DNA from: Halomonas sp.
GTDB taxonomy: Bacteria; Pseudomonadota; Gammaproteobacteria; Pseudomonadales; Halomonadaceae
Direction: 5' to 3'
DNA: 61,132 bases
Assembly (NCBI RefSeq): GCF_041689495.1
Contig: NZ_JBDNGD010000196.1
Coordinates: 1-61,132 of the forward strand
Part shown: piece after piece, positions 1 through 61,132 of the stretch
Numbering within the stretch: position 1 is the first letter of the stretch
Layout: each line of letters starts with the position of its first letter
The notes under the pieces: generated by a model
What the model saw: only the letters and a program-made list of their open reading frames with translations
What the model was told of the DNA's origin: nothing
The model's database searches: none
Translations under genes and position numbers: made by a program

Positions 1-1
1 A

Positions 2-685
2 ATCCACGGCGAAGGCATCCACGACGACCAGCCGTGGGAATCCTGCCTCACTCTCATCGAGCAAATCGCGCTCTACGTGGACCTGTACTCGGAGTTCATC
101 GACCGAGCAGCACGTGAGTTCCCGAGCGTTCAGGTGGTGTATCAGAAAGGCAACCACGGGGAACTGCGCGGCGATGGGATGAGTCCCGATTCAAACGCCG
201 ACGACATCGCGTTTATGATGCTCGAAGACCGGGTTGCTGGGCGGGACTACGGTAACGTGAGCTTCGTTTCATCTCACGGTTCGTACTTCACGAACTTTCG
301 AATGCGGGTCAACAACGAGGAAGACGAACGGCGTGCTGATGCACTCGGGGTGAAAATCAGTGAATTAAACCCGTCCTATCAGTCGGGTCACCGAGGGCAT
401 CTCCGTCACGGGCAGAAGAGCCTCTTCCACATCGGCACCTCATCGGGTCAGAACCGCTGGCGTGGGTGGCACGACAATCATGCCTTCGACATTGGCTACC
501 GTGGACACTACCACGAGTGGCGCGTCGAGAATCTGGACAACCGCCCCATCATCATGTCTGGGTCCATCTGCCCGCCATCGGACTACGAAGAGTCCTTCGC
601 GGCATACGCTGAACCGGCGGCGACAGTGCACGGGGTTTCCGACGACCGGCCTATCACGTTCTTCTACCCACTGGACTTCAAGTAG
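2..685 (+). CDS. Calcineurin-like metallophosphoesterase (5'-truncated by window edge)
   Basis: Frame is open from position 2 (IHGEGIHDD...). Contains GNHG, RHG and GHYH motifs typical of metallophosphoesterases. Confidence 0.7.
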   Translation: MHGEGIHDDQPWESCLTLIEQIALYVDLYSEFIDRAAREFPSVQVVYQKGNHGELRGDGMSPDSNADDIAFMMLEDRVAGRDYGNVSFVSSHGSYFTNFRMRVNNEEDERRADALGVKISELNPSYQSGHRGHLRHGQKSLFHIGTSSGQNRWRGWHDNHAFDIGYRGHYHEWRVENLDNRPIIMSGSICPPSDYEESFAAYAEPAATVHGVSDDRPITFFYPLDFK

Positions 686-720
686 GTCTTGCCTACTCGC
701 CTAACATTTCACGGCGGAAC

Positions 721-733
721 AGTTAAGTCATTG
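721..733 (+). promoter_or_regulatory. Putative archaeal TATA-type promoter AGTTAAGTCATTG
   Basis: Lies about 30-40 nt before the ATG at 764. An identical 13-mer occurs at 59606-59618. Confidence 0.5.
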
Positions 734-763
734 ACTGTCATCGGTTCAGGAGAGTCCAGCTAA

Positions 764-1099
764 ATGCCAGAATCACATCGCCGAGTCGGGTGTCGGGCAG
801 ACCAGTTTCGAATCTGTGATGCCCCGCACACTCGGTACTGGGATGACGGCGTGCCGGTACTGATTAGTACCACCTCTGGGAACGTCGTGAAGAAGTCCAT
901 CAGAGAGTACACGTTAACCTGTCCGCTCTGTTCTGATGAGGATAACGTCGAGTTAGGTCGCTATGACCACGACGAAGAACCCGTCTGCCCGGAGTGCGGT
1001 CTGCTGCTGGCTGGCGACGGGGTACCACGTACAAGCGACGGTTCCCGGCTGCTCTCAGACGCGAAAGCTGCGGGCCGAGTAAGCCCAGACAACCCATAA
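764..1099 (+). CDS. Zinc-ribbon protein (CPLC...CPECG)
   Basis: Two CxxC pairs, resembling a TFIIB-type ribbon. Confidence 0.6.
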   Translation: MPESHRRVGCRADQFRICDAPHTRYWDDGVPVLISTTSGNVVKKSIREYTLTCPLCSDEDNVELGRYDHDEEPVCPECGLLLAGDGVPRTSDGSRLLSDAKAAGRVSPDNP

Positions 1100-1101
1100 C
1101 C

Positions 1102-1500
1102 ATGCAAAATGAACCTGAAGTAAGCGCCGACGATGTACCATCCCTCGACTCGCTAACCGGCGAGCGTATTAACGAGATAATAACCGACGTGGAAATCGAA
1201 ACACCCGACGGTGAGAAGACTCCACTCGGTGCAGTCGCCGCCGACATCGTGGAAGCGCACACGGAGGTTGAGGCGTACAAGAACGGCTCAATGGCGCTCT
1301 CACAAGCGCTCAACGAAGCGCTCACCGAGTACGATGAAGACGACGACGAGATGGTCGCTCAGGTCATCGAGGAACTGCGAGCAGAAGCCTTCGGCGTCTA
1401 CCTTCGGGTCACTCGCGGCGACGACGAGTTGATTGGCGACCGAGATGGTCCGTACAGCGACTACTTCGGCGAGTCGGAACCCGATGAGGCCAGCCGATGA
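1102..1500 (+). CDS. Hypothetical acidic protein
   Basis: ATG at 1102 directly after the upstream stop; halophilic composition; overlaps next start (ATGA). Confidence 0.6.
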   Translation: MQNEPEVSADDVPSLDSLTGERINEIITDVEIETPDGEKTPLGAVAADIVEAHTEVEAYKNGSMALSQALNEALTEYDEDDDEMVAQVIEELRAEAFGVYLRVTRGDDELIGDRDGPYSDYFGESEPDEASR

Positions 1501-1913
1501 AGGAACTGCTCGCCCGACTGTTGGGTAAGTCGCCAACCCGAAGCACTGCGGACGTGCAGCACGTCGATAGGCAGGTCTACCGCACTGAAGGCGATGGGAC
1601 GCAGTGCGAGCACACCGAGGTCGAGGAGGTCGATGAAGTCTACCCGTTATCCGTCGTGGATTGGCGAGTGAAGAACGGCTATCTCGTCGCACCACAGACC
1701 GCGTACCACATCATCCGGTGTAAGCAGTGTGGTCGCGACCTGTCGTGGGACGAAGAGAAAGCGGAGTCGCTGGCGTTCAAAGCCGACTTCGTGATTGATG
1801 CAGACATCGACATCGATGAGGCGCTCAATGCGATGGAGAGCGGTGCGAGCAACACGGAGAGCGAATCCATCCTCATCAATCGCAGCGAGAATCCGGAACA
1901 ATCCGAAGAGTGA
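1497..1913 (+). CDS. Hypothetical protein with CxH/CxxC motifs
   Basis: Coupled ORF, acidic, CEH and CKQC motifs. Confidence 0.55.
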   Translation: MKELLARLLGKSPTRSTADVQHVDRQVYRTEGDGTQCEHTEVEEVDEVYPLSVVDWRVKNGYLVAPQTAYHIIRCKQCGRDLSWDEEKAESLAFKADFVIDADIDIDEALNAMESGASNTESESILINRSENPEQSEE

Positions 1914-1920
1914 CACAACC

Positions 1921-2259
1921 ATGAAAGTACGAACAGAACACAAGAAAGTAGACGGCAGCACAGTAGTAGAGCATCTGGGGGTAGACAGGCTGATAGCACC
2001 GGGCAACTGTCTCCCGAAACTCTACGATGGAAATACACAGCATCGCATCGTCGGAACGATAACCAGCGTAGAGAATATCGATGGAGGCAAAGTCGCCTAT
2101 CTGACAGAGGAAGACGAGTTCCGCTCGGTCTTCGATGTGCAGGAGGTGCAGATGCCGCCGATGGTACGGAAGCTGAACGTCACGTACACCGACTGGACCG
2201 ATGAATTTCTGGAGTACCACCGGGTCGTGACGATTCACGAGGGCGATGGAGATGAGTAA
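1921..2259 (+). CDS. Hypothetical protein
   Basis: ATG preceded by GACACAACC leader; fits operon spacing. Confidence 0.55.
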   Translation: MKVRTEHKKVDGSTVVEHLGVDRLIAPGNCLPKLYDGNTQHRIVGTITSVENIDGGKVAYLTEEDEFRSVFDVQEVQMPPMVRKLNVTYTDWTDEFLEYHRVVTIHEGDGDE

Positions 2260-2638
2260 CGGACGAAGCGCCCTCGATGTGCTCGAAGACAGCTCCTCGC
2301 TCTACGAGCGCAAGAACGCCGACTACGGAGACGCGTGGCGGCTCGTCGGGAAGACGATGGAACTGTGGCTTCAGCACCAGAACGTCGAAGAGCTAACCAT
2401 CCCCGCCAATCAGCACGAACTCAACTCGTTCAGCCTCTTCACGCGGCGGCTGGACAAGATGATTCGCGAGTTCAACGGCTGGTTCGTGGCCGATGGGATG
2501 GAGGTCGAGGAGTCCATCGCCGAAACCCACCAAGACGACGTGCCATACGCAGCGATGCACACCGAACTGGCGGAGCAGTACGCGAACATGAACTACGTAG
2601 AGTTCTCCAGCGGCGACAAGTGGAAGGACACCAGCTAA
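2252..2638 (+). CDS. DUF1599 / nucleotide-modification-associated-domain-like protein
   Basis: YERKNADYGDAW and D..Y motifs typical of this phage family. Confidence 0.55.
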   Translation: MSNGRSALDVLEDSSSLYERKNADYGDAWRLVGKTMELWLQHQNVEELTIPANQHELNSFSLFTRRLDKMIREFNGWFVADGMEVEESIAETHQDDVPYAAMHTELAEQYANMNYVEFSSGDKWKDTS

Positions 2639-2865
2639 TGTACGACGAAGACACCCTCAAAGCACTGGCGAACAGGCTGCTCGACCGACAAGATGAACCC
2701 TTCGAACTACTGTCGAACCTGACGACGGTTCGCAATCGGCAGTCGAGCGACGATGTGCCGAAGGAGATGCAGCGATTCGAACTCCGCCTCGAACTCAATG
2801 GTAACGACATGGAGACAATCATCGAGGAGGTGGAGGCGCAACTGGGAGTTGAGGATGACGAATGA
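2638..2865 (+). CDS. Hypothetical protein
   Basis: TAATG overlap with upstream gene; acidic. Confidence 0.5.
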   Translation: MYDEDTLKALANRLLDRQDEPFELLSNLTTVRNRQSSDDVPKEMQRFELRLELNGNDMETIIEEVEAQLGVEDDE

Positions 2866-3005
2866 TGGTGAAATCGACGCGCTCGCCATTGAAATCGAGC
2901 GGGCCATCGCGAGGTCCGAAGGAACTATGGCTGCTTGTAGCGGTGGGACTACTCGTTCTCAGCACGCTATTGATGCAGCTCGTTTCTTCGCTATGAGAGG
3001 CCGCC

Positions 3006-3236
3006 ATGACTGAGAAACAATCGGACGATAGCGTTGGGCTGCCGCCGAACGTGAAGCAAACGCTGTCGTCAATCCTCGCTCATGCTGCGTCTCAAGAGCG
3101 CACCGTCATCGAGTTGCGAACAGCTGAAGCGGCGAACGGGCGTCGTCACTTCACGAACGCACTGGAAATCACCGAGCACGTGGCCGAGATGGAGAACCAG
3201 CAGGACAAGAACCCGAAGAGGGGGCGAGAGCTATGA
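3006..3236 (+). CDS. Hypothetical protein
   Basis: ORF in operon orientation. Confidence 0.4.
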   Translation: MTEKQSDDSVGLPPNVKQTLSSILAHAASQERTVIELRTAEAANGRRHFTNALEITEHVAEMENQQDKNPKRGREL

Positions 3237-3285
3237 CTGACTGGCTCATCGGTGGCCTGTTCGGCTTCTGGGCCGAGGTGCTGGC

Positions 3286-4311
3286 ATGAGTCGCTACGAC
3301 GGTCACGGGAGCAGCGACACGAGCGAAGCTTCCACGAACGCGACACCCACCCTCGGGGGCATCGACCCTGCCGCCCAGCTTCAGCCCGACCCGGAGTTGC
3401 TGACCGACGGCCTGCCGTACATCTCGAAGTCGCGACTGAAGACCTACCTCACCTGCCCGGCGAAGTTCTACTGGAAGTATTGGTGCGGGCATCGAACGCC
3501 GGGTTCGTACCACACCGAGAAGGGTTCACGGCTGCACGAAGCCTTCGAGGTGTTCCACCTGAACCTCATCGACTACGTGGAGGAACACGGCGAGCGTCCG
3601 GCGGAGTTCCAGCCGCTCATGCCGCACTGGTCGAACTACGCCCAGTGGATAGAGCAGTTCGGGAACTTCGTGAAGTTCGAAGAGCGCCGCTGGCGGGCCG
3701 CCTGTGAGTCGGTCGTTGGGGAAATCGCCATCGGCGATTCGCTCGGGATGGCACGACGCCGCTGGCTTCCTGTGGAAGTCGAAGCTGAGTTCTGGCTTGG
3801 CGAGCCGCCCCAATCGTGGGTGGAGAGCCAGGGCGAACCCGACTACGTGGCTGTCGGCCCGCCGGTTGGTGAAGTCCCGTGGATGGGGCGCATCGACCTG
3901 ATGGTGCGGACGAACTCACTGCCCGGAGTTGAGGGCAACGGTGTCAGCATCATCGACTACAAGACAGGGAAGGTGCCAAACCCGCAGTACCGGCACGAAG
4001 GCATCTTCACGGAGAACGAGATGTACGCGATGGCTGTGGAACCCCACTTCCAAGTGGACTACACGGGCAACTACTTCCCACAGAGCGACACGCTGCTGCT
4101 CGAAGAGACGCCGCACCCCGGCCGCCGCAGCCTCATCGAGTCAACGGTCGTGGAGTTGCAGCAGACGCCTGACTACCTCGCTGACGACGACAATGGCCCT
4201 CCCGCCAACTTCGACTACGAAGAGCAGCCGTTGTGCTCGTGGGACAACGCCAACGGGCCGGGCAACTGCCACTTCTACAACATCTGTCCGAGTACGTGGA
4301 GGCCGAACTGA
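3286..4311 (+). CDS. PD-(D/E)XK / Cas4-like exonuclease
   Basis: SKSRLKTYLTCP N-terminal motif, GRIDL and IIDYKTG nuclease motifs, three C-terminal Cys (Fe-S ligands). Confidence 0.85.
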   Translation: MSRYDGHGSSDTSEASTNATPTLGGIDPAAQLQPDPELLTDGLPYISKSRLKTYLTCPAKFYWKYWCGHRTPGSYHTEKGSRLHEAFEVFHLNLIDYVEEHGERPAEFQPLMPHWSNYAQWIEQFGNFVKFEERRWRAACESVVGEIAIGDSLGMARRRWLPVEVEAEFWLGEPPQSWVESQGEPDYVAVGPPVGEVPWMGRIDLMVRTNSLPGVEGNGVSIIDYKTGKVPNPQYRHEGIFTENEMYAMAVEPHFQVDYTGNYFPQSDTLLLEETPHPGRRSLIESTVVELQQTPDYLADDDNGPPANFDYEEQPLCSWDNANGPGNCHFYNICPSTWRPN

Positions 4312-4469
4312 TGGCACGAGAACCACTCGTCCTCGACACCGAAGACCTCGACCACATCGAGGAGCTTCTGGAAACACTCTCGGAGGGATACCACGTCCTC
4401 GGTCCCGATGAAGAGAAACGAGAGCAGTACGAGGGGATGCACAAGCGGCTGCAAGAGTCCCGACCATGA
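4311..4469 (+). CDS. Small hypothetical protein
   Basis: TGATG and ATGA overlaps at both ends. Confidence 0.5.
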   Translation: MAREPLVLDTEDLDHIEELLETLSEGYHVLGPDEEKREQYEGMHKRLQESRP

Positions 4470-5302
4470 CTGACCTTTCACACCACGACATCACGCTGAA
4501 CGGCAACGAACTGAACATCACGGAGAACACACTTCGCGGGCTGGCTGGCTATCTAAAGAACGAGGGCGATGACATGTCTGGGTTCGCAGAACCCCACGAA
4601 CTGACAGACATCGCCGACAAGATTCACCGTCAGCGCATCAAGAGCTACCCCGTCATCGCGTTCTGCGGACTGCCCGGCTCTGGTAAGACCACCATCGGCG
4701 AGTTCGCGGCGGAACTCGGACACGCTGAGTTCATCTCGATGGGTGATGCCATCCGGCACGAAGCGCCAGAGAACATCGCTGAAGACTCCGAAGAACTCGG
4801 CGAGTTCGCGGCACGAACACGGGAGGATGACCCCCGCGCCATCCCCAACTGGACCATCGACCGGGCAGTCGCCCGAGCCGAAGAAGATGCACTCATCATC
4901 GACGGGGTTCGTTCAGTGGATGACTACATGGTGCTGAATAACTTCTTCGAGAGCTTCGTGCTCATCAACGTCCGGTCGGACTTCTACAATCGACTGGAGC
5001 GGCTACAGGAGGGAGAGTTCGAAGCAGGAGACCTGTTGGCCCGTGACGAGCGGGAGAACCAAGAACTCGGGCTGGCGGAACTGCTCACCTACGAAGACGC
5101 TGAGTTCCTGCCCGACGACATCGATTACCCCGAAGGACTCCACGACGGCGTGATGGTCAACGACGGCGAAGACCTGTCCCTGCTGTACGAGAAAACGTCC
5201 GGTCTTCTCAACCGTCTCGGGGACTGGGCACCGCGTCTCGATGAGAACGACGAGGAAGACATCGAGGACGAGGAAATCGAGATGGGCGAAATCGAACCGT
5301 AG
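4466..5302 (+). CDS. P-loop nucleotide kinase (archaeal dephospho-CoA/NMP kinase-like)
   Basis: GLPGSGKT Walker A, SMGDAIR, IIDGVRS and RDERE motifs. Confidence 0.8.
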   Translation: MTDLSHHDITLNGNELNITENTLRGLAGYLKNEGDDMSGFAEPHELTDIADKIHRQRIKSYPVIAFCGLPGSGKTTIGEFAAELGHAEFISMGDAIRHEAPENIAEDSEELGEFAARTREDDPRAIPNWTIDRAVARAEEDALIIDGVRSVDDYMVLNNFFESFVLINVRSDFYNRLERLQEGEFEAGDLLARDERENQELGLAELLTYEDAEFLPDDIDYPEGLHDGVMVNDGEDLSLLYEKTSGLLNRLGDWAPRLDENDEEDIEDEEIEMGEIEP

Positions 5303-5594
5303 AGAGCGTAAAGAATTAAGACCCCCGGCTCCGTTCTTTCACACGGAGTCCGTGGAGCCGTAATCGTCTCGGTCTGTAATCCGATGAGGCCGGGGCGACG
5401 GTATCCGCGACACAACCTAACACAATGAAGAAACCAACGCTAACCGACGAGCAGTATCGAACAATAACGTGCGTTCTGAACGCCGTTACCCAAGCAGATA
5501 GCTCAGGGGATGCTGTCTGGTTGGGAGAACACGACAGAGAGAAACTGGAAGACGCGCTAATCGCGTTCGCTGATGATGAAACTCTGGTGATAGT

Positions 5595-5993
5595 ATGACC
5601 TACGACACAATCGCACCACGGCTCAAGCTCAAGAACACGATTTCACACCCCGCCGACACGGGAGAGACCGGCTTAGTGCTCGGGTTCTCCGGACGGAATG
5701 TGCTACTCGGGCATGATGCCAACGTGTTGAAGCAGGAAGAACTGCCGACGATTCGAGATTCGCCGGCAGTCACCCACTTCATCATCCCAACCGAGCAGGT
5801 TGATGAGGCAGTACAGGACGACGTACACGTCTACATCCTCGGTGAGAAGACGGTCTATCACATCGACCCTATCGACGTGTCCAAAGCGAAGCAACACACC
5901 GGACGAAAGCACGGCGAAGACGTAGAGGGCGTTGCGGTCCCCCTCGGGAAGACGACACGTTGGTACCGCAGCCGGGTCGAGGTGAGCAACTGA
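5595..5993 (+). CDS. Hypothetical protein
   Basis: ORF coupled to the next gene. Confidence 0.55.
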   Translation: MTYDTIAPRLKLKNTISHPADTGETGLVLGFSGRNVLLGHDANVLKQEELPTIRDSPAVTHFIIPTEQVDEAVQDDVHVYILGEKTVYHIDPIDVSKAKQHTGRKHGEDVEGVAVPLGKTTRWYRSRVEVSN

Positions 5994-6448
5994 TGAAGCT
6001 CTCAGAGTTCGGCGACCGAGAGTTGGTGGTCACCTGCGACGAGCCAATCTTCCATCCGTCCGGTACCGGCATCATCGGCAAGATGGGCTACGACGACAAG
6101 CAGCGCCGCTGCGCTGTATTCTTCCGCGATGCAGATGAACACTACTTCCGGAAGTACGGCGGCTACGCGGTGTCGGTCGGCGTGCTGACTCAGATTCACA
6201 GCCGCGGTGTCGATACGGTTTACATCGCAGAGCAACTCGATGATGAAAAGCGCATGTTGGAATACGACATCGCTTCATTCATGGCTGGCACCCTCATCGC
6301 GTACAGTCCCGGCGAGAACAGCATCGTAGAGGGAGAACAGGCAGTTCAACACGCCGACGATAGCGTCTACACTGACAAGCAGCGCGTGGTTTCCGATAGC
6401 AACACCGTGCGCGTTTGGGAGTGGGACGAGTTCACGTTCCACCCATGA
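5993..6448 (+). CDS. Hypothetical protein
   Basis: TGATG overlap; contains HYFRKYGGYAVS. Confidence 0.6.
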   Translation: MKLSEFGDRELVVTCDEPIFHPSGTGIIGKMGYDDKQRRCAVFFRDADEHYFRKYGGYAVSVGVLTQIHSRGVDTVYIAEQLDDEKRMLEYDIASFMAGTLIAYSPGENSIVEGEQAVQHADDSVYTDKQRVVSDSNTVRVWEWDEFTFHP

Positions 6449-6633
6449 CACTCAGACTCAACAGACTCGTGCCAGAAGAGTACGGCTGGTGTTCAGTGAA
6501 GTCACTGGAGAAGCTCAAACAGACGCAGGCTGAACTCAATGAGGCCGTCGCCGCAGCCGAGGAATTAGGCTTCACTGACCCGGACATCGACCGACTCCAT
6601 GAGTACCTCAGTGAGTGGGGTCTTGCACCATGA
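6445..6633 (+). CDS. Small hypothetical protein
   Basis: ATGA overlaps with both neighbours. Confidence 0.5.
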   Translation: MTLRLNRLVPEEYGWCSVKSLEKLKQTQAELNEAVAAAEELGFTDPDIDRLHEYLSEWGLAP

Positions 6634-9281
6634 CGATAGAACTCTACGTCACGAACACCGAGACGATTCATCCACGGCGCGACAACGACGTAGAAGAGCT
6701 ATCGGTGCGTCTCTACGGTCGAACGCGTGATGATGAAGCGAAGAAAATCACCGTCGAGGGGTTCTCCCCGTACTTCTACGTGCCCGCCGATGAAACGGAC
6801 GTAGTTGCGCCGGTTGAACACGACAAGCTGGAGCGATACGAAGAGACGGACATCGTTCCGCTCGAAGACCGCTTCGATGAGAACCCACGGAAGCTGGCGA
6901 AGGTCGTCACCACCGACCCATACGTCCGTGAGTTGCGCCAGCGGTGGGACCGGACGTGGAGCGCCGACGTGGAGTTCACGTCGCTGTTCCGCATCGAGAA
7001 GGACATCAAGACAGGCGTTCGAGTGCCGTCCACCCGGTGTCATCACAGCGAGGTAGAGGCCGTGGACATCGAAGACGTAGAACCGCGTGTCCTCTACTTC
7101 GACATCGAGACGGACGACCGGGCAACGGGATTCCCCGACCCCGGCGAAGCACGAATCCTCTCCATCGCGGCGTACAACTCGGGGACAGGGAAGTACGCTA
7201 CGTTCATCGACGGAGATGAGAAACCCATCGGGGAGTTCTATGGCTGGCCGGATGCGGACACCGGCCTCATCGAATGTAAGCTCGGGGAACCCACCAGCCT
7301 GAAATACTACCGGAGTGAGCGGCGGATGCTCATGAAGTTCGCCCAAGCTATCGAGATGAGCGACCCGGACATCATCACCGGGTGGAACTCGGGCGACGAT
7401 TCGAACGACGGCTTCGACCTCCCCCACCTCATCGAGCGGATGAAGAACCTCGGCATCAGTGTCGGGCGTCTCTCCCGCGAAGGCTACGTCGATAACGAAG
7501 ACATCGGCGACGGCGAATGGCGCACGTCTATCAAAGGGCGCAGCACCTACGACCTGATGGACGGGTGGGCGAACACGAAGTTCACGAAGCCCGACTCCAA
7601 GCGTCTCAACGACGTGGCGGCAACCGCGTTGGACGACTTCAAGCTCGAACACCCCGACATGGGCTACTTCGAGATGTACGAGTCTGACCCGGTGTTGTTC
7701 ACCGATTACAACACGAAGGACACGCGGTTGGCGGTCGAAATCAACCACGCGGAGAACGTCTTCGGCTTCTACAAGCGGCTGAAGGACATGATTGGCGTGG
7801 ACTGGGAAGAGACGCGCCAGAACAACGACTTCGTAGAGATGTCGGTACGGCGCAAGTGCCGAGAGCACGGCGTCGTCATGGTCACGGCGTGGGACAACGA
7901 ACACGTTAGGGCCGCCGCCGAGAGGGACGACAATGAGGTGAACTTCGAGGGTGCCTACGTGTTCGATGCGTTCAGTGGGCTGAAGCGAAACGTGGTCGGG
8001 AAAGACCTCGCTTCACTCTACCCGATGACGCAGTACATGTTGAACGCTTCGCCGGACACGAAGGTAGACCGGCTGTGGGCGGTGAAGAACAACGTCCCCC
8101 ACGTGGTTGCGGAGAACGGTGCGTGCTTCCGAACCGACGTAGACTCCATCATCAAAGAACTCGTGGACGAGTACGATGAAATCAAGATGGAGTTCAAACG
8201 TCGTCGCAATGAAGCCACGTATGGCACCGAAGAGTGGGACGCACTCGCTGTTGCCTACGGCACCACGAAGACCATCTACAACTCGTACTACGGCTACACG
8301 GGCTGGGACAAGAGTCCACTCTACGACCCGGACATCGCGGCGGCTGTCACCCTCACCGGGCAGGTGGTCATCAAAGAGACGGCTCGCTACATCAACGAGG
8401 AGACCGAGGCGGAAGTGGTCTACGGGGATACGGACTCCAACTACGCGGAGTACCCCGACGACTGGGAGCAAGAGCGCATCCTTGAGTACGCCCAGGGCGT
8501 CTGCGATACGCTCAACGAGGAAGTCTACCCCGAGTTGTGCGACCAGTTCAACATCGACCGCTCACAGAACGAGTGGTTCATCGAACTCGAAATGCTGGCC
8601 GACCGCTTCTTCCAGTCGGGTAGTAAGAAGTTCTACGCCTACCGCTCCATGTGGAGCGAGGGGATGCCCTTCGATGAGAAGGTGAAGGATGGGGAGGGCA
8701 GTATCTCCATCGCCGGCTACGCTTGTGTGAAGTCGAACTTCAGTGCGCTCACGAAGGACACGCAGCGCGCCATCCTGCACACCATCCTCGAAGACGGGAC
8801 GAAGCAGGACGTAGCTGACATCATGTTCGAAGCTGCGTCCAGCATCGACCCCGCCAACCCCGACTGGGACAGAATCGGGATGCCGCAGGGTCTCGGAAAG
8901 AAGCTCTCGAAGGAGAAATCCGGCGGGGACGACTTCTACGACTGGTCTCCCAACGGCGACCATCCACAGAGCGCGCACCCACGAGGTGCATGGTTCGCGA
9001 ACCACCTGCTCGACGTGAAGCTGGGGAAGGGTAGCCAGCCGAAGCGGTGCTACGTGAAGCCCACGCTCTCGGTCGGCGACGACATGGTTGACGTAATCGC
9101 CTACGAAGACCACTACGACCTCGAACCAATCGAGGACGAACTGAAGATAGACGCGGCGGCAATGCAGGAGAAGCTACTGGTAAACCCAATGGACGACATA
9201 CTCGACGCTTTCGGGCTGGAGATGGATGCGGCGCTTCAGGGGAAAGCACAGACGCAGACAAGCATCGCGGGGTTCAACTAA
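6630..9281 (+). CDS. polB: Family B DNA polymerase with 3'-5' exonuclease
   Basis: ExoI FDIET, ExoII GWN...FD, DLASLYP, K..YNSYYG, YGDTDS and KKFY motifs. Confidence 0.97.
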   Translation: MTIELYVTNTETIHPRRDNDVEELSVRLYGRTRDDEAKKITVEGFSPYFYVPADETDVVAPVEHDKLERYEETDIVPLEDRFDENPRKLAKVVTTDPYVRELRQRWDRTWSADVEFTSLFRIEKDIKTGVRVPSTRCHHSEVEAVDIEDVEPRVLYFDIETDDRATGFPDPGEARILSIAAYNSGTGKYATFIDGDEKPIGEFYGWPDADTGLIECKLGEPTSLKYYRSERRMLMKFAQAIEMSDPDIITGWNSGDDSNDGFDLPHLIERMKNLGISVGRLSREGYVDNEDIGDGEWRTSIKGRSTYDLMDGWANTKFTKPDSKRLNDVAATALDDFKLEHPDMGYFEMYESDPVLFTDYNTKDTRLAVEINHAENVFGFYKRLKDMIGVDWEETRQNNDFVEMSVRRKCREHGVVMVTAWDNEHVRAAAERDDNEVNFEGAYVFDAFSGLKRNVVGKDLASLYPMTQYMLNASPDTKVDRLWAVKNNVPHVVAENGACFRTDVDSIIKELVDEYDEIKMEFKRRRNEATYGTEEWDALAVAYGTTKTIYNSYYGYTGWDKSPLYDPDIAAAVTLTGQVVIKETARYINEETEAEVVYGDTDSNYAEYPDDWEQERILEYAQGVCDTLNEEVYPELCDQFNIDRSQNEWFIELEMLADRFFQSGSKKFYAYRSMWSEGMPFDEKVKDGEGSISIAGYACVKSNFSALTKDTQRAILHTILEDGTKQDVADIMFEAASSIDPANPDWDRIGMPQGLGKKLSKEKSGGDDFYDWSPNGDHPQSAHPRGAWFANHLLDVKLGKGSQPKRCYVKPTLSVGDDMVDVIAYEDHYDLEPIEDELKIDAAAMQEKLLVNPMDDILDAFGLEMDAALQGKAQTQTSIAGFN

Positions 9282-9282
9282 C

Positions 9283-10122
9283 ATGGCTCGGCTGGGTGGG
9301 GATGCACTCGATGAGCCGGTGTCGTTCCCGAAGAGCGACGACGAATGGCACGAGCGACTGTGGGGCGACCGCGACAACATCGAGCGGACAATCCGCATGA
9401 AGTACGCCTTCAAGCAGATGAAGACGACTGCCGCCCACGTCCCGTGGAGTCGGCTGAAGCAACTGTCTGGAGTCAGGGGCAAACACGCACCCGACGACCA
9501 CCTCAACTTCATCGGGTCGTGGCGCGTGCCGCTCTGGAAGTTCCAGGGGCAGGGGGTCAACCGGAAGTGGATGAACCCCGACTACGCGCACAAAAGACTT
9601 TTCCCTGAAGCGTGTGGTCTTTGTGGTTGTGGCATCCCGATTGTCCGACGAAACATGCCGGACGACTTCAATCCGCCGACCCGAATCACGGAACACAACG
9701 AGGGGTGCTGCACCCATGACCGGATGCAGGGCTACGCTGAACTCTGGCGCGAGCGAAAAGCGGTCCTCGAACAGACGTTCTACTTCGGGAAGCCGATGAC
9801 GTGGGCGTCAGAGCGGCTGGCGTTCGACAACAACATCCAGCACATCCCGAGCATCGCGCAGAAGTGCGGCATCAACACGACCGAAGCGGCGCAGGCGGGG
9901 CGGCGTCGGGTGGTGCGGAGCCTCATCGTGTTGCTGCGCGAGTATCACCCGAAGGACGTGGCGTACCTGTACGACGTGAAAACTCGCTGGCTCTCTCAGA
10001 TGGTCAACGAGGAAAGCACGTCGAGTTCACAGGCGCTCTACCTCGCTCGGCAGAAGAACTCGCCGGACTCGATTCTGGATGCCGTGAAAGAAGACCCACG
10101 TGGGGAGGAGTTGGTGGTCTGA
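9283..10122 (+). CDS. Hypothetical protein, Cys-rich centre, possible C-terminal HTH
   Basis: CGLCGC and HNEGCC motifs; PKDVAYLYDVKTRWLSQ resembles an HTH. Confidence 0.55.
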   Translation: MARLGGDALDEPVSFPKSDDEWHERLWGDRDNIERTIRMKYAFKQMKTTAAHVPWSRLKQLSGVRGKHAPDDHLNFIGSWRVPLWKFQGQGVNRKWMNPDYAHKRLFPEACGLCGCGIPIVRRNMPDDFNPPTRITEHNEGCCTHDRMQGYAELWRERKAVLEQTFYFGKPMTWASERLAFDNNIQHIPSIAQKCGINTTEAAQAGRRRVVRSLIVLLREYHPKDVAYLYDVKTRWLSQMVNEESTSSSQALYLARQKNSPDSILDAVKEDPRGEELVV

Positions 10123-10177
10123 TGGGCTTCATTGGGTGGATACGCGGTGTTGTCAATCGCCCAGAGAAAAGAACTTT

Positions 10178-10468
10178 ATGGAACGCGTGAGACAAGATAT
10201 GACAACGGCAAGCGCTGCACCTATTGCTGTTGTCGATGGAATGCAGAGCGAAATTCGGCGAGTAGAAGGTCGTTTTGGTGGCTGGGGGAAGGTAATCTTC
10301 CCTGAGAAGCGCGAACCCGGCGACCCTATCCCCGAAGACCGGCTCTGGCTGAACACGTATATCACGTGGACGAAGCTAATCGAGCAGGTCGATGCGGATA
10401 TTACTGTGGGTGATGTCCAACGAGAGGCTCTCAGGTCTATGCTGCGGCGTTTCGAGTCGCGGCTGTAG
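10178..10468 (+). CDS. Hypothetical protein
   Basis: ORF at the end of the + strand operon. Confidence 0.4.
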   Translation: MERVRQDMTTASAAPIAVVDGMQSEIRRVEGRFGGWGKVIFPEKREPGDPIPEDRLWLNTYITWTKLIEQVDADITVGDVQREALRSMLRRFESRL

Positions 10469-10730
10469 GATGCATCATAATCTTATTCTCGGCGCTCGTG
10501 GTGCCGCTAGACGTTGCGCTGCTGGCCGTCTCTGTGTGGACCATCTTTAGCACCGTGCTGATGCCGTGGTTGTGGCTCAAGCTTCAGCCCAAACGTGTGT
10601 CACCCGATTCACACACACCCCCGTAGGGTACCCACGAGGGACAACCACGTGTGTTGTAATCCGATGAGGCTGCCCGCCACTGTATGCGCTGTAGTGTAAA
10701 CACATCGTGCAGTACCGCCGTGTAAAATGC

Positions 10731-10790
10731 AAAAAACCCCCGGTAGGAGTAGGACCGCGTTGGTCCCACCCCTACCGGGGGGTTTCTGTC
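10731..10790. terminator. Long hairpin between convergent transcription units
   Basis: AAACCCCCGGTAGG...CCTACCGGGGGGTTT inverted repeat flanked by A and T runs. Confidence 0.6.
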
Positions 10791-11039
10791 TTTGTGGAGC
10801 GCCAATGAATTGACGCTCAGGTATAAGGTCTGCTGCGTGAATTGTCGTGTATGGAAATCAGCCCGCGGGATGCCGCCTTCCTTCTGGATGAGATGAGCAC
10901 CGTGGAGCAGGACGAAAGTCGCTACCCGACAGTACGCGCAGAAGCAAAACGAATCCGCGAACAGGCTGAGGCCGCACTCACCGAGTAACCAGAAAAAGCC
11001 GCCGCGCCCACCCGCGAACCCACCCGGTGAGAGTGGTTA

Positions 11040-11201
11040 TCACTGGCTGTTCTTCTTGTCTTCCGTTTTCTTCCCGCCGTAGCGCCGCTTCAGCACTTTC
11101 TTCGTCAGCTTCGGTGCGCCCAGCGCCAGCGTTGCGCCGAGGAACAGCATTTCGATGTCGCCAACGACGACTTCAGGAACGAGGTTGAGTAGGTTTTGCA
11201 T
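11040..11201 (-). CDS. Small membrane protein (53 aa; one hydrophobic segment, basic C-terminus)
   Basis: Read by hand: MQNLLNLVPEVVVGDIEMLFLGATLALGAPKLTKKVLKRRYGGKK...; too short for the ORF track. Confidence 0.55.
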   Translation of the reverse strand: MQNLLNLVPEVVVGDIEMLFLGATLALGAPKLTKKVLKRRYGGKKTEDKKNSQ

Positions 11202-11228
11202 GATGTGTATGAATCGTTGGTCGGGTGT

Positions 11229-11732
11229 CTATTCTTTCAGCACGAGATAGGAGTTCTCGTCCAGATACTTTCGGGTGAGTTCCACACCGGCTCTCGTGCT
11301 CAGATGTTTTGCGCGAAGGTGGGCCAGCGGGTCAACCCGCCAGTCGTCTTCGTAGTGTGCGTAGAGTGCTCTCCCGGTGCCGCCCCGGTCGCGCTGGAAT
11401 AGCGTCACGTGAAGCTGCATCCCGTGCTCTACGAGGTCTGGTGCATCACGATGGAGCAGCACCCACGAGCCTTCACTGAGCCTCCCATCGGGGAGTGATT
11501 TCAGCGCAGATATGGGGTTCCTTCGGAATCCAACATCGTCCAGTTCTAGTTCGATGGTGTCTTCCTCCTCATCGAGTTCGGCAACGTACTGGTCGTAGCC
11601 GACTTTACCCTGTGAGTACAATCCGATGCCGAGCACCTCTCCGATGGTTGTCAGCGGGTCGTGAAACCGTGGGTACCAATCGCGACGGAACTCTTCGACC
11701 CAATCGTCGGTTTCATCAAGCTCGTAGTTCAT
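11229..11732 (-). CDS. Hypothetical protein
   Basis: Start MNYELD overlaps the upstream gene; QLHVTLF...LYAHYE motif. Confidence 0.6.
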   Translation of the reverse strand: MNYELDETDDWVEEFRRDWYPRFHDPLTTIGEVLGIGLYSQGKVGYDQYVAELDEEEDTIELELDDVGFRRNPISALKSLPDGRLSEGSWVLLHRDAPDLVEHGMQLHVTLFQRDRGGTGRALYAHYEDDWRVDPLAHLRAKHLSTRAGVELTRKYLDENSYLVLKE

Positions 11733-12111
11733 TGGTGTAGACCGTCTTGTAGTTCTTCTGCAAGCAGTATTGGCCCAATGTCCACTCGAAGGTCTTCCCA
11801 CTGGAGTAGACCGCATCGTCCGTGAAGCACACGATGTGGGCTTCTACCCCCCGCATTAGGTATGCGAGAGACACTGGTTCGTCTGTCTCACTGAGCAAGT
11901 ATGACGCCGCGACGAATGCGTAGTCTTCGCAATCGCCCTGTCGCTTCGAAAGCGTCTCTTCGACGGGCTGAAGTCTGTCCCAGACCCCGAAGAGTTTGTC
12001 TTCTTGCCACGTGAACTTCTTGTTGAACCAACGCAGGTCGAACGAAGACCAGTCGAGTTCTGGTTTCACGTATCGCTCAGGCCGGAGCATTGCGCGAACT
12101 GTCCACGTCAT
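11716..12111 (-). CDS. Transglutaminase-like cysteine protease fold protein
   Basis: GDCEDYA catalytic motif with downstream AH. Confidence 0.7.
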   Translation of the reverse strand: MTWTVRAMLRPERYVKPELDWSSFDLRWFNKKFTWQEDKLFGVWDRLQPVEETLSKRQGDCEDYAFVAASYLLSETDEPVSLAYLMRGVEAHIVCFTDDAVYSSGKTFEWTLGQYCLQKNYKTVYTNELRA

Positions 12112-12935
12112 TCAGGTACCTCTGCCTTCTCGGCGTGATAGCCCGCAAAGCGAACGCTTGTCTCAATCCAGTTGTCGTCGCTCGTGTACTCGCCCAGACT
12201 GTAGCCGTTCGTCACGTGCGCAAGACCGTGGTATGCCGACCACTTAGCCGGCGAAGCGATGAACTTGAAGACTTTCTCGGCCATCTCGCCATGCCCTGCT
12301 TCACGGAGGAGTCGTCCGTTCTCCGATGCAACGTCAGCAGCGCGGTCGCACTCGAACGAACATGGGTAAAACTCGATGAAGCGCCAGCCCATGTAGGCCC
12401 AGAACGTGTTGAGGATGTGGTGTGGTGACTCTACGACGAGTTCTCCACCTCTGTCTTCCATCGACGGGGTTCGCCGAGCGATGCTCGCCATCGGGTCTTC
12501 GTAGCCGTTCTGCCGGTCTTCGTGGTGCGCTGTTGCGCAGCAGTGTGGAACGCCTTGAAGTTCCATGCCGAGGATGGGGTCGAGTTCGTTGTTGAGAACA
12601 GCTTCCGGGCTGATTTTCGAGGTGTTTACAATCGCGATGGTGGTTCCCTGATTGCGCTGCTGTGAAGCGAACTGAACTTCGTCGGGCAGTGACCCGATGA
12701 GGCCGGGAACGTCCTCCGCTTTCCACGTATCTACGGTGAGCTTTCGCGGGTGCTCGTCATCGAGTACAGCATCGACCTTCGCTTGCTTGAATGCGGCGGG
12801 GAAGGGACCGAGGTAGTCGCTCCAGTAGTCGCGAAGCTCGGTTCCTTTCCAGTTGTGTTTGACAACACGAGGAAGGTCGAGGGTTAGTTCAGGTGCTTCT
12901 CTCTCGGGGTCGAGTGGTGAGGCGGCGTCGGTCAT
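12108..12935 (-). CDS. Hypothetical Cys-containing protein, coupled to the radical SAM gene
   Basis: PHCC and FYPCSFEC motifs; TAATG overlap with the rSAM stop. Confidence 0.65.
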   Translation of the reverse strand: MTDAASPLDPEREAPELTLDLPRVVKHNWKGTELRDYWSDYLGPFPAAFKQAKVDAVLDDEHPRKLTVDTWKAEDVPGLIGSLPDEVQFASQQRNQGTTIAIVNTSKISPEAVLNNELDPILGMELQGVPHCCATAHHEDRQNGYEDPMASIARRTPSMEDRGGELVVESPHHILNTFWAYMGWRFIEFYPCSFECDRAADVASENGRLLREAGHGEMAEKVFKFIASPAKWSAYHGLAHVTNGYSLGEYTSDDNWIETSVRFAGYHAEKAEVPE

Positions 12936-14365
12936 TAGTGGGAAATGTCTCCGTGAATGGAGCCGGTTTCGGGGTCTGCCGTGACGTTCTCTTCCCCGTA
13001 TTTCTCGATGTACGCATCGCGCTTGGTGTCGAAGTCGGCGTTTTGAAGGCTCTGTGACAACACGCTGTTCTCATCATGACGTGCGCCACTAACGCTCGGC
13101 TTCGTGGCGTCTCGGCTGACCTGACTCTGGTGCATCCCGGCGAACGGCTTGATGTCGAGTTGCCCGCTCGCTGCGAGGTCGGCAATTGGTGCGTCCCACG
13201 GAGCATCAGTAATCATGCGCATGCCGGTCATCATCGCCTTCATGTCGTGCTTGATGGCGTCGAGAACGGCGTACTTCGCTTCACACCAGCGGGTACGATT
13301 GCGGTAGTCGTAGTCCAATCCAGACGAGGGGCAGCCGCCCTGACAGACGTTCCAGAACTGACAGCCCTTACAGCCGCCGTGGTCTTCTTCGCCCTCGGTG
13401 TGTGGACCGGGGACTTGCTTCAGCATCTCGTAGCGTTCCTCGGTGTTGTTGTACTCGCTGCCGTTCGAGTCACCCTGTAGGAACGCCGCGCCGTCGCCGA
13501 CAGTGCCCCACGTCTTCCCGCAGCCTGTTGTGTTGCCATCTCCCGTGGCGATTTTTGCTGCCCCAGCGTTGAACACGTCACACTTGTTCTCCACGCAGTT
13601 GCGGAGTGAGTTGCCGATGAGGTTGTCCTGCATATCGTTCATCGGCCCCCAATTGCGGTAGGGTTCAGCCTTCATCCACTCCCACGTCCGGAGGTAGACT
13701 TCCTTGAGCCGCGTCGGTGTCAGCGACTCATCGGCTTGGACATCTTCGTAGGGAATGGCGGGGTTGAAGTGACCGCTCACGCCACGTTCCTGAAGCGAGT
13801 CCATCCACGAAAGTAGGTTCTCCAGCTTTTCGTCGTCGCCTGCATTCTGCTTTGTGAGCACCACGATAATGCCCATCGACGCGTCTGAGTCGGCGACACG
13901 CTCGATGGAGTTGAGCGTTTTCTCGGTCATTGAGTCCGTGATGTCGCGCTGTTCGCCGTCCATCTCCGAACGGGCGTATCGTAATCCGTTGAGGTCGCCC
14001 GGCCCGTCGCACGAGATGCCGACGTTGACGCGGTACTTCTCGAACATCTCGATATGCTCGTCGGTAATGAGCGTCCCGTTCGTCTGGATGTGGGTGTTCT
14101 TTTTCTGCTCTTCGAGGTCGTACTCTTCGTGAGTCCACTTCAGGATTCTCTCGATGTGTTCGTCGCGCATCAAGAGTGGTTCGCCTCCGTGAAGTCCCGG
14201 CGTCTGGCCGGGGTAGCGCTGTTTGAACTGCTTGAGGCGGCCCATTATCGCCTCGATGTCGTACTCGCTGTCGATTTGGGCTTGGTCGTATTGTCTGCCC
14301 GGTTCTTCGTAGCAATAATCGCAGCCCATGTTGCAGCGGAGGGTTGCGGAGACGTGAACGCTCAT
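12935..14365 (-). CDS. Radical SAM enzyme with SPASM domain
   Basis: CNMGCDYC (CxxxCxxC), HGGEPLL, QTNGTL, ISCDG, and C-terminal CxxCxxxxxCxGGC...C SPASM motif. Confidence 0.95.
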   Translation of the reverse strand: MSVHVSATLRCNMGCDYCYEEPGRQYDQAQIDSEYDIEAIMGRLKQFKQRYPGQTPGLHGGEPLLMRDEHIERILKWTHEEYDLEEQKKNTHIQTNGTLITDEHIEMFEKYRVNVGISCDGPGDLNGLRYARSEMDGEQRDITDSMTEKTLNSIERVADSDASMGIIVVLTKQNAGDDEKLENLLSWMDSLQERGVSGHFNPAIPYEDVQADESLTPTRLKEVYLRTWEWMKAEPYRNWGPMNDMQDNLIGNSLRNCVENKCDVFNAGAAKIATGDGNTTGCGKTWGTVGDGAAFLQGDSNGSEYNNTEERYEMLKQVPGPHTEGEEDHGGCKGCQFWNVCQGGCPSSGLDYDYRNRTRWCEAKYAVLDAIKHDMKAMMTGMRMITDAPWDAPIADLAASGQLDIKPFAGMHQSQVSRDATKPSVSGARHDENSVLSQSLQNADFDTKRDAYIEKYGEENVTADPETGSIHGDISH

Positions 14366-14367
14366 GA

Positions 14368-14955
14368 TTAAACTGGTTGGGGTTCGTCAGCGTAGTTCGT
14401 GTGGTCGCTGAAGTCGTCCGAGTGTGGCGGGTTGTCCGAGTAGCCGGTGTTGTCGTGGTCGTCGTGGTCGTTGTGGTCGTTGTGGTCGGTGCCAGAGTCC
14501 GTGTGGTCGCTGAACGCCCCCAAGTCCCCGTGTGCTGCCTGATAATCCTCGTGACTGTCCGAGTGTGATGTGTCGGAGTGACTGTCGTAGTGGTCGGAGT
14601 GATTACTGTGCGTGTCGTCGTGCGGTGGGTTGTCTGAGTACCCCGAATCAGTGTGTACGTTTTCGTCAGCACCAGCCGCAGTCTTCTGCTGGCTTTCATC
14701 AACGTAAGTGATGAGCGAGTTTTCGACCCAGATAGACCCCTTTGTGCCAGCAACAGCAGAGTCTACGTTTCGGGGGATGCGCCGCTTTCGCTGATTCGAA
14801 TCAACGTAGTAGAGGTATTCACCCTGAATCCCCAGATAGCCGGGAGATTTCGAAACGGAACCGAGGTCTGCGCCTGTGTAGGCCCACTCAGTTTCCGTGC
14901 CGTCGAGAAAGTGCAGGTCATTGCCCTCTACCCACATCGAGCCGGTCTCAGGCAT
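14368..14955 (-). CDS. Tail-associated beta-repeat protein with His/Asp-rich (aromatic-X-D) C-terminus; candidate rSAM substrate
   Basis: Three GSxWVEGxxLxYxD-like repeats followed by about 21 H/Y/F-x-D/N triplets. Confidence 0.7.
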   Translation of the reverse strand: MPETGSMWVEGNDLHFLDGTETEWAYTGADLGSVSKSPGYLGIQGEYLYYVDSNQRKRRIPRNVDSAVAGTKGSIWVENSLITYVDESQQKTAAGADENVHTDSGYSDNPPHDDTHSNHSDHYDSHSDTSHSDSHEDYQAAHGDLGAFSDHTDSGTDHNDHNDHDDHDNTGYSDNPPHSDDFSDHTNYADEPQPV

Positions 14956-14960
14956 TCACA

Positions 14961-15428
14961 TCACGCCCACTGGTCGCTCCCAACGGGGAGCACGAGTGCG
15001 TTTGGTCGAAGTGTCTCCGTTTCGCGGTAGTAGCGTCCGTCGTGAAGGTGCCCCACGTCTGCGAAGTTCGTGTCTACTTCAGTTTCAGTGTAGTAGCGGT
15101 CGTCGTGGTCGTGGCCCGATGGCGAAAAGTTCGAGTCGGCTTCGGTTTCCGTGTAGTATCGTCCGTCGTGAAGGTGCCCCGCGGCTGCGAAGTCTGCGGC
15201 GTGCTGGCCGTCTACGGTGTCGGCCTCATCGGCTTGGTCCACGATTCCGTCGTCGTTCGAGTCAAGACGCGTGAACTCATCTGCGTGGTCGGCGAGGGCC
15301 TGACTAACGGCGTCCCACCACCAGTCGAACTGCTGCGCGTCCGGTCGTTCGTTCTGCTCGAAGTTGAGTGACCCCGGTGGTTTCGCTCCAACGTCTCCAT
15401 GCGTGTAGTCGAGTTTGGTTCGTGCCAT
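14961..15428 (-). CDS. Tail fibre-related protein with GHxHDxRYYTETE repeats
   Basis: Three copies of a repeat seen in phage fibre proteins; ADEADTVDG motif. Confidence 0.7.
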   Translation of the reverse strand: MARTKLDYTHGDVGAKPPGSLNFEQNERPDAQQFDWWWDAVSQALADHADEFTRLDSNDDGIVDQADEADTVDGQHAADFAAAGHLHDGRYYTETEADSNFSPSGHDHDDRYYTETEVDTNFADVGHLHDGRYYRETETLRPNALVLPVGSDQWA

Positions 15429-15443
15429 GTGTATGTCCCGTGG

Positions 15444-16025
15444 TTAGATGGACGAGGACCACGTACCCTCGTTGAAGCCTTCGAGTGCGTCTTCGTCGCC
15501 CTCGAACGCGAATGTCCCTTCGGAGGTGATTACTGCTCGGGCGTCAACACTGAGCGCGCCGTTCAGGAGTATCTGAAGCTCGTTCTTCGTCAGTGGGTGT
15601 GAATCCAGAATCGCGCCATCAACACCCAACTCGACGGTCTTCGGCTCTATGGTGTCCGGTGGCGTCGTGAGCGTGATGTCGCCTTTGTCTGCACCGAGGA
15701 TAGACATCGCGGCGCTGGCGAACGATTCATACGACGTGTCGCTCGCTTCCGCAGCAAAGCCCCCGAGGATGCGAACGCGAAGTTTGTCGTCGCCTTCGTC
15801 GGTCTTTCGGACAATGCCGACGAATGCGCCAAGCTTTTCGAGTTCCTTGCCCGTTGCACTGCCGATGAAGCGGTCGTCGTACATCGACTCCAGTTCGAGG
15901 TCGATTCTGCCGTTCTCGCTCGCCAGAACGTGCAGAAGACTCGTAAGGTTCTTCTCCGGGCCGAGGGAAACCGGGTAGTCCCAGTTCTCCTCGATGTCGG
16001 CTTCGTTGTCGTATCCTGTAATCAT
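15444..16025 (-). CDS. Baseplate wedge protein (P2 gpI/DUF2612-like)
   Basis: ATGKELEKLGAFVGIVR..E.DD.LRVRI motif; position in the tail module. Confidence 0.65.
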   Translation of the reverse strand: MITGYDNEADIEENWDYPVSLGPEKNLTSLLHVLASENGRIDLELESMYDDRFIGSATGKELEKLGAFVGIVRKTDEGDDKLRVRILGGFAAEASDTSYESFASAAMSILGADKGDITLTTPPDTIEPKTVELGVDGAILDSHPLTKNELQILLNGALSVDARAVITSEGTFAFEGDEDALEGFNEGTWSSSI

Positions 16026-16936
16026 TTATGGATGAACCCCATGTCCAGCGAGTAGAGTTCGTTGTAGCCGCTGTAGTTCGTGATTTTCATGCGGTAGTAG
16101 CCATCGGGGTTGACGGGCAACTCGGGAACATGGTTCACGAGTTCGTCGTCATACGTGTCGATGGGGTCGCTCTCTTGGGCAACCGTAGAACCATCCTCGC
16201 TGTACTGGACGAGGATTGTCGCTGCGGGCTTCTTTGCCATCGGGACCACGAGTGCACGGACAGCGAATAGGTCTTCACGTCCGGTAATCCTCGACTCCTG
16301 TGACCACTCTGTGTACCACGCGACCTCATCCTCGTCCCACGTGAGGTCGTAGTCGAGGAGTTCGAGTGAAGTACGGTCGTTGTAGATTGCGGTACTTGCC
16401 GGTGCCATGTGGGACATGGTACTTCTTTCAACGGAAATCGACCCACGGCTGGAACTCGATGAGGCCGGTAACGCGTGGGACGTAACATTGATTGGTTCGT
16501 TTTGGAATGTACGAACTACGCTCGATACAAACGGGTTCGAGTGCGACGCGGTGCCCCGCTCATCGAGTTCCAACGCGCGGTCGGCGCTCGACGTAGATGC
16601 CGAAGCGTAGGAAGTGGCTGTTAGAAGATACAGTGCAACCGGCGTAGTCCATGCCCCAGTAACATGCTCAGTTTCAGCACGCAGTCTGACTTCATGGCTT
16701 AGAAGTCCACCGCTGATGGTGAGGTTTGTCGTCAGCGTGTCGTAGGTTACTACCTGCTCGGCCCATCCATTCGCGGTATTGTCCCACGTAGAGCTACCGA
16801 TTTCGCGGGCCTGAATCCTGATGTCCCCGTTGTTCGTGGTTTGCGTTTCGCGGTCTACCGAGATTTCACCGTCAACGTCGTTGTCAAGCGCGGGTGGGTC
16901 CTCATCTGGAAGCGTTGTTGTGAATGTTGCTGGCAT
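16022..16936 (-). CDS. Tail/baseplate-associated protein
   Basis: Thr/Ser-rich, FN3-like N-terminus, in the tail operon. Confidence 0.55.
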   Translation of the reverse strand: MPATFTTTLPDEDPPALDNDVDGEISVDRETQTTNNGDIRIQAREIGSSTWDNTANGWAEQVVTYDTLTTNLTISGGLLSHEVRLRAETEHVTGAWTTPVALYLLTATSYASASTSSADRALELDERGTASHSNPFVSSVVRTFQNEPINVTSHALPASSSSSRGSISVERSTMSHMAPASTAIYNDRTSLELLDYDLTWDEDEVAWYTEWSQESRITGREDLFAVRALVVPMAKKPAATILVQYSEDGSTVAQESDPIDTYDDELVNHVPELPVNPDGYYRMKITNYSGYNELYSLDMGFIHK

Positions 16937-16937
16937 T

Positions 16938-19466
16938 TCATGTACCGTCCAGTTCAGTTAGCGCGTCTACGTAGGTCGTATCCTGTGCAGCGTCCCACCC
17001 AATGCCACCGGAAGTCGACTGGAACGTGGTTACCTGATACGTCGTAGAGCCATACACGGAATCGTCGGTAGGGTTGACTGCGGTGGCTACCACAGTGTCG
17101 TCGCCCTGCCACTCGACTTCTATGCGAACCGGTGCGTCTGTTGGCGTTCCAACGTTGCTGTCGGTGCCGCCTTGTGCAGTCCCGTTGTCGTACTCCCAGA
17201 CGTAGAGGTCGCCACCGCTGTTGAGGTAGACAACACACCCGCTTATGGTTGCGGGGTCGGCTGTCTGGTGGCCGAAGATGAAGCCAGCGTTGTTCGAGCC
17301 GGGGTTCTGCTGTAAGTAGCTGTAGGTCTTGCCACGCTCTACAGTCACATCCATTGTGACGTAGGGCGACGCCTCGTATCCACCCGTGTCTGAGTTGATG
17401 GCTAATGACTGTGAGCCTTCTAACGCCGGTGAAGTTGTTGTGGATAACTCGTTGTTTGTGCCGGTGTACTTAGCAAGTGGGTCGGCTCCCTCGAAGTCTT
17501 CTAAGACGACGGGACCAGTGGAGCCTTCTACGTCAAATGACTCTGCATGTTCAGTGAATGCACTGACGCGAACGGCGTAACCTTCTCCGTTTTTCAGTCC
17601 CGTGACCGTATGGCTTACCGTTTCACCTTCGGTGACGGTGGTGGTTATATCCGAGCCGTTCTGGGTCCAGTTGAGCGTTTTCCCGTCTTCGGCGACTTCA
17701 GCACGGTAGCCGTCCTTGTTGTTTGCGTTGTCGATAAACTGAATGTCGGCTTCATTGTCACGCACATCGAGGACTTCTAACCCAGTTGGAGGCGGAAGTA
17801 GTGTTACTTCAGAGACCTCGTTTGAGACTTTCGACTCTTCACCACTATTGTATGAAGTAACTCGATAGAAATATTGCTCACCGTCAAGAAGGCCAATATC
17901 TGTATATGATATAGTATCAGCAGATAGATTAGCAACTTCAGTATAGTCACCGACAACAGAGCCGGAAGCCGCTGCTCTATAAACACGGTAGCCGTCTTCG
18001 TTTGAAACGTTGTCCCATCCGATTGTGAGTTCACGTTCCGTGGCAGAATCATCTATGCTGAGATTAGATGGACTGGGTGGTAGGATTTTAGCGTTCGCCT
18101 CGTTGGAGACTGCGCTCTCCCCACCGAACACGGACTCCGCCGTCACGCGGTAGTAGTTTTCCCCTGTCAGCGGGCTGGTGTCCGTGTACGTCTCCGAGAC
18201 GCCGCTGAAGTTTAGCCCGTCCCACCACATATCGAGGGTGCCGTCCCCCCATCCGACGCTAATTGGGTTGTTGAAGTTCCAAAGCTCGACGGACTCGATG
18301 TCTACGCCCTGCTTGAGCGAACGCGTTGCCGACGAACTCGTCCCCGTGATTAAGTTCTCGAACGACGCAGTTACCTCACCCGTGCCCCAGTTAAAGTCCC
18401 ACTCGACTCGCACCCACGCGTCGTACTCGCCGGTTCTGGTGTTTGTATATTCGTAACCGGGCGCGAAGTCTATGACGTGTTCGGAGTTGTCCGTCGCGGT
18501 TCCGCCTTCGTAGTTGCCGTTCGAGTTGACGAGGCGGACGCCGCCCCCGGCGCTGGTCTCTCTTTCTTGGAAGTAGTAGACGAACCTGTCCGGCTGTTCG
18601 CCGCCCGCGAACGGCGTCCACTCGGCCTGTAGCCCGGTGCCGTTCGCCCCGGAGTAGAACGAGTTGCTCCCCTCGACCACTCGGTCGGTCGCCTGACCGC
18701 CGTTTGAGACGGTCCACGGCGTCATGTACTCGAAGCCGCCGAACTTATCGTTGGCGTCTACGGTATCTATGAGCGTGTAGTCGCCTGTGGTAGTCCCGCT
18801 TGATGTAGCACGGTAGACGTTGAATATGGACTCGTTGTTGCTTTCGTCTACCCACGACAGGTCTATGTCGCCGTCAGCGTTTGTCGCCGCCAGCGAGGAC
18901 GGTGGTTTTGGATTTACATATTCGAGTAATGTTGCATCGTAGTATCCACCGGCGTTCCCGGAGTGACCAGTCTCGGCGTCGATGACGGTGTCGTTACCGT
19001 CACCCCCGTCCATCTGGAATCTGAGCGTCTCTGTACCAACGGGTAGGAATACTTCCAGAGAGTGTTTGTTCCAGCCGTTAACGTTCGGGTTAGACCGCTC
19101 TCCGGTCCACATGGTCTTCCACTCTTGGAGGGTGGTCCCAGACCCATCTTTTGCGTATAGATGGAGCCGCGCGTCGTCCTCCCAAACGTATTGTTGTGAG
19201 CCACCAGAACCATCACCGCTCCCCGATGCACCTGATGACTTGAACCACATCTCAGCTCGTATCTCTCTGCCCCCTTCTACGGTTATATCTTGGTAGATGT
19301 AGGCATTCGGCCACACATCCGCGTTTTCGTACGTGTCGCCCCACGACTGCGCCCCGGCATAGGATTCAGTAGTGTTGACGGTGTATTCGCTGTGCGTAGA
19401 ATTCCACGAACCGGGGTTTATAGTACCGGTTGAATATGATTCAAAACCATCTACCAATATTGGCAT
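16938..19466 (-). CDS. Tail fibre/adhesin with fibronectin type III repeats and lectin-like domains
   Basis: Repeated PxxPSxL...LSW.D...YRVYR...YYRVTA...ES..SNE FN3 signatures. Confidence 0.75.
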   Translation of the reverse strand: MPILVDGFESYSTGTINPGSWNSTHSEYTVNTTESYAGAQSWGDTYENADVWPNAYIYQDITVEGGREIRAEMWFKSSGASGSGDGSGGSQQYVWEDDARLHLYAKDGSGTTLQEWKTMWTGERSNPNVNGWNKHSLEVFLPVGTETLRFQMDGGDGNDTVIDAETGHSGNAGGYYDATLLEYVNPKPPSSLAATNADGDIDLSWVDESNNESIFNVYRATSSGTTTGDYTLIDTVDANDKFGGFEYMTPWTVSNGGQATDRVVEGSNSFYSGANGTGLQAEWTPFAGGEQPDRFVYYFQERETSAGGGVRLVNSNGNYEGGTATDNSEHVIDFAPGYEYTNTRTGEYDAWVRVEWDFNWGTGEVTASFENLITGTSSSATRSLKQGVDIESVELWNFNNPISVGWGDGTLDMWWDGLNFSGVSETYTDTSPLTGENYYRVTAESVFGGESAVSNEANAKILPPSPSNLSIDDSATERELTIGWDNVSNEDGYRVYRAAASGSVVGDYTEVANLSADTISYTDIGLLDGEQYFYRVTSYNSGEESKVSNEVSEVTLLPPPTGLEVLDVRDNEADIQFIDNANNKDGYRAEVAEDGKTLNWTQNGSDITTTVTEGETVSHTVTGLKNGEGYAVRVSAFTEHAESFDVEGSTGPVVLEDFEGADPLAKYTGTNNELSTTTSPALEGSQSLAINSDTGGYEASPYVTMDVTVERGKTYSYLQQNPGSNNAGFIFGHQTADPATISGCVVYLNSGGDLYVWEYDNGTAQGGTDSNVGTPTDAPVRIEVEWQGDDTVVATAVNPTDDSVYGSTTYQVTTFQSTSGGIGWDAAQDTTYVDALTELDGT

Positions 19467-19564
19467 TTACTTGGCCCCTCGGGGTTTGCAATGGTTACCA
19501 TTCATATGCGATGTGAACGACCCAACCGACTCGAACGCATCAATTTGTTCTGCCATAGTTCAGA

Positions 19565-19936
19565 TTACTGCGGAATATTCAACGAGTGCGTGATTACCAC
19601 ACTGTCCCCGTCTTGATTCAGCGTTGCTTCAGCGAACTGCTCTTGTGGCGTCAACTGGTTTCCACCCGATGAGGCGTCCCACAGCGCGGAATACTTGATG
19701 GTTGTTGGCTGCGGGATGTCTGCGTCGGAACCCTGCAAGCTGATTTCAACCTGAAGCGTGTTGTCGCCGTCGGCGTCAAGCCACTGGCAGCGCGTGTCAC
19801 CCGTGATAGAAACTCGGGTAATAGCCGACTGCGTTTCGTCGTACAGTTCGATGTAGTCCCACGGCGGGGGCGACGCACTTTCACTGTTCACGTAGTTTCG
19901 GAGGCTCTGGTAGCCTGCTGTGGTAAGTTCTGCCAT
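19565..19936 (-). CDS. Tail/baseplate structural protein
   Basis: ALWDASSGGN motif common in phage tail proteins. Confidence 0.6.
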   Translation of the reverse strand: MAELTTAGYQSLRNYVNSESASPPPWDYIELYDETQSAITRVSITGDTRCQWLDADGDNTLQVEISLQGSDADIPQPTTIKYSALWDASSGGNQLTPQEQFAEATLNQDGDSVVITHSLNIPQ

Positions 19937-19941
19937 GAAGT

Positions 19942-21759
19942 TTACTTGAGTGTGGTGTTCACCGTGATGGAACCATCACGGGCGTCTGTTACCGCGACCT
20001 TATCGTCGGTCACTGCGTACACGTCGGCCCCACTGGCCGTAGTTGTCGTATCGTCACTGCCATCACTGTTGTCGTCAATCGTGAGGGAGTCAACCTCCCA
20101 GATGCCGGTTTCGGCGGGGTCAACGAGTTTCCCCGCGAGAACGGCTTCGTACACGTCTTCTCCGTTGGCAAGCCCCCCAAGCTGTGAACCGTCGATGTCC
20201 GTCCCGCCGATATACTCTACGACCATCGACTGAACGCTCGTATCTCCGACGTAGTTCTCATCGACCACCAAGTCGAGCGTAACGTCCAACTGCACTTCGA
20301 TTGGCTCAGACCACCTGTACGTCTCCGTCTGGCCCGTCGCGGGCGATTCTATATCGTAGGTGACCTCGTTACCGGCGTAGCCTGCAACGTCGTTTGAGTC
20401 AACTGAGGCCGTGTCGTGGAGTGCCTGTGCGATGTCGCCATGAAGCCCCCCGTAGATGATAGGTTCGTAGCAGTGCGGCGGTCGTCCATCTCCGTCAACC
20501 GTGTCTTCGCGATTACGCTTCACGGTTACCGACTGGACGCCAGCGACTTCGCTCAGTATTGTTTTAAGCGCACTGAGTGATGCTGCGCCACCAATCGAGG
20601 AGTTCTCGAAGGCGCGCTGTCGCAGGTCTTCGTCGTCTTCGCGCTCTTGGCCGAGGATGAGCGGCGAGAGGTTCCGGTCTACGAAGCTGAGGTCGCCCGT
20701 AGGCACGGGGTTCGTGATGTTCTCGATGCCGGTGAGGCCCGAAGTAGCCACGGTAATCGTGTCGGGGCCAACGTTCGTGTGAACGCCGCCGTTGATACCA
20801 CGGATGGATGCAGTGACCACGGAGGTCGCGACTTCATCTACGAGTGCGGTGGCAACGCCATCGTTCGATTCGATTTCGAACGCGCCCGTGTTCCACTCGG
20901 GTTCATACGCCAACGTGGCTTCACCGACCTTGGTGGTTCGGGCTGAACTCTCGTAGATGGTTGCACGCAAATCGTCGTAGAGCGACCAATCGAGTTCTAC
21001 GTGCGATGCAGTCCCAGTTGGTACGGCGACGACCTCCGTGGAGAGAGCATCTTCGGTGCCGTCAACCACCGTCCGAAGATGAATGTCACCGGATGATGTG
21101 TCCACGATGAGTTCGTGGTAGTTGTCGGCGTCGTTCATGCCGAACTTGAAGGACGTGATGGAATCCGATGAGGGGGCGAAGTCCAGATTGAACGTCGTCC
21201 CGACTTTGTAGTCCTTCCGTACTGTCTGGAGTGCAACGGCGTCTGTTGCCGGTACTTCGAGCGAGTAGCTCTCGGTGAGCGCACCAGCCTGCACGCGGCT
21301 GAAGTCTGCTTTGTCGCCTTCCCACGCGTTCAGGTTGTCTTCGAACCCGTCGATGTAGGCCAACGTGGTTTGATTCGTGGTGACGAACTCGATGGGTGAA
21401 CTTCCGCGTGTCTGTATCTTGGAGTTCTTCGGAACGGTGTAGCTCGTCGTGGGAATGTCGTCGCGGCTAAACTCGATGAGGCCGGTCGCAGGCACAGCTT
21501 CACGCCGCGTGAGGCCGATGTACTGGGCGAGCTTGTCGAGGTTTTTACCCTCGGCATCGGCGAGATATGCGGATTTGTAGACCCGCTGCATCGCCTCCTC
21601 TTGGTTCTCTGCAAGTGTCTCCGCTTCCGCCCGGAGTTGCTGAGATACCAAGTCTCCCGGTTCGACCGTCTTGCCGAGTTTGGCTTCGAATTTGTTTCGA
21701 AGTCGGTCGTAGATTTCGTCTTCTGTGAGCTTTTCGTAGCCGTCGTCGGTGAATGGCAT
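19942..21759 (-). CDS. Baseplate J-like protein with inserted domain
   Basis: A.G..LD.LA..IGLTR..A..ATG, G.E.E.DE.LR.R and V.GV..V motifs. Confidence 0.9.
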   Translation of the reverse strand: MPFTDDGYEKLTEDEIYDRLRNKFEAKLGKTVEPGDLVSQQLRAEAETLAENQEEAMQRVYKSAYLADAEGKNLDKLAQYIGLTRREAVPATGLIEFSRDDIPTTSYTVPKNSKIQTRGSSPIEFVTTNQTTLAYIDGFEDNLNAWEGDKADFSRVQAGALTESYSLEVPATDAVALQTVRKDYKVGTTFNLDFAPSSDSITSFKFGMNDADNYHELIVDTSSGDIHLRTVVDGTEDALSTEVVAVPTGTASHVELDWSLYDDLRATIYESSARTTKVGEATLAYEPEWNTGAFEIESNDGVATALVDEVATSVVTASIRGINGGVHTNVGPDTITVATSGLTGIENITNPVPTGDLSFVDRNLSPLILGQEREDDEDLRQRAFENSSIGGAASLSALKTILSEVAGVQSVTVKRNREDTVDGDGRPPHCYEPIIYGGLHGDIAQALHDTASVDSNDVAGYAGNEVTYDIESPATGQTETYRWSEPIEVQLDVTLDLVVDENYVGDTSVQSMVVEYIGGTDIDGSQLGGLANGEDVYEAVLAGKLVDPAETGIWEVDSLTIDDNSDGSDDTTTTASGADVYAVTDDKVAVTDARDGSITVNTTLK

Positions 21760-22076
21760 TAGAGTGTTTCCTCGAAGGAGTCCCCGGTGTTGAAGCCGAT
21801 GATGATTTTCACTGTATCTGAAGCCGTGTTAGTTCGCGTGACTTTCAGATGGTCGATAGAATCGATGACACTGTACTGGTTCGCAAGCCGAGTGACAATC
21901 TGCTTCACACGGAGTTCGAGCGTGGCGTCGTTCGCCGTAGAGCCGAAGAGAATGCGCTGTTGGTCGTGCAGTTGCACGGTGAGCGCCTGCTGGAACTCTT
22001 CGATTCCTTCGACCGTCACGAAGTCGCCCCACTCGGTGAAGTGGATGTCCATGTCGCTGTTGAGTGAGTAATCCAT
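21759..22076 (-). CDS. Baseplate wedge/sheath initiator (gp25-like)
   Basis: GDFVTVEG.EE..Q motif; lies between spike and baseplate J. Confidence 0.6.
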   Translation of the reverse strand: MDYSLNSDMDIHFTEWGDFVTVEGIEEFQQALTVQLHDQQRILFGSTANDATLELRVKQIVTRLANQYSVIDSIDHLKVTRTNTASDTVKIIIGFNTGDSFEETL

Positions 22077-22082
22077 GTGGGG

Positions 22083-22562
22083 TTACTGTGGTGGGTCGGT
22101 CGTGCCTGACCCGGCGGTATCGTCCCACGTGTAGTCGTGGGTGTGTGTATCGAACGGGACGCCATCGAGCGAAACTTGCCCGCCTGCGGTGAGGTCTACG
22201 TCGCCGTCTGCATTGAGCGTGATTTGCCCGCTGGCAGAAAGCTCGATGTCGTAGCCGCCGCTGCTGTTCTTGCTGAACGTCAGGCGGGTCGCCTCATCGA
22301 GTTGCAGCGCGACCTCGCCCTGCTCCATTGATGCTGGCTGGACGCCTTCGCCTTCTGCCGCCATAACGCCTGTGATGAACCGCTTGCCGTCGCTGAGTTT
22401 CACCATTCCGACTTTCTGACCGATGGACGGAACCACCGTGAACGCCGAGAATGGCTTCAGCATTGGCACGTCAGGATATTCGGTGTTGACCCGAATTGCC
22501 TGCACGTCACACAGGATGACGCCGTTTTCGTAGCGAGTGCTCGTGATGATGCCGTGTTCCAT
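22083..22562 (-). CDS. Baseplate spike (gpV/gp45-like)
   Basis: OB-like N-terminus, VPSIGQKV, C-terminal HTH(DY) metal-binding tip. Confidence 0.75.
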   Translation of the reverse strand: MEHGIITSTRYENGVILCDVQAIRVNTEYPDVPMLKPFSAFTVVPSIGQKVGMVKLSDGKRFITGVMAAEGEGVQPASMEQGEVALQLDEATRLTFSKNSSGGYDIELSASGQITLNADGDVDLTAGGQVSLDGVPFDTHTHDYTWDDTAGSGTTDPPQ

Positions 22563-22564
22563 AA

Positions 22565-22593
22565 CTATGAAAGGTAGCGGGTATTTATAGGGA
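22565..22593 (-). promoter_or_regulatory. Putative late promoter (TCCCTATAAATACCCGCTACCTTTCATAG)
   Basis: TATA box about 25 nt before the spike ATG; 28/29 identical to 40890-40918. Confidence 0.65.
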
Positions 22594-22616
22594 GGGTATG
22601 AGAACGGTTCTCACTA

Positions 22617-24107
22617 TTAAAAGTCTTCGATGGTTAGCCACCCATCGAACACGTCTGCCTCCGTAACGTAGGCGTCTTCCGGGTTGTCCGCGCGTGGGTC
22701 GAAGTAGCGAACGAAGCTATCGACCTTGAAGTCTGGGAACATGCCAACGTCAACGTTGACTGTCCAGTCTGACCCGCTCACTTTATGCGTGACACCGCTT
22801 ACGAGGTAGACTTCATTGTGGATGAAGCTCCCGCACTCCACGGCCTCATCGGGTGGTTCATCGCCAAGCTGCCCCGTGTTCTCATCAACCGAGTCGAAGA
22901 ACTTGTCGTTGGGGATGAGTCTGAGAGCATCGCCAACACGGAGTGACTTCACGGGTCCAGTGAACTCGCCCGATTTCGATGGGTCCAGTGGCACCGTGCC
23001 TTTGTGCTGCTGTTTCATCGCTTCGATGAGCGAAATCTGCGCAACAGCGGAAAGAGAATCGCGCTTCGCTGTGGTGTTTTTGACCTTAAGCATCTGCCCG
23101 CGGCTGGAGTCAACGTCTGGCATGTAGGCGACACCTTCAGCACGAACGTCACCAAAGCCGTTCTCGTCGCGTTTGTCGAACCACGAAATGATGTCTTCAG
23201 ACCCGCCGACTCCGGGTTCATCAATCCAGCTACCTTCGACCACAATTCCGTAGATGGGGTCGCGAGGGTGCCGGATGTTGACTCCTTCTGTCTTGTATCG
23301 CCACACGCGATTGTCGTTCGGCGCGGCAATGTGCTGAATTGCGCCCGCTTCGGGAACGCCTACCCAGAGCGTGCGGTTGTTGTCCACCCACGTTTGGATG
23401 TTGAACATCCGGTTTAGCTTCCAGATTGCTTTCGCAGGTGAAATCTGGTCGAAGTCCAGTGCGTAGAAGCCATCAACGAGACGCTTCGTTGCGTCTGCTT
23501 CTATTTCGTTCTTCTTTATTGGATGAAGCAGCCGATTTCCTGTCGATACGAAGTCGCCAGCGTAGTCGTAAAAAATCGACCCTTGATTTTCCGGGTAGAG
23601 TTCTCCGGGCGGAAGCGTTGAGGAACCGAGGAGTTCCGTTGCGCGCTCCTCACCGAGTACACCTTTGCTGATGTTGTCGGTGAACTTGATGTCGTTGATG
23701 AGGTTGTTCGTGCGCTTGTCGAACATGTACTCGTAGGCTTCACGAAGCGTTATTCGGTAACGCTGTATGTCTACGATGCCGGAGTCGAGTGATTCCTGTA
23801 GGTCGTGAAGCTCGATGTACGTTGCTTGGTCGCCGTACTCCACGAAGTCGGGCTTGAAGTAGAGCGTGCTGATGACATCGCCATCCTGCACGACTTGCAC
23901 GTGCTGGGCGTAGCGAAGTTGCCCACCGTCGTTACGGGTGTGGGGCTTCATCATCTCGCCTACTTCCGTATCGAACTCGCCGTTCGCATAGTCGTAGGCG
24001 TTTCGCTCCATCGAGAGCGTCATTTCCCGTGGCGAGATTTCGAAGGGACCATTGCGGCCTTCTACTTGGGGGAAACGAAACGTCCACTCACCGTTTTCAC
24101 AGTTCAT
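22617..24107 (-). CDS. Baseplate hub (gpD/gp27-like)
   Basis: Position after the tape measure region; C-terminal YLVSGVTHKV motif. Confidence 0.6.
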   Translation of the reverse strand: MNCENGEWTFRFPQVEGRNGPFEISPREMTLSMERNAYDYANGEFDTEVGEMMKPHTRNDGGQLRYAQHVQVVQDGDVISTLYFKPDFVEYGDQATYIELHDLQESLDSGIVDIQRYRITLREAYEYMFDKRTNNLINDIKFTDNISKGVLGEERATELLGSSTLPPGELYPENQGSIFYDYAGDFVSTGNRLLHPIKKNEIEADATKRLVDGFYALDFDQISPAKAIWKLNRMFNIQTWVDNNRTLWVGVPEAGAIQHIAAPNDNRVWRYKTEGVNIRHPRDPIYGIVVEGSWIDEPGVGGSEDIISWFDKRDENGFGDVRAEGVAYMPDVDSSRGQMLKVKNTTAKRDSLSAVAQISLIEAMKQQHKGTVPLDPSKSGEFTGPVKSLRVGDALRLIPNDKFFDSVDENTGQLGDEPPDEAVECGSFIHNEVYLVSGVTHKVSGSDWTVNVDVGMFPDFKVDSFVRYFDPRADNPEDAYVTEADVFDGWLTIEDF

Positions 24108-24697
24108 GATGCGTCGAGTTCTCCCCCACCGCCGCCACTGGTGCTGTTTGTTTCTGCTTCTGCCGTGCTTCCAGTGATTGCCGAGACGATGGTGTTTCGG
24201 TCGCCGCTGTACTCATCGCGTCCCGTGCTCACGAGGTCGATGGTGTAGCTGAATTGCCACTCACGGAACATCGGGTCAAACCCGTTCGGGGTCGCGTCAA
24301 TCTCGACGTTCGTGAGGTAGGCTTCAACACCCCCGGTGGGTGAAATTGGCGAGTACACGTCCACAACTCCCGTGTGGTCCTGAAGTCGCTTCAGGGCCGG
24401 GATTTCAGTGGCGAGCGCACGTCCGGCGATGTGAAACTCCACGTTCTTCACGGCCTTGATGGAGATGTCTTCACCGCCGCACTGATTCCCGTTTCGCGTC
24501 AGTTCCTTATTTTTTGTCTGCGGGAACCGTTCGGGGTAATACTGAGGGTCGAATGAGTAGACGCCAGCTACGCCTTTGCCGGCGTCCCACTCGATGCCAA
24601 ACGGAAGTTCTTCTTCCGGGTTGTTGGGGATGTCGAAGTTGTACGTCCCCTGTGGCTCTCCGGTAGTTCCACCGCCGCCGCTTGCTGTGAATCGCAT
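24104..24697 (-). CDS. Tail tube initiator-like protein
   Basis: Directly downstream of the tape measure gene; assignment is by synteny. Confidence 0.45.
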   Translation of the reverse strand: MRFTASGGGGTTGEPQGTYNFDIPNNPEEELPFGIEWDAGKGVAGVYSFDPQYYPERFPQTKNKELTRNGNQCGGEDISIKAVKNVEFHIAGRALATEIPALKRLQDHTGVVDVYSPISPTGGVEAYLTNVEIDATPNGFDPMFREWQFSYTIDLVSTGRDEYSGDRNTIVSAITGSTAEAETNSTSGGGGGELDAS

Positions 24698-26595
24698 TAC
24701 TTGGAGGTACCTGTCTTCGAGCCGTTACCGGCGTTTTTGTTCGTCGTAGATGAACTACTGCCATCGTTCACGTCAGGTGGCTTCATCGCCGACGACTGTC
24801 CTTCCATCCGCTTGAACTCCGTGCGGATGCGCTGTTCCTGCCCCCCACTCATCGGACCATTGCTCTCGAACTGGTAGTTCGAGTTGTACGTATTCTGGAC
24901 GGTCATACCGCCGCCGCCGAAGTTGGGACCGCCGCCACCAAGCGAACCGCCGGGGCTGCTCGGAATGTCGGACCCAGCCATCACGCCGCCCGTGACGGCT
25001 CCACCGATTACTGTCGCAGCACCGAGGGTAAGAAGACCAACGGCAGCGACGAGTGCCAGTGTTGCAGCAACGGCTCCCCACGTAGAGAGTTCGTAGACTG
25101 TGAGCCAGCCAACTGCCATCTGAATGCCTGAAACGAGCATCATGAAGCCGCTGTACATTCCGTAGATGACCAACGCGGCCTTTCCGAGCATGTAGAGCAG
25201 CGCTATCATCGTTATCAGGTTGATGACAACGCCCGTGTTCAGTATATCGCTAATCCAAACGAGCATCTTGAACATCGGAGCAAACGCCGCGACGACCGTC
25301 GAGACGGCCATCGAGACGTTGTAGATAGCGACCATCACATCCACCAGAACGCCGCCCAGTTGGACGAGCATATTCTGGTTTCGGTAGGCCGATTGGATGA
25401 GCCAGTCGAAGAACTCTAAGGCTCCCGACCCGATGAGGCCGCCGAACCGCGACGTAAGCTGCCCGACAACCGACTCGTTTCGCACGAGGATGTTCATGAA
25501 CTCTTCCGTGCCGCCTGCTAATGCGGACCACGTATCGAAGAGGATGTCAGAGTAGACAACCAGCCCCTTCATGGCGTCAGCTACGCCTGTAAGTTCACTT
25601 GGTGCGAAGTCCATGAACTCCGACTGTATTGGCGCGAAGGCTTGTGCAGTCGGGCTGAATACGTCGAAGAGTTCCTGCTTGAAGTCAGCAATCTCCAGCT
25701 TTGCTTGCTGGAAGGCTGCACCCATGTTATCTGCATGGCCGATGAGACCAAGACCGATGATGGATGCGCCTGCCACAGCAATCGCACCGAAGGCCGCAGC
25801 GACTCCGAGGGCTTGCACCCCGGCTGCAATCAGCAGCGGGATGATGAGGGCGAGAAGCTGCCACCACTTCCGCATGGTGGGCATCATCTTCTTCATCTTG
25901 TTCTCGAACGCTTCGAGATATTCCCCGCCGGTAATGTTTCCGCTCTCGTTAAGGTCGAACGAGTCGCGGAGGTTCGCCATCAGGCGGCTTCGCGTAGACC
26001 TAATAGCACTAAAGTCGTCTCCTGCTGCACTTGTGCTGGTTCCAGACCAGTCTATTCCGGCCTGAAGCCGCTGCATACGTTTGGAGAATAGCTCTCCGTT
26101 CATGCCTCGGGCTGGCGTCTGCGCCTCATCGAGTAGAGGGTCGCGAGTATTTGAGATGAAGCGACCGTCAGAGCCTCTTCGTTGGCCGTCGAAAAGACGC
26201 ATCTGTTCATCCATGCGGAAGCCCTCTCGGGTTCCATACAGATTGTCGAGCTTCTGGAGGAGGTCTTGGATGGAGTTCTTCTTCGAACCCCCATCGCCTC
26301 TGCTGCCGCCACCACCCCCGCCACCGCCTCCGCCACTACCCATTGCTGGAAGACCTTCGAAGCCCATGTCGTCCCATGCGCGAGCAGCATTCTGCATGTG
26401 GCGGGAGATGTTCTCGGTGCGCCGTTCTGCGCTTTCAAGCGCATCGACCATATCCTGAATGTCCCCAGTAATGGAGTCGGTGTCCATGTCGCGGAAGTCG
26501 CTCCCGATGGACTTCATCAGGATTTCGAGTTCCGCTAACTCGTTAAGGGCGTCTGTAGCATCGAGGTCTACATTGATTGTAACTGGCTGTGCCAT
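24697..26595 (-). CDS. Tape measure protein
   Basis: Helical, Ala/Gly-rich, hydrophobic segments; follows the chaperone genes. Confidence 0.8.
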   Translation of the reverse strand: MAQPVTINVDLDATDALNELAELEILMKSIGSDFRDMDTDSITGDIQDMVDALESAERRTENISRHMQNAARAWDDMGFEGLPAMGSGGGGGGGGGGSRGDGGSKKNSIQDLLQKLDNLYGTREGFRMDEQMRLFDGQRRGSDGRFISNTRDPLLDEAQTPARGMNGELFSKRMQRLQAGIDWSGTSTSAAGDDFSAIRSTRSRLMANLRDSFDLNESGNITGGEYLEAFENKMKKMMPTMRKWWQLLALIIPLLIAAGVQALGVAAAFGAIAVAGASIIGLGLIGHADNMGAAFQQAKLEIADFKQELFDVFSPTAQAFAPIQSEFMDFAPSELTGVADAMKGLVVYSDILFDTWSALAGGTEEFMNILVRNESVVGQLTSRFGGLIGSGALEFFDWLIQSAYRNQNMLVQLGGVLVDVMVAIYNVSMAVSTVVAAFAPMFKMLVWISDILNTGVVINLITMIALLYMLGKAALVIYGMYSGFMMLVSGIQMAVGWLTVYELSTWGAVAATLALVAAVGLLTLGAATVIGGAVTGGVMAGSDIPSSPGGSLGGGGPNFGGGGMTVQNTYNSNYQFESNGPMSGGQEQRIRTEFKRMEGQSSAMKPPDVNDGSSSSTTNKNAGNGSKTGTSK

Positions 26596-26910
26596 TATTG
26601 TTCTGGGGGTATGAAGTCGGGGTTCTCGCTCTCGTTGACGTAGCGAACAGTTTCCGACTGCTTGTTAGTGTTTCCGCCGCTTCCACCGGCACGACTGTTC
26701 ATCGGGGGTTGGGACTGCTGGCCGCCCTGCCCCTGATTCATCATCTCTTCGCGCTGCTCTTGCTTCTGTTTCGACCGGCGAACTCGCTCTGCGTCGATAA
26801 CTTGGCGCTGAAAGGGAGTCAGTGATAGCTGGGAATCGGACCCACGAAAGCCCATTCCCAATTCCTCGAAGTTTGCGAGAAAGCTATTTGCCGCTCCCGT
26901 CTCGGCGAAA
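26595..26910 (-). CDS. Tail assembly chaperone C-terminal extension (probable +1 frameshift product)
   Basis: Open +1 frame across TCC TTT CGC at the end of the chaperone, running to the tape measure start. Confidence 0.6.
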
Positions 26911-27414
26911 GGATTTCGCACTGTCTGCGTCCGAGGAAATCGACAGAACTCGCTCCGCGATGACGAGCGTTTTGCCACCCTGAAGCCCAATGCCTTCGTC
27001 GTCGTCTTCTCCAGCGATGCCGAAGATTTCGCGCATCCCTTCCTTGGTTTCACCCTCGGCAATACCCTGCGTGTAGTCGATACCCATGACGGCTGCTTCC
27101 GCCATGATGACGACGAACTCACGGTCGAACGCGGATGCGTCGATTTTGCCCGTGTCGGGGTCTTTCTCCTCTTCGAGTGCGTCCTGCGCCTCTTCGGGGT
27201 CCATGTCGAGTCGCTGTTCGAGCATGGCTGCGATGGGCAGGAACTCGGGGTCTGTGAGCGGCCTCACGTAGAGGTCGCCAGTCATGCCGTAGTACGTGAA
27301 GTCTTCGATGACATCGCGGTACTGGTCGCCTCGAAGCGCCATCTCACGAAGCTTCGAAATGTTCGGCGTGTCGGTCTGTTCGTCGGTCTCTTCGGTGAGT
27401 GTTGAATCGGTCAT
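26884..27414 (-). CDS. Tail assembly chaperone
   Basis: Acidic ORF between tube and tape measure genes, ending ...KSFRRDGSGK. Confidence 0.7.
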   Translation of the reverse strand: MTDSTLTEETDEQTDTPNISKLREMALRGDQYRDVIEDFTYYGMTGDLYVRPLTDPEFLPIAAMLEQRLDMDPEEAQDALEEEKDPDTGKIDASAFDREFVVIMAEAAVMGIDYTQGIAEGETKEGMREIFGIAGEDDDEGIGLQGGKTLVIAERVLSISSDADSAKSFRRDGSGK

Positions 27415-27450
27415 GTGTATGCGTGAAAAGTGAAGGTGGTTAGTGCGCTA

Positions 27451-27951
27451 TTACGCGTCGGGCTGGTCCGTGGTGCGGTCCATCGCAACCCAGTCGAACG
27501 CTGTCTCTGTGACTTCCTCCGAGCGAACTTGGTAGGATTCACTCGTAACGAGGACAGTCTGGTAGGTCTCCGGAGCGTTGTTGAGTTCGTGAGTGATGGT
27601 GATGGAAACCGGCTCAGGAAGTCCTTGCTCGTCGTACACGAGCTTATAGATTCCCTGTGTCCCGTCTTCGAACAGCCGCGTGAGCGTGCTGCCTTTGAAC
27701 ATCATCGTCCCCGAGTAGGAGATTGCAGTGATGGAGTAGCCGGTTGCCTTCACGCTGGACTCGCGAATCTCGGTGATTTCGATGTCCTTCGTGGTGTCCA
27801 GCCGGGAGATGGGAACCTCCTGCGTGGCCGCATCCACGTCGCTCGTGTTGTCGGTGGTTGCCTGCGTTGCACCCCGTGAAACCTGAAGGCTGATGTTTGC
27901 CGCCGATTCGATGCGGTCAACGCCGTTGGGCGTGGTGTTGGTAGTTGGCAT
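27451..27951 (-). CDS. Tail tube protein
   Basis: 166 aa, beta-rich, directly after the sheath gene. Confidence 0.7.
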   Translation of the reverse strand: MPTTNTTPNGVDRIESAANISLQVSRGATQATTDNTSDVDAATQEVPISRLDTTKDIEITEIRESSVKATGYSITAISYSGTMMFKGSTLTRLFEDGTQGIYKLVYDEQGLPEPVSITITHELNNAPETYQTVLVTSESYQVRSEEVTETAFDWVAMDRTTDQPDA

Positions 27952-27976
27952 GAGTTATGTCTCGTGTGTGAAGTCT

Positions 27977-29281
27977 TTAGGCCGAACCCACGACCACGTT
28001 GTTCTCGATGAACCGGAGCGGGTCGGGTGCCACGATGTTCAGTTCCAGACGAGCCTTCGTCGCCGACTCCTCGTACACACGGACGCTGAAGTCTTCGATG
28101 AGGTTGGACTCCCGCAGTCCCGTAAGCTGGTATGCGATGAGGTGCTGGAGCGTGTTCCGGATGTGAACCTGATTGAGCCGCCCGATGAAGGGCTGCTCGT
28201 TCGCGCGTGCAGTCTCGTACACGTAGTCCAGCACGAGTCGCTTGAAGCCGTAGTCGATGTGCTGCTCGTCGGTGTTGTCGTCTGCGATTGCCGTCTTGTC
28301 GTCCTTGATTTCCGCACCCCCAGTACGGTTCTCCAGCGGAACGACGTTCTCATCGATGAGGTCGCCGCGCTGCTGCCGAGTGAGCGACTGCATGAGCAGC
28401 TTGTCGCTGTCGAGTTGCTGGCCCACAGCGGTTCGCGTCAGACCGAGTTCTGCGCGCTTGCCCGTGTAGGCTGCGAGAGCAGAGGTGGTGTCCGAGAATC
28501 GCGTGGGGTAGACCACCTGTGCTCGCGAAGAGTCGTAGGTGTTCGTGTAGTTCGACGCATCGATGACCGTGGCGTTGGGGGCCACGAACGCGATGGTGTA
28601 GTTCTGGTCGTCGGACATCTCCTCTGCGGTTGCGAGAACGTCCTGCTGCACTGCGGAGTTCTCCTGTACCGCTGTGAGGAAGTCGATGGTTTCTGCGACC
28701 TCGATGTCCGCCTTGATAGCGTCCAGCGTGGCACTGTAGTCGTACCACGTGTAGTCCACGTCCATCCCAGAGACGCCCGAAGGCGCGGAGGGAACTTCGA
28801 CCTCGGCATCAACCGGGTTCACGAAGCACTCTCCAGCGGAGGGGCTTTTGCCGCCAACCGACTCGTAAGTGAGGTTGACGTTCAGCGCAGAGCCGCCGAA
28901 GTTCACCGTGAAGTCGGCTCCGTTCTCGCTCGCTGGTGCGTTTGCGAGCGAAATGGTCGTGGACGAGTCTGCGCTGTGGTCTTCCGCGACCTCATCCGTT
29001 GAGGCCGGCGCAGCCGCATAGACTGGTGCAGCGCCTTCGCGCAGCATGTCCACAATCGCGTGTGTGAGCAGCGAAGTTTCGCCGAAGCGGTCCTTCGCTG
29101 TTCGCTCTTGCGTGATTTCGTACACTTGGTCGGGGGTCGCTGCGTTCGTCGCGCTTGCGAGGTCGGCAGGACCAACGATGCAGGCATCAGAGGGAGCGTT
29201 CCCAGTCGAAACAATGTTGTTCGCTGAGGTCTCCTCGGTGATGATGCCGGGTTCAGTTTCGTCGCCGTAAGTGTTAACCAT
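27977..29281 (-). CDS. Tail sheath protein
   Basis: N-terminal PGI..EE, FG..S.L, and C-terminal FIGRLN...R..L...I.F motifs. Confidence 0.85.
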   Translation of the reverse strand: MVNTYGDETEPGIITEETSANNIVSTGNAPSDACIVGPADLASATNAATPDQVYEITQERTAKDRFGETSLLTHAIVDMLREGAAPVYAAAPASTDEVAEDHSADSSTTISLANAPASENGADFTVNFGGSALNVNLTYESVGGKSPSAGECFVNPVDAEVEVPSAPSGVSGMDVDYTWYDYSATLDAIKADIEVAETIDFLTAVQENSAVQQDVLATAEEMSDDQNYTIAFVAPNATVIDASNYTNTYDSSRAQVVYPTRFSDTTSALAAYTGKRAELGLTRTAVGQQLDSDKLLMQSLTRQQRGDLIDENVVPLENRTGGAEIKDDKTAIADDNTDEQHIDYGFKRLVLDYVYETARANEQPFIGRLNQVHIRNTLQHLIAYQLTGLRESNLIEDFSVRVYEESATKARLELNIVAPDPLRFIENNVVVGSA

Positions 29282-29284
29282 GAG

Positions 29285-29797
29285 TTAGGGTATGATGTCG
29301 ATGTTGTTCACGAACGAATCGATGGTCGTGTACTGTGAAGCAGGCGTCGTGCTCTCGTTGAACGTTTTCAGCACGATGCTCTGGTTCAGTTCCGTTTCCG
29401 TCGATTCGAGGAACTGGTGGTCAATGCCGCTTGAACCACGGAGCATCAAGTCGTTCAGATGCTCGTGGAATGAAAGCGGGTCTTCCCCGACCATGCGGAG
29501 CGAGGAACGAAGGTCGTCCAGCAGAGAGTGGGCGGCGACCTCATCGGAGTACCGCACGGTAATCTCTATCCGCATGTCGTAGTAGAAGCGATACCATTGC
29601 TTCTCCACGTCGTCGGTGGGGTCTACTTCCTGCCCAGCAAACGCCGTGTTGTGATACGTGTAGTCTGTGATGTCCCAGTCGGAGATGAGCACGACCGGAA
29701 CTGGTCGCTCGTCTTCCATGCCTGAAACGCGAACTGGCACTGCCATGTCCGCCTTCAGGTGGTTGACCAGCGTTTTGATGGCTGTCTTTGTGTCCAT
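29285..29797 (-). CDS. Tail terminator/completion protein
   Basis: Synteny (immediately before the sheath); size; PVV.I motif. Confidence 0.55.
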   Translation of the reverse strand: MDTKTAIKTLVNHLKADMAVPVRVSGMEDERPVPVVLISDWDITDYTYHNTAFAGQEVDPTDDVEKQWYRFYYDMRIEITVRYSDEVAAHSLLDDLRSSLRMVGEDPLSFHEHLNDLMLRGSSGIDHQFLESTETELNQSIVLKTFNESTTPASQYTTIDSFVNNIDIIP

Positions 29798-29798
29798 G

Positions 29799-30020
29799 TT
29801 AGAGACCCCTGAGTTCACGATTCACGTTACGGCGAATCGCTTCGTGTGTCACGCCGTAGTAGGACTGAAGGATGGTCTTGCGGGCCTCCTCCGAGAAGTG
29901 AATCCCCGGATAGCCCTTGTTGCCAATACTTCGAGCGATAGCGAAGGACACGCGGACTGTCTCAAGCCCGTACTGGTCAATCATCGCCTGTATTGCCGGG
30001 TCGTAGTCTGATTCAGCCAT
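29799..30020 (-). CDS. Probable C-terminal half of an HK97 gp10-like neck protein
   Basis: FAIARSIGNKGYPGIHF resembles the gp10-family C-terminal motif. Confidence 0.5.
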   Translation of the reverse strand: MAESDYDPAIQAMIDQYGLETVRVSFAIARSIGNKGYPGIHFSEEARKTILQSYYGVTHEAIRRNVNRELRGL

Positions 30021-30250
30021 CAGTCCCAAGTCACCCGGTAGAATCCGTTGACCCAGTTGGCGTGAAGTCTCTTTCTGATTTCATCGTGGTAGTCTGCCGG
30101 GTCTTCGCCGGACTCCGTGATGAAGTCCACCACGAATGAAAGTCGGAGTGACATGGAAGAGTCGCCTTCAACAGTACCGTCGTCGTTGAGACGAGCGGCG
30201 AGCGTGTATTCCTCGGTGTCGCTCACCCATTTATACACTTCAACTGTCAT
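30020..30250 (-). CDS. Small acidic hypothetical protein
   Basis: Overlaps both neighbours, suggesting translational coupling. Confidence 0.5.
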   Translation of the reverse strand: MTVEVYKWVSDTEEYTLAARLNDDGTVEGDSSMSLRLSFVVDFITESGEDPADYHDEIRKRLHANWVNGFYRVTWD

Positions 30251-31727
30251 CAGGGGACTCTCCAATAATTTCGTCCATCATGTCGCTGTTCGATACTTCA
30301 TCGGGGTCCCATGAACTCGGGGAGTACATGTCCCATGTGAGTCCCGGCCTGCTCGTACTTCCGCTATCTTCGTCAGTGCCGGGAAGCGGGTCTTGGCTTC
30401 TCCGCTCTTCGAGCGATTCCTGAAGCTGTTCACGCATGTTGTCAATGTCGTACTGGAAGAGTTCCTTATCGTTGAACTTGCTTTCTTCGCCGAAGATGTG
30501 GTAATACCCCGGCTCATCGGGTGAGAGCAAGTCTCTGAAGTGGAGCTTCCATTCGGAGTTTTCTGGATGAAGGTTCTCCGCGAACTCTACGAACTCCCGA
30601 CGGGTGTCGAGGTCGCGGAGTTCATCGAAGATTTTCTCCTGTCTATCAAAAATAGCATCTGTGACAGCCTTCATCCGCTCCGGGTCTTTGACAACGTACT
30701 CGTTATCTCTGTCTTTACGGAAGAGTTGTTTGAACGGCCTGACCGGGAGAAGCCTCTTTACACGCGTAGACTGAAACTGCATGTTCGGAGGATTGTGACC
30801 ACCGGAGTCAATTGCCCACGGTTTGTTGTCGCCGTCCAGCAGAACGTTTCCGAGGTGCCGGTCGTCGTTATTGAAGATGTAGTCGAGAACACCAACGCGA
30901 GCAGACCATTCGATGTTAGCTTCACCGAACTCTGATGGGGTTAGTTCCGTTTCGTGGCCAAATTTGAAATCGTTATTTACAACGTCACCGATTTCACGAC
31001 CGTTCTCGATAAACTCCATCAAGTTGCCGGTGGATTGCTCCCCGTTAACGTCGGTGATAGTTCGCTGTCGTGAAACAGGGAATCCGCCATCACCAGTCCA
31101 GCCAAGTCGGTCGGCAAACTCGTAGAAAACTTCCTCGTTCTCTACGACACCAGTCACCGAGCTTTCAACATCGTTCGGTTTGAATATCGCCCTGTCTCCC
31201 CGTTCGTATGTTGCAAGTTGAATCTTGTCAGAATTTGCACTCCGCTCGAATCCAGCTTCTCGTCCGGTGATTATTTCGGAGATTGTCGCATCCCCGTCAG
31301 CAACCGAACTGGTGTCGAGTTGGGTCTTCAGCGGGTCGCCAGTGCCACCGTCTCCGCCGTCGTCCTTGAGACGCCAGCCGCCCTGCACCTTGCTGTGAAC
31401 CCACTCGATGATGTTCTGAACGGGAGGCTGGCCCCAGCGGGCCTTGTACCCTTCATCAACGACGTAGGCGTGCTCGGAGTAGTTCGTGATACGGCCAGAC
31501 ACGCGGGTCGGTGAGAGGTTATCTACGTCCTTGGACCCCCAGCCGTACTTGTAGACTTCCTTGTGCCACACGCGGCGTGTGGTGTAAATCTGCTGTTGCG
31601 CGGCGTCGTGTCCACGGTCGATGAGGTCGCCAGCAGCGTCCTGCATCCCATCGTTGATACCACGACGGATTGCGGTCATGGTCCGCTCGACACCTTCGAT
31701 TTCGTAGTCGAGTCGGAATTTTCCCAT
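30240..31727 (-). CDS. gp10-like neck protein N-terminus fused to a PI3/PI4-kinase/HipA-like kinase domain
   Basis: N-terminus HAYVVDEG...PPVQNIIEWV; kinase motifs AIFKP, E, DYIFNNDDRHLGN and WAIDSG. Confidence 0.7.
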   Translation of the reverse strand: MGKFRLDYEIEGVERTMTAIRRGINDGMQDAAGDLIDRGHDAAQQQIYTTRRVWHKEVYKYGWGSKDVDNLSPTRVSGRITNYSEHAYVVDEGYKARWGQPPVQNIIEWVHSKVQGGWRLKDDGGDGGTGDPLKTQLDTSSVADGDATISEIITGREAGFERSANSDKIQLATYERGDRAIFKPNDVESSVTGVVENEEVFYEFADRLGWTGDGGFPVSRQRTITDVNGEQSTGNLMEFIENGREIGDVVNNDFKFGHETELTPSEFGEANIEWSARVGVLDYIFNNDDRHLGNVLLDGDNKPWAIDSGGHNPPNMQFQSTRVKRLLPVRPFKQLFRKDRDNEYVVKDPERMKAVTDAIFDRQEKIFDELRDLDTRREFVEFAENLHPENSEWKLHFRDLLSPDEPGYYHIFGEESKFNDKELFQYDIDNMREQLQESLEERRSQDPLPGTDEDSGSTSRPGLTWDMYSPSSWDPDEVSNSDMMDEIIGESPDDS

Positions 31728-31733
31728 GAGTGC

Positions 31734-32099
31734 TTAGTTAGTGACGACTTCGCCGTAGATTTCTACGTGAGTTGCGTACCGCGTCGGTGCCTGAAGTTCA
31801 TACAGCGTTTCGTTGCCGTTCTGGTCCGGGTAACCGATTCGGTCGCTGTCAGAAACAGCTTCGTACTCGTCCAGCGGAAACAGGAACACGGGACTGTCCC
31901 GATTGCGGTCACCTGCGTTCTGCTGGACTTCCGTATTGCGGTTCGGGTACGTTCGAAAGCACAAGACCGTCTGGTCAGAGTCGAACGTCCACTCGGTGTT
32001 GTTGAACTCGTCCGACCCGTCTGAAGTCCGCGAGTAGAGTGTCGCGAGTTCACCAAATCGTTCAACCTGGGCTACAACCGCCCGTGATTTATAACCCAT
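31734..32099 (-). CDS. Head closure protein
   Basis: Synteny after the adaptor; beta-rich, DRI...YE motif. Confidence 0.55.
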   Translation of the reverse strand: MGYKSRAVVAQVERFGELATLYSRTSDGSDEFNNTEWTFDSDQTVLCFRTYPNRNTEVQQNAGDRNRDSPVFLFPLDEYEAVSDSDRIGYPDQNGNETLYELQAPTRYATHVEIYGEVVTN

Positions 32100-32568
32100 C
32101 CGCGTTGCCCTCCGATGAGCCACGGATACCGTAGTCGCCTTCATCGCCGTAGAGACGGTCTTCTCGACTCACGCCACCGATGCCGTGGCCGAATCCGGAT
32201 TCCGTGTTTTCGCCGGGTTCAACGCTCTTGAGCGCAGTTCGCGCATTGCGGAACCACGTCGTCACGTCGTCGTTCTCCTTTGCGAGCAGAGATTTCGCGT
32301 CTACTGCACCGACTTGAAGCGTCTGTGAATCGAGTTCGCCAGTTGCGACTTTCGAAAACAGACAGGTGAACCAAAAAAGGGCTTCCTCGCGATACTGATT
32401 GGCGTACCAATCATCTTCGGACCAGACTTCCTCGATGGCTTTCCGAGTCCGAATATGCCGCTTCGCGATGCTGAGTACCCCGAGAAATTCGCTGTCGTCC
32501 AGCGTTCTGGTGGAGTAGCCGGTTTGGATGCGGGCCTCACCGAGTAGCTCATCGTCAGAGGAAGCCAT
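32089..32568 (-). CDS. Head-tail adaptor
   Basis: Helical ORF immediately after the major capsid gene. Confidence 0.55.
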   Translation of the reverse strand: MASSDDELLGEARIQTGYSTRTLDDSEFLGVLSIAKRHIRTRKAIEEVWSEDDWYANQYREEALFWFTCLFSKVATGELDSQTLQVGAVDAKSLLAKENDDVTTWFRNARTALKSVEPGENTESGFGHGIGGVSREDRLYGDEGDYGIRGSSEGNADGL

Positions 32569-32581
32569 CAGTTAGCGACCT

Positions 32582-33562
32582 CTACGACTGCGTGATGTTC
32601 GTGGCGTTCACGTGGACTGCACGGAGCGGGTCCACGTTCTTCACACCCCAGCGCCCGTAGGCGTTTGCGCCCACGAGGTCGCCGGGCGAGTAGACGGGAC
32701 CGCCGCCCTCGGAGCCACGCCGGAGGTGGACCGGCGAATCCTCGTAGATTTTGACCGGGGAGCCGTTCTGCGCCTGCGTGACCCAGAACTTGTCGCCAGT
32801 CATCCACGGGGACTCGACCAGCCGCACGCCGTCGATGTTCAGTTCGAGGTCTTCGAGCGCCGCCGAGCGCATCCCGGTCGCCATCGGGATGTGGTAGGAC
32901 GCGTCCCACGTGATTTCGTTGCGGATTTTCCGCTTGAATCCGCTGGAGATGAGCGCCACGAAGGGACCGCTGAACCCGTGGTGGGTCAGTTCGTCCTTCG
33001 CGTTCTCGATGTGCTGGTGGGCGTCGTAGGCCGTGTCGTCGGTGCCGTCGTTGTCGAAGAGGTCGTCGGTGTCTTCGAACTTGTGGCTGTGCGTCTGCGA
33101 GAAGCTGTACTCGCCGTAGTCGGGTACGTCGTACCAGAGCTGCTGGCCCTGTGCGTAGCCGTCTTCCAGCGCAGACATGATGAGTTCGCGCATCGTGTTG
33201 TCCGCACCTTCGAGCATGGTGCGAATCTTCTTCATGACGCGCTCCTCGGTGTGCTTCTCGATGAAGTCCTGCGTCATCCCGACAGAGCGACCGTACTTCT
33301 TGTCGCGGATGAAAATTTGATTGTCCACCGCATCGCGGTCCACGGTGCGGGGGTGTTCGCCTTCTGCGAGTTCCTCGAAGTACACGTCGGCGTCCTTCGG
33401 GTTGTCGTAGAAGGTCTGCTGGTCCACGACCTCTGCGAACATGTCGCGGAAAGGTCGCTCTGCTTCGTTGTAGATGTCGATGAGACGGCGGGACTTTTCG
33501 AGCAGGTCTTCGAGGTCCACACCGTCCTTCGTCGTAACGCGGTGTCGCGGGTTAGGTGCCAT
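32582..33562 (-). CDS. Major capsid protein (HK97 fold)
   Basis: 326 aa, E.AEGE...KYGR.V.MT motif, strongly biased codon use, position in the head module. Confidence 0.85.
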   Translation of the reverse strand: MAPNPRHRVTTKDGVDLEDLLEKSRRLIDIYNEAERPFRDMFAEVVDQQTFYDNPKDADVYFEELAEGEHPRTVDRDAVDNQIFIRDKKYGRSVGMTQDFIEKHTEERVMKKIRTMLEGADNTMRELIMSALEDGYAQGQQLWYDVPDYGEYSFSQTHSHKFEDTDDLFDNDGTDDTAYDAHQHIENAKDELTHHGFSGPFVALISSGFKRKIRNEITWDASYHIPMATGMRSAALEDLELNIDGVRLVESPWMTGDKFWVTQAQNGSPVKIYEDSPVHLRRGSEGGGPVYSPGDLVGANAYGRWGVKNVDPLRAVHVNATNITQS

Positions 33563-33602
33563 GTATGAGTTAAGTCTCTATGTTGAAGTCTTTACGGCGA
33601 CT

Positions 33603-34133
33603 TTATACCGTGGTGTAGTCCCAGTCAACGTCGAGCAGGATGCGGTCACCCTGCTCGGTGCCGATGCCTGCATCCTCGTTGGGCGGGATGCACATGCCGA
33701 CACACTGCACGATGTCCCCGGCATCGGCGGGCTTCGTCTGCGTGAAGCCGCCTCCCTCTGCCAGATACACCGGCTCGCCGTAGTTGAACGAGGTGTCGTC
33801 GTCGTTGTTGACCATCTCGATGCCGTTGAACACGAAGGTACCTCGGTCGTCTTTGAGCGTCTTGTTCTCCTGAACAAGCTGCTCTTCGAGGTCTTGGAGG
33901 TACGAACCCGTGGGGATGGTCGCGAGGTCGATGACCTGTTCCTGAAGGAGAACGCCGAGAGCGGGGACTGCAACCCCCGTCACGGCGTTTGCCTCCACGA
34001 GTTCAGCAACGCCTCCGTTGTCTTGGTAGCCGACGAGCGTGCCCTGCACGTCTTCGCCGACAACCTGAGTGTTCGGGTGGCCCGTCCGGTTGATAGGCCC
34101 CTCTGCGCCAGTTGCGATGTTCCAGTCTACCAT
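33603..34133 (-). CDS. Capsid decoration/cement protein
   Basis: GEPVYL...GG.TQT.P...VQ.VG motif; precedes the MCP. Confidence 0.6.
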   Translation of the reverse strand: MVDWNIATGAEGPINRTGHPNTQVVGEDVQGTLVGYQDNGGVAELVEANAVTGVAVPALGVLLQEQVIDLATIPTGSYLQDLEEQLVQENKTLKDDRGTFVFNGIEMVNNDDDTSFNYGEPVYLAEGGGFTQTKPADAGDIVQCVGMCIPPNEDAGIGTEQGDRILLDVDWDYTTV

Positions 34134-34142
34134 TGTGAAGTA

Positions 34143-34625
34143 TTACTGCGGGTTGAAGCCGGGCATTCCGCTGAGGTGCTGCTTCGCGAACTCTTCGTCC
34201 GCCTTGTCGTCGTCGTGAGTGGGAGAACGCTTGCCCATGTCGTTGAACTCGGGCTTCTCCTCCTCCTTGGCATCGGCCTCTTCGGCCTCAGCGTCGAGGT
34301 TGGCGAAATACACGTGGTACTCGCGAACCTTGTTGAAGTCTGCGTCCTTGAGGTCGGCTTCGCTGACGGGCGAACCGTCGAACGAATCGAACTCAGTGAT
34401 TTCGGAGATGATTTCCGACTTCGCGGAAGCGAAGTCCTGCACCTCTCCGAAGAGGGCGTCGAAGTCTGCATCGTCGCCCAGCATTTCCTGCATCTGTTCC
34501 TTTGCGTCGTTGAACTCGGCGACGTTTGCTTCCTGCGCCTTCTCGAAGTCTTCCACGAGACCGACGAGTTCGTCGGAATCGCGGCCTTCGAGGTCGCCAT
34601 CGTAGTTGACCTGATTGAAGTCCAT
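34143..34625 (-). CDS. Scaffold-like acidic protein
   Basis: Helical and very acidic; lies between protease and capsid genes. Confidence 0.55.
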   Translation of the reverse strand: MDFNQVNYDGDLEGRDSDELVGLVEDFEKAQEANVAEFNDAKEQMQEMLGDDADFDALFGEVQDFASAKSEIISEITEFDSFDGSPVSEADLKDADFNKVREYHVYFANLDAEAEEADAKEEEKPEFNDMGKRSPTHDDDKADEEFAKQHLSGMPGFNPQ

Positions 34626-34638
34626 GTGTGTTGGGTTG

Positions 34639-35373
34639 TTAGAAGGTGAGTGTCTCGGTGGTCACCGAGAACTCGTCGGTTTCGCTGTCCGTCGCCAAGT
34701 TCTCTGAGGCATTGTCCGCGTTCGCCTCGTCATCGAACTCGCCGACTGCGGAGGTGGCTGCCTCGGCGAACGCCGCGGCAACCCCTCCACCGTCGTAGCC
34801 GCCGGGGAAATTCACGGCGGAGAACTCGCGGAGCTTACCGTCCACGAGTTCGGGTTCGCCGTCGTCGTTGCGGACGGCTTTGTAGTTCTGTCCGAGTCCG
34901 ACCGAGCCATTCCGAATGGCTGGCGGCTCGTAGGTATAGCGCGCGATGGCTTCCGAGTGGGTCGGCCCACCCGTGTTCGGTACCCGAACCATCAGCGCCA
35001 ATTTTTCTGCCTGTTCACTGAACCAGACCGTTTTGACGGTCCCCATGTTGGCGAACGTCTCTTTGGCCCTGTGGTCCAGTAGATGCGGTGGTTCCTGCCG
35101 ATAGTTCTTGCCGGCTACGCGCCGGAGGAACTTCTTTCGGATGCGGACACCGTTCCGCCTGTCAGGTGGACCGGGTTCCATCGCACCGTAGACGACATCG
35201 ACTGATTCGAGGTCGCCGTCTTCACCGTAGTTTTCCCGAACGCCATACTCGTTGAATCCGGTGCCAGCCTGCTCTACGAACTCATCGGAATCAAAGTCGA
35301 GCGACTTGTCATCCGGGTCCACGGCAGAGGCAGCGAAGTCCAGTTCAGCGTCCAGTTCAAGTTCTTCTGTCAT
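34639..35373 (-). CDS. Prohead protease (HK97-type)
   Basis: LLDH, GSVG and LREFSAVNFPG motifs. Confidence 0.75.
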   Translation of the reverse strand: MTEELELDAELDFAASAVDPDDKSLDFDSDEFVEQAGTGFNEYGVRENYGEDGDLESVDVVYGAMEPGPPDRRNGVRIRKKFLRRVAGKNYRQEPPHLLDHRAKETFANMGTVKTVWFSEQAEKLALMVRVPNTGGPTHSEAIARYTYEPPAIRNGSVGLGQNYKAVRNDDGEPELVDGKLREFSAVNFPGGYDGGGVAAAFAEAATSAVGEFDDEANADNASENLATDSETDEFSVTTETLTF

Positions 35374-35374
35374 G

Positions 35375-35656
35375 TTACACGAATTTTGTCAGCTTGTCTG
35401 AAATCCACAGTAAGAGTGCTGAAGCGCCCGTTAAGAAACCCCCGAGAATCGTGGAGTTTCGTGAGGCCGTATCCTCAAGCTTGTCGATGTCGTTTGAGTT
35501 AAGCTTGATGTCCTCCTCCATTGTGTTCATGCGGGAGTTCATACTCCGCGTTCTCTCATCGATGACTTCGATGCGAGTGCGCGTTTGACGAACATCAGAA
35601 TGAATTTCGTCCAGTTTTCCGCGCTCTTGGTCGTTCATGTCATCAGGCGTTCTCAT
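35375..35656 (-). CDS. Coiled-coil protein with C-terminal membrane anchor
   Basis: IDERT coiled-coil followed by a hydrophobic tail. Confidence 0.55.
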   Translation of the reverse strand: MRTPDDMNDQERGKLDEIHSDVRQTRTRIEVIDERTRSMNSRMNTMEEDIKLNSNDIDKLEDTASRNSTILGGFLTGASALLLWISDKLTKFV

Positions 35657-37151
35657 CCTCGGTTACTGACTTCCTGTTTCGTCCATTGCTTGAATCTGCG
35701 CCTGTGTCTTGCCGTGATGTGACTTCACCACCTGATGACTCCGCACCCCCACCCGTATCGGTCGGTGAGCCACCGTCCGGGTTCTGTATGTTGTCCCCTG
35801 AGCCGGCCAGAGCTTGCAGGAGAGCCATTTGTTCCTCGCCGCTTACGTTGTCCCAGATGTCCGGTAGCTCGGAGTCTGGGTCGATTCCTGCGCGTCTCGC
35901 GGCTGCGTCAGGCGTGAGCAGCATGTTGTTCATCAGGTTGATGGCAACGTCTGCTTCAAGCCGCTCTTCTGCCGCAGAGTATTCGCCGAACTCGAACGTC
36001 GGGATGATGCCCTGTGCTTCGCCCACTTCGAGCGAATTGAACATCAGGGAGCGGAGAATCTGCTCTTCGACCTCCGTCTTCACGATGGTCTGAAGCCTGC
36101 GGATACGACGCTTGAATGAAGGCATCGTCGCGACAGCTTCACCCTGACTACCGCCGCCGCCCTCCATGTTCATGAGCAGCGCCGGGACGCCAAGACCGGT
36201 GATGATGCGGTCTTGGAAGTGGAGGAAGGTGTCTTCGAGTCGCATCGCGCCCGCAGTGGACGAAGTAGACGTGACACCAACGGTGTCGAAGTCTACGTCA
36301 TGGCCCGCTGCGAGCATCGAATCCGGCTCAATCGCATCGAGGGTTTCCAGCCAGTTGTCAATCTGGGTGGGCGTCCACTTGTCTTCCTCCGTCCCAAGCT
36401 GCCAGAGAATCGGCGGGTACGCTTTCGTCGCAATGAAGCGAGCGTAGTCGATTTCGAGGTCGCGAAGGATGTTCGCAGCCTCAGCAATCGACTCGATGAA
36501 GGACCGTCCGAAGTCTTCGGTTGGTTCCTTCTGGAAGTAGAGTTCCGCGACTTCGTGCGGCTCGTACTCCGGGTCGTCTTCGCCGCCACCCGGCGCTTCG
36601 AGGATGTATTTGATGACTCGCCCGAACTCATCGGTTTCCCGCTTCATGCGGTCTGATGGAAGCAGACGCGGTTCGAAGCGCCCGTCTTCCACGATGAGTT
36701 CCATGAACGCGTGACCGTCCACGATGGCGTAGTAAATCCAGTTGATGAACACTCGCCAGAACGGCGAAGCCTTCATCAGCATTTCGAGTTTCGCGGAAAC
36801 CGATTTCTGGTACTCCGGTGTCGCAGTTTCACCTAACTGTCCACCGCCGCTGGCGAGCGCGGCGATTTCACCCGTGCCGTCTTGGAGCGCATCTTCGAAC
36901 GACTGCGGACTGATGTTGAAGCCGTCTCCAGCAATCCAGTCCACGAGCGTCCACACCGCCTCTTTGACGTGAGGGTCGGCGTATGCTATTTCGCGGTGTC
37001 GCTGAATTTCACGCTGCGGTGCCGCAACCGAGTTATCAGCGCCAGCGCCCGCGTTCTGTACGTTCTTGATGACCCCCTTCGGTGAATCGGTATAGAAGCC
37101 GAGTTCTTGTTCTTCTTCAGAGGGGGAAACGAATTTGCCTTGGTTTTCCAT
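35643..37151 (-). CDS. Portal protein
   Basis: Follows the terminase; DGHAFME, FGRS.IE and I..LGVP motifs. Confidence 0.85.
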   Translation of the reverse strand: MENQGKFVSPSEEEQELGFYTDSPKGVIKNVQNAGAGADNSVAAPQREIQRHREIAYADPHVKEAVWTLVDWIAGDGFNISPQSFEDALQDGTGEIAALASGGGQLGETATPEYQKSVSAKLEMLMKASPFWRVFINWIYYAIVDGHAFMELIVEDGRFEPRLLPSDRMKRETDEFGRVIKYILEAPGGGEDDPEYEPHEVAELYFQKEPTEDFGRSFIESIAEAANILRDLEIDYARFIATKAYPPILWQLGTEEDKWTPTQIDNWLETLDAIEPDSMLAAGHDVDFDTVGVTSTSSTAGAMRLEDTFLHFQDRIITGLGVPALLMNMEGGGGSQGEAVATMPSFKRRIRRLQTIVKTEVEEQILRSLMFNSLEVGEAQGIIPTFEFGEYSAAEERLEADVAINLMNNMLLTPDAAARRAGIDPDSELPDIWDNVSGEEQMALLQALAGSGDNIQNPDGGSPTDTGGGAESSGGEVTSRQDTGADSSNGRNRKSVTEDENA

Positions 37152-37153
37152 GA

Positions 37154-38968
37154 TTAGTAGCGCCGACGGCTATTGCTGCGGTTATGACGGTTCTGGTAGC
37201 GTGTCTGACTGCGCTTCGAGGTTCCCCCTGCGAGTCGAACTACGCCACCGGGGGTCTGAACATCGTCGCCGTAACTACGCCGCTGGGAGTTCTGCACACG
37301 AAGTTCACGTGTGCCTTTCTCGCCTTCGGACTTCTGTGGGCCGGCCTCATCGGAATACGACTCGCCCGAGACGTTCTCGCGTGCATGTGCCTCTGTTGAA
37401 CGATTTGCGTCGAAGTGAGGCGGATATGCACCAAGAACAGTCGCCATTGCGAGGTCGTCTTTTCCATCCTCGGCTTGGTCTTTGCCGCTGAAACGTGGCG
37501 TTTGGTCCTTGTACGACTGCTGCTTCACGATTGCGCACAACTGGTCGAATAAGTCTTCGTCGGGGACCAGATGGACGAGATTCTTGTGGAACCCGTAGTT
37601 CAGGTCGCCCCACATGCGCTCCAACTCCTTTTTGTCCGAGAAGTTGAAGCCCTGCGCTCGATTCCCGAGTCGCTGTTGAATCGACTTCTGGAACCCCTTG
37701 CCGGGACCAGTCATGTCGATGAACACTTTGTCCACGCCCATGTTCTCCGCCAGCCGGTAGACGTAGTTCGCCACCGACTCGGGGTTGGCCGTGTCTTCGG
37801 GGTAGACATCGAGCGCACGCAGGTCAGAACGGTCGAGGAGCGTGTGGAAGCGAAGGTACCGCTCCTCGCCCACGTGCTCGAAGACTGTGATAGCAGTGTC
37901 GTCAGCGCCGTCTGTGCCGATGTCAACGCCCATTGACATCATGCCGCCGCAGCGAGCGTGCGTTGCTGGGTGCCAGTAGTGTTTCTGACCCGTTGGCCGG
38001 CCACCGTTCGATGTGCCGAGTTCGTAGTTCTCGGGCATCGCAGCGCCGCGCCTCATAGCGTCTCCAACCTTCTGTTTCGACAAGAATCGGTATTCGTCGG
38101 AAACAGGCTGGCACAGGTACTCCTGTGCAAAACCTTGCGGGTCTTGCGCCCGTTCGACCTCGACGGCCTGCACGTTCATGTCTGGACGCACAGGGACCGC
38201 ATCTTGGTCGAAAAGCGACTTCGTAGGGTCGATTTCCTCTGGATTCTTGAACGAGGGCTGTTTTATCGAAATAACGCCGTCTTTGCCCTGTTCAGTCCCG
38301 TTCCGGTGGGTTTGGAGGAATGTGTCGTTCGCAACACGCGGAGTGCTCACTTGGAGCATTTGCGCGTCTCCGAGGTTGATGAACGGCATGAAAGCCCGCA
38401 TTGTCGCCTTCTGGTCGTCCAAGAAGGCCATTTCGTCCACGAAAACGACTTTCGCGGAGTCAAAACCACGCGCACCGTCTGGTTCCCCCGTGAAGGCTTT
38501 GATATTCGCCCCATTCGGGAACTCCAGTTCACCGTTGTTGTTCGTCGGTAAATCGGCGTCGAGGTCGGTGAAACCGAGCTTTGATTCGCTCAGAAGGTCC
38601 GCGATGTCCGAAATTCGGGCCTCAGACTGTGCTTTCGTCCGTGAAACGATAGCGTAGTTGGTCCCGCCGTGTGCGAGCGCGTCAATTGCGATACACACGC
38701 AGAAAATGAACGAAACGCCGATACGTCGGCCCTTGTAGACGTTAGTCAGCCGTGAATCGCCGTAGAAGTAGGCGTGCATCAGCTTCGGCTGGTATGGATA
38801 GAACAGCCGAAGCGGCTCTATCTTGTGTGTCTCCTGTGAGCGCACACGGAAGATGTCTTCTGCGATTTTCTCCGGGTGGCCTGTCCACCGTTCGAGAATC
38901 GCTTCAGCATCCTCGATGTCAGCTCCGTGTTCAGCGAAGCGTTCAGCGAGGTCTCCTAATCCATCCAT
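37154..38968 (-). CDS. terL: Terminase large subunit
   Basis: KGRRIGVS Walker A, VFVDE Walker B, STP, FAQEYLC, and GVDIG / DD.A.A RNase H-like nuclease motifs. Confidence 0.93.
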   Translation of the reverse strand: MDGLGDLAERFAEHGADIEDAEAILERWTGHPEKIAEDIFRVRSQETHKIEPLRLFYPYQPKLMHAYFYGDSRLTNVYKGRRIGVSFIFCVCIAIDALAHGGTNYAIVSRTKAQSEARISDIADLLSESKLGFTDLDADLPTNNNGELEFPNGANIKAFTGEPDGARGFDSAKVVFVDEMAFLDDQKATMRAFMPFINLGDAQMLQVSTPRVANDTFLQTHRNGTEQGKDGVISIKQPSFKNPEEIDPTKSLFDQDAVPVRPDMNVQAVEVERAQDPQGFAQEYLCQPVSDEYRFLSKQKVGDAMRRGAAMPENYELGTSNGGRPTGQKHYWHPATHARCGGMMSMGVDIGTDGADDTAITVFEHVGEERYLRFHTLLDRSDLRALDVYPEDTANPESVANYVYRLAENMGVDKVFIDMTGPGKGFQKSIQQRLGNRAQGFNFSDKKELERMWGDLNYGFHKNLVHLVPDEDLFDQLCAIVKQQSYKDQTPRFSGKDQAEDGKDDLAMATVLGAYPPHFDANRSTEAHARENVSGESYSDEAGPQKSEGEKGTRELRVQNSQRRSYGDDVQTPGGVVRLAGGTSKRSQTRYQNRHNRSNSRRRY

Positions 38969-38969
38969 G

Positions 38970-39185
38970 TTAATCTATGAGGTCTCCGTATGAGCCGACT
39001 TCAGCCCACATCCAGCAAGAATCGTTCTCGGACTTCCACTCGATGAGGAGGCCCGCAGGTTCGTCATCAACATCGGTCACTTCGATGATGTTAATGCCTC
39101 CGCCATCCGTAGGCAGCGGTGCTACATCTCCGGCTTCTGCGGTCGAAAGACGAACAGGCGTGAGGCCGTCGCGGTCGTCAATCAT
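38970..39185 (-). CDS. Hypothetical protein
   Basis: Acidic ORF in the operon. Confidence 0.5.
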   Translation of the reverse strand: MIDDRDGLTPVRLSTAEAGDVAPLPTDGGGINIIEVTDVDDEPAGLLIEWKSENDSCWMWAEVGSYGDLID

Positions 39186-39215
39186 ACGCGCAGACCTCCG
39201 ATGAGGCGGCCCGCC

Positions 39216-39473
39216 TCAGCGACAGACATCCGCCACGACGTGCTGGGGCGTGAACTCCAGCCGATAAACGTAGTCGTCGTCTTCGAGAATTTCCTTTCCG
39301 AGCGAAGCCGGAATGTCCGTCTCGAATTGTTCGATGTCTCTGCCGCACGAACAGGTCTCGCAGCAGTCGTCCACGAGCATGCCTTGGCTCAAGCCAAGAA
39401 CGTAGGCCATGCCAACTGCTTCATCGAAGACATCCATGTCGGTTACGCTGAAGCTGAGTTCAGTGTCAACCAT
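39216..39473 (-). CDS. Hypothetical protein (CCETCSC)
   Basis: Acidic ORF in the operon. Confidence 0.45.
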   Translation of the reverse strand: MVDTELSFSVTDMDVFDEAVGMAYVLGLSQGMLVDDCCETCSCGRDIEQFETDIPASLGKEILEDDDYVYRLEFTPQHVVADVCR

Positions 39474-39593
39474 CGAAGTTCATCTCCTCGATGTCCTGCG
39501 ATTCTGCGTCAGGGTTTTTCTTCAGTTTTCCGTCGTCGGTGATGGAGAACTCAGATTCAGTCTCTTCGTCGTCCGGTTCTGGTGTGAGGTCTT

Positions 39594-39851
39594 TCATTTT
39601 GCGAGTAGCAGCAGCAATTCCCGGTCAGTGCTGTGATTCCGCGCCGGAACCGCAACCCTGTCCGTGAGAACATTCCTCGTCGGGATGAACTCGTAGTGAA
39701 GGCCGTCGATGTGGCCGACGAGCGGGTCGCCGATGGTCTGAACTAAGCTGTCGTAGAGGGTTTCATCCATCAACGCGTACTCGCCCTCGTGCGTGTCTAC
39801 CGTGACACCGCCCGCGAGCCAGTATCCGCTCGAAAAAGATTCAAGTTGCAT
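39594..39851 (-). CDS. Hypothetical protein
   Basis: Start MQLESFSSGY overlaps the upstream stop. Confidence 0.55.
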   Translation of the reverse strand: MQLESFSSGYWLAGGVTVDTHEGEYALMDETLYDSLVQTIGDPLVGHIDGLHYEFIPTRNVLTDRVAVPARNHSTDRELLLLLAK

Positions 39852-40710
39852 CGTCGTCGGCCTCATCGGAGAACTGCTCGGGGTCGTACTCCGTGTCTCC
39901 AGACAGGGCCTCCTGCACCATCTCGCCGACCGCATCGTGAACGTTTGCTTGTGACTCCAGCGCGTCCATCTCACCGCGAGACTTCGGCGTGAGGTTCAGT
40001 TCCTTCATCTGGTCCCGCAAGTCCTTGCGGAGCAGGCGAAGGTCTTCGGTGAGGGTGGATGGAACGGGGAACTCGCCCACGACAACACCATCGTCGTCGT
40101 GAACTTCACGGTACTCAATCTCAGAGCTACCGGCGTTGCCCTCAGCTTCGTTCTCCTCCTTCACGTGCTCGAAGTACTCCTCCGAGCGAAGTGAGCGAAC
40201 CCGGTCGTAGGCGAACTGCTCAAGCAGGTCGTAGCGGGCGGGGTCTTCCTCCTTCTCAGGCCATCCGTAGATGTCCGCCCACGACATCACGTAGTTGAAC
40301 ATCTGTGCGTCGGCTTCGGAGAAATCCTCGGCCAGCCGCCAATCTTCTGCGTACATTCCGTGTGTAATCCTCGCTAATCCGGGTTCGAGCAGGTTTTCGG
40401 GTCTTCCTTCAGAGTGTAATCCTCTGTCGCGGAAGTGATAGCGGCACGTCGGCGTGTAGACGCGCTCGTCGTAGGCGTCGTACTCGTCGTCGTACTTCTC
40501 CGCCCACTCCTCTGGCGTGTACTTCGAGACACGCTGCGTGCAGTAACGCTGCGGGCCGTCGTAGTCATCGGGTTGCTTCCCGATTTTGTCCAAACAGAAC
40601 ATCGTCTCGAACTCGATGCCGTGACGAGAGTGCGTTTTACCGCCTTCGTGCTGTTCGCGTAGCTCGGGGATTTCCTCGGCGGTTATACCCGTGAGTTCTG
40701 TGGACGACAT
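39841..40710 (-). CDS. Putative terminase small subunit
   Basis: First gene of the virion operon; CRYH...THGMYA and LNLTPKSR motifs. Confidence 0.6.
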   Translation of the reverse strand: MSSTELTGITAEEIPELREQHEGGKTHSRHGIEFETMFCLDKIGKQPDDYDGPQRYCTQRVSKYTPEEWAEKYDDEYDAYDERVYTPTCRYHFRDRGLHSEGRPENLLEPGLARITHGMYAEDWRLAEDFSEADAQMFNYVMSWADIYGWPEKEEDPARYDLLEQFAYDRVRSLRSEEYFEHVKEENEAEGNAGSSEIEYREVHDDDGVVVGEFPVPSTLTEDLRLLRKDLRDQMKELNLTPKSRGEMDALESQANVHDAVGEMVQEALSGDTEYDPEQFSDEADDDAT

Positions 40711-40889
40711 TAGTGTTGTAGTTACGCGTCAGTACAGACGCGTGCCGTAATCCGATGAGGCCGCCGCCCCAACGCGCCGTGGGTGCACTGACTGCGCGCT
40801 ACCACTACGCGTTGGAGACTACCGTGTAGGAATCATACTGCTCGTGTGTTACCACCCTCGGTTACTACCTCGGGGGAGTCGGTGTACTC

Positions 40890-40918
40890 CTATGAAAGGT
40901 AGCGGGTATATATAGGGA
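40890..40918 (-). promoter_or_regulatory. Putative late promoter for the terminase/virion operon
   Basis: Near-identical to 22565-22593; contains TATATATA. Confidence 0.65.
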
Positions 40919-41679
40919 TGGGGGGTATTCATATACTCAACCCCGTATCGGCGAAATTCAGGGGGTGAAATCGGGCGCTTCAGGTCGAAAATGCGCCGAT
41001 TTGCCCTCGATTTTCCTCTCGCGCGCGCTCACCGGCAAAATTGCTCGAAAAATCACTCACAGAAATTTTCGGACTTCATTTAGCGCGCATACCGGGGGGT
41101 TTTTGCCCTGAAGTCGTGTATTTCGGGTGTTCACCCCGGTTTCACCAAAAAGGCCGAAAATCAGGCGATTTCGGGGTTCACGTCGCGGTGCAACTTACTA
41201 ACTAACACTGCGCGCGCCCGCCCGCCCGTGTGCCAACCCGCGCGGCATGCGCATAATGCGCGCGGTAGGCGCGCCTTGGCAGCAGGGGGGACCCCCCACC
41301 CTCTGCCCCCCGAAATCGGGGGTTTCAGGGCTTGGTGAAGTCGCCCGGTATGGACATGCCAATATCGGGTTTCGCATGAAGTGGTGAAGTTCGGGGGGAA
41401 TCTTGCCTCTCTGGCCCTTCTCTGGGGCATTTCGCTCTCTCTGGCTGGCCCGCAGTGAAATCGCGATTCTCCACTCTCAAGCCTCAACTCTGGAGAATAC
41501 ACCCGATGAGGCTGCCGCCAGCCTCGCTCCGCTCTCGCGCTACGCCTGTGCGTTTCGCGCGCAAGCCGTGCCCGTGCGCGGTGACTTATGCGACCCTCGC
41601 TACGTGGTCGCCCCGCCGCCGTCTTGCGATTTCAACCATCGACAGATATAAGTCAAAGCGGTGCATCTCTTGAATCGCA

Positions 41680-42144
41680 ATGTCAAACGACATGGCAGCC
41701 GACGACGTGGCACAGGCCGTTAACCAAATCGCAGAATCGCTCGGTGTCTCCCCTTCGCACGTGCGAATTAATGTCGAGCACCCAGTTTTCGGTTCGCACG
41801 AAATTACGCACGAAGGCGTGGCCGAAAAAGGCGCGAAGCCTAAGAAGACTGAAGAGCAAAAAGCCTCGCTCGCGAAGGCAGGCACGAGCGAAAAATCGCA
41901 CGAGGGAAGCTGGTTCGACTTGACCGACGAAGAGCGGGCGAATCTGCGCGAAATGGCAGACGACGAGACGGTGAACAAAATTTGCGAGGGCACGAAAGAG
42001 CACAGGCACGCGAAAGGGCGCTGCCCCGCGAAAAAAGCGAACGGGGAACGCTGCGATTACGGCCGTCAGGGCTTCAACACGACGTTTTGTGTGAAACACG
42101 AGAAGGCCGGAAAGCGCGAAATCCACCCCGACGCGCTTAATTAA
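41680..42144 (+). CDS. Early protein with C-terminal CxxxxxxGxxC...CxxH zinc finger
   Basis: ATATAAGTCA TATA box about 30 nt upstream; RCPAKKANGERC...FCVKH. Confidence 0.65.
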   Translation: MSNDMAADDVAQAVNQIAESLGVSPSHVRINVEHPVFGSHEITHEGVAEKGAKPKKTEEQKASLAKAGTSEKSHEGSWFDLTDEERANLREMADDETVNKICEGTKEHRHAKGRCPAKKANGERCDYGRQGFNTTFCVKHEKAGKREIHPDALN

Positions 42145-42774
42145 GCGCGAAAGCGCGAAAGCGGGCGGGCGGCCTTTTTTGCGAGCCTCGCATAGCGCGC
42201 GCCTTCGCGCGCCATAGCGCGCGCTAAGGGACTTCGCGCGTCGATTGGCGTGCTTCAGCCCCGCCAATCGGGAAATCGCGCGAATCGGGGGCCGTAAGGC
42301 CCCGTAAGGGGCAAATGGCTCGGGGGAAGGCCCCGCGAAAGGCCCCGCGAAGGCTTCGCGTTTCGACGCTTGAAACGGCTTTCGCGGCAGGAATCCGATG
42401 AGGCAGCCGCCGCCGATTCGCTCCATTTCGCTCTCGCGCGAAGGGGGCCAGAAAGGTCGATACCACCCAGTGATACCACCGAGTCAACGGGGTATCTCAA
42501 AACCGCTGAGACTGCCGAAATCGGACGGTAGGAGCCTGCTACCCTCAGAATCCACTTTTCGTCGGATTTCCCTGATTTGAGGATTCCGACAGTAGGAGGC
42601 TGGAGACTGTCGTTTTCAGCTTCTCATCACTCTCAAACTGCTGATTTATACTCCGGTGATACCACTCTGTCAAAACCATGCTACCACACCACATGATTCC
42701 GTCGAAAACCGCAAGAGGGCGGCGACTTTCGGACCATCGGTAGCTTTATTATCCCCCGGTGGGTCTGTTGATAC

Positions 42775-43895
42775 GTCGCTCCCGCGGGCAGCCGGCACGC
42801 TGCCTGACTCGGCTTGGTCCGGCGGGACATCGACATCACCGCACACACGCATTACGCGAAAGGCCCTCTGGGTCGCTGCGGTGAGGTACGCTACGAACGC
42901 TCGCATTAAACGAGCGCAAATGGTAGCCCCCTCGGTTCCGATAAGGGCTTCGCGCGAAGATTAACCGCGCGAAGGCAGTCTCGGGTAAGGGGGGCCAAAG
43001 TGGGTCGCTTGGCGGAACACCAAGCGTCGAATACCTAAATGCGCGAAAGACTTAAAGTGTCTCGCGTTAATTCGCCCCAAAACCCTGTGTATCTTAAGCA
43101 CGCCCCGTCGCGGCCTTCGGGCTATCCCGAAGCGCGAACCCCTTATGGGGAACGCGCGAATGTGGAAGCAGGAGCGCTCCCCCAGCGAAAATCGTGAACC
43201 CTCTTAATGAGGCAGTAGCCGGTCTGGATTCGGAGATAAATTCGCTCCCTAATGGGAGACTATCGGCCCCACCAACGAACGTACTTGAAACCCGCAAAGG
43301 GAGGAGAGGCAGTAATTGGCTGGGTAGCAACCGAGGCAGGCGAGGAACACGCGAAGTTTGACCGCGAAGTGTGTTCTGATGAAGCTACGAAGGCTCGCGT
43401 TCTTGGCGGCCCTCATCGGGTCGAAAAGCAAAGAACGCGTTAACCGACCGACGTGAATCCTGCGCCCCTTACGGGGCAGTGGGGCAAAGGTCACGAGATG
43501 TTACCCAGAGCGAAAGCACTCATTAAGAGTGCGGCCAACCGCCGCGGAAATTGACGCGTCGAAGCCGCTACAATGGCTCCGAGAGGAGAGTCCAGTAATG
43601 ACGGTGGAGCGAGCAACACAGCGTTAAGAAGGCCGGAGGAGTCCTGCTTAAAAGCAGTTAGCCCCGGAGCCAGTTGCGCTTTCAAACGGCGAAACGGCCC
43701 AAACGGCGCGAGAATTATGCGCCAAACCGACCCGGAGAGTCTTCACGACCCACTTAAGATGGCGTGAAGGAGGCAGGGAGTCCGGAGGGCTTACGGCGAT
43801 GATGCTCTGCAACCGACAGGCGATTAACGCCGCCGGTTAGGGAGCGAGGGAAGCCCCTCGTTCCCCCGGCAACGGTTTGCGCTCCCGTTAAAGAG
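42775..43895 (+). ncRNA. Candidate large structured non-coding RNA (boundaries approximate)
   Basis: No halophile-like ORF; TTTATTAT box at 42745; dense series of hairpins. Confidence 0.45.
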
Positions 43896-43907
43896 TGCAA
43901 AGAGACT

Positions 43908-44012
43908 ATGGGATACGACAACCGAATGACACGAAAGGAAGCGAAAGAGGTACAGGAAGCGCTCGAACTGCACGAAGCAGGCGAAACGGTCCCCCACCAC
44001 AGCGAGGCTTAA
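43908..44012 (+). CDS. Small hypothetical protein (34 aa)
   Basis: Read by hand: MGYDNRMTRKEAKEVQEALELHEAG... Confidence 0.4.
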   Translation: MGYDNRMTRKEAKEVQEALELHEAGETVPHHSEA

Positions 44013-44017
44013 ACCCC

Positions 44018-45067
44018 ATGACGACCCGATACAACAAAGATTACAGCGGCGACAACGATAGCGCGGCAAACGACTTCTTTGCGAGCGAAAACGACAACGA
44101 AACCATGAGCCAGACAGCATCCACCGACGACAGCAGCAACGTGCGAAGCATCGTTGCGAACGAAACGAGCGACTTCTACATCGGCATCGGTCACCTGAAG
44201 GCGGTTGCTTCGGCCTTCCTGAAGGCGCACCCGGCAATGGACACGAACTGGAGCGGCCTTTCAGAGCGAGAGATGTCCCCCCAGCTTCGCTACGTGAAGG
44301 CCCTTCACGAAGTGAAGGGTGACCTCGGCCAGCGACAGCGAGAGGCAGAGGGCAACGTCGCCATCGGCTTCGGGAGCGAAGATTGGTACGCGGGAGCCTT
44401 TGGCTCCGAGCTTCCCACCATCGAGACGGAGGCCATCGACGGCGGCATTCTCTCGACCCTCGAAGCGCAGGAAGGGAAGGCAACCGACGACGACGGCGAC
44501 GAGACGTGGCCCGAAGGCTCTACGGCAGAGCTTGGCAACGGCCTGCCCGTTCTCCTGCCCGTTCTCGGCGGCGAAGTGATGCCGTGCTTCGTTAGCAGCG
44601 AAGCGCAGCTTGGGGCTGCTCTGGAGCAGCTTGAAGAGCTTCCCGAAGAGTCGGGCGTTGCCCCGGTCGAAGAGGAAGAGAGCGAAGCACCCGCCGAAGG
44701 CGCGGAAACGGCGAACGCATTCTTCGGCGAAGAGGAGGAGAGCGTAGAGCTTGGCCCCGAAGCCGGCATTACGGAGCTTACGGTCGGCGAAGTTCGCGAC
44801 ATGGTGACCGAGATTCACACGGTCGAAGAGGCTGAAGCCTACATCACCGCCGAGCAGCAGAACGAGAGCTACGAAGGCGGGCGAAAGCAGGCGCTAAAGG
44901 CGCTGCGAAGCCGCCGCAACAAGCTCGCGAAGAACGAGGGTTCGCAGGAAAGCGAAGAGGCTGAAGCAGCCCCAGAGAGCGGCGAGGAGAAGGCGGCGCT
45001 GGTTAACCGCCTCATCGACGGCGGCATGGACGCAGGCGAAGCCATCGAACAGGTTCGCAACCTCTAA
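44018..45067 (+). CDS. Acidic early protein with C-terminal HeH/Rho-N-like helical motif
   Basis: ELTVGEVRDMV...E...GRKQALKAL. Confidence 0.7.
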   Translation: MTTRYNKDYSGDNDSAANDFFASENDNETMSQTASTDDSSNVRSIVANETSDFYIGIGHLKAVASAFLKAHPAMDTNWSGLSEREMSPQLRYVKALHEVKGDLGQRQREAEGNVAIGFGSEDWYAGAFGSELPTIETEAIDGGILSTLEAQEGKATDDDGDETWPEGSTAELGNGLPVLLPVLGGEVMPCFVSSEAQLGAALEQLEELPEESGVAPVEEEESEAPAEGAETANAFFGEEEESVELGPEAGITELTVGEVRDMVTEIHTVEEAEAYITAEQQNESYEGGRKQALKALRSRRNKLAKNEGSQESEEAEAAPESGEEKAALVNRLIDGGMDAGEAIEQVRNL

Positions 45068-45171
45068 GCTGCGAACCACGGTTCCCGCTTTCGTAGGCTA
45101 ACGGCCTCATCGGTTCATGACCGGCGAAAGCAATGCGGTGGCGACCGCCCGGCATAAATACGCATGAAACC

Positions 45172-45297
45172 ATGAGTGATTTTAAGGCCCAAGTGCAGGA
45201 CGTACTGAAGCAGGTCGAAGACAAGAAGCGCGAAGAGCGGCGCGAAAGCACGAAGTACGGCGCGAAGATAGAGAGCGAGGGCAACGACGGGAAGTGA
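45172..45297 (+). CDS. Small charged protein (41 aa)
   Basis: Read by hand: MSDFKAQVQDVLKQVEDKKREE... Confidence 0.4.
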   Translation: MSDFKAQVQDVLKQVEDKKREERRESTKYGAKIESEGNDGK

Positions 45298-45457
45298 ACC
45301 GCCGCACCTCGCAGAGCGACACGCACGAAGTGACGAGGCAGGTATCGGACGAGGAAAAACAGCTGTGGAAAGAAGTACGAGAGCGAGACAGAGCAACCGA
45401 CTACGAGATGCAATGCGCGGAAATTGAGAGCAAAGACATTTCAGGGACTTCGTGGCG

Positions 45458-45751
45458 ATGAGCGAAGAAAACGACTGGAACCACCGTTCGCAGTTCAAAG
45501 ACGTAACCGACCCAGGACTTCGCGCTGTAACCGCGAATTACAATGCCCGAAGATACGGTAAGGTAGAGCAGTACCACCCTACGAGGGACAACCACAGCAC
45601 TAAGGACGAGTCGGAACCCGATGAGGCTGCCCGCCGTACCGACTGGGAAGACGGGTTCGAACCACGGCATCTAAGCAGTGGGAAGTACACTGATGGAGCG
45701 AAGGACACTCGGAGTAACCGAGAGCGACTGAAGGCCGGCGAAACGGTCTGA
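45458..45751 (+). CDS. Hypothetical protein
   Basis: ORF in the early region. Confidence 0.4.
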   Translation: MSEENDWNHRSQFKDVTDPGLRAVTANYNARRYGKVEQYHPTRDNHSTKDESEPDEAARRTDWEDGFEPRHLSSGKYTDGAKDTRSNRERLKAGETV

Positions 45752-45832
45752 AACACGAAGCGAACACTGGGCAATGACGGCAGGCTACCCTTCAGTCTGC
45801 TACGTTCAGCCCCCTTTGAAGGGACACAACCA

Positions 45833-46102
45833 ATGACGAACGAAAACAACGAAGAGAGCAAAGTACAGAGCATCATGAACCCAACGAAGCAGCAAGAAAT
45901 CGGCCTCTTAGCGGGACTGCTGGATGGCACGTTCGTGTGCGTAAGATGGCGCGGTTTCATGGTGAACCGAACGGAGTTAGACAGCATCGAAGTGAGCCGC
46001 GAGGGAGTTCCACTTGGCGGGCGAATGAAGTCTCCGGACTTCATGAGCCTGCTTACATGGCTTGAGAACAAAGAGGCGCTGTACGGAGGTGCAGCCCAAT
46101 GA
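45833..46102 (+). CDS. Hypothetical protein
   Basis: GGGACACAACCA leader before the ATG. Confidence 0.5.
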   Translation: MTNENNEESKVQSIMNPTKQQEIGLLAGLLDGTFVCVRWRGFMVNRTELDSIEVSREGVPLGGRMKSPDFMSLLTWLENKEALYGGAAQ

Positions 46103-46299
46103 GCGCAGCAATGCAGCGCGGCGATGAAGTGCTTGCGCAAATCCCGTGGGAAGGCGTCGTTCTCGGTGAACTCGTAGACCACGGCCCCCGCTGCACCATC
46201 GTTACCGATGGCGGCGAGCAGTTCGAAGTCGATGAATCGAACGTGTGGAAAAACGGCGACGGCTACATGCTGACCGACCTTCCCCCGGAGGAACTATGA
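46099..46299 (+). CDS. Small SH3-like hypothetical protein
   Basis: GGAGGT SD sequence and ATGA overlap. Confidence 0.5.
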   Translation: MSAAMQRGDEVLAQIPWEGVVLGELVDHGPRCTIVTDGGEQFEVDESNVWKNGDGYMLTDLPPEEL

Positions 46300-46436
46300 G
46301 CGATATTCCAGAGCACCCGTTTCACAGCTACAAAAACGACACCTACCAGTGGAAGTTGCGGCGCGAAGCGGGCGGCCTCCCCGAGTGGCTGGGCTCCGAG
46401 GTAGTCCGGAGTGAACTAAGCAGTGCGAAATAGAGA

Positions 46437-46832
46437 ATGTACGACCACCCGAAAGACTTCGCACATGAACTTGCTATTCAGCAGATTCTCGCGAAAGAGT
46501 ACGGCGTGAAGAACCGCGAAGACCGCATCGAACTGTGGGACCACATCATCAAGTTCACGTACTACGAGCAGTATTTCGCCTACGAAATCCAGGATTCGAA
46601 GGGCGACTCAGAAGCACGAAAGCAAGATAGCTATGCCGAGCAAGCATGGCGAAAAAGCGGCGCGTCGTTCCACAATCGAGTGCTCAAACAGCTTCGCCGG
46701 AGCGAACGCGCTGAGATTGACGGCGGCGACTACTGGCTTCACGTGGTCAAATCCGAGACGACACCAATGAAGCGATACAACACGGAACTCGAACCGATGG
46801 ACGACGTAGAAGAGTTCGTCCTGACCTACTAA
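46437..46832 (+). CDS. Hypothetical protein
   Basis: Coupled ORF. Confidence 0.55.
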   Translation: MYDHPKDFAHELAIQQILAKEYGVKNREDRIELWDHIIKFTYYEQYFAYEIQDSKGDSEARKQDSYAEQAWRKSGASFHNRVLKQLRRSERAEIDGGDYWLHVVKSETTPMKRYNTELEPMDDVEEFVLTY

Positions 46833-47095
46833 TGATTCAACCAAACGACATTCCCGACGGCTGGCACGAACTGAACACGGAGTTCACGCAACAGAAGCAA
46901 GCATTTCAACGACCGCGAGATGGCCTCATTGTGTCCATCGAGTTCGGAACAGGCCACCAAACCGATTACAGTGCGGTAACGCTGCCCGAAAATTTCGTGG
47001 ATGACCATCGGGTTATCGACGTGATTCACGACAGCAACGACCGAACTGAAGTCGAAGAGCAAGCGTTGGTATTCATGGAGGAAAACGAGCGATGA
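46832..47095 (+). CDS. Hypothetical protein
   Basis: TAATG overlap; acidic. Confidence 0.55.
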   Translation: MIQPNDIPDGWHELNTEFTQQKQAFQRPRDGLIVSIEFGTGHQTDYSAVTLPENFVDDHRVIDVIHDSNDRTEVEEQALVFMEENER

Positions 47096-47415
47096 CGAGA
47101 GCAAAGGGCAAAGACGACTTCACGGCAAAGTGGAACGACCATCTTGAGCAGTTCAGAAAACTGCGACACACCCTCCCAGCCGACCAATGGGATGAACTCG
47201 AAGAAAACATGAGTGAGATGAGCGACCTCATCGATTCTGCGGCTGAGGAGCTATACGGTGAGTGAACAAAGATGGGAATCGGTGGGTATCTTCGATGGAT
47301 ACAACGGAAACGGTCGCCATGTGCTTCAGCAGAAGGTGGAAATACGGCACAACACCGTCGTTCCATTGGACGAGCATCGCGTAATGCCCATAAGAGCGCT
47401 CGAATGAGCACGACA

Positions 47416-47454
47416 AACCGACTGGTGTAACCGGGGTTCGATTCCCCGGCGGTT
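47416..47454 (+). ncRNA. tRNA-half-like element (acceptor stem + T-arm)
   Basis: AACCG-ACTGGTGTAA-CCGGGG TTCGATT CCCCGG-CGGTT. Confidence 0.6.
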
Positions 47455-47483
47455 CTTTCCCGCTATAATAGCGGGACACACCT

Positions 47484-50318
47484 ATGGATTCAGAGACAAA
47501 AGAAATGCAGAAGAAGGAGAGTAATGATGCAGAAGTGCACACCTACCAGAACAACGACATCGTAAGCGCCGCTTCGGGCGAAACAGACACGAAGGACTTC
47601 ACGGTAGTCGATGAAACGCACCCTGTCGCACAAGCGACTGGCTCCACCGATGCGAGAAAGCGCCAAGTGGACAACGACTGGCTGAACGAAATCCTCGCCG
47701 AACAGATTTACGATGAGGATTCAGCATTCGCACGGGAGTTCTTGCAGAACTCCGAAACGGCGTGCATTCGCAAAGCTCGGCTGCTGCTCTCACAGCACCC
47801 CGAGTACGGTTCGCAGTTCCTTAACCGAACGGTGTGGTACGACGCAGAGAACGACGAGACCATCACCGAAGTCAACAACACGCCAGACCGCCAGCGAATC
47901 CTCGCGGAGTACGACATCGCCGATGATGACCTCACGAAGATAACGCTCCCGCGAAAGATTGAAACGGTCATCGATGCAGCCCGCGACATTGGCTATGACC
48001 CAACCATCGAGGTGGACGTGTACCACGATGAGCGAGAAATCGTGTGGGAAGACAACGGCATCGGCATGACGTTCAAAGAACTCGATGAAGCGTACAACTT
48101 CACGGGTCGCTCCGGCTCTGGTATCGAGGGCGATACCGGCGGCAAGTGGGGGATGGGGGCACTCACCTTCGTCCCTCTCGCCGGGAAAAAGGGCGACATG
48201 GACTTGACGACAAAGACGTGCCGCCCTGATGCAGAGGATTACGACTACGAAGGCATTCGAGTCTGCGCCTATCTCGGTGGCTTCAACCCGCTTCCCGGCG
48301 ACGTTTCCGACGACTTTCAGGGAACGCGCTTCGAGATTCCGGTGCTTACACCGGAGAAGGGCGGCGTCAGTATGAGCGACCTTCACGGCTGGGTGAAAAA
48401 GTATGCGGCAAAACTGAAGGTGCCGGTCGCTTACACCGAGCACGAAAACGGAACCAAAATCCGCGAGGAAGAGTACGGCGGCGTGAAGTTCATCGACTCG
48501 TTCGGTGAACCACCAGTTGCCATCGACCGTCCCGGCGAGTTCACGGCAGTCACCGGACCAGACGTGAAGGTTGGGCGGCTCTCGTACAACGATACCCGAG
48601 ATGACACATGGCTGGTGTCAATGCCTATCAGCCGAAACACAAAAGCGAGCGTGAATAGTTTCTGGAACGTTGCCATCCAGATTCACGACGAACAGGGTCG
48701 CATTATCTCGGGACCAAACCGCGGGAAGTACCGCACTCCGGTTGAGCAAAACGGTGGCCTTCACGAAGACGACATCGTACTTCCAGAGCCAACGGCAGAC
48801 CGCGACAGGCTTCAGAAGGACGACGAACAGGAAGCGTTCTTCGAGTACGTCTCGCAGGAAGTGAAGTCTGCTGAACTCGCCCTCGTCACCGAGTTTACGA
48901 ACGAAATAACTGCGGTTGACCACCCAGCAGAAGCCATTCGCAACAACCCGGACGATTGGAAGGTCTTCGTTCGAATGGTGAACTTCACGGACTTCGTAAA
49001 CGACAGAGACGAGTTCGCAGATTGGGACGACGAAACCGCAGAGCGCGTTTACGAGATGTTCGATGAAGTGAGCTACGCGAGTCGGGTATGCCACAACCCG
49101 CGAAACAAAGGTTCCCGTGAAAATAAGCGCCTCGGGGACATTCTGGCTGACATCCCACGTGAAAACGTCTACGTTGGCTGCACCATCAACGAAGACCGCG
49201 CAAAAGTCGTCTTCAACACGCACGATACCGCAGGCATTATCGCTGCGAAGAAGACCAGCGAGTATGGTCCGTACCAAGAGAACTTCGGCTTCAAGCTGCT
49301 CAACGACGTGCCGATGAAGCAGAGCGACGACCACGACTTCGACGTACCGGAGCACATTCACAATGCGCACAAACGGGACGTGTCGCCATCCGATGAGGCC
49401 GGCGACGAAGTGGTTGATGCTATCGGTGACCGGAAGCTCTCGCTGCGGTTGAACAACCGCAACACCACCATCGATAGGAAGGTAACGGTCGATGAGACGC
49501 TTGAAAAGCTCGATGAAGGCAGGCTCAACGGGAAAAGCACGCTGGTTGTGTTCCCCCGCGGCGGAGAACACAACGTAAGCGACAACTACGGGCTTCAGCG
49601 GTGGGCCGCAATCACGTCGGTCACTTCACAGGAGTACGAGGTGATGAAGGACAACCCACGAGTGATGACCAAAGACGAGTTCATCTCGCGGGCTGAAAAC
49701 ACAGTCATCGCCACCGAAGAGGGCGGCATGAAGGTGAAAGACCTCATCGAGATGGACGACAGGCACGTCATCATCGCTTACGCCACCAAGAAGGAACACA
49801 AGTTGCTCTTGAGCGAGGAGAACGATTCACTTCGTGCACTGCTCGCCGAAGACATGAACGAGCAGCCTTACTGGAACACGGACGATGATGGCAACTCGCT
49901 TCGCACCGAGCCGTTGTTCTGTGTGGCAGATGCGAAGACGCTGGAGCAGGCCGCGTATGCGTTCGCTCAGGATTACCCACGAAGGAGCGACATCATCGGG
50001 CTGAAGTTCAGGTACCACGCTCGAATGGAGTGGGTTGACCACATCGATTGGGAATCGCTCGATGGCGACATGGACGAGTATAAGTTGAAGGCGGATACTC
50101 CGAAATGGGACAACGACAGTGAAGTCTACGGGTTGTTCAACCGCAATCGAGCAGACGACTTCACCGGCAGCGTCCTAATGGGGATGCACGACATCGGGCT
50201 TGACCCGATGCAACTGGACAACACATCCATCCGCAACCTCGTTGCGACGATGGATGACCGGACGTGGAACGAGGATTCAGAATGGCCTATGAACCACATC
50301 AAAACAGGAGACAAGTAA
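47484..50318 (+). CDS. GHKL (Hsp90/rIIA-like) ATPase domain protein
   Basis: IY...AFAREFLQNS, WEDNGIGMT, GKWGMG and GTRFEIP motifs. Confidence 0.85.
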   Translation: MDSETKEMQKKESNDAEVHTYQNNDIVSAASGETDTKDFTVVDETHPVAQATGSTDARKRQVDNDWLNEILAEQIYDEDSAFAREFLQNSETACIRKARLLLSQHPEYGSQFLNRTVWYDAENDETITEVNNTPDRQRILAEYDIADDDLTKITLPRKIETVIDAARDIGYDPTIEVDVYHDEREIVWEDNGIGMTFKELDEAYNFTGRSGSGIEGDTGGKWGMGALTFVPLAGKKGDMDLTTKTCRPDAEDYDYEGIRVCAYLGGFNPLPGDVSDDFQGTRFEIPVLTPEKGGVSMSDLHGWVKKYAAKLKVPVAYTEHENGTKIREEEYGGVKFIDSFGEPPVAIDRPGEFTAVTGPDVKVGRLSYNDTRDDTWLVSMPISRNTKASVNSFWNVAIQIHDEQGRIISGPNRGKYRTPVEQNGGLHEDDIVLPEPTADRDRLQKDDEQEAFFEYVSQEVKSAELALVTEFTNEITAVDHPAEAIRNNPDDWKVFVRMVNFTDFVNDRDEFADWDDETAERVYEMFDEVSYASRVCHNPRNKGSRENKRLGDILADIPRENVYVGCTINEDRAKVVFNTHDTAGIIAAKKTSEYGPYQENFGFKLLNDVPMKQSDDHDFDVPEHIHNAHKRDVSPSDEAGDEVVDAIGDRKLSLRLNNRNTTIDRKVTVDETLEKLDEGRLNGKSTLVVFPRGGEHNVSDNYGLQRWAAITSVTSQEYEVMKDNPRVMTKDEFISRAENTVIATEEGGMKVKDLIEMDDRHVIIAYATKKEHKLLLSEENDSLRALLAEDMNEQPYWNTDDDGNSLRTEPLFCVADAKTLEQAAYAFAQDYPRRSDIIGLKFRYHARMEWVDHIDWESLDGDMDEYKLKADTPKWDNDSEVYGLFNRNRADDFTGSVLMGMHDIGLDPMQLDNTSIRNLVATMDDRTWNEDSEWPMNHIKTGDK

Positions 50319-50319
50319 G

Positions 50320-50997
50320 ATGGTCGATATAGTCGATGAAAACGACGCGAACTATCTCGTGAAGTACGATGATGGAAGCGTCGATATGATTTCGAAATCG
50401 CCGATGAACCGCCTCATCATGGAGCGTAATCTGTGGGGGGTGCTCAGAAGCGGCAGTGAAATCTACGAAGTGAAGCCGAAAGTTCGGCTGATTCCTGGCG
50501 AAAACGCCAGAACATTCACACTCGAACTTGGCGAGTTCGAACCGCTGCACCTCGAAGCGCACCAAAAGGCCGAACTCGTTGATGCGCTGATGAAGGGCCA
50601 CGAAAACGACGACATACAGCAGGCTCTCACCGAACTCTACGACCGGCTGCGAAACAGCGACGTGCGGGAGCGGCTGTTCTCCCGCCTCATCGAGTTCCCG
50701 CCCTTTGACGGGCACGCTGAAAGGCAAGACGGCGGCTGGTTCATCAACGACCATCTGCTGTTGACATGGGATGGTGAGTTCTACCATCCGAACACCGAGT
50801 CGAAGACTCGCTCGGGCAATATCATCGGCGATGGACAGTCCGTAATGGCATACCACGTGAATTTATCGACGTGGCAATCACAACAAGATGCGAAGCGGCA
50901 CTTTGAACTCGACGGCGTGGAGTATCGGCTCTCAGACACCGAGATGGACTTCATTGCTCGGGCAATGTGGGCCATCACCGCGGCACCAAACCAATGA
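50320..50997 (+). CDS. Hypothetical protein, probable partner of the GHKL ATPase
   Basis: Starts 2 nt after the ATPase stop. Confidence 0.65.
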   Translation: MVDIVDENDANYLVKYDDGSVDMISKSPMNRLIMERNLWGVLRSGSEIYEVKPKVRLIPGENARTFTLELGEFEPLHLEAHQKAELVDALMKGHENDDIQQALTELYDRLRNSDVRERLFSRLIEFPPFDGHAERQDGGWFINDHLLLTWDGEFYHPNTESKTRSGNIIGDGQSVMAYHVNLSTWQSQQDAKRHFELDGVEYRLSDTEMDFIARAMWAITAAPNQ

Positions 50998-51092
50998 GCA
51001 CAACTGTGGTGGGCGCTTCCTCTACTTACGAACTCATCGAAACAGACGAAGCGAGTTCCATAGAATTAATGCGCGGTGAATGCCTTCGAGTG

Positions 51093-51138
51093 ACGTAGCG
51101 GGATAGGCCCGGTTCGGGGTTCGACTCCCCGACTACGT
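51093..51138 (+). ncRNA. tRNA-half-like element
   Basis: ACGTAG / small hairpin / TCGGGG TTCGACT CCCCGA / CTACGT. Confidence 0.6.
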
Positions 51139-51189
51139 TTTGCGCCACTCGCCGGGCGCTCTGCCCAAATGACGGCGGGACAACGACCT

Positions 51190-52053
51190 ATGTTTGGAGA
51201 TAACAACGACAACGACAGCGGTAACGAGAACGAGAATGAAAGCGCCACGAGCTTCCTCGGTGGACTCTATGAGCGGTCCAAATCGCCAGAGCCAGAGCCG
51301 GTCGAGAAGTACGAAAGCAGCGCCGGTCGCTGGTCGCTTGGCAGCCACACGGCAGATGCAGGCATCGATACCGAGCAGTTAGACTCGGCTATCAATCAGG
51401 TGAAAGACCTGAACCCCGGTCTCGCTGACGTGCTGACAGCAGCGAAGAAAGGTATCTCAGAGAGTCAAGTAACCCGCTTCGAGTGCAACATCTGTGGGCT
51501 GGGCCACACGCACCAAGACCACAAGCACGACATTCGCGAAGAGTATGCGAGCAATGACCCCGGCTTCGGCGTAACCGACCAGTTCGTAGAAGAGATGGAG
51601 TTCTGCCCGTACTGTCACTGCGGGGTTAACGAACTCTCCATGCTCATCGACTTCTTCGGCTACCTCTCACAGCCAGTGTTTGAGCACGAAGACTTCGATG
51701 CAGTGTTGGGGCTGGACCCGGACTCCCTCATGAGCTACTGCCAGACGCGCCGCAACCTCGTGCTGGAGTCCGAGCCGAGTGAAGAGGTCACGAACCCACA
51801 AATCTTCGCGGAGTCTTCCATCAGCGAGGAAGAGGGCGAGTACATTCTCGACAACAGCGACGAGTTCGATGAGTTCTACAATCTGTGGATGGACATCAAG
51901 AGTGCTGCAAACGGCGCACCAATCGCCGGGGAAACCCGCGACGACATCGCTGAACTCCGTGAAATCATCGTAGAGGCAATCTCGGAAGAGTCGGAATCCG
52001 ATGAGGCCGGCGACGACTACGACCACGAAGGCTTTGTGTCCTTCTACAACTGA
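51190..52053 (+). CDS. Acidic protein with Cys/His metal-binding motifs
   Basis: CNICGLGHTH...KH and CPYCHC. Confidence 0.7.
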   Translation: MFGDNNDNDSGNENENESATSFLGGLYERSKSPEPEPVEKYESSAGRWSLGSHTADAGIDTEQLDSAINQVKDLNPGLADVLTAAKKGISESQVTRFECNICGLGHTHQDHKHDIREEYASNDPGFGVTDQFVEEMEFCPYCHCGVNELSMLIDFFGYLSQPVFEHEDFDAVLGLDPDSLMSYCQTRRNLVLESEPSEEVTNPQIFAESSISEEEGEYILDNSDEFDEFYNLWMDIKSAANGAPIAGETRDDIAELREIIVEAISEESESDEAGDDYDHEGFVSFYN

Positions 52054-52215
52054 ACCGGGGGATGCGGCTTCATCGACTCCGACACAGTAGACCGAGAGGT
52101 GTTCTTCCACATGGGAGAAGCGGACTTCGATGACATCGCAGAAGGTGACGAAGTGGCCTTCAACGTGGTGTTCGCTGATAAGGGACCGAAAACAGAAGAC
52201 TTCACCAAGCTGTAG
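52024..52215 (+). pseudogene. Cold-shock domain interrupted by an in-frame TGA
   Basis: HEGFVSFYN*TGGCGFIDSD...EVFFHM...EGDEVAF....DKGP, a CSD with RNP1/RNP2 motifs. Confidence 0.75.
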
Positions 52216-52298
52216 TCGGCGTAACAGTTAAGGCATCGTGAGTTAATTCTTTGCTGGAGAGGGCACCTCCGCCTCATCGGGTTGGGACTCGATGGGGC

Positions 52299-52340
52299 CG
52301 CACCGTTGGAGCAACCGGGGTTCGACTCCCCGGCGGTGCG
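52299..52340 (+). ncRNA. tRNA-half-like element
   Basis: CGCACCG-TTGGAGCAA-CCGGGG TTCGACT CCCCGG-CGGTGCG. Confidence 0.6.
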
Positions 52341-52366
52341 TTCCCGCGCCGATAGCGGGACACAAC

Positions 52367-52663
52367 ATGACCGAAACAAAGCGAACTTCAGAAGTGGAAC
52401 AGTATCTCACCAACCTCGATTTCGACCCGACGACTTCGGAGCACACGAACCTCGATAGCGTCCCAAAACGGGCAGAAATCAAGTTCGAGGGCGACGATTG
52501 GCCCCGAACCAACGCCGTCGAAGGCGTCACACTGGGGATGGGGACGGGAGACCAGAACGACGCCATGATGGACGAAGTGATGGCCGAAAACATTGGCGTG
52601 CGGTTCCTCATCGAGCGGGCGATGCTAGACCCCGACACCACGGTGATTCCCCGTGAACCCTGA
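52367..52663 (+). CDS. Hypothetical protein
   Basis: GCGGGACACAAC leader before the ATG. Confidence 0.6.
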   Translation: MTETKRTSEVEQYLTNLDFDPTTSEHTNLDSVPKRAEIKFEGDDWPRTNAVEGVTLGMGTGDQNDAMMDEVMAENIGVRFLIERAMLDPDTTVIPREP

Positions 52664-53114
52664 AATCGAACTCGACATTCAGCGCGGGAAAGATTTCTCC
52701 CTCAGTGACTACCCGCATCAGCCGGAGAAATACCACATCACGACGCACTTTCGCCAGCGGATGAAAGACCCAGAACGGTTCCTCTCTGGTGAAGTCATCG
52801 CCCGCACATTCACCTGTGGGGCGCTCCGAGTGAACGAGGATGGCTGTGCGGCATTCAACTGGACGCGTGGCGATGGCGTAGAATACTGGCTCCTCGCTGG
52901 GTTCCACGAAGCCGGCTACCGCATCGCCATAACAGCGTGGCCGTATCTGCGCGACCGACAGAAGGCGCTCGATAGCTACCGCTGGACGAAGGCAGAAATC
53001 GACACTATCGAAGCCTTCAACCAGAAGAAACTGCGGTACGGGCCACTTGAACACCAATACCCCGACTACATCAAGTGGTCGCAACAGAATCCACACGGAG
53101 GGCTGGTCGCATAA
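52653..53114 (+). CDS. Hypothetical protein (THFRQRM, DUF4258/RelE-like fold possible)
   Basis: T.HF.QR...R and ITAWP motifs. Confidence 0.5.
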   Translation: MNPEIELDIQRGKDFSLSDYPHQPEKYHITTHFRQRMKDPERFLSGEVIARTFTCGALRVNEDGCAAFNWTRGDGVEYWLLAGFHEAGYRIAITAWPYLRDRQKALDSYRWTKAEIDTIEAFNQKKLRYGPLEHQYPDYIKWSQQNPHGGLVA

Positions 53115-53222
53115 TCGGCAAAAAAGTTCCGAACGTAAGGTAACGCCTTCGCGGGGTTCATGACCCCGGCGTTCACTGGACGTAAGCCCGCCGCGTCCTA
53201 AAACAACGAGCGGGACACAACT

Positions 53223-54611
53223 ATGAGCAACCGAAGCACGACCCCCGACGACGTAGTACAGTTCGCCGGTCTGACAACGCACAACAACGTACAGCTTTCA
53301 GACAAAGCGCAGGAAGCTGCCTCTGGTGACCACTCTCGGCAGGGCGGGTTCTATCCCGACGAGATGCCCGAAACGAGTCTCGCAACCGCACTCCGTGACC
53401 TCGAACGCGCCGAGTCCACAGGGAATGCGTGGGAAGTCCCCGAGCAGGTCGCCGAGAACATCGACGTGGCGGCAATCAACGACGACGCACCGGATGGCAT
53501 TAGCCTGCACGAAACGCACGACGGTAGCGTCTTCGTCAGCACCGACCGCCGACAGTCCGTAGTTTCACCCGACAAGCTCACGAAGTGGGTGCAGGGTGAG
53601 TACCGACGCGACGACAACAACCAGTTCTACGACCCACTGTGGCACGTTCCATCGAACGACTACACTGTGGTTCCGCCGCTGGACTTCTACGAACCGCTCG
53701 AACAAGCACTCCGCGACGAAGACCTCGGAGATGCCGTGTTCGGTGAGATTCGGAAGTACAAAGGCGGCGGTGAAGTCCACATGGAACTGCTGTTCGACTG
53801 CTTCCGCATCGATAATCCCGACGCAATGGGACGGCAGCAGAACGACGGTGATGCCGTCGCTGACGGTGGTATCGGCGGCCACATCCTGCTCGGCATTCGA
53901 ACGGGCTACGACTTCTTCGGTGGTACGGCAATGTACGCCGAAGGATTCGCACAGGACACGTGGTGTTCGAACTCCATCCGCTCCATCACGGAGGAAAAGA
54001 CGCGCCGCCACGTCGGCGACACAAGCGAAGTGCGCGACTGGTGGGACAGCATTCTCGCCGAGATGGAACTGATGACCGACCGGCTGGCGGGCCTCATCGA
54101 GCAGGCCAACCAGATTGAACTCGACTACCTCGGCATGGAGTTCAGTGAAGTGATGGGTCACTCCGACGACCTGCTCGCGTTCTACGAGAGCGCAGGATTC
54201 CCCACGTATCTGGCCCGAGAGGCGTCCAGTCACGTTCGTTCCCGAGCAGACAACCAATTCCTCCCGACGATGTGGGAAGTCCACAGCGGGGCAACCTACG
54301 CCCTTACGCACCACTACCGCGGTGGCGAGAACACCAGCCGCAACAACGAACTGGTGCAGGTCAGCAACGACCTGCTGATGAACCCAGCGCAGGCCGTGAC
54401 CGTCGCCGAGAACAACGCCCAGCAGCGCGCCGAACAGAAGCGCCGCGCGGCGAAGGGCGAAGGTGAACTCGATGAGATGGCCTTCGCAACGAAGGTAGAG
54501 ACGTTCCGGCAGTCCATCTCCGACCAGCGCGACGAGTTCCAGACGAAGCAGGAGGAGCTTCAGTCGATGCTCGTGGGTGCTGGCGGCGAGACGGAGGCTG
54601 ACGACCAGTGA
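53223..54611 (+). CDS. DUF932-like protein
   Basis: Y.VV...F, G.D..G......A....CSN and RH.G motifs. Confidence 0.6.
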   Translation: MSNRSTTPDDVVQFAGLTTHNNVQLSDKAQEAASGDHSRQGGFYPDEMPETSLATALRDLERAESTGNAWEVPEQVAENIDVAAINDDAPDGISLHETHDGSVFVSTDRRQSVVSPDKLTKWVQGEYRRDDNNQFYDPLWHVPSNDYTVVPPLDFYEPLEQALRDEDLGDAVFGEIRKYKGGGEVHMELLFDCFRIDNPDAMGRQQNDGDAVADGGIGGHILLGIRTGYDFFGGTAMYAEGFAQDTWCSNSIRSITEEKTRRHVGDTSEVRDWWDSILAEMELMTDRLAGLIEQANQIELDYLGMEFSEVMGHSDDLLAFYESAGFPTYLAREASSHVRSRADNQFLPTMWEVHSGATYALTHHYRGGENTSRNNELVQVSNDLLMNPAQAVTVAENNAQQRAEQKRRAAKGEGELDEMAFATKVETFRQSISDQRDEFQTKQEELQSMLVGAGGETEADDQ

Positions 54612-54729
54612 ACGAGCATCTATGGCGCGAGTTCGGCGACTTCACAGTCGCGCTCGGTGTAATCAGAATCTTCATCGTGTATATCCTTCCGGCCATAGGG
54701 AAGCTGAATCTGTCACCAGAGGAAGTTCG

Positions 54730-55173
54730 ATGAGTGACGTTGACCCCGGCGAAGTCATCCGACCGACGCCGGACCAGCGCCGGGACGTTCCCGGTGACAT
54801 GGCAGGTACGCCCCTTCAGATGGTAGACAACTACGCAGTCTACACTGAACTGCCAAGCGACCGAACGGTGCCACGCTGGCTGACCATCGAAGAACACCCG
54901 GACAACCCTGAAGTGTACTCCCGAAAGTGGGTGTTTCAGGGCGTCGATGGCATCATGGTGCTGTACGAGTACATCAGGCATCGCTACGGCGAGGGCAAAG
55001 AGCCGCCGCAGGTGGACTCCCAGCGCAAGCCCTGCTGCCTGAAAATCATGCAGGATAACGGGCTTTCAACGCGGCACTGTCCCGATGAGGTCCGCGACCT
55101 CGTAGCGAGGGTGACTGACGCGCCGGTCGCTTCGCTGAACGAGTTCGACCACGGACCAACCGCCACGGAGTAA
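54730..55173 (+). CDS. Hypothetical protein
   Basis: Halophile-like ORF. Confidence 0.55.
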   Translation: MSDVDPGEVIRPTPDQRRDVPGDMAGTPLQMVDNYAVYTELPSDRTVPRWLTIEEHPDNPEVYSRKWVFQGVDGIMVLYEYIRHRYGEGKEPPQVDSQRKPCCLKIMQDNGLSTRHCPDEVRDLVARVTDAPVASLNEFDHGPTATE

Positions 55174-55312
55174 CGCTCCCACGGGGTTCACGACCCCACG
55201 GCGGCTTCCCACAGCGAGTGGGACACAACCATGAACGAAGAGCAAGTCTACGAACTATTGACCCGCGTTAGTGGAAGAGACATCACTGGGCTTGAAACCC
55301 CGAGCGCCGCCG

Positions 55313-55744
55313 ATGACTACGAAGTCTGAACGCAACCTCGAAGAAGAACTCGGGCCGTCCCCGAATCCATTCTTCGCAAAGAAAGACGAGCCGTGGAAAG
55401 ACGCGAAGGTCATGCTGAAACTGGATAAAAAGCACGACTATCAGTACGAAATCGCACACGTCCTCGGTATCAGCGCCTCGAAAGTGTCCTACTGGATGGA
55501 CAAAGCCTACGACAACTACGAGCCAGAGCCGGACGATGAGGCGCTGGAGTGTGAATACTACCCGGTGTGTGGTAACGAGACGCCGGGAGCAAGCAACGGC
55601 CTCTGCACCGAGTGTCTGGACCTGCTACGGCAGGACGACTCCGGCACTTCGAAAGAGGTGCGGAAGAACAATCCCGACTTGTCGAAGCTGAAGCTGATGA
55701 AGAAGCTCCGCGAGACGTACCCCGACCTAATCAATGGCGCTTGA
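55313..55744 (+). CDS. HTH plus zinc-finger protein
   Basis: QYEIAHVLGISASKVSYWM HTH; C....C / CxxC. Confidence 0.7.
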   Translation: MTTKSERNLEEELGPSPNPFFAKKDEPWKDAKVMLKLDKKHDYQYEIAHVLGISASKVSYWMDKAYDNYEPEPDDEALECEYYPVCGNETPGASNGLCTECLDLLRQDDSGTSKEVRKNNPDLSKLKLMKKLRETYPDLINGA

Positions 55745-56150
55745 ACACACACTACCGATTCCGCTTGATGTACCGACCGAACTGTACGAACTTCGCCCCC
55801 CACAAGACACGAACATAAACGCCTGCATTGGCGTGGCGAAGCGGCGGTTCAAAGAAGACCACGGCATCGACGGCGTGACTGCACGAAAGGTGCTCAGTTA
55901 CAACGGTCGTGTGATTATCGTGGCGACACCGAACCTCTTCCGCGACCATTACGACGGCATTGCGTTGGCTGTCACGATGGAGAACGAAGACGCGGTTCGT
56001 GACTACCTCAAAGACGGGGACGAAGACGCGCTGAACCACCTCGCTGGAAAAGCAGACGAGCAATCTGTCGGGTTTTCCAAATTCGATGAACTGCGTGAGC
56101 GGCTGGACCGCCTCATCGGATTCTTCCCCGAAGATTACACACAAGAATGA
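55734..56150 (+). CDS. Hypothetical protein
   Basis: Overlapping operon ORF. Confidence 0.5.
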   Translation: MALEHTLPIPLDVPTELYELRPPQDTNINACIGVAKRRFKEDHGIDGVTARKVLSYNGRVIIVATPNLFRDHYDGIALAVTMENEDAVRDYLKDGDEDALNHLAGKADEQSVGFSKFDELRERLDRLIGFFPEDYTQE

Positions 56151-56267
56151 GCGACGAAGACCCACCGCTGAAAATCGAGGAGAAGTGGGCGGAGTATCGG
56201 ATGGAGCAGCTATCCGATGAGGCGGAGCGCATAGCACAGGAAAAAGAGAGACTGAAGGAGCAGAAAA

Positions 56268-56561
56268 ATGACTAACGACGAACTACGAGAACTACGAGAT
56301 GACATCGTGCGGGAAATGTACGCAGAAGCAGTGCCGCCGATGGACTACGACGACCTGCGAGAAAACCCAGATGACTATCCAGAAGAATGGTATAAGAACC
56401 ACTACTTGAGCACTGAACGGTTCAGGGAAATCTACGATAAACACATCGATGAAGCGGGGATAAGCAGAAGAGAAAACACCTCACTTTCTATCGCTGTACT
56501 CGCAACCCTCGCACCGACAAGCAATCCGTACTTGGTAGATGAGGTGGAAGACGATGGTTGA
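56268..56561 (+). CDS. Hypothetical protein
   Basis: Acidic ORF with SD-like GGAG. Confidence 0.55.
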   Translation: MTNDELRELRDDIVREMYAEAVPPMDYDDLRENPDDYPEEWYKNHYLSTERFREIYDKHIDEAGISRRENTSLSIAVLATLAPTSNPYLVDEVEDDG

Positions 56562-56886
56562 TTGGGGCGGCAACTACCCTCCGGGCGCAAAGAACGACCC
56601 ACGAGCGCCGTACAACCAGCCGGCAGCAGAAGAGTGCATCGAGTGCGGTGGAACGTACACCGAAGGCGGCCACAATCCGATGGAGTGCTACGAGTGTGGT
56701 CACGGCGACTTCGAGTGCGGCGACTGGGACGAAGAACTGGGTACCGAAGTCTGCCCAGCATGCGGTTCTGAGGACATCGAACATCTCATGTGTCCCAACG
56801 CAGGGATGAACCGAGCCGACTACGAAGAAGCGAAGAAGGCAGAAGCAGCAGAGATGAAGATGGACGCAATGAGGGAAGAACGATGA
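56554..56886 (+). CDS. Multi-CxxC zinc-finger protein
   Basis: NYPPGA..DP.APYN plus CIEC, CYEC and CPAC; GAGGTG SD. Confidence 0.65.
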   Translation: MVDWGGNYPPGAKNDPRAPYNQPAAEECIECGGTYTEGGHNPMECYECGHGDFECGDWDEELGTEVCPACGSEDIEHLMCPNAGMNRADYEEAKKAEAAEMKMDAMREER

Positions 56887-56962
56887 AAGTAGATTACATC
56901 TACATGGAAGAAGAATACTGCCCAGTATGTAAAGACACGTACCTCGCAGCCTGCATGGCACC

Positions 56963-57343
56963 ATGACTTCGTATCGTATTGAAACGTTCACGCTGCACGA
57001 CTACTGCCCAGCAATCGTTCTCGACCGTGTGGTCGAAGACGTATCTCCGAACTTCCGCCTCATCGGATTGGACGACGAGATGGCGGACGTGATGTTCGCG
57101 CTCTACGATGGCGAGAAGTTCCAGCAACGATGGCACCCTGAAATTTGTGGGGTTATCGTCTCGTGGCTTCGGGACATCGTGAAGCGTGGCTACCTCTGGG
57201 TACAAACATGGGACGACAGTCACTTACCGGGCGAAGAACCCGGAGTCACAGTATGGAAAGACGACTGGGTGCAGGTAAAAATGAGCGACGAGGACGTGTC
57301 GAAACTCGATGAGGCCGCCGACTACATCGAGTCGTTGCGGTAG
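56963..57343 (+). CDS. Hypothetical protein
   Basis: Last + strand ORF of the block. Confidence 0.5.
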   Translation: MTSYRIETFTLHDYCPAIVLDRVVEDVSPNFRLIGLDDEMADVMFALYDGEKFQQRWHPEICGVIVSWLRDIVKRGYLWVQTWDDSHLPGEEPGVTVWKDDWVQVKMSDEDVSKLDEAADYIESLR

Positions 57344-57801
57344 GCCGTCATCAGGTAGCGCAAGCAGTCGCGCTCTGCGATGAGCCGACTATCGGCGAAC
57401 TGAAACACCACGTTGTACCACTTCTCCCACTCTTCGACTGTGCCTGAAATCTGGTTGGGGTAGACCTTCCGGTACTTCAGCACGTCGGAGTAGCGGTTCT
57501 GGAACTTCGACCACGGGGCTTCGATGATGACTTGAAGCTCGTCGTCCCAGTACTCAGCGCGTATAATCTCACTCTTGAATCGCTCCCGACCGTGAGTGAT
57601 AGAGTTGAGGAAGTCCGACGGCGCTTTGCGCTCCACGCCGAGTTCAGGAATGTACGTATCGTTCTCCTCGTCGTAGTCGCAGAAGCGTTCCAGCGTGTAG
57701 TCAGCGGTTTCGAGTGTCACGCTGCGGGTCTCGACGGGGTAGCCGTCGAACGTCCACGGCTTCTGCTCTCGGTTATCAACGAGGATGGCAAACACCGACA
57801 T
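57322..57801 (-). CDS. ERCC4/XPF-family nuclease
   Basis: VDNREQ, TADY, VERK...DF..SI...R and IIE motifs. Confidence 0.85.
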   Translation of the reverse strand: MSVFAILVDNREQKPWTFDGYPVETRSVTLETADYTLERFCDYDEENDTYIPELGVERKAPSDFLNSITHGRERFKSEIIRAEYWDDELQVIIEAPWSKFQNRYSDVLKYRKVYPNQISGTVEEWEKWYNVVFQFADSRLIAERDCLRYLMTAYRNDSM

Positions 57802-57803
57802 GA

Positions 57804-58292
57804 TTACAGCCCCGTCTCGCTTTTGAGTTTCATGAGTGCGCTCATTTGCATGGAGATAGAGAGGCCGAGTTCTTCACCCAGCTTGGTGAATGCTTTATCG
57901 TTGTCGCCTTTGTTGGGATGCGGCCAGTACCGCTTCCCTCGTGCATCGGCATTCGCAACGATGATGCAGATAGCGAACAAGAGTTGGTCGATGGGCTTCC
58001 CGAAGTCCGACGGCTTCACGGTGTCCAGAATCGAGCGACCGCGCTGCTTCTGGTACTTCGTGAGTTCGAGTTGGGAGGCGATGGAGTCGTACCGATGCAG
58101 GTTATCCTGTCGGTACATCATTTCTTTGTTCTCACGGCGTGGTCCGTTCCACATTCCCGTGTTGTACGAACGGAATTTGCGGAACTTCTGACGCTCGTGA
58201 GGCAGTGCGTCTTTGGGTTCGATTTTGGTGGCGTTCTCGGTGTCCGAAGTCAGGACATCGGGAGGTTGCTTCTCGTTAACGTGTTCGACCAT
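57804..58292 (-). CDS. Hypothetical protein, possible cyclin/TFB-like helical domain
   Basis: SIASQLEL...Q...LLFAICIIV pattern. Confidence 0.5.
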   Translation of the reverse strand: MVEHVNEKQPPDVLTSDTENATKIEPKDALPHERQKFRKFRSYNTGMWNGPRRENKEMMYRQDNLHRYDSIASQLELTKYQKQRGRSILDTVKPSDFGKPIDQLLFAICIIVANADARGKRYWPHPNKGDNDKAFTKLGEELGLSISMQMSALMKLKSETGL

Positions 58293-58441
58293 AAAGGGGA
58301 CTGAAGACAAGAGACGCGAACCAGTAGCTATCGAAAGCAGAAGCGAAATCGCGGTGGAGGGAGGCGCGAAGAATAGCCACGGCTCGCTGGTAGGCTTGCC
58401 CTCACTAAACAATTAACGCGCATTGACTTAAATCTTTGGGT

Positions 58442-58987
58442 ATGACAGACGAAAGACTCAATAGACCGAGCAACGAACGAACCGACATGCAACCAACCGA
58501 CATAGCACACCTCGCTGGCATCTTTGACGCATCGGGTACAATCACCGTCCACATCTCAGAGGAAGAGAGCTACGCAATCGGCTACCGATACAAGCCCATG
58601 CTTCGCATGCACCGTCCACCGTGGGACGGCCCGCTGATGGGGAAACTGGACGAATACTGCGAAGAGAACCACGTGCGCTACTGGGTAAACGACGACGAGC
58701 GCGAAGCTGACGAGTCCTACGAGTTCGTCGTGACAGACCCGCATAGTATCGTGAACTTCCTCGACCCGATGCTGGAGTATTTCGTCACGAAGTACGAACC
58801 AAGCATCGTGATGGGCGACATCCTCGCTGGAGTAGCAGAGGATAAGCACAAGACGAAGGCGGGGTTGATAGAACTCGCGGAGAAAGCCGATGAGCTTCGC
58901 GAATACTCACGTCACGGACCCGATTCAAAACATACTGCGGAGTATTTTCGGAGCCTCTGGAAAAACGAGACGAACGGCATCTCATAG
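58442..58987 (+). CDS. Free-standing LAGLIDADG homing-endonuclease-like protein
   Basis: HLAGIFDASGTITV motif; FLDPM.EY...K. Confidence 0.75.
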   Translation: MTDERLNRPSNERTDMQPTDIAHLAGIFDASGTITVHISEEESYAIGYRYKPMLRMHRPPWDGPLMGKLDEYCEENHVRYWVNDDEREADESYEFVVTDPHSIVNFLDPMLEYFVTKYEPSIVMGDILAGVAEDKHKTKAGLIELAEKADELREYSRHGPDSKHTAEYFRSLWKNETNGIS

Positions 58988-59461
58988 AGTCCGACGCTTC
59001 GTAGACGGCATCGTAGCATCGCCTTCGACCACGTGAATGATGTTCTCGTTCTCATCGAGATGCACGATAGGACAGTCCACCGGGTCGATGAACTCGTCGC
59101 GGTCCTTCGGATGGTTTCGACGCCCGACTAACTGCCCGAAGTGAATCGCGACACCTTCCTTCCCGTTGAAGACCTGCGTGCAGTACGGGCATTGTCGCGC
59201 CACGTCTTCGCTGGCTCTGCTCTCTGGGTAGTTGACACTGACTCGGCGCGTGCCAGCAGTCTCGGCCTCATCGAGTTCCAGCCCGTCCGGCATCTCGTTC
59301 TACGGCCCGTGTGCCTCATCGCTCTTCCGAAGAACGTGGAGGTAAAGGCCGCGAGCGAGCTTCTCTTCCCCGCAGATTCGACCGTCTGGGTACTTCGCGG
59401 GGCAAAGCACCGTGCGCTCATCGTTGCTGTGATTCGTTGTGTCCGCAGTGGTTGGGCACAT
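58982..59461 (-). pseudogene. Double C2H2 zinc-finger gene split by an in-frame TAG at 59300-59302
   Basis: CP...C....RGLYLHV.....HGP*NEMPDG...CPYC...F.....IH......H, all in one frame. Confidence 0.55.
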
Positions 59462-59605
59462 GTCCCTGACGCAAAGAATGCGCCATGCAGCATTAGTTGT
59501 TTCGTACCTAAATTCGAATTTCGGCGAGTTAAGCTCAGTAAACAACGATTAATGGACTTTAGGACACGCCAAAGAACAATTTCACCGGATGATTTCAATC
59601 GGTGG

Positions 59606-59618
59606 AGTTAAGTCATTG
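59606..59618 (+). promoter_or_regulatory. Putative promoter for the structured RNA cluster
   Basis: Identical to 721-733 but followed by no ORF. Confidence 0.5.
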
Positions 59619-59635
59619 GCCTCGAATTGTATAGT

Positions 59636-60120
59636 GAGGGCAGTGATGAAGCGCGTCACCCCGCGCGCCTATTCATCGGCCCTTACCCGAGGTCGGAATC
59701 CCCCACCTCCCCTGACTCCTTCTCAAAGGTCACTACCTTTAAGAGCGGTCGGGTATTCGGATTACGTGAGGGAGCTTCCCTCGATAGGTTGTGTCCCGCC
59801 GTCGTTCCGGTAGGGCTTTTCACGGGGCGGTGGTAAACCGCCCCAATTCACTTGGAGGTAGCCGAGGTACCCGGCTTGGCGAAAGTATTGGAGCAATGAC
59901 TCCACGAAGGGGTTCGAGGCCCCAGCCTCCACTCCCGCCTAAGAGGGGCGGGTTCCTAACTGCAAGTCGCACATGGCAAGGTACTACGCTACCATAGGTC
60001 GTGCCTCATGCACCAGCCCGGCTTACAACCGGGCTGAAAGCTCTCAATGGTTGAAGGTGTGGTTCGATTCCCACCGAGAGCGTCTGGTCGGCGCGTTGTA
60101 GTGTCGCGCCGACAGCCTCA
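59636..60120 (+). ncRNA. Structured non-coding cluster including two tRNA-like elements (59853-59931, 60040-60081)
   Basis: Multiple hairpins, TTCGA T-loops, no credible ORF. Confidence 0.5.
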
Positions 60121-60142
60121 CCTGCGAAACGCTACACACACC

Positions 60143-60628
60143 ATGAGCCTTACAGCCTACCTTTTCGGCGTCGGCGCATCGCTTGCCGCTCCCTTCTTCA
60201 CGAAGGATGAACCACGAACCCTCGGAGCAGATGACGTGCAGGCAGCCATCAACGAGATGAACGACATCACGGAGCGTGATTTCATCGCCACGCTCGGTGA
60301 ACCAGAACTCCGAGACTACGGTGGCTTCTTTCAGGACGACTGGAAAGTCATCGTTCCGGTCACTGCGAGCGACTACGCCGACCCCGGCCCACTGGTCTTC
60401 GACCTGCCGCGCGGCGTCTCGGACGACGATTCGCTGCTCTACCGCCTGATGGACGTGACGGGTGCAGATACCGTCCACGACATCGAGGGAACCGAAGTCC
60501 CGATGGAAGTCGTCGGCGGTAACACGATGGTCTTCTGGGATGCGTTGGCTGCTCCGAGCGAAGAGAGCAAGTTCGTGCCTGAAGACGAACAGGAGTCCGA
60601 TGAGGCCGGCGACCCGAACGATGACTGA
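60143..60628 (+). CDS. Acidic hypothetical protein with hydrophobic N-terminus
   Basis: ACACACACC leader before the ATG. Confidence 0.6.
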   Translation: MSLTAYLFGVGASLAAPFFTKDEPRTLGADDVQAAINEMNDITERDFIATLGEPELRDYGGFFQDDWKVIVPVTASDYADPGPLVFDLPRGVSDDDSLLYRLMDVTGADTVHDIEGTEVPMEVVGGNTMVFWDALAAPSEESKFVPEDEQESDEAGDPNDD

Positions 60629-60764
60629 ATGTAGGTGCAGGCCATGTTGCGCGCGTTGTTTGTGCGCGTGCTATCGCGCGAGCATTCCCACGTGCGGGCG
60701 CGCGGAGGGGGTGACCCTCTAAGGGATACCCTCGGTAGCAACCCTCCGTTCAACCACTAAGGGT

Positions 60765-60925
60765 TTAGAGAACGGTACTGAACACCGGGCTCATCGAGTT
60801 ACTACCCTCGTGGTTAGAGAACGGTACTACACCTCGTGGTTAGAGAACGGTACTACACCTCGTGGTTAGAGAACGGTACTGAACACCGGGCTCATCGAGT
60901 TACTACCCTCGTGTCTAGAGAACGT
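60765..60925. repeat. Iteron-like direct repeats (five TAGAGAACG cores)
   Basis: Cores at about 60766, 60815, 60841, 60867 and 60916; spacing 49/26/26/49. Confidence 0.9.
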
Positions 60926-60958
60926 ATTCCTGCTGACGCGTTTACCCTCCACCCGTAA

Positions 60959-60998
60959 CCGACACTGGCACCCATCGGGGTTCGAATCCCCGAGTCGG
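60959..60998 (+). ncRNA. tRNA-half-like element
   Basis: CCGAC-ACTGGCACCCA-TCGGGG TTCGAAT CCCCGA-GTCGG. Confidence 0.55.
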
Positions 60999-61132
60999 CT
61001 TCTGCGGCCTACTCCACCCGCAGACCACTCGAACGTGTCACCGCGATTTCTACCGAAGGGATTAAGGTGTCACGCATAGAGTGTTAGAGTAGGCAATCCC
61101 CAGCAGCGGGGAGCGCCTATCGAACGATGGAG

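Follow-up and report, generated by a model that had tools for sequence, protein, structure and literature searches.

A viral radical SAM/SPASM enzyme beside an aromatic-x-Asp array protein: a candidate system for cross-linking a tail-fibre tip

Introduction

Does a tailed virus chemically staple a protein of its own particle? The question is raised by a contig of 61,132 bp (NZ_JBDNGD010000196.1; the whole stretch is referred to as the window) that was binned with Halomonas sp. On its minus strand, a gene for a protein ending in a row of aromatic-x-Asp/Asn triplets is followed by a gene for a radical SAM (rSAM)/SPASM enzyme. Enzymes of the rSAM type are known to cross-link three-residue motifs in short bacterial peptides and, in a few Cys-based cases, to cross-link whole proteins. 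The original prediction, made from the DNA alone, was that a triceptide-class maturase may cross-link a virion protein here.

Results

The contig is probably viral and mis-binned. Its sheath protein matches those of haloarchaeal Mincapvirus myoviruses at 63-64%, contig and bin differ in GC content (57% vs 63%), and the bin is bacterial, with four sigma-70 region-2 matches. Screening 400 genomes from the class to which the bin belongs recovered the enzyme in the window only, and this search is uninformative because the bin is bacterial and the contig resembles haloarchaeal viruses.

The triplet array and its N-terminal domain

The array protein, a putative substrate and fibre-tip cap, is a 195 aa open reading frame (14368..14955, minus strand). 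Residues 101-190 (14386..14655, minus strand) contain 21 aromatic-x-Asp/Asn triplets, with His in first place in 16, Tyr in 3 and Phe in 2; they are the same 21, in the same order, as originally listed. Asp or Asn is found at +2 for 21 of the 23 aromatic residues of this tail, including all 16 His, and for 6, 3 and 3 of them at +1, +3 and +4, respectively. When the tail was shuffled 100,000 times, the mean was 7.1 (sd 1.9) and the maximum 15, always below the observed count, which rules out that the register arose by chance. The sequence GYSDNPPH occurs twice in the tail, and the array lacks Cys.

Residues 1-97 (14665..14955, minus strand) form a three-repeat beta-domain according to sequence and AlphaFold2. 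Three repeats of the type G-x-[MLI]-[WG]-[VI]-[EQ] begin at residues 5, 39 and 73, and residues 1-96 were modelled as three repeated beta units with a mean pLDDT of 88. Thus, the predicted three repeats are borne out by sequence and model, but their description as fibre-like found no backing among solved structures, where no clear match was obtained (Foldseek best E 0.035; VIA best Z 4.0), a result that does not by itself demonstrate a new fold. Pfam, NCBIfam and PHROG profiles gave no match to the array protein, nor did a word-based search using the beta-domain. Relatives of the beta-domain nevertheless numbered 642 at E<=0.001; the domain also occurs apart from arrays, joined to lectin, PKD, FN3 and GLUG domains. 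Its Atlas feature score of 0.76 is at most a lead. One strong match was obtained in BFVD, A0A451ED92 (342 aa), which is likely the Thermus phage homologue of the protein.

The enzyme forms its own clade in the best trees

The rSAM/SPASM enzyme (476 aa; 12935..14365, minus strand) is encoded by a complete gene, as predicted: its ATG (14365) lies 2 nt past the stop codon of the array gene, and its stop codon overlaps the ATG of the next gene (TAATG at 12935). The enzyme contains the CxxxCxxC motif (C11, C15, C18) and matches PF04055 with 54.5 bits (cut-off 29.5). The Pfam SPASM domain model was not matched; eight SPASM cysteines (257, 262, 282, 332, 335, 341, 345 and 361) nevertheless align to those of the anaerobic sulfatase maturase (anSME), with C332/335/341/345 forming CX2CX5CX3C, and this layout is present in 41 of 41 family members. 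No N-terminal extension of RRE size is present. The best solved-structure match is anSME (E 1e-31), and among NCBIfam models the enzyme comes closest to peptide and protein maturases. At its own C-terminus it bears a His-Gly-Asp triplet (12947..12955, minus strand), of which relatives have several: at least two H-x-D units are present in the last 90 residues in 65 of 76 enzyme-family clusters, compared with 1 of 160 other rSAMs.

The assignment to the triceptide class found no support as originally worded. With none of the triceptide-synthase models tested did the enzyme reach the cut-off (YhhB 93 of 445 bits, AmcB 84 of 425, GrrM 74 of 310, XyeB 66 of 450, FxsB 55 of 370), and the same was true for the models of anSME (TIGR03942; 75.6 of 349 bits), HxsB (TIGR03978; 46 of 370) and the dynobactin maturase (84 of 450). 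Ser stands at +2 of array His residues in only 8 of 3104 cases, unlike in a His-x-Ser precursor. The auxiliary-I cysteines C257, C282 and C345 were found in 41 of 41 enzyme-family rows and in none of 40 triceptide-family rows, a sample that comprised FxsB, YhhB, GrrM/OscB and AmcB and was without XyeB, HaaB, HtkB, YxdB and ChlB; the reduced cysteine set as a mark of triceptide synthases is a feature derived in this analysis. In the best trees, the family forms its own clade outside the triceptide synthases, and in a quick tree anSME is a separate clade with a support of 100. The phylogeny proposed to place the enzyme among triceptide, His-Xaa-Ser and anSME maturases thus favours a distinct clade, but an AU test of three placements leaves a position sister to the triceptide clade (p 0.42), nested within it (p 0.34) or the third one (p 0.24) compatible with the data. 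Residue D214 of HtkB, like H204 of HaaB, complements residue 3 of the motif, and a basic residue would be expected there for Asp. The matching site, its position read from the primers of the HtkB paper, falls in a variable loop of the enzyme family that lacks a conserved basic residue; the invariant Arg residues of the family (R24, R129, R311 and R355) are at other positions. An Arg at alignment position 199 was dropped as the D214 equivalent since the primers put D214 five residues later. Judged by sequence, the enzyme lies outside the triceptide-synthase families that could be tested, and "cyclophane" is therefore used below by analogy and not as a family assignment.

The partner gene and a coupled protease

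The overlapping gene (12108..12935, minus strand) is the Cys-containing gene that had been described as coupled to the rSAM gene, and both properties were confirmed. Its 275 aa product has a conserved P-x-C-C (C132, C133) together with C192/C196. We name it DUF483-like because it scores below the gathering cut-off of PF04467 (13.8 vs 25 bits) yet is homologous to a gene of Thermus phage Cumys annotated as DUF483 (phmmer, E 3.7e-8) and to DUF483-bearing clusters, which were its top Atlas matches (features 0.90; structure TM 0.81 and 0.74). The AlphaFold2 model (pLDDT 85) has no clear counterpart among solved structures (none with Foldseek; VIA best Z 6.7, 2guk, residues 44-145), which again does not demonstrate a new fold. 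In 31 of the 69 clusters of relatives, the partner carries a fused methyltransferase; that of the window lacks this domain. DUF483-like genes also flank FxsB-family synthases, in one locus (L026) together with a His-Ser-Ser precursor peptide.

The partner gene is in turn coupled to one for a transglutaminase-like cysteine protease (11716..12111, minus strand; PF04473 above cut-off). A homologue was found in just one other of the compared loci (L003), which leaves its membership of the cassette unsupported; it probably lies outside it.

The three genes are a conserved unit of archaeal and bacterial viruses

Co-occurrence of the three genes, put forward as a check of the original prediction, was analyzed in 52 non-redundant loci of enzyme relatives with 3 kb on both sides. 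A His-x-Asp/Asn array was present in 50 of these and the partner in all 52, compared with 1 of 92 control rSAM loci for each, and in many loci the array-protein homologue lies directly upstream of the rSAM gene. The two exceptions were rejected as counter-examples, both carrying arrays: one (L188) has a Phe-x-Asn/Asp array instead, and the arrays of phage phiLo lie 4-10 kb off, behind the baseplate genes, in three proteins with 58-104 H-x-D/N units. Throughout the arrays, Asp or Asn stands at +2 of 2912 of 2993 His, 222 of 332 Phe, 261 of 470 Tyr and 56 of 115 Trp, compared with 656 of 11685 other residues. Phe, Tyr and Trp are 9- to 12-fold over background at the His position, and His and Asp are the two commonest array residues. 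The spacing between triplets is irregular (3-9 residues), and no conserved cut site was seen in the arrays. Together, these comparisons identify aromatic-x-Asp/Asn as the selected unit and the three genes as a conserved unit of archaeal and bacterial viruses, one that is shared by many viruses unrelated to each other.

An rSAM gene without a neighbouring array had been named as evidence against the prediction. Such evidence exists in part, on a Halorussus aquaticus plasmid, which encodes a close enzyme and partner and gave no triple-triplet match in 404 kb (the plasmid alone was searched). At 60-66%, the 441 aa Halorussus enzymes rank with the nearest relatives that the enzyme of the window has. 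Single-protein locus searches of IMG/VR with the enzyme and with the partner returned nothing; for a search of this kind, alignments of the partner and the beta-domain offered no sufficiently conserved stretch. In addition, the nine matching records of a phage collection searched with the enzyme included no haloarchaeal one.

The same three genes, in the same order and after baseplate and fibre genes, constitute the "rSAM module" of Thermus phages Cumys and phiMa (Cumys_13/12/11). The window likewise has an array protein, an enzyme of this clade and a DUF483-like gene, all adjacent. Cumys and the window share 32% identity in the enzyme, and the beta-domain matches with an E-value of 1.3e-21 (for the partner, see above). 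The array of Cumys contains 54 H-x-D units, compared with 21 triplets in the salt-lake archaeal virus of the window.

The array is tied to tail-fibre proteins

Upstream of the array gene lies a short fibre-type gene (14961..15428, minus strand), whose product has three H-x-H-D-x-R-Y-Y repeats and weak PHROG long-tail-fibre matches (E 1e-4 to 6e-4), and ends in LVLPVGSDQWA; the upstream gene of Cumys ends in VLPVGTDRWAP. This fibre-end motif was found in 33 of 47 clusters with the beta-domain, in none of 21 without it and in none of 109 controls, counts to be read with the proviso that the motif was defined post hoc from the same data and that related loci are not independent. Its occurrence only where the beta-domain occurs suggests that the array protein is a fibre-tip cap: the beta-domain is likely a docking module for the fibre end, and the upstream protein likely anchors the array protein. 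In addition, 6 of 21 array fusion proteins scanned match PHROG tail-fibre, fibre J or virion-structural families (L021, L189, L195, L203, L210 and L249), and seven more match unnamed phage families. The cassette lies between homologues of HRTV-2 gp34 and gp39, where HRTV-2 has its tail fibre gp35 and gp36-38, and by gene order it substitutes for the fibre genes of related hafunaviruses. Synteny, fusion and the co-occurring motif thus tie the array to tail and fibre proteins. For the predicted cross-linked virion protein, the conserved trio, the aromatic-x-Asp/Asn unit and the tie to the fibre are therefore supported, but the triceptide-type enzyme, as worded, is not.

Discussion

Taken together, the comparisons make it likely that the virus puts chemical staples into one of its particle proteins. 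More specifically, we lean, if only slightly, towards a reading in which the rSAM/SPASM enzyme, aided by its DUF483-like partner, cross-links every triplet of the predicted fibre-end cap. The beta-domain, whose three repeats would correspond to three chains, would bind the upstream fibre at its C-terminal LVLPVGxDxWA ends and thereby put the array on display at the fibre tip. The 5'-deoxyadenosyl radical would take the beta-hydrogen from Asp/Asn, and the resulting carbon radical would join the aromatic ring two residues upstream (-2 Da per triplet), at C2 or a ring N of His or a ring carbon of Tyr, Phe or Trp; two auxiliary Fe-S clusters would accept the electron. A row of such rings could stiffen the tail, otherwise acidic and disordered, into a surface that resists proteases, probably binds metal and may serve host attachment or environmental survival. 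As for the partner, we can only guess at a substrate holder or a second tailoring step. A wider proposal is possible, though we would stop short of calling it probable: that across archaeal and bacterial tailed viruses a modular system with a self-stapling enzyme clade writes dozens of His(aromatic)-to-Asp rings, including a new His-Asp cross-link, on a fibre-tip cap, yielding a poly-cyclophane material that sets host attachment and the first case of a virion protein matured in RiPP fashion, and that Halorussus cells have taken over the enzyme pair to act on a target at the cell surface.

The same residues could undergo a different reaction, with desaturation, epimerisation or beta-oxidation of Asp/Asn finished by the partner or methyltransferase (methylation, aspartimide). 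We regard this as unlikely, albeit with several points in its favour: the enzyme is outside the sampled triceptide families and has an anSME-like eight-cysteine SPASM, its obligatory partner is often methyltransferase-fused, and TigE, a SPASM enzyme, makes intra-residue changes on repeat substrates (PMC10878394). A reaction on Asp alone would not, however, need position 1 to be limited to aromatics of all four kinds, and dynobactin synthase, also an eight-cysteine enzyme, makes His-N to C-beta and Trp-to-C-beta links. Fibres use His motifs to bind metal, and the tail might accordingly be an unmodified metal or mineral binder, the enzyme pair serving another target or metal loading. The abundance of His and Asp, the H-x-H repeats of the upstream protein and the array-free enzyme pair of Halorussus would suit this improbable explanation. 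It would not require the fixed +2 register, far stricter than composition demands, nor triplets in the enzyme's own tail and arrays that track the enzyme family; moreover, ring chemistry fits better since Phe, Tyr and Trp stand in for His, up to an array that is mostly Phe-x-Asn/Asp.

Repeated cores are also part of RiPP logic, and with the protease-like gene behind the partner they raise the idea that the array is a precursor with many cores and lies outside the particle: after modification, the coupled protease would release short peptides from it, which would act inside the infected cell or on competing cells. The near absence of the protease from other loci, the fusion of arrays to fibre and tail-tip proteins, and the irregular spacing without a recognizable cut site make this decidedly improbable. 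Modification of viral DNA, with the array gene as a mere neighbour, was proposed for the Thermus module on the basis of homologues near cyanobacterial deazapurine genes (Kolesnik et al., Viruses 2024; PMC11437467), the accessible portion of which mentions neither the repeats nor "histidine". Methyltransferase fusions of the partner would agree with it; we consider it very improbable given the position of the cassette in late tail operons beside arrays, the resemblance of the enzyme to peptide and protein maturases, the triplets that it carries, and the DUF483-like genes that flank FxsB maturases.

Cross-linking, our preferred reading, has chemical parallels in the triceptide synthases (3-CyFEs: XncB/XyeB, OscB/GrrM, MscB/FxsB, YhhB, YxdB, HaaB, HtkB and AmcB), likewise rSAM/SPASM enzymes whose genes neighbour sequences with aromatic-X-X motifs. 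These systems offer precedents for His, Tyr, Phe or Trp as the first residue and for Asp/Asn as the third, and the links described in the accessible parts of PMC11002830 and PMC11499958 include Tyr-Asp (YxdB), Trp-Asn/Asp and Phe-Asn (OscB, XncB) and His C2-to-C-beta (HaaB, YhhB, HtkB); a His-to-Asp link is not among them. The window's enzyme stands in a separate clade in the best trees and scores far below the model cut-offs, and it has eight SPASM cysteines where the four sampled triceptide families have four. Its cassette differs from these systems in being viral, in the obligatory DUF483-like partner, and in a putative substrate consisting of a folded domain with 20-110 motifs that is often fused to virion proteins. 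DynA/DynE and anSME share with it the eight-cysteine SPASM and the lack of an RRE-sized extension, and DynE forms a His-N to C-beta link spanning three residues; their substrate motifs are different, and no sulfatase C-x-P-x-R target was noted beside the window's enzyme. QhpD, a SPASM enzyme, reportedly makes many cross-links on a whole protein from Cys thiols. The same is described for the archaeal SPASM enzyme CrpC (PMC13692751). Both systems are cellular and Cys-based, in contrast to a viral array without Cys.

If true, a particle protein with 20-100 links would add a new class to the known virion modifications and put rSAM chemistry to a new use, common to archaeal and bacterial viruses. 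Peptide stapling, too, could profit from an enzyme that handles long arrays with His, Tyr, Phe or Trp in the absence of an evident leader. The question is directly testable because cultured Thermus thermophilus phages (Cumys, phiMa and phiLo) carry the cassette and because the 195 aa version is among the smallest putative substrates.

At the level of the particle, the array protein invites comparison with fibre-tip adhesins such as T-even gp38 and the glycine-rich adhesins of hafunaviruses (PMC8651126). It has no sequence or fold match to them, carries aromatic-x-Asp instead of polyglycine, occupies the gp35-38 slot of HRTV-2 and not the gp32 adhesin slot, and, unlike adhesins, needs dedicated enzymes. 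As with these adhesins, it is small and combines a docking domain with a low-complexity payload, and its gene lies in the hypervariable tail region of a genome that resembles those of hafunaviruses.

Conservation of the three-gene cassette

The 61,132-base contig contains genes for terminase, portal, capsid, sheath, tube, tape measure, baseplate and a family-B polymerase. Its sheath protein shares 63-64% identity with those of HCTV-6, HRTV-7, HSTV-2 and HRTV-2, the last of which is classified on file as Hafunaviridae, Mincapvirus. Because the bin holding the contig has four sigma-70 region-2 genes and a GC content above that of the contig, and because the sheath matches haloviruses, the contig (handle G000:C196, the whole window) is probably that of a haloarchaeal myovirus mis-binned with a bacterium (a bacterial MAG). 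In the head-tail region, gene 30240-31727 (minus strand) has a PI3/PI4-kinase Pfam match barely above the cut-off (27.3 versus 27.1 bits).

In agreement with the original observation, the gene coordinates place the start of the radical SAM (rSAM)/SPASM gene (12935-14365, minus strand, 476 aa) 2 nt downstream of the gene for the array protein (14368-14955, minus strand, 195 aa), and the enzyme gene is coupled to the third gene (12108-12935, minus strand) by a one-base overlap. This partner, previously described as a Cys-containing unknown gene, can now be called DUF483-like by homology and predicted structure, with a score under the Pfam cut-off. A transglutaminase-like cysteine protease gene (11716-12111, minus strand) is coupled to the partner gene, and a homologue also follows the cassette of L003. 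At two haloarchaeal virus loci the partner is followed by a gene that appears, by eye, alkaline-phosphatase/sulfatase-like (L263:14486-15292 and L003:8264-9088).

At E≤0.001, 512 relatives of the enzyme were detected; the best 120 are at least 43% identical to it, and those named are haloarchaeal. Loci gathered with two alignments constitute a sample, and counts refer to the loci listed (at least 94 family loci). A profile score splits the family (≥322) from other rSAMs (≤191), and 94 family loci gave 76 clusters at 90% identity, excluding the two loci of the window and L208 (score 191, in neither set). Among clusters flanked by 3 kb of sequence on each side, an array protein, counted by pattern only as at least six H-x-D/N in 60 residues, was present in 50/52, and a DUF483-like gene in 52/52, a count that is partly by construction since 19 of the counted partners went into the profile used to find them. 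Control loci with equal flanks, i.e. other rSAM loci, had each in 1/92. Over all 76 clusters array and partner were each found in 69, and every partner miss has less than 2 kb downstream. The two full-flank exceptions, L188 and the cultured 178-kb Thermus phage phiLo, were considered as array-less counter-examples and ruled out: the array at L188 is of the Phe-x-Asn/Asp type, and in phiLo three array proteins are encoded behind the baseplate genes, 4-10 kb from the enzyme. The latter (phiLo_135-137, L260:43511-49367) are consecutive, lie behind baseplate wedge genes and contain 58, 104 and 75 H-x-D/N units. No array was seen at the phiLo-like L215 or at the short-flanked L007. The window's order of genes, from baseplate J and fibre through array protein to enzyme and partner, recurs in a plasmid provirus of Halomicrococcus. 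The trio is a real, widespread and uncharacterised viral cassette. Passages of Kolesnik et al. 2024 note a three-gene "rSAM module" in the Thermus phages Cumys and phiMa and in prophages, and suggest DNA modification as its role (PMC11437467).

The repeated unit of the array

The architecture originally described for the array protein was recovered in full: three beta repeats, followed by all 21 triplets originally listed. All 16 His residues of the tail have Asp/Asn at +2, and the maximum in 100,000 shuffles was 15. Within arrays generally, D/N occupies +2 for 2912/2993 His, a figure inflated because array bounds were set by His motifs, and, free of that effect, for 222/332 Phe, 261/470 Tyr, 56/115 Trp and 656/11685 other residues. 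Position 2 is free and triplets are spaced 3-9 residues apart. Judged from these sequence patterns, the selected unit is aromatic-x-Asp/Asn. The array variant of L188 (2908-3945) is mainly Phe-x-Asn/Asp (PFDNT, PFSNT), with His at the ends only. In a Clostridia MAG (L108:7662-11482) a different rSAM adjoins a His-x-Asn repeat protein, possibly an independent pairing of another rSAM with the same array type.

Family of the enzyme

Membership of a known triceptide-synthase family was not supported: all NCBIfam models score far under cut-off (control enzymes were labelled by NCBIfam, 142/160 scanned). In a 126-row alignment the eight SPASM cysteines are kept in 41/41 family rows, as in anSME, DynA and CbpB, and all three auxiliary-I cysteine positions checked are absent from the FxsB, YhhB, GrrM and AmcB rows (n = 40). 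In the phylogeny, which had been suggested as a check, the family branches as a single long-stemmed clade (support 1.0 and 100), and the triceptide enzymes group apart from it (0.98 and 97); AU tests (28 rows) rejected none of the family placements compared. The residue-3 preference of HtkB/HaaB is attributed, in the part of PMC11499958 consulted, to an identified enzyme site, and the matching site is variable in our family. The low model scores and the eight cysteines place the enzyme outside the known triceptide synthases, and it may act as they do without being one of them.

At least two H-x-D units occur on the enzyme's own tail in 65/76 family clusters versus 1/160 controls; the window's enzyme has one. 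Such units would fit a substrate mimic or a self-substrate. Eight haloviral family enzymes (P0040, P0052, P0079, P0090, P0094, P0095, P0113 and P0115) are ~800 aa long; in seven of them Pfam marks an intein or LAGLIDADG match, and the SPASM cysteine motif of P0040 is interrupted by an insert.

Proposed association with the virus particle

Homologues of HRTV-2 gp34 and gp39 (58% identity) flank the cassette, at a slot in which HRTV-2 instead has its own tail fibre and three small genes. Liu et al., in the section concerned, describe the hafunavirus region holding this slot as hypervariable (PMC8651126). Among array-bearing fusion proteins (21 of 40 scanned), 6/21 have a PHROG fibre, fibre-J or virion-structural match outside the array, 7/21 match only unnamed phage families there and 8/21 nothing; three phiLo proteins gave no match.

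The gene upstream of beta-domain proteins encodes a C-terminus of the strict pattern [LI]V[LI]PVGx[DN]xW in 25/53 cases. A relaxed pattern, chosen after the data were seen and counted over related, non-independent loci, was found in 33/47 clusters with the beta-domain, 0/21 without it and 0/109 controls. Upstream proteins with the motif have a PHROG tail or fibre match in 7/16 scanned. In the window it forms the last 11 codons of gene 14961-15428 (minus strand; LVLPVGSDQWA); it is common to very different fibre or tail-tip proteins, and occurs only together with the three-repeat beta-domain. The motif is a candidate general fibre-end docking tag.

Among the best 150 of 642 beta-domain relatives, 56 have at least five H-x-D/N and 63 long ones at most two; 9/68 scanned contain lectin, PKD, FN3, Ig or GLUG domains. 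Many array-free proteins (within P0123-P0270) carry the beta-domain at either terminus beside lectin, PKD, FN3, GLUG or Cys-rich parts, some with signal-anchor-like N-termini. By its sequence distribution the beta-domain behaves like an unnamed surface docking module, a plug-in for different payloads, and the array protein would be a putative fibre-tip cap. An 842-aa FN3/lectin-like protein (16938-19466, minus strand), at the position of the HRTV-2 adhesin gp31-32, is a candidate main receptor-binding protein.

Is the array the target of the enzyme?

Homologous rSAM genes lacking an array neighbour had been named as evidence against the predicted pairing. Such a case exists beside the 50/52 clusters that have an array: a Halorussus aquaticus plasmid carries enzyme and partner (L262:12001-14206) amid housekeeping-type genes in a non-viral context, and the 404-kb plasmid shows no array, either next to this pair or at any other place. 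This enzyme, which has no His-x-Asp tail, is one of a group of 441-aa enzymes found in three Halorussus species and 60-66% identical to the window's enzyme. Either enzyme and partner were captured and have their target elsewhere, or the pair indicates that the enzyme acts on something other than the array. Over all chemistries, modification of the array by the enzyme is likely; the most probable single mechanism is an aromatic-to-Asp/Asn ring on a putative fibre-tip protein, with chances slightly better than even.

Among known systems, the portion of a review consulted lists Tyr-Asp, Trp-Asn/Asp, Phe-Asn, His-Ala, His-Arg and dynobactin His-N links (PMC11002830), and sections of other papers report a His-Lys link for the HtkB product (PMC11499958), modification of a whole protein by CrpC (PMC13692751) and action on repeats by TigE, with changes within single residues (PMC10878394). 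In open-licence PMC and bioRxiv, we came across neither a study of virion-protein modification by an rSAM nor one describing these arrays.

At L026 (3526-8871) an FxsB-family synthase and a His-Ser-Ser precursor peptide are followed by two DUF483-like genes, and L043 and L034 are further examples; DUF483-like proteins are candidate tailoring partners in cellular triceptide-type clusters.

Follow-up and report, generated by a model that had tools for sequence, protein, structure and literature searches.

A probable giant structured RNA, outside the catalogued families, behind an early promoter of Mincapvirus-type haloviruses

The window, by which we mean the whole stretch of 61,132 nt that was analysed, carries on its minus strand (37154-38968) a gene for a terminase large subunit that is 56% identical to those of the Mincapviruses HSTV-2, HRTV-2, HRTV-7, HRTV-11, HCTV-6 and HCTV-15, and 47-49% identical to those of the Haloferacalesviruses HF1/HF2. 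Structural genes run leftward from 40710 and early-type genes rightward from 41680, and both an orthologue of HSTV-2 gp102 and a terminal motif are syntenic with HSTV-2. On the similarity of its terminase and the order of its genes, the window represents a Hafunaviridae-like tailed virus of haloarchaea. The bin that carries the contig (G000, contig C196) has no TBP, and its class sample is drawn from 151 families, therefore the halovirus contig was probably mis-binned, and the bin, in which no SSU rRNA was found, is probably not the virus host and likely bacterial. For the same two reasons, the search of 151 genomes of that class, which returned two weak matches (26-27 bits), is uninformative.

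Positions 41210-41239 match bases 11-42 of the right end of HSTV-2. Read depth peaks at 41128-41441 in one run (X2) and is approximately threefold higher across 40687-42167 in another (X1). Because of this match and the rise in contig depth, the genome end is probably located near 41200, which would place the beginning of the RNA described here approximately 1.6 kb inside that end. Two more non-coding stretches near the genome end, 42145-42740 and 40715-41675, likewise fold well, with z -3.3 for the latter, and palindromic and repeated motifs occur in them. The features of the locus are as follows:

41200-41500 (no strand assigned): putative genome terminus or terminal direct repeat, from the HSTV-2 match and read depth; the right-hand limit is approximate
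42736-42760 (+): predicted archaeal promoter, from sequence, with the TATA box TTTATTAT at 42745-42752
42771-43900 (+): the whole element, a predicted giant structured non-coding RNA of approximately 1130 nt, from full-length colinear homology and covariation
43908-44012 (+): acidic ORF of 34 aa, starting 8 nt past the RNA; opens the coding part of the presumed early transcript
44018-45067 (+): acidic early protein of 349 aa, orthologue of HSTV-2 gp102 (44% identity, E 1e-62)

The TATA box that a sequence-only reading of this DNA had placed at 42745 is indeed present there. By analogy with HF2 promoters, for which section 3.2 of PMC8707807 gives a measured spacing of -26, the RNA is predicted to start at approximately 42771-42775. 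A TATA-like box was found at an equal distance (approximately 25 nt) before the RNA in 20 out of 23 homologous loci, the contigs of the other three starting inside the RNA, and the promoter of the window shares 24 of 26 bases with that of an analogous region in a provirus (L094). The downstream border had been put at 43895; as a terminal pseudoknot had been missed, the element extends to approximately 43900. The gp102 orthologue, which has no Pfam family, no usable Atlas match and no functional clue, and for which a homologue search gave 11 proteins including the query, is the usual, not an obligatory, neighbour on the 3' side. Other genes follow the RNA in L047, L048, L050, L056 and L060, and at least four different proteins occupy the position directly downstream across the family loci. 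The RNA is therefore not tied to one gene.

The homologues of the element were collected in several ways. A blastn search of 50,697 phage records returned 8 matches, exclusively in Mincapviruses, with the cultured HSTV-2 among the family, and these copies are syntenic, upstream of gp102. With nhmmer, the match widened to positions 76-1157 of the 1165-nt query. Scans of IMG/VR contributed two further lineages (3/3 and 3/3 loci homologous), and 18 out of 23 matches from a pattern scan of metagenomes were homologues by profile; in two other pattern scans, 16 of 18 and 1 of 2 matches were not homologues. Nine pattern matches lay in genome contigs with bacterial titles, and the two of them that were checked with model R1 gave no match. 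The resulting 14 full-length sequences, aligned by sequence and not by a structure-aware method, fall into four lineages that are 50-71% identical to one another, and measure 773-1232 nt. Short copies lack entire helical domains, and peripheral helices appear or disappear in blocks.

A fifth lineage was found through terminase similarity alone. Among 23 terminase loci, four had at least 5 kb of upstream sequence: L082 with the RNA, L094 with an analogue, and L081 and L093 with no match. The L082 copy is full-length and colinear with the others at 45-50% identity, and matches the profile at E 6e-35 and the model of the 3' domain at 31.8 bits. The element is thus a conserved family, found by sequence homology in five halovirus lineages.

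A region of this kind could in principle be a set of small ORFs, as some Mincapvirus records in GenBank annotate it. The HCTV-6, HRTV-2 and HRTV-11 records give three or four hypothetical CDS across it, and one frame (window 43039-43197) stays open across 35 codons in lineage A. However, the composition of these frames is basic and non-acidic: the 29 stop-to-stop frames of at least 30 aa in 42771-43901 contain 1-15% D+E, whereas four genuine genes have 18-21%, which agrees with the sequence-only claim that there is no acidic ORF for over 1 kb. Homologues also have in-frame stops, most indels between lineages are not multiples of three (4/25, 10/37 and 9/40 are divisible by three), and the annotations are inconsistent, with one to four differing tiny ORFs on copies that are 90-99.5% identical and disagreement even at 98.7-99.5% identity. 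The chance that the element is a set of small ORFs is, in our judgement, negligible, and several hypothetical proteins in GenBank that overlap the RNA could be corrected.

Nine stems had been listed within the region, and all of them can be read in the sequence. The stem at 43840-43865 is present in all lineages, and those at 43006-43026, 43396-43439 and 43644-43657 recur in a subset of them with compensatory changes. The stems at 42948-42974, 43464-43477 and 43516-43532, on the other hand, are insertions or extensions specific to the window, and those at 43245-43258 and 43115-43132 compete with long-range pairings that are better conserved. The folding z-score, proposed as a check together with homologue collection and covariation, was -3.7 for 42775-43770 (0/20 shuffles equally stable) and -3.9 for 42771-43901. 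It was rejected as proof of an RNA, as a stretch of terminase coding sequence scored -4.9; z was -3.3 for the neighbouring non-coding 40715-41675, -4.2 for the minus strand and -1.6 for the homologue L040. As the coding control folds equally well and a true homologue reaches only -1.6, folding energy alone is not diagnostic. In 120-nt windows across the element, significant folding was seen in patches only. It is therefore by conservation with covariation, and not by folding energy, that the element rises above chance.

The helices and motifs of the element are listed below, with counts of pairs:

42885-43093 (+): LR1 (42885-42891 with 43087-43093), closing the 5' domain; 7/7 pairs in 8/8 other representatives
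43115-43120 (+): invariant CTTCGG segment, pairing locally (43127-43132) or with 43559-43564 (LR6)
43171-43248 (+): LR2 (43171-43176 with 43243-43248; 43177-43180 with 43232-43235), a dispensable domain
43506-43809 (+): central multi-way junction of LR3, LR4 and LR5, from covariation
43506-43511 with 43804-43809 (+): LR3; 5 compensatory pairs; 6/6 in L082, with new compensatory changes and unchanged register
43540-43544 with 43687-43691 (+): LR4; 1 compensatory pair; 4/5 in L082
43696-43700 with 43787-43791 (+): LR5; 3 compensatory pairs; 5/5 in L082
43832-43870 (+): bulged hairpin (43832-43836 with 43866-43870; 43840-43850 with 43855-43865), from covariation
43871-43900 (+): 3'-terminal H-type pseudoknot; S1 43871-43875 with 43885-43889, S2 43877-43884 with 43893-43900

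Across the whole RNA, six helices carried at least three compensatory pairs, compared with a mean of 0.13-0.47 in column- and block-shuffled alignments (maxima 2 and 4, respectively, in 200 shuffles each), and three carried at least five, compared with none in any shuffle; all of this covariation comes from five lineages only. The covarying helices span 70-300 nt and were mostly missed by single-sequence folding, being found by an alignment-wide search.

The 5' domain, which contains the most conserved block of sequence (43026-43120), is closed by LR1, for which three compensatory columns were counted in the extended helix and 5 of 6-7 pairs were kept in L082. In LR2, 5/6 and 2/4 pairs are compensatory over four lineages, and the whole domain is missing in L026 and L058. 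The pairs of LR6 are conserved without two-sided covariation (6/6 in 8/8 other representatives and in L082), and the local partner of the CTTCGG segment is deleted in short lineage-A copies; LR6 is a candidate for a long-range pseudoknot or kissing contact.

In the 3' domain, 95.8% of cells were paired and 15 of 29 pairs had changed on both sides (15 sequences, four lineages). None of 500 shuffles scored as high and slid partners were 36-49% paired, although the test leans towards a favourable result, as the alignment had been adjusted to the model, and kinship among the sequences can by itself carry a score past such a shuffle control. For the two helices of the bulged hairpin, 100% and 94% of cells were paired and 8 of 18 pairs had changed on both sides (15 sequences), with the Mincapvirus rows aligned one column off in the basal helix. 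Helix S2 of the pseudoknot was 100% paired with 6/7 pairs changed on both sides. Helix S1 consists of three invariant pairs and a fourth, covarying pair; lineage A has lost the latter, so that S1 is 3 bp long there, whereas in L082 S1 shows further changes that are in step. The pseudoknot was present in 7/7 family members scanned, in a scan whose shuffle control was inflated by the strong S2 hairpin.

As an out-of-sample case, L082 had 7/9 helices complete, with LR1 and LR4 one pair short and LR2 recovered only after a large shift; this check permitted shifts of up to 3 nt, at which the chance of a full 5- or 6-bp helix is 0.21 or 0.09 each. The 3' helices contained 23 G-U pairs and 3 A-C pairs, which indicates an RNA on the plus strand. 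Two local resemblances were rejected: the motif at 43534-43551, which has some likeness to the 530 loop of small-subunit rRNA, pairs with 43687-43691 with a compensatory change and matches no rRNA model, and a possible hammerhead at CTGATGA near 43376 is not conserved in homologues.

Taken together, the homologues from five lineages, the covariation of long-range helices, the strand-specific G-U pairing, the lack of a conserved ORF and the lack of an Rfam family bear out the earlier proposal of a large, unclassified RNA of an archaeal virus, and we consider it very probable that the element is a real structured RNA. The two alternatives originally offered, a free RNA and a structured early leader, are compatible with each other.

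No catalogued family matched the element, in line with the sequence-only reading, which could not assign one. In the window there was no Rfam match at gathering score, and GOLLD, ROOL and OLE were not found at E<=10 in 40700-44100; the family members L001, L040, L044, L026 and L082 gave no match at E<=0.5. Four weak matches at a permissive threshold (E 1.9-6.3) were judged to be chance. RNase P RNA, SRP RNA, tRNA, tmRNA and rRNA fragments were likewise not detected in the region with Rfam and ARAGORN. From these comparisons, the element is best described as an uncatalogued family of giant structured RNA in archaeal viruses, distinct from GOLLD, ROOL and any Rfam family.

Group I introns and RNase P have a conserved core, variable peripheral domains and A-rich joining segments. 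The halovirus RNA has the same three characters, its A-rich joining segments being invariant, and could therefore be catalytic: a new large ribozyme or the domesticated relic of a self-splicing intron, excising itself or processing other RNAs. Alternative pairings are possible at 43115-43120 and 43243-43248, and an RNA ligase, RtcB, is encoded by hafunaviruses according to PMC8651126. A catalytic role is nevertheless improbable. No Rfam model of an intron (group I or group II), RNase P or a ribozyme matched the window or four other members at E values up to 0.5-10, and no small self-cleaving ribozyme was found inside or at the border of the family RNAs by the same search that found a hammerhead in HRTV-25. 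There is also no interrupted exon: each downstream gene is intact and has a start codon of its own, the RNA starts with ATG in lineage A only, and no virus with an empty site was present among the loci examined.

A role at the DNA end was also considered, in which the element would be a folded replication primer RNA, such as ColE1 RNA II, or a DNA structure controlling injection, replication or packaging. The element lies 0.5-2.3 kb from the terminal repeat in genomes whose end is known, and PMC4284463 has HF2 and HSTV-2 probably replicating via concatemers. However, the strand-specific, G-U-tolerant pairing (23 against 3) and helices with a range of 200-300 nt speak against a DNA structure, a start codon comes after the 3' pseudoknot, and the ORF map of L082 shows that the terminus and the element can be separated by one to four genes. 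A primer would be compatible with these data. Overall, we regard a role at the DNA end as quite improbable.

Comparable regions were found at the left end of other haloviruses. In Haloferacalesvirus, a region of 1.35-1.5 kb with no annotated CDS lies at the equivalent place, where a TATA box is followed by a near-identical start motif; it has 16 helices with at least three compensatory pairs, compared with 1.35 in shuffles. This ORF-free covarying region was seen in 8/8 aligned genomes of the genus (HF2 L028:540-1955; L030-L036), with blastn matches in 41 records. A 3' H-type pseudoknot was detected by the pseudoknot finder in the HF2 and HCTV-7 regions and not in those of VOLN27B, HSTV-4 or L094. 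The HF1/HF2 region differs from the Mincapvirus-type RNA in being longer and in having no sequence or covariance-model homology that could be detected, and no description of it as an RNA was found in the accessible parts of the literature searched.

In HRTV-25 (MZ334521), a hairpin-rich region of approximately 890 nt (z -5.3) is annotated in GenBank as tiny hypothetical ORFs, and an unannotated type II hammerhead stands at its 3' border (L073:6523-6596, minus strand; RF02276, 42.3 bits against a gathering score of 37). The provirus-like contig has a hairpin-rich region of 955 nt (L094:5141-6095, minus strand; z -6.6) behind a promoter nearly identical to that of the window. Comparison of the family with the HF2, HRTV-25 and L094 RNAs gave best nhmmer E values of 0.14-0.95 and no model match at the expected place, with two short domains modelled. 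HF1/HF2, HRTV-25 and L094 seem to have further giant folded RNAs in the equivalent position, for which homology to the family was not detected.

With regard to known systems, the halovirus element resembles GOLLD, ROOL and OLE in being a large (>500 nt) ORF-free RNA with extensive covarying structure. These three are among the largest functionally unexplained RNAs and were described from bacteria and phages. The likeness is closest to GOLLD (RF02032) and ROOL (RF03087), which are also virus-borne, free of ORFs, several hundred to more than 1000 nt long, and built of covarying helices and pseudoknots with a conserved core and variable parts. PMC12286853 describes both as cage-forming RNAs of phages, comparable in size and likewise made of a conserved core plus variable parts. 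They differ in that neither model matches the halovirus RNA, which is archaeal-viral and is located behind an early promoter at the genome end, without a terminator. GOLLD and ROOL are often near tRNA islands in bacterial phages or prophages, whereas the halovirus RNA is 8.3 kb from the nearest ARAGORN call (52247). ARAGORN made two atypical tRNA-like calls in the window, at 52247-52341 (undetermined anticodon) and 59987-60084 (tRNA-Val, 98 nt), neither of which was recovered by Rfam at gathering score.

Two further systems also place a structured RNA before viral genes. The HHphage hammerhead of HF1/HF2 lies just upstream of a hafunavirus gene; it is a small ribozyme before a helicase gene, whereas the element described here is longer than 1 kb and has no hammerhead match. 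As PMC3088659 reports this hammerhead at the position of a transcript 5' end that had been mapped, hafunaviruses evidently process transcripts with RNA structures. The put RNA of phage HK022, a cis-acting antitermination leader of approximately 70 nt that acts on bacterial RNA polymerase, is likewise a promoter-proximal structured RNA before early viral genes; the halovirus element is 10-17 times longer and has long-range helices.

At its downstream border, the RNA was not followed by a T run longer than three in any of the 18 loci examined, thus no T-run terminator was seen, and an acidic ORF begins 8-50 nt 3' of the RNA in all 18. Because of this, the primary transcript probably continues into the early genes, with the RNA as its 5' part. 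The first early operon could therefore have in this RNA a giant cis-acting 5' leader, which stays attached and makes the transcript resistant to termination or nucleases, or efficiently translated. Its position immediately behind the early promoter, the start codon 8-50 nt past the pseudoknot and the long early-arm transcripts of HF2 (F2 = 12.7 kb in Table S4 of PMC8707807) would all fit such a leader.

On the other hand, a length of 0.8-1.2 kb with a conserved long-range core far exceeds what, to our knowledge, is needed by any known cis antiterminator, and the downstream gene is freely exchanged. In addition, the hammerhead of the analogous HRTV-25 RNA would sever the RNA from the mRNA. In PMC8707807, the mRNA of the first HF2 gene was traced back by RT-PCR only to a primer at 1855-1868, within the final 100 nt of the analogous region of 1.4 kb, and Table S4 there lists no HF2 transcript extending further into the ORF-free region, although a stop of the reverse transcriptase would look alike. 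On balance, we find it rather unlikely that the RNA acts as a leader that stays attached.

The explanation we favour, to which we give an even chance, is that the early RNA is cut free and acts in trans, serving as scaffold or decoy in the manner of GOLLD and ROOL. It is favoured because of the conserved core, the dispensable periphery, the size and the free exchange of the downstream gene. The TATA promoter close to the genome end would drive transcription early, a timing suggested by the HF2 programme, in which this genome end is transcribed first. The RNA is predicted to fold into a compact core with the 3' pseudoknot, and could then be released by cleavage from the front of the first early mRNA, by analogy with HRTV-25, which has its hammerhead at the same border. 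The pseudoknot would protect the 3' end, and the contact between 43115-43120 and 43559-43564 could mediate self-assembly. The freed RNA may bind host RNA-binding defence or translation factors, aiding the takeover of the cell. Several points weigh against such a trans-acting RNA: the missing terminator and nearby start codon suit a leader equally, the hammerhead argument comes from an HRTV-25 RNA without demonstrable homology while the family's own 3' border has no recognisable ribozyme, nothing points to a binding partner, and the RNA is not beside a tRNA island, unlike GOLLD and ROOL.

A wider and more speculative possibility, which we would hold to be rather unlikely, is that all hafunaviruses open infection with a giant (0.8-1.5 kb) RNA-only machine transcribed from their first promoters. 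The Mincapvirus-type RNA, that of HF1/HF2 and the hammerhead-released RNA of HRTV-25 would then be fast-diverging forms of one ancestor, self-assembling by loop-loop contact and disarming host defence or capturing the host translation machinery. If this were true, archaeal viruses would have their first class of giant ornate RNA, one that has gone unrecognised in cultured model viruses. The family described here also suggests that RNAs of a comparable kind are encoded in the long empty left ends of HF1/HF2 and HRTV-25, so that an entire virus family may devote 1-2% of its genome to an early RNA. No description of the Mincapvirus-type RNA was found in the literature searched, which covered few subscription papers and included parts of PMC7230728 and PMC9229481. 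As the family is present in cultured viruses, direct tests are possible, and its natural variation is sufficient to fix the core helices, with minimal natural versions of approximately 770 nt.

Two other observations concern repeated sequences. In lineage-A viruses, CRISPR repeats matching RF01337 lie upstream of the RNA as solitary or partial units and a three-repeat mini-array (L026:3051-3080, minus strand; L056:476-630, minus strand; L043:261 and 458, plus strand), and none is present in the window. RNA anti-CRISPRs and inter-virus spacers are both known concepts, and these repeats are candidates for either; the two spacers of the L056 mini-array matched only themselves among the sequences compared.

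The 9-mer CCGATGAGG occurs 29 times in the window, compared with 0.57 expected, at sites from 438 to 60605 on both strands (for example 40752, 41503, 42395, 43411 and 45105), with one copy in a window-specific hairpin of the RNA. Words related to CCGATGAGG are the commonest 9-mers of the genome, and CCGATGAGG itself recurs in Mincapvirus and lineage-A loci. It may be a viral site for DNA binding, methylation or recombination, and codon effects could also play a part.
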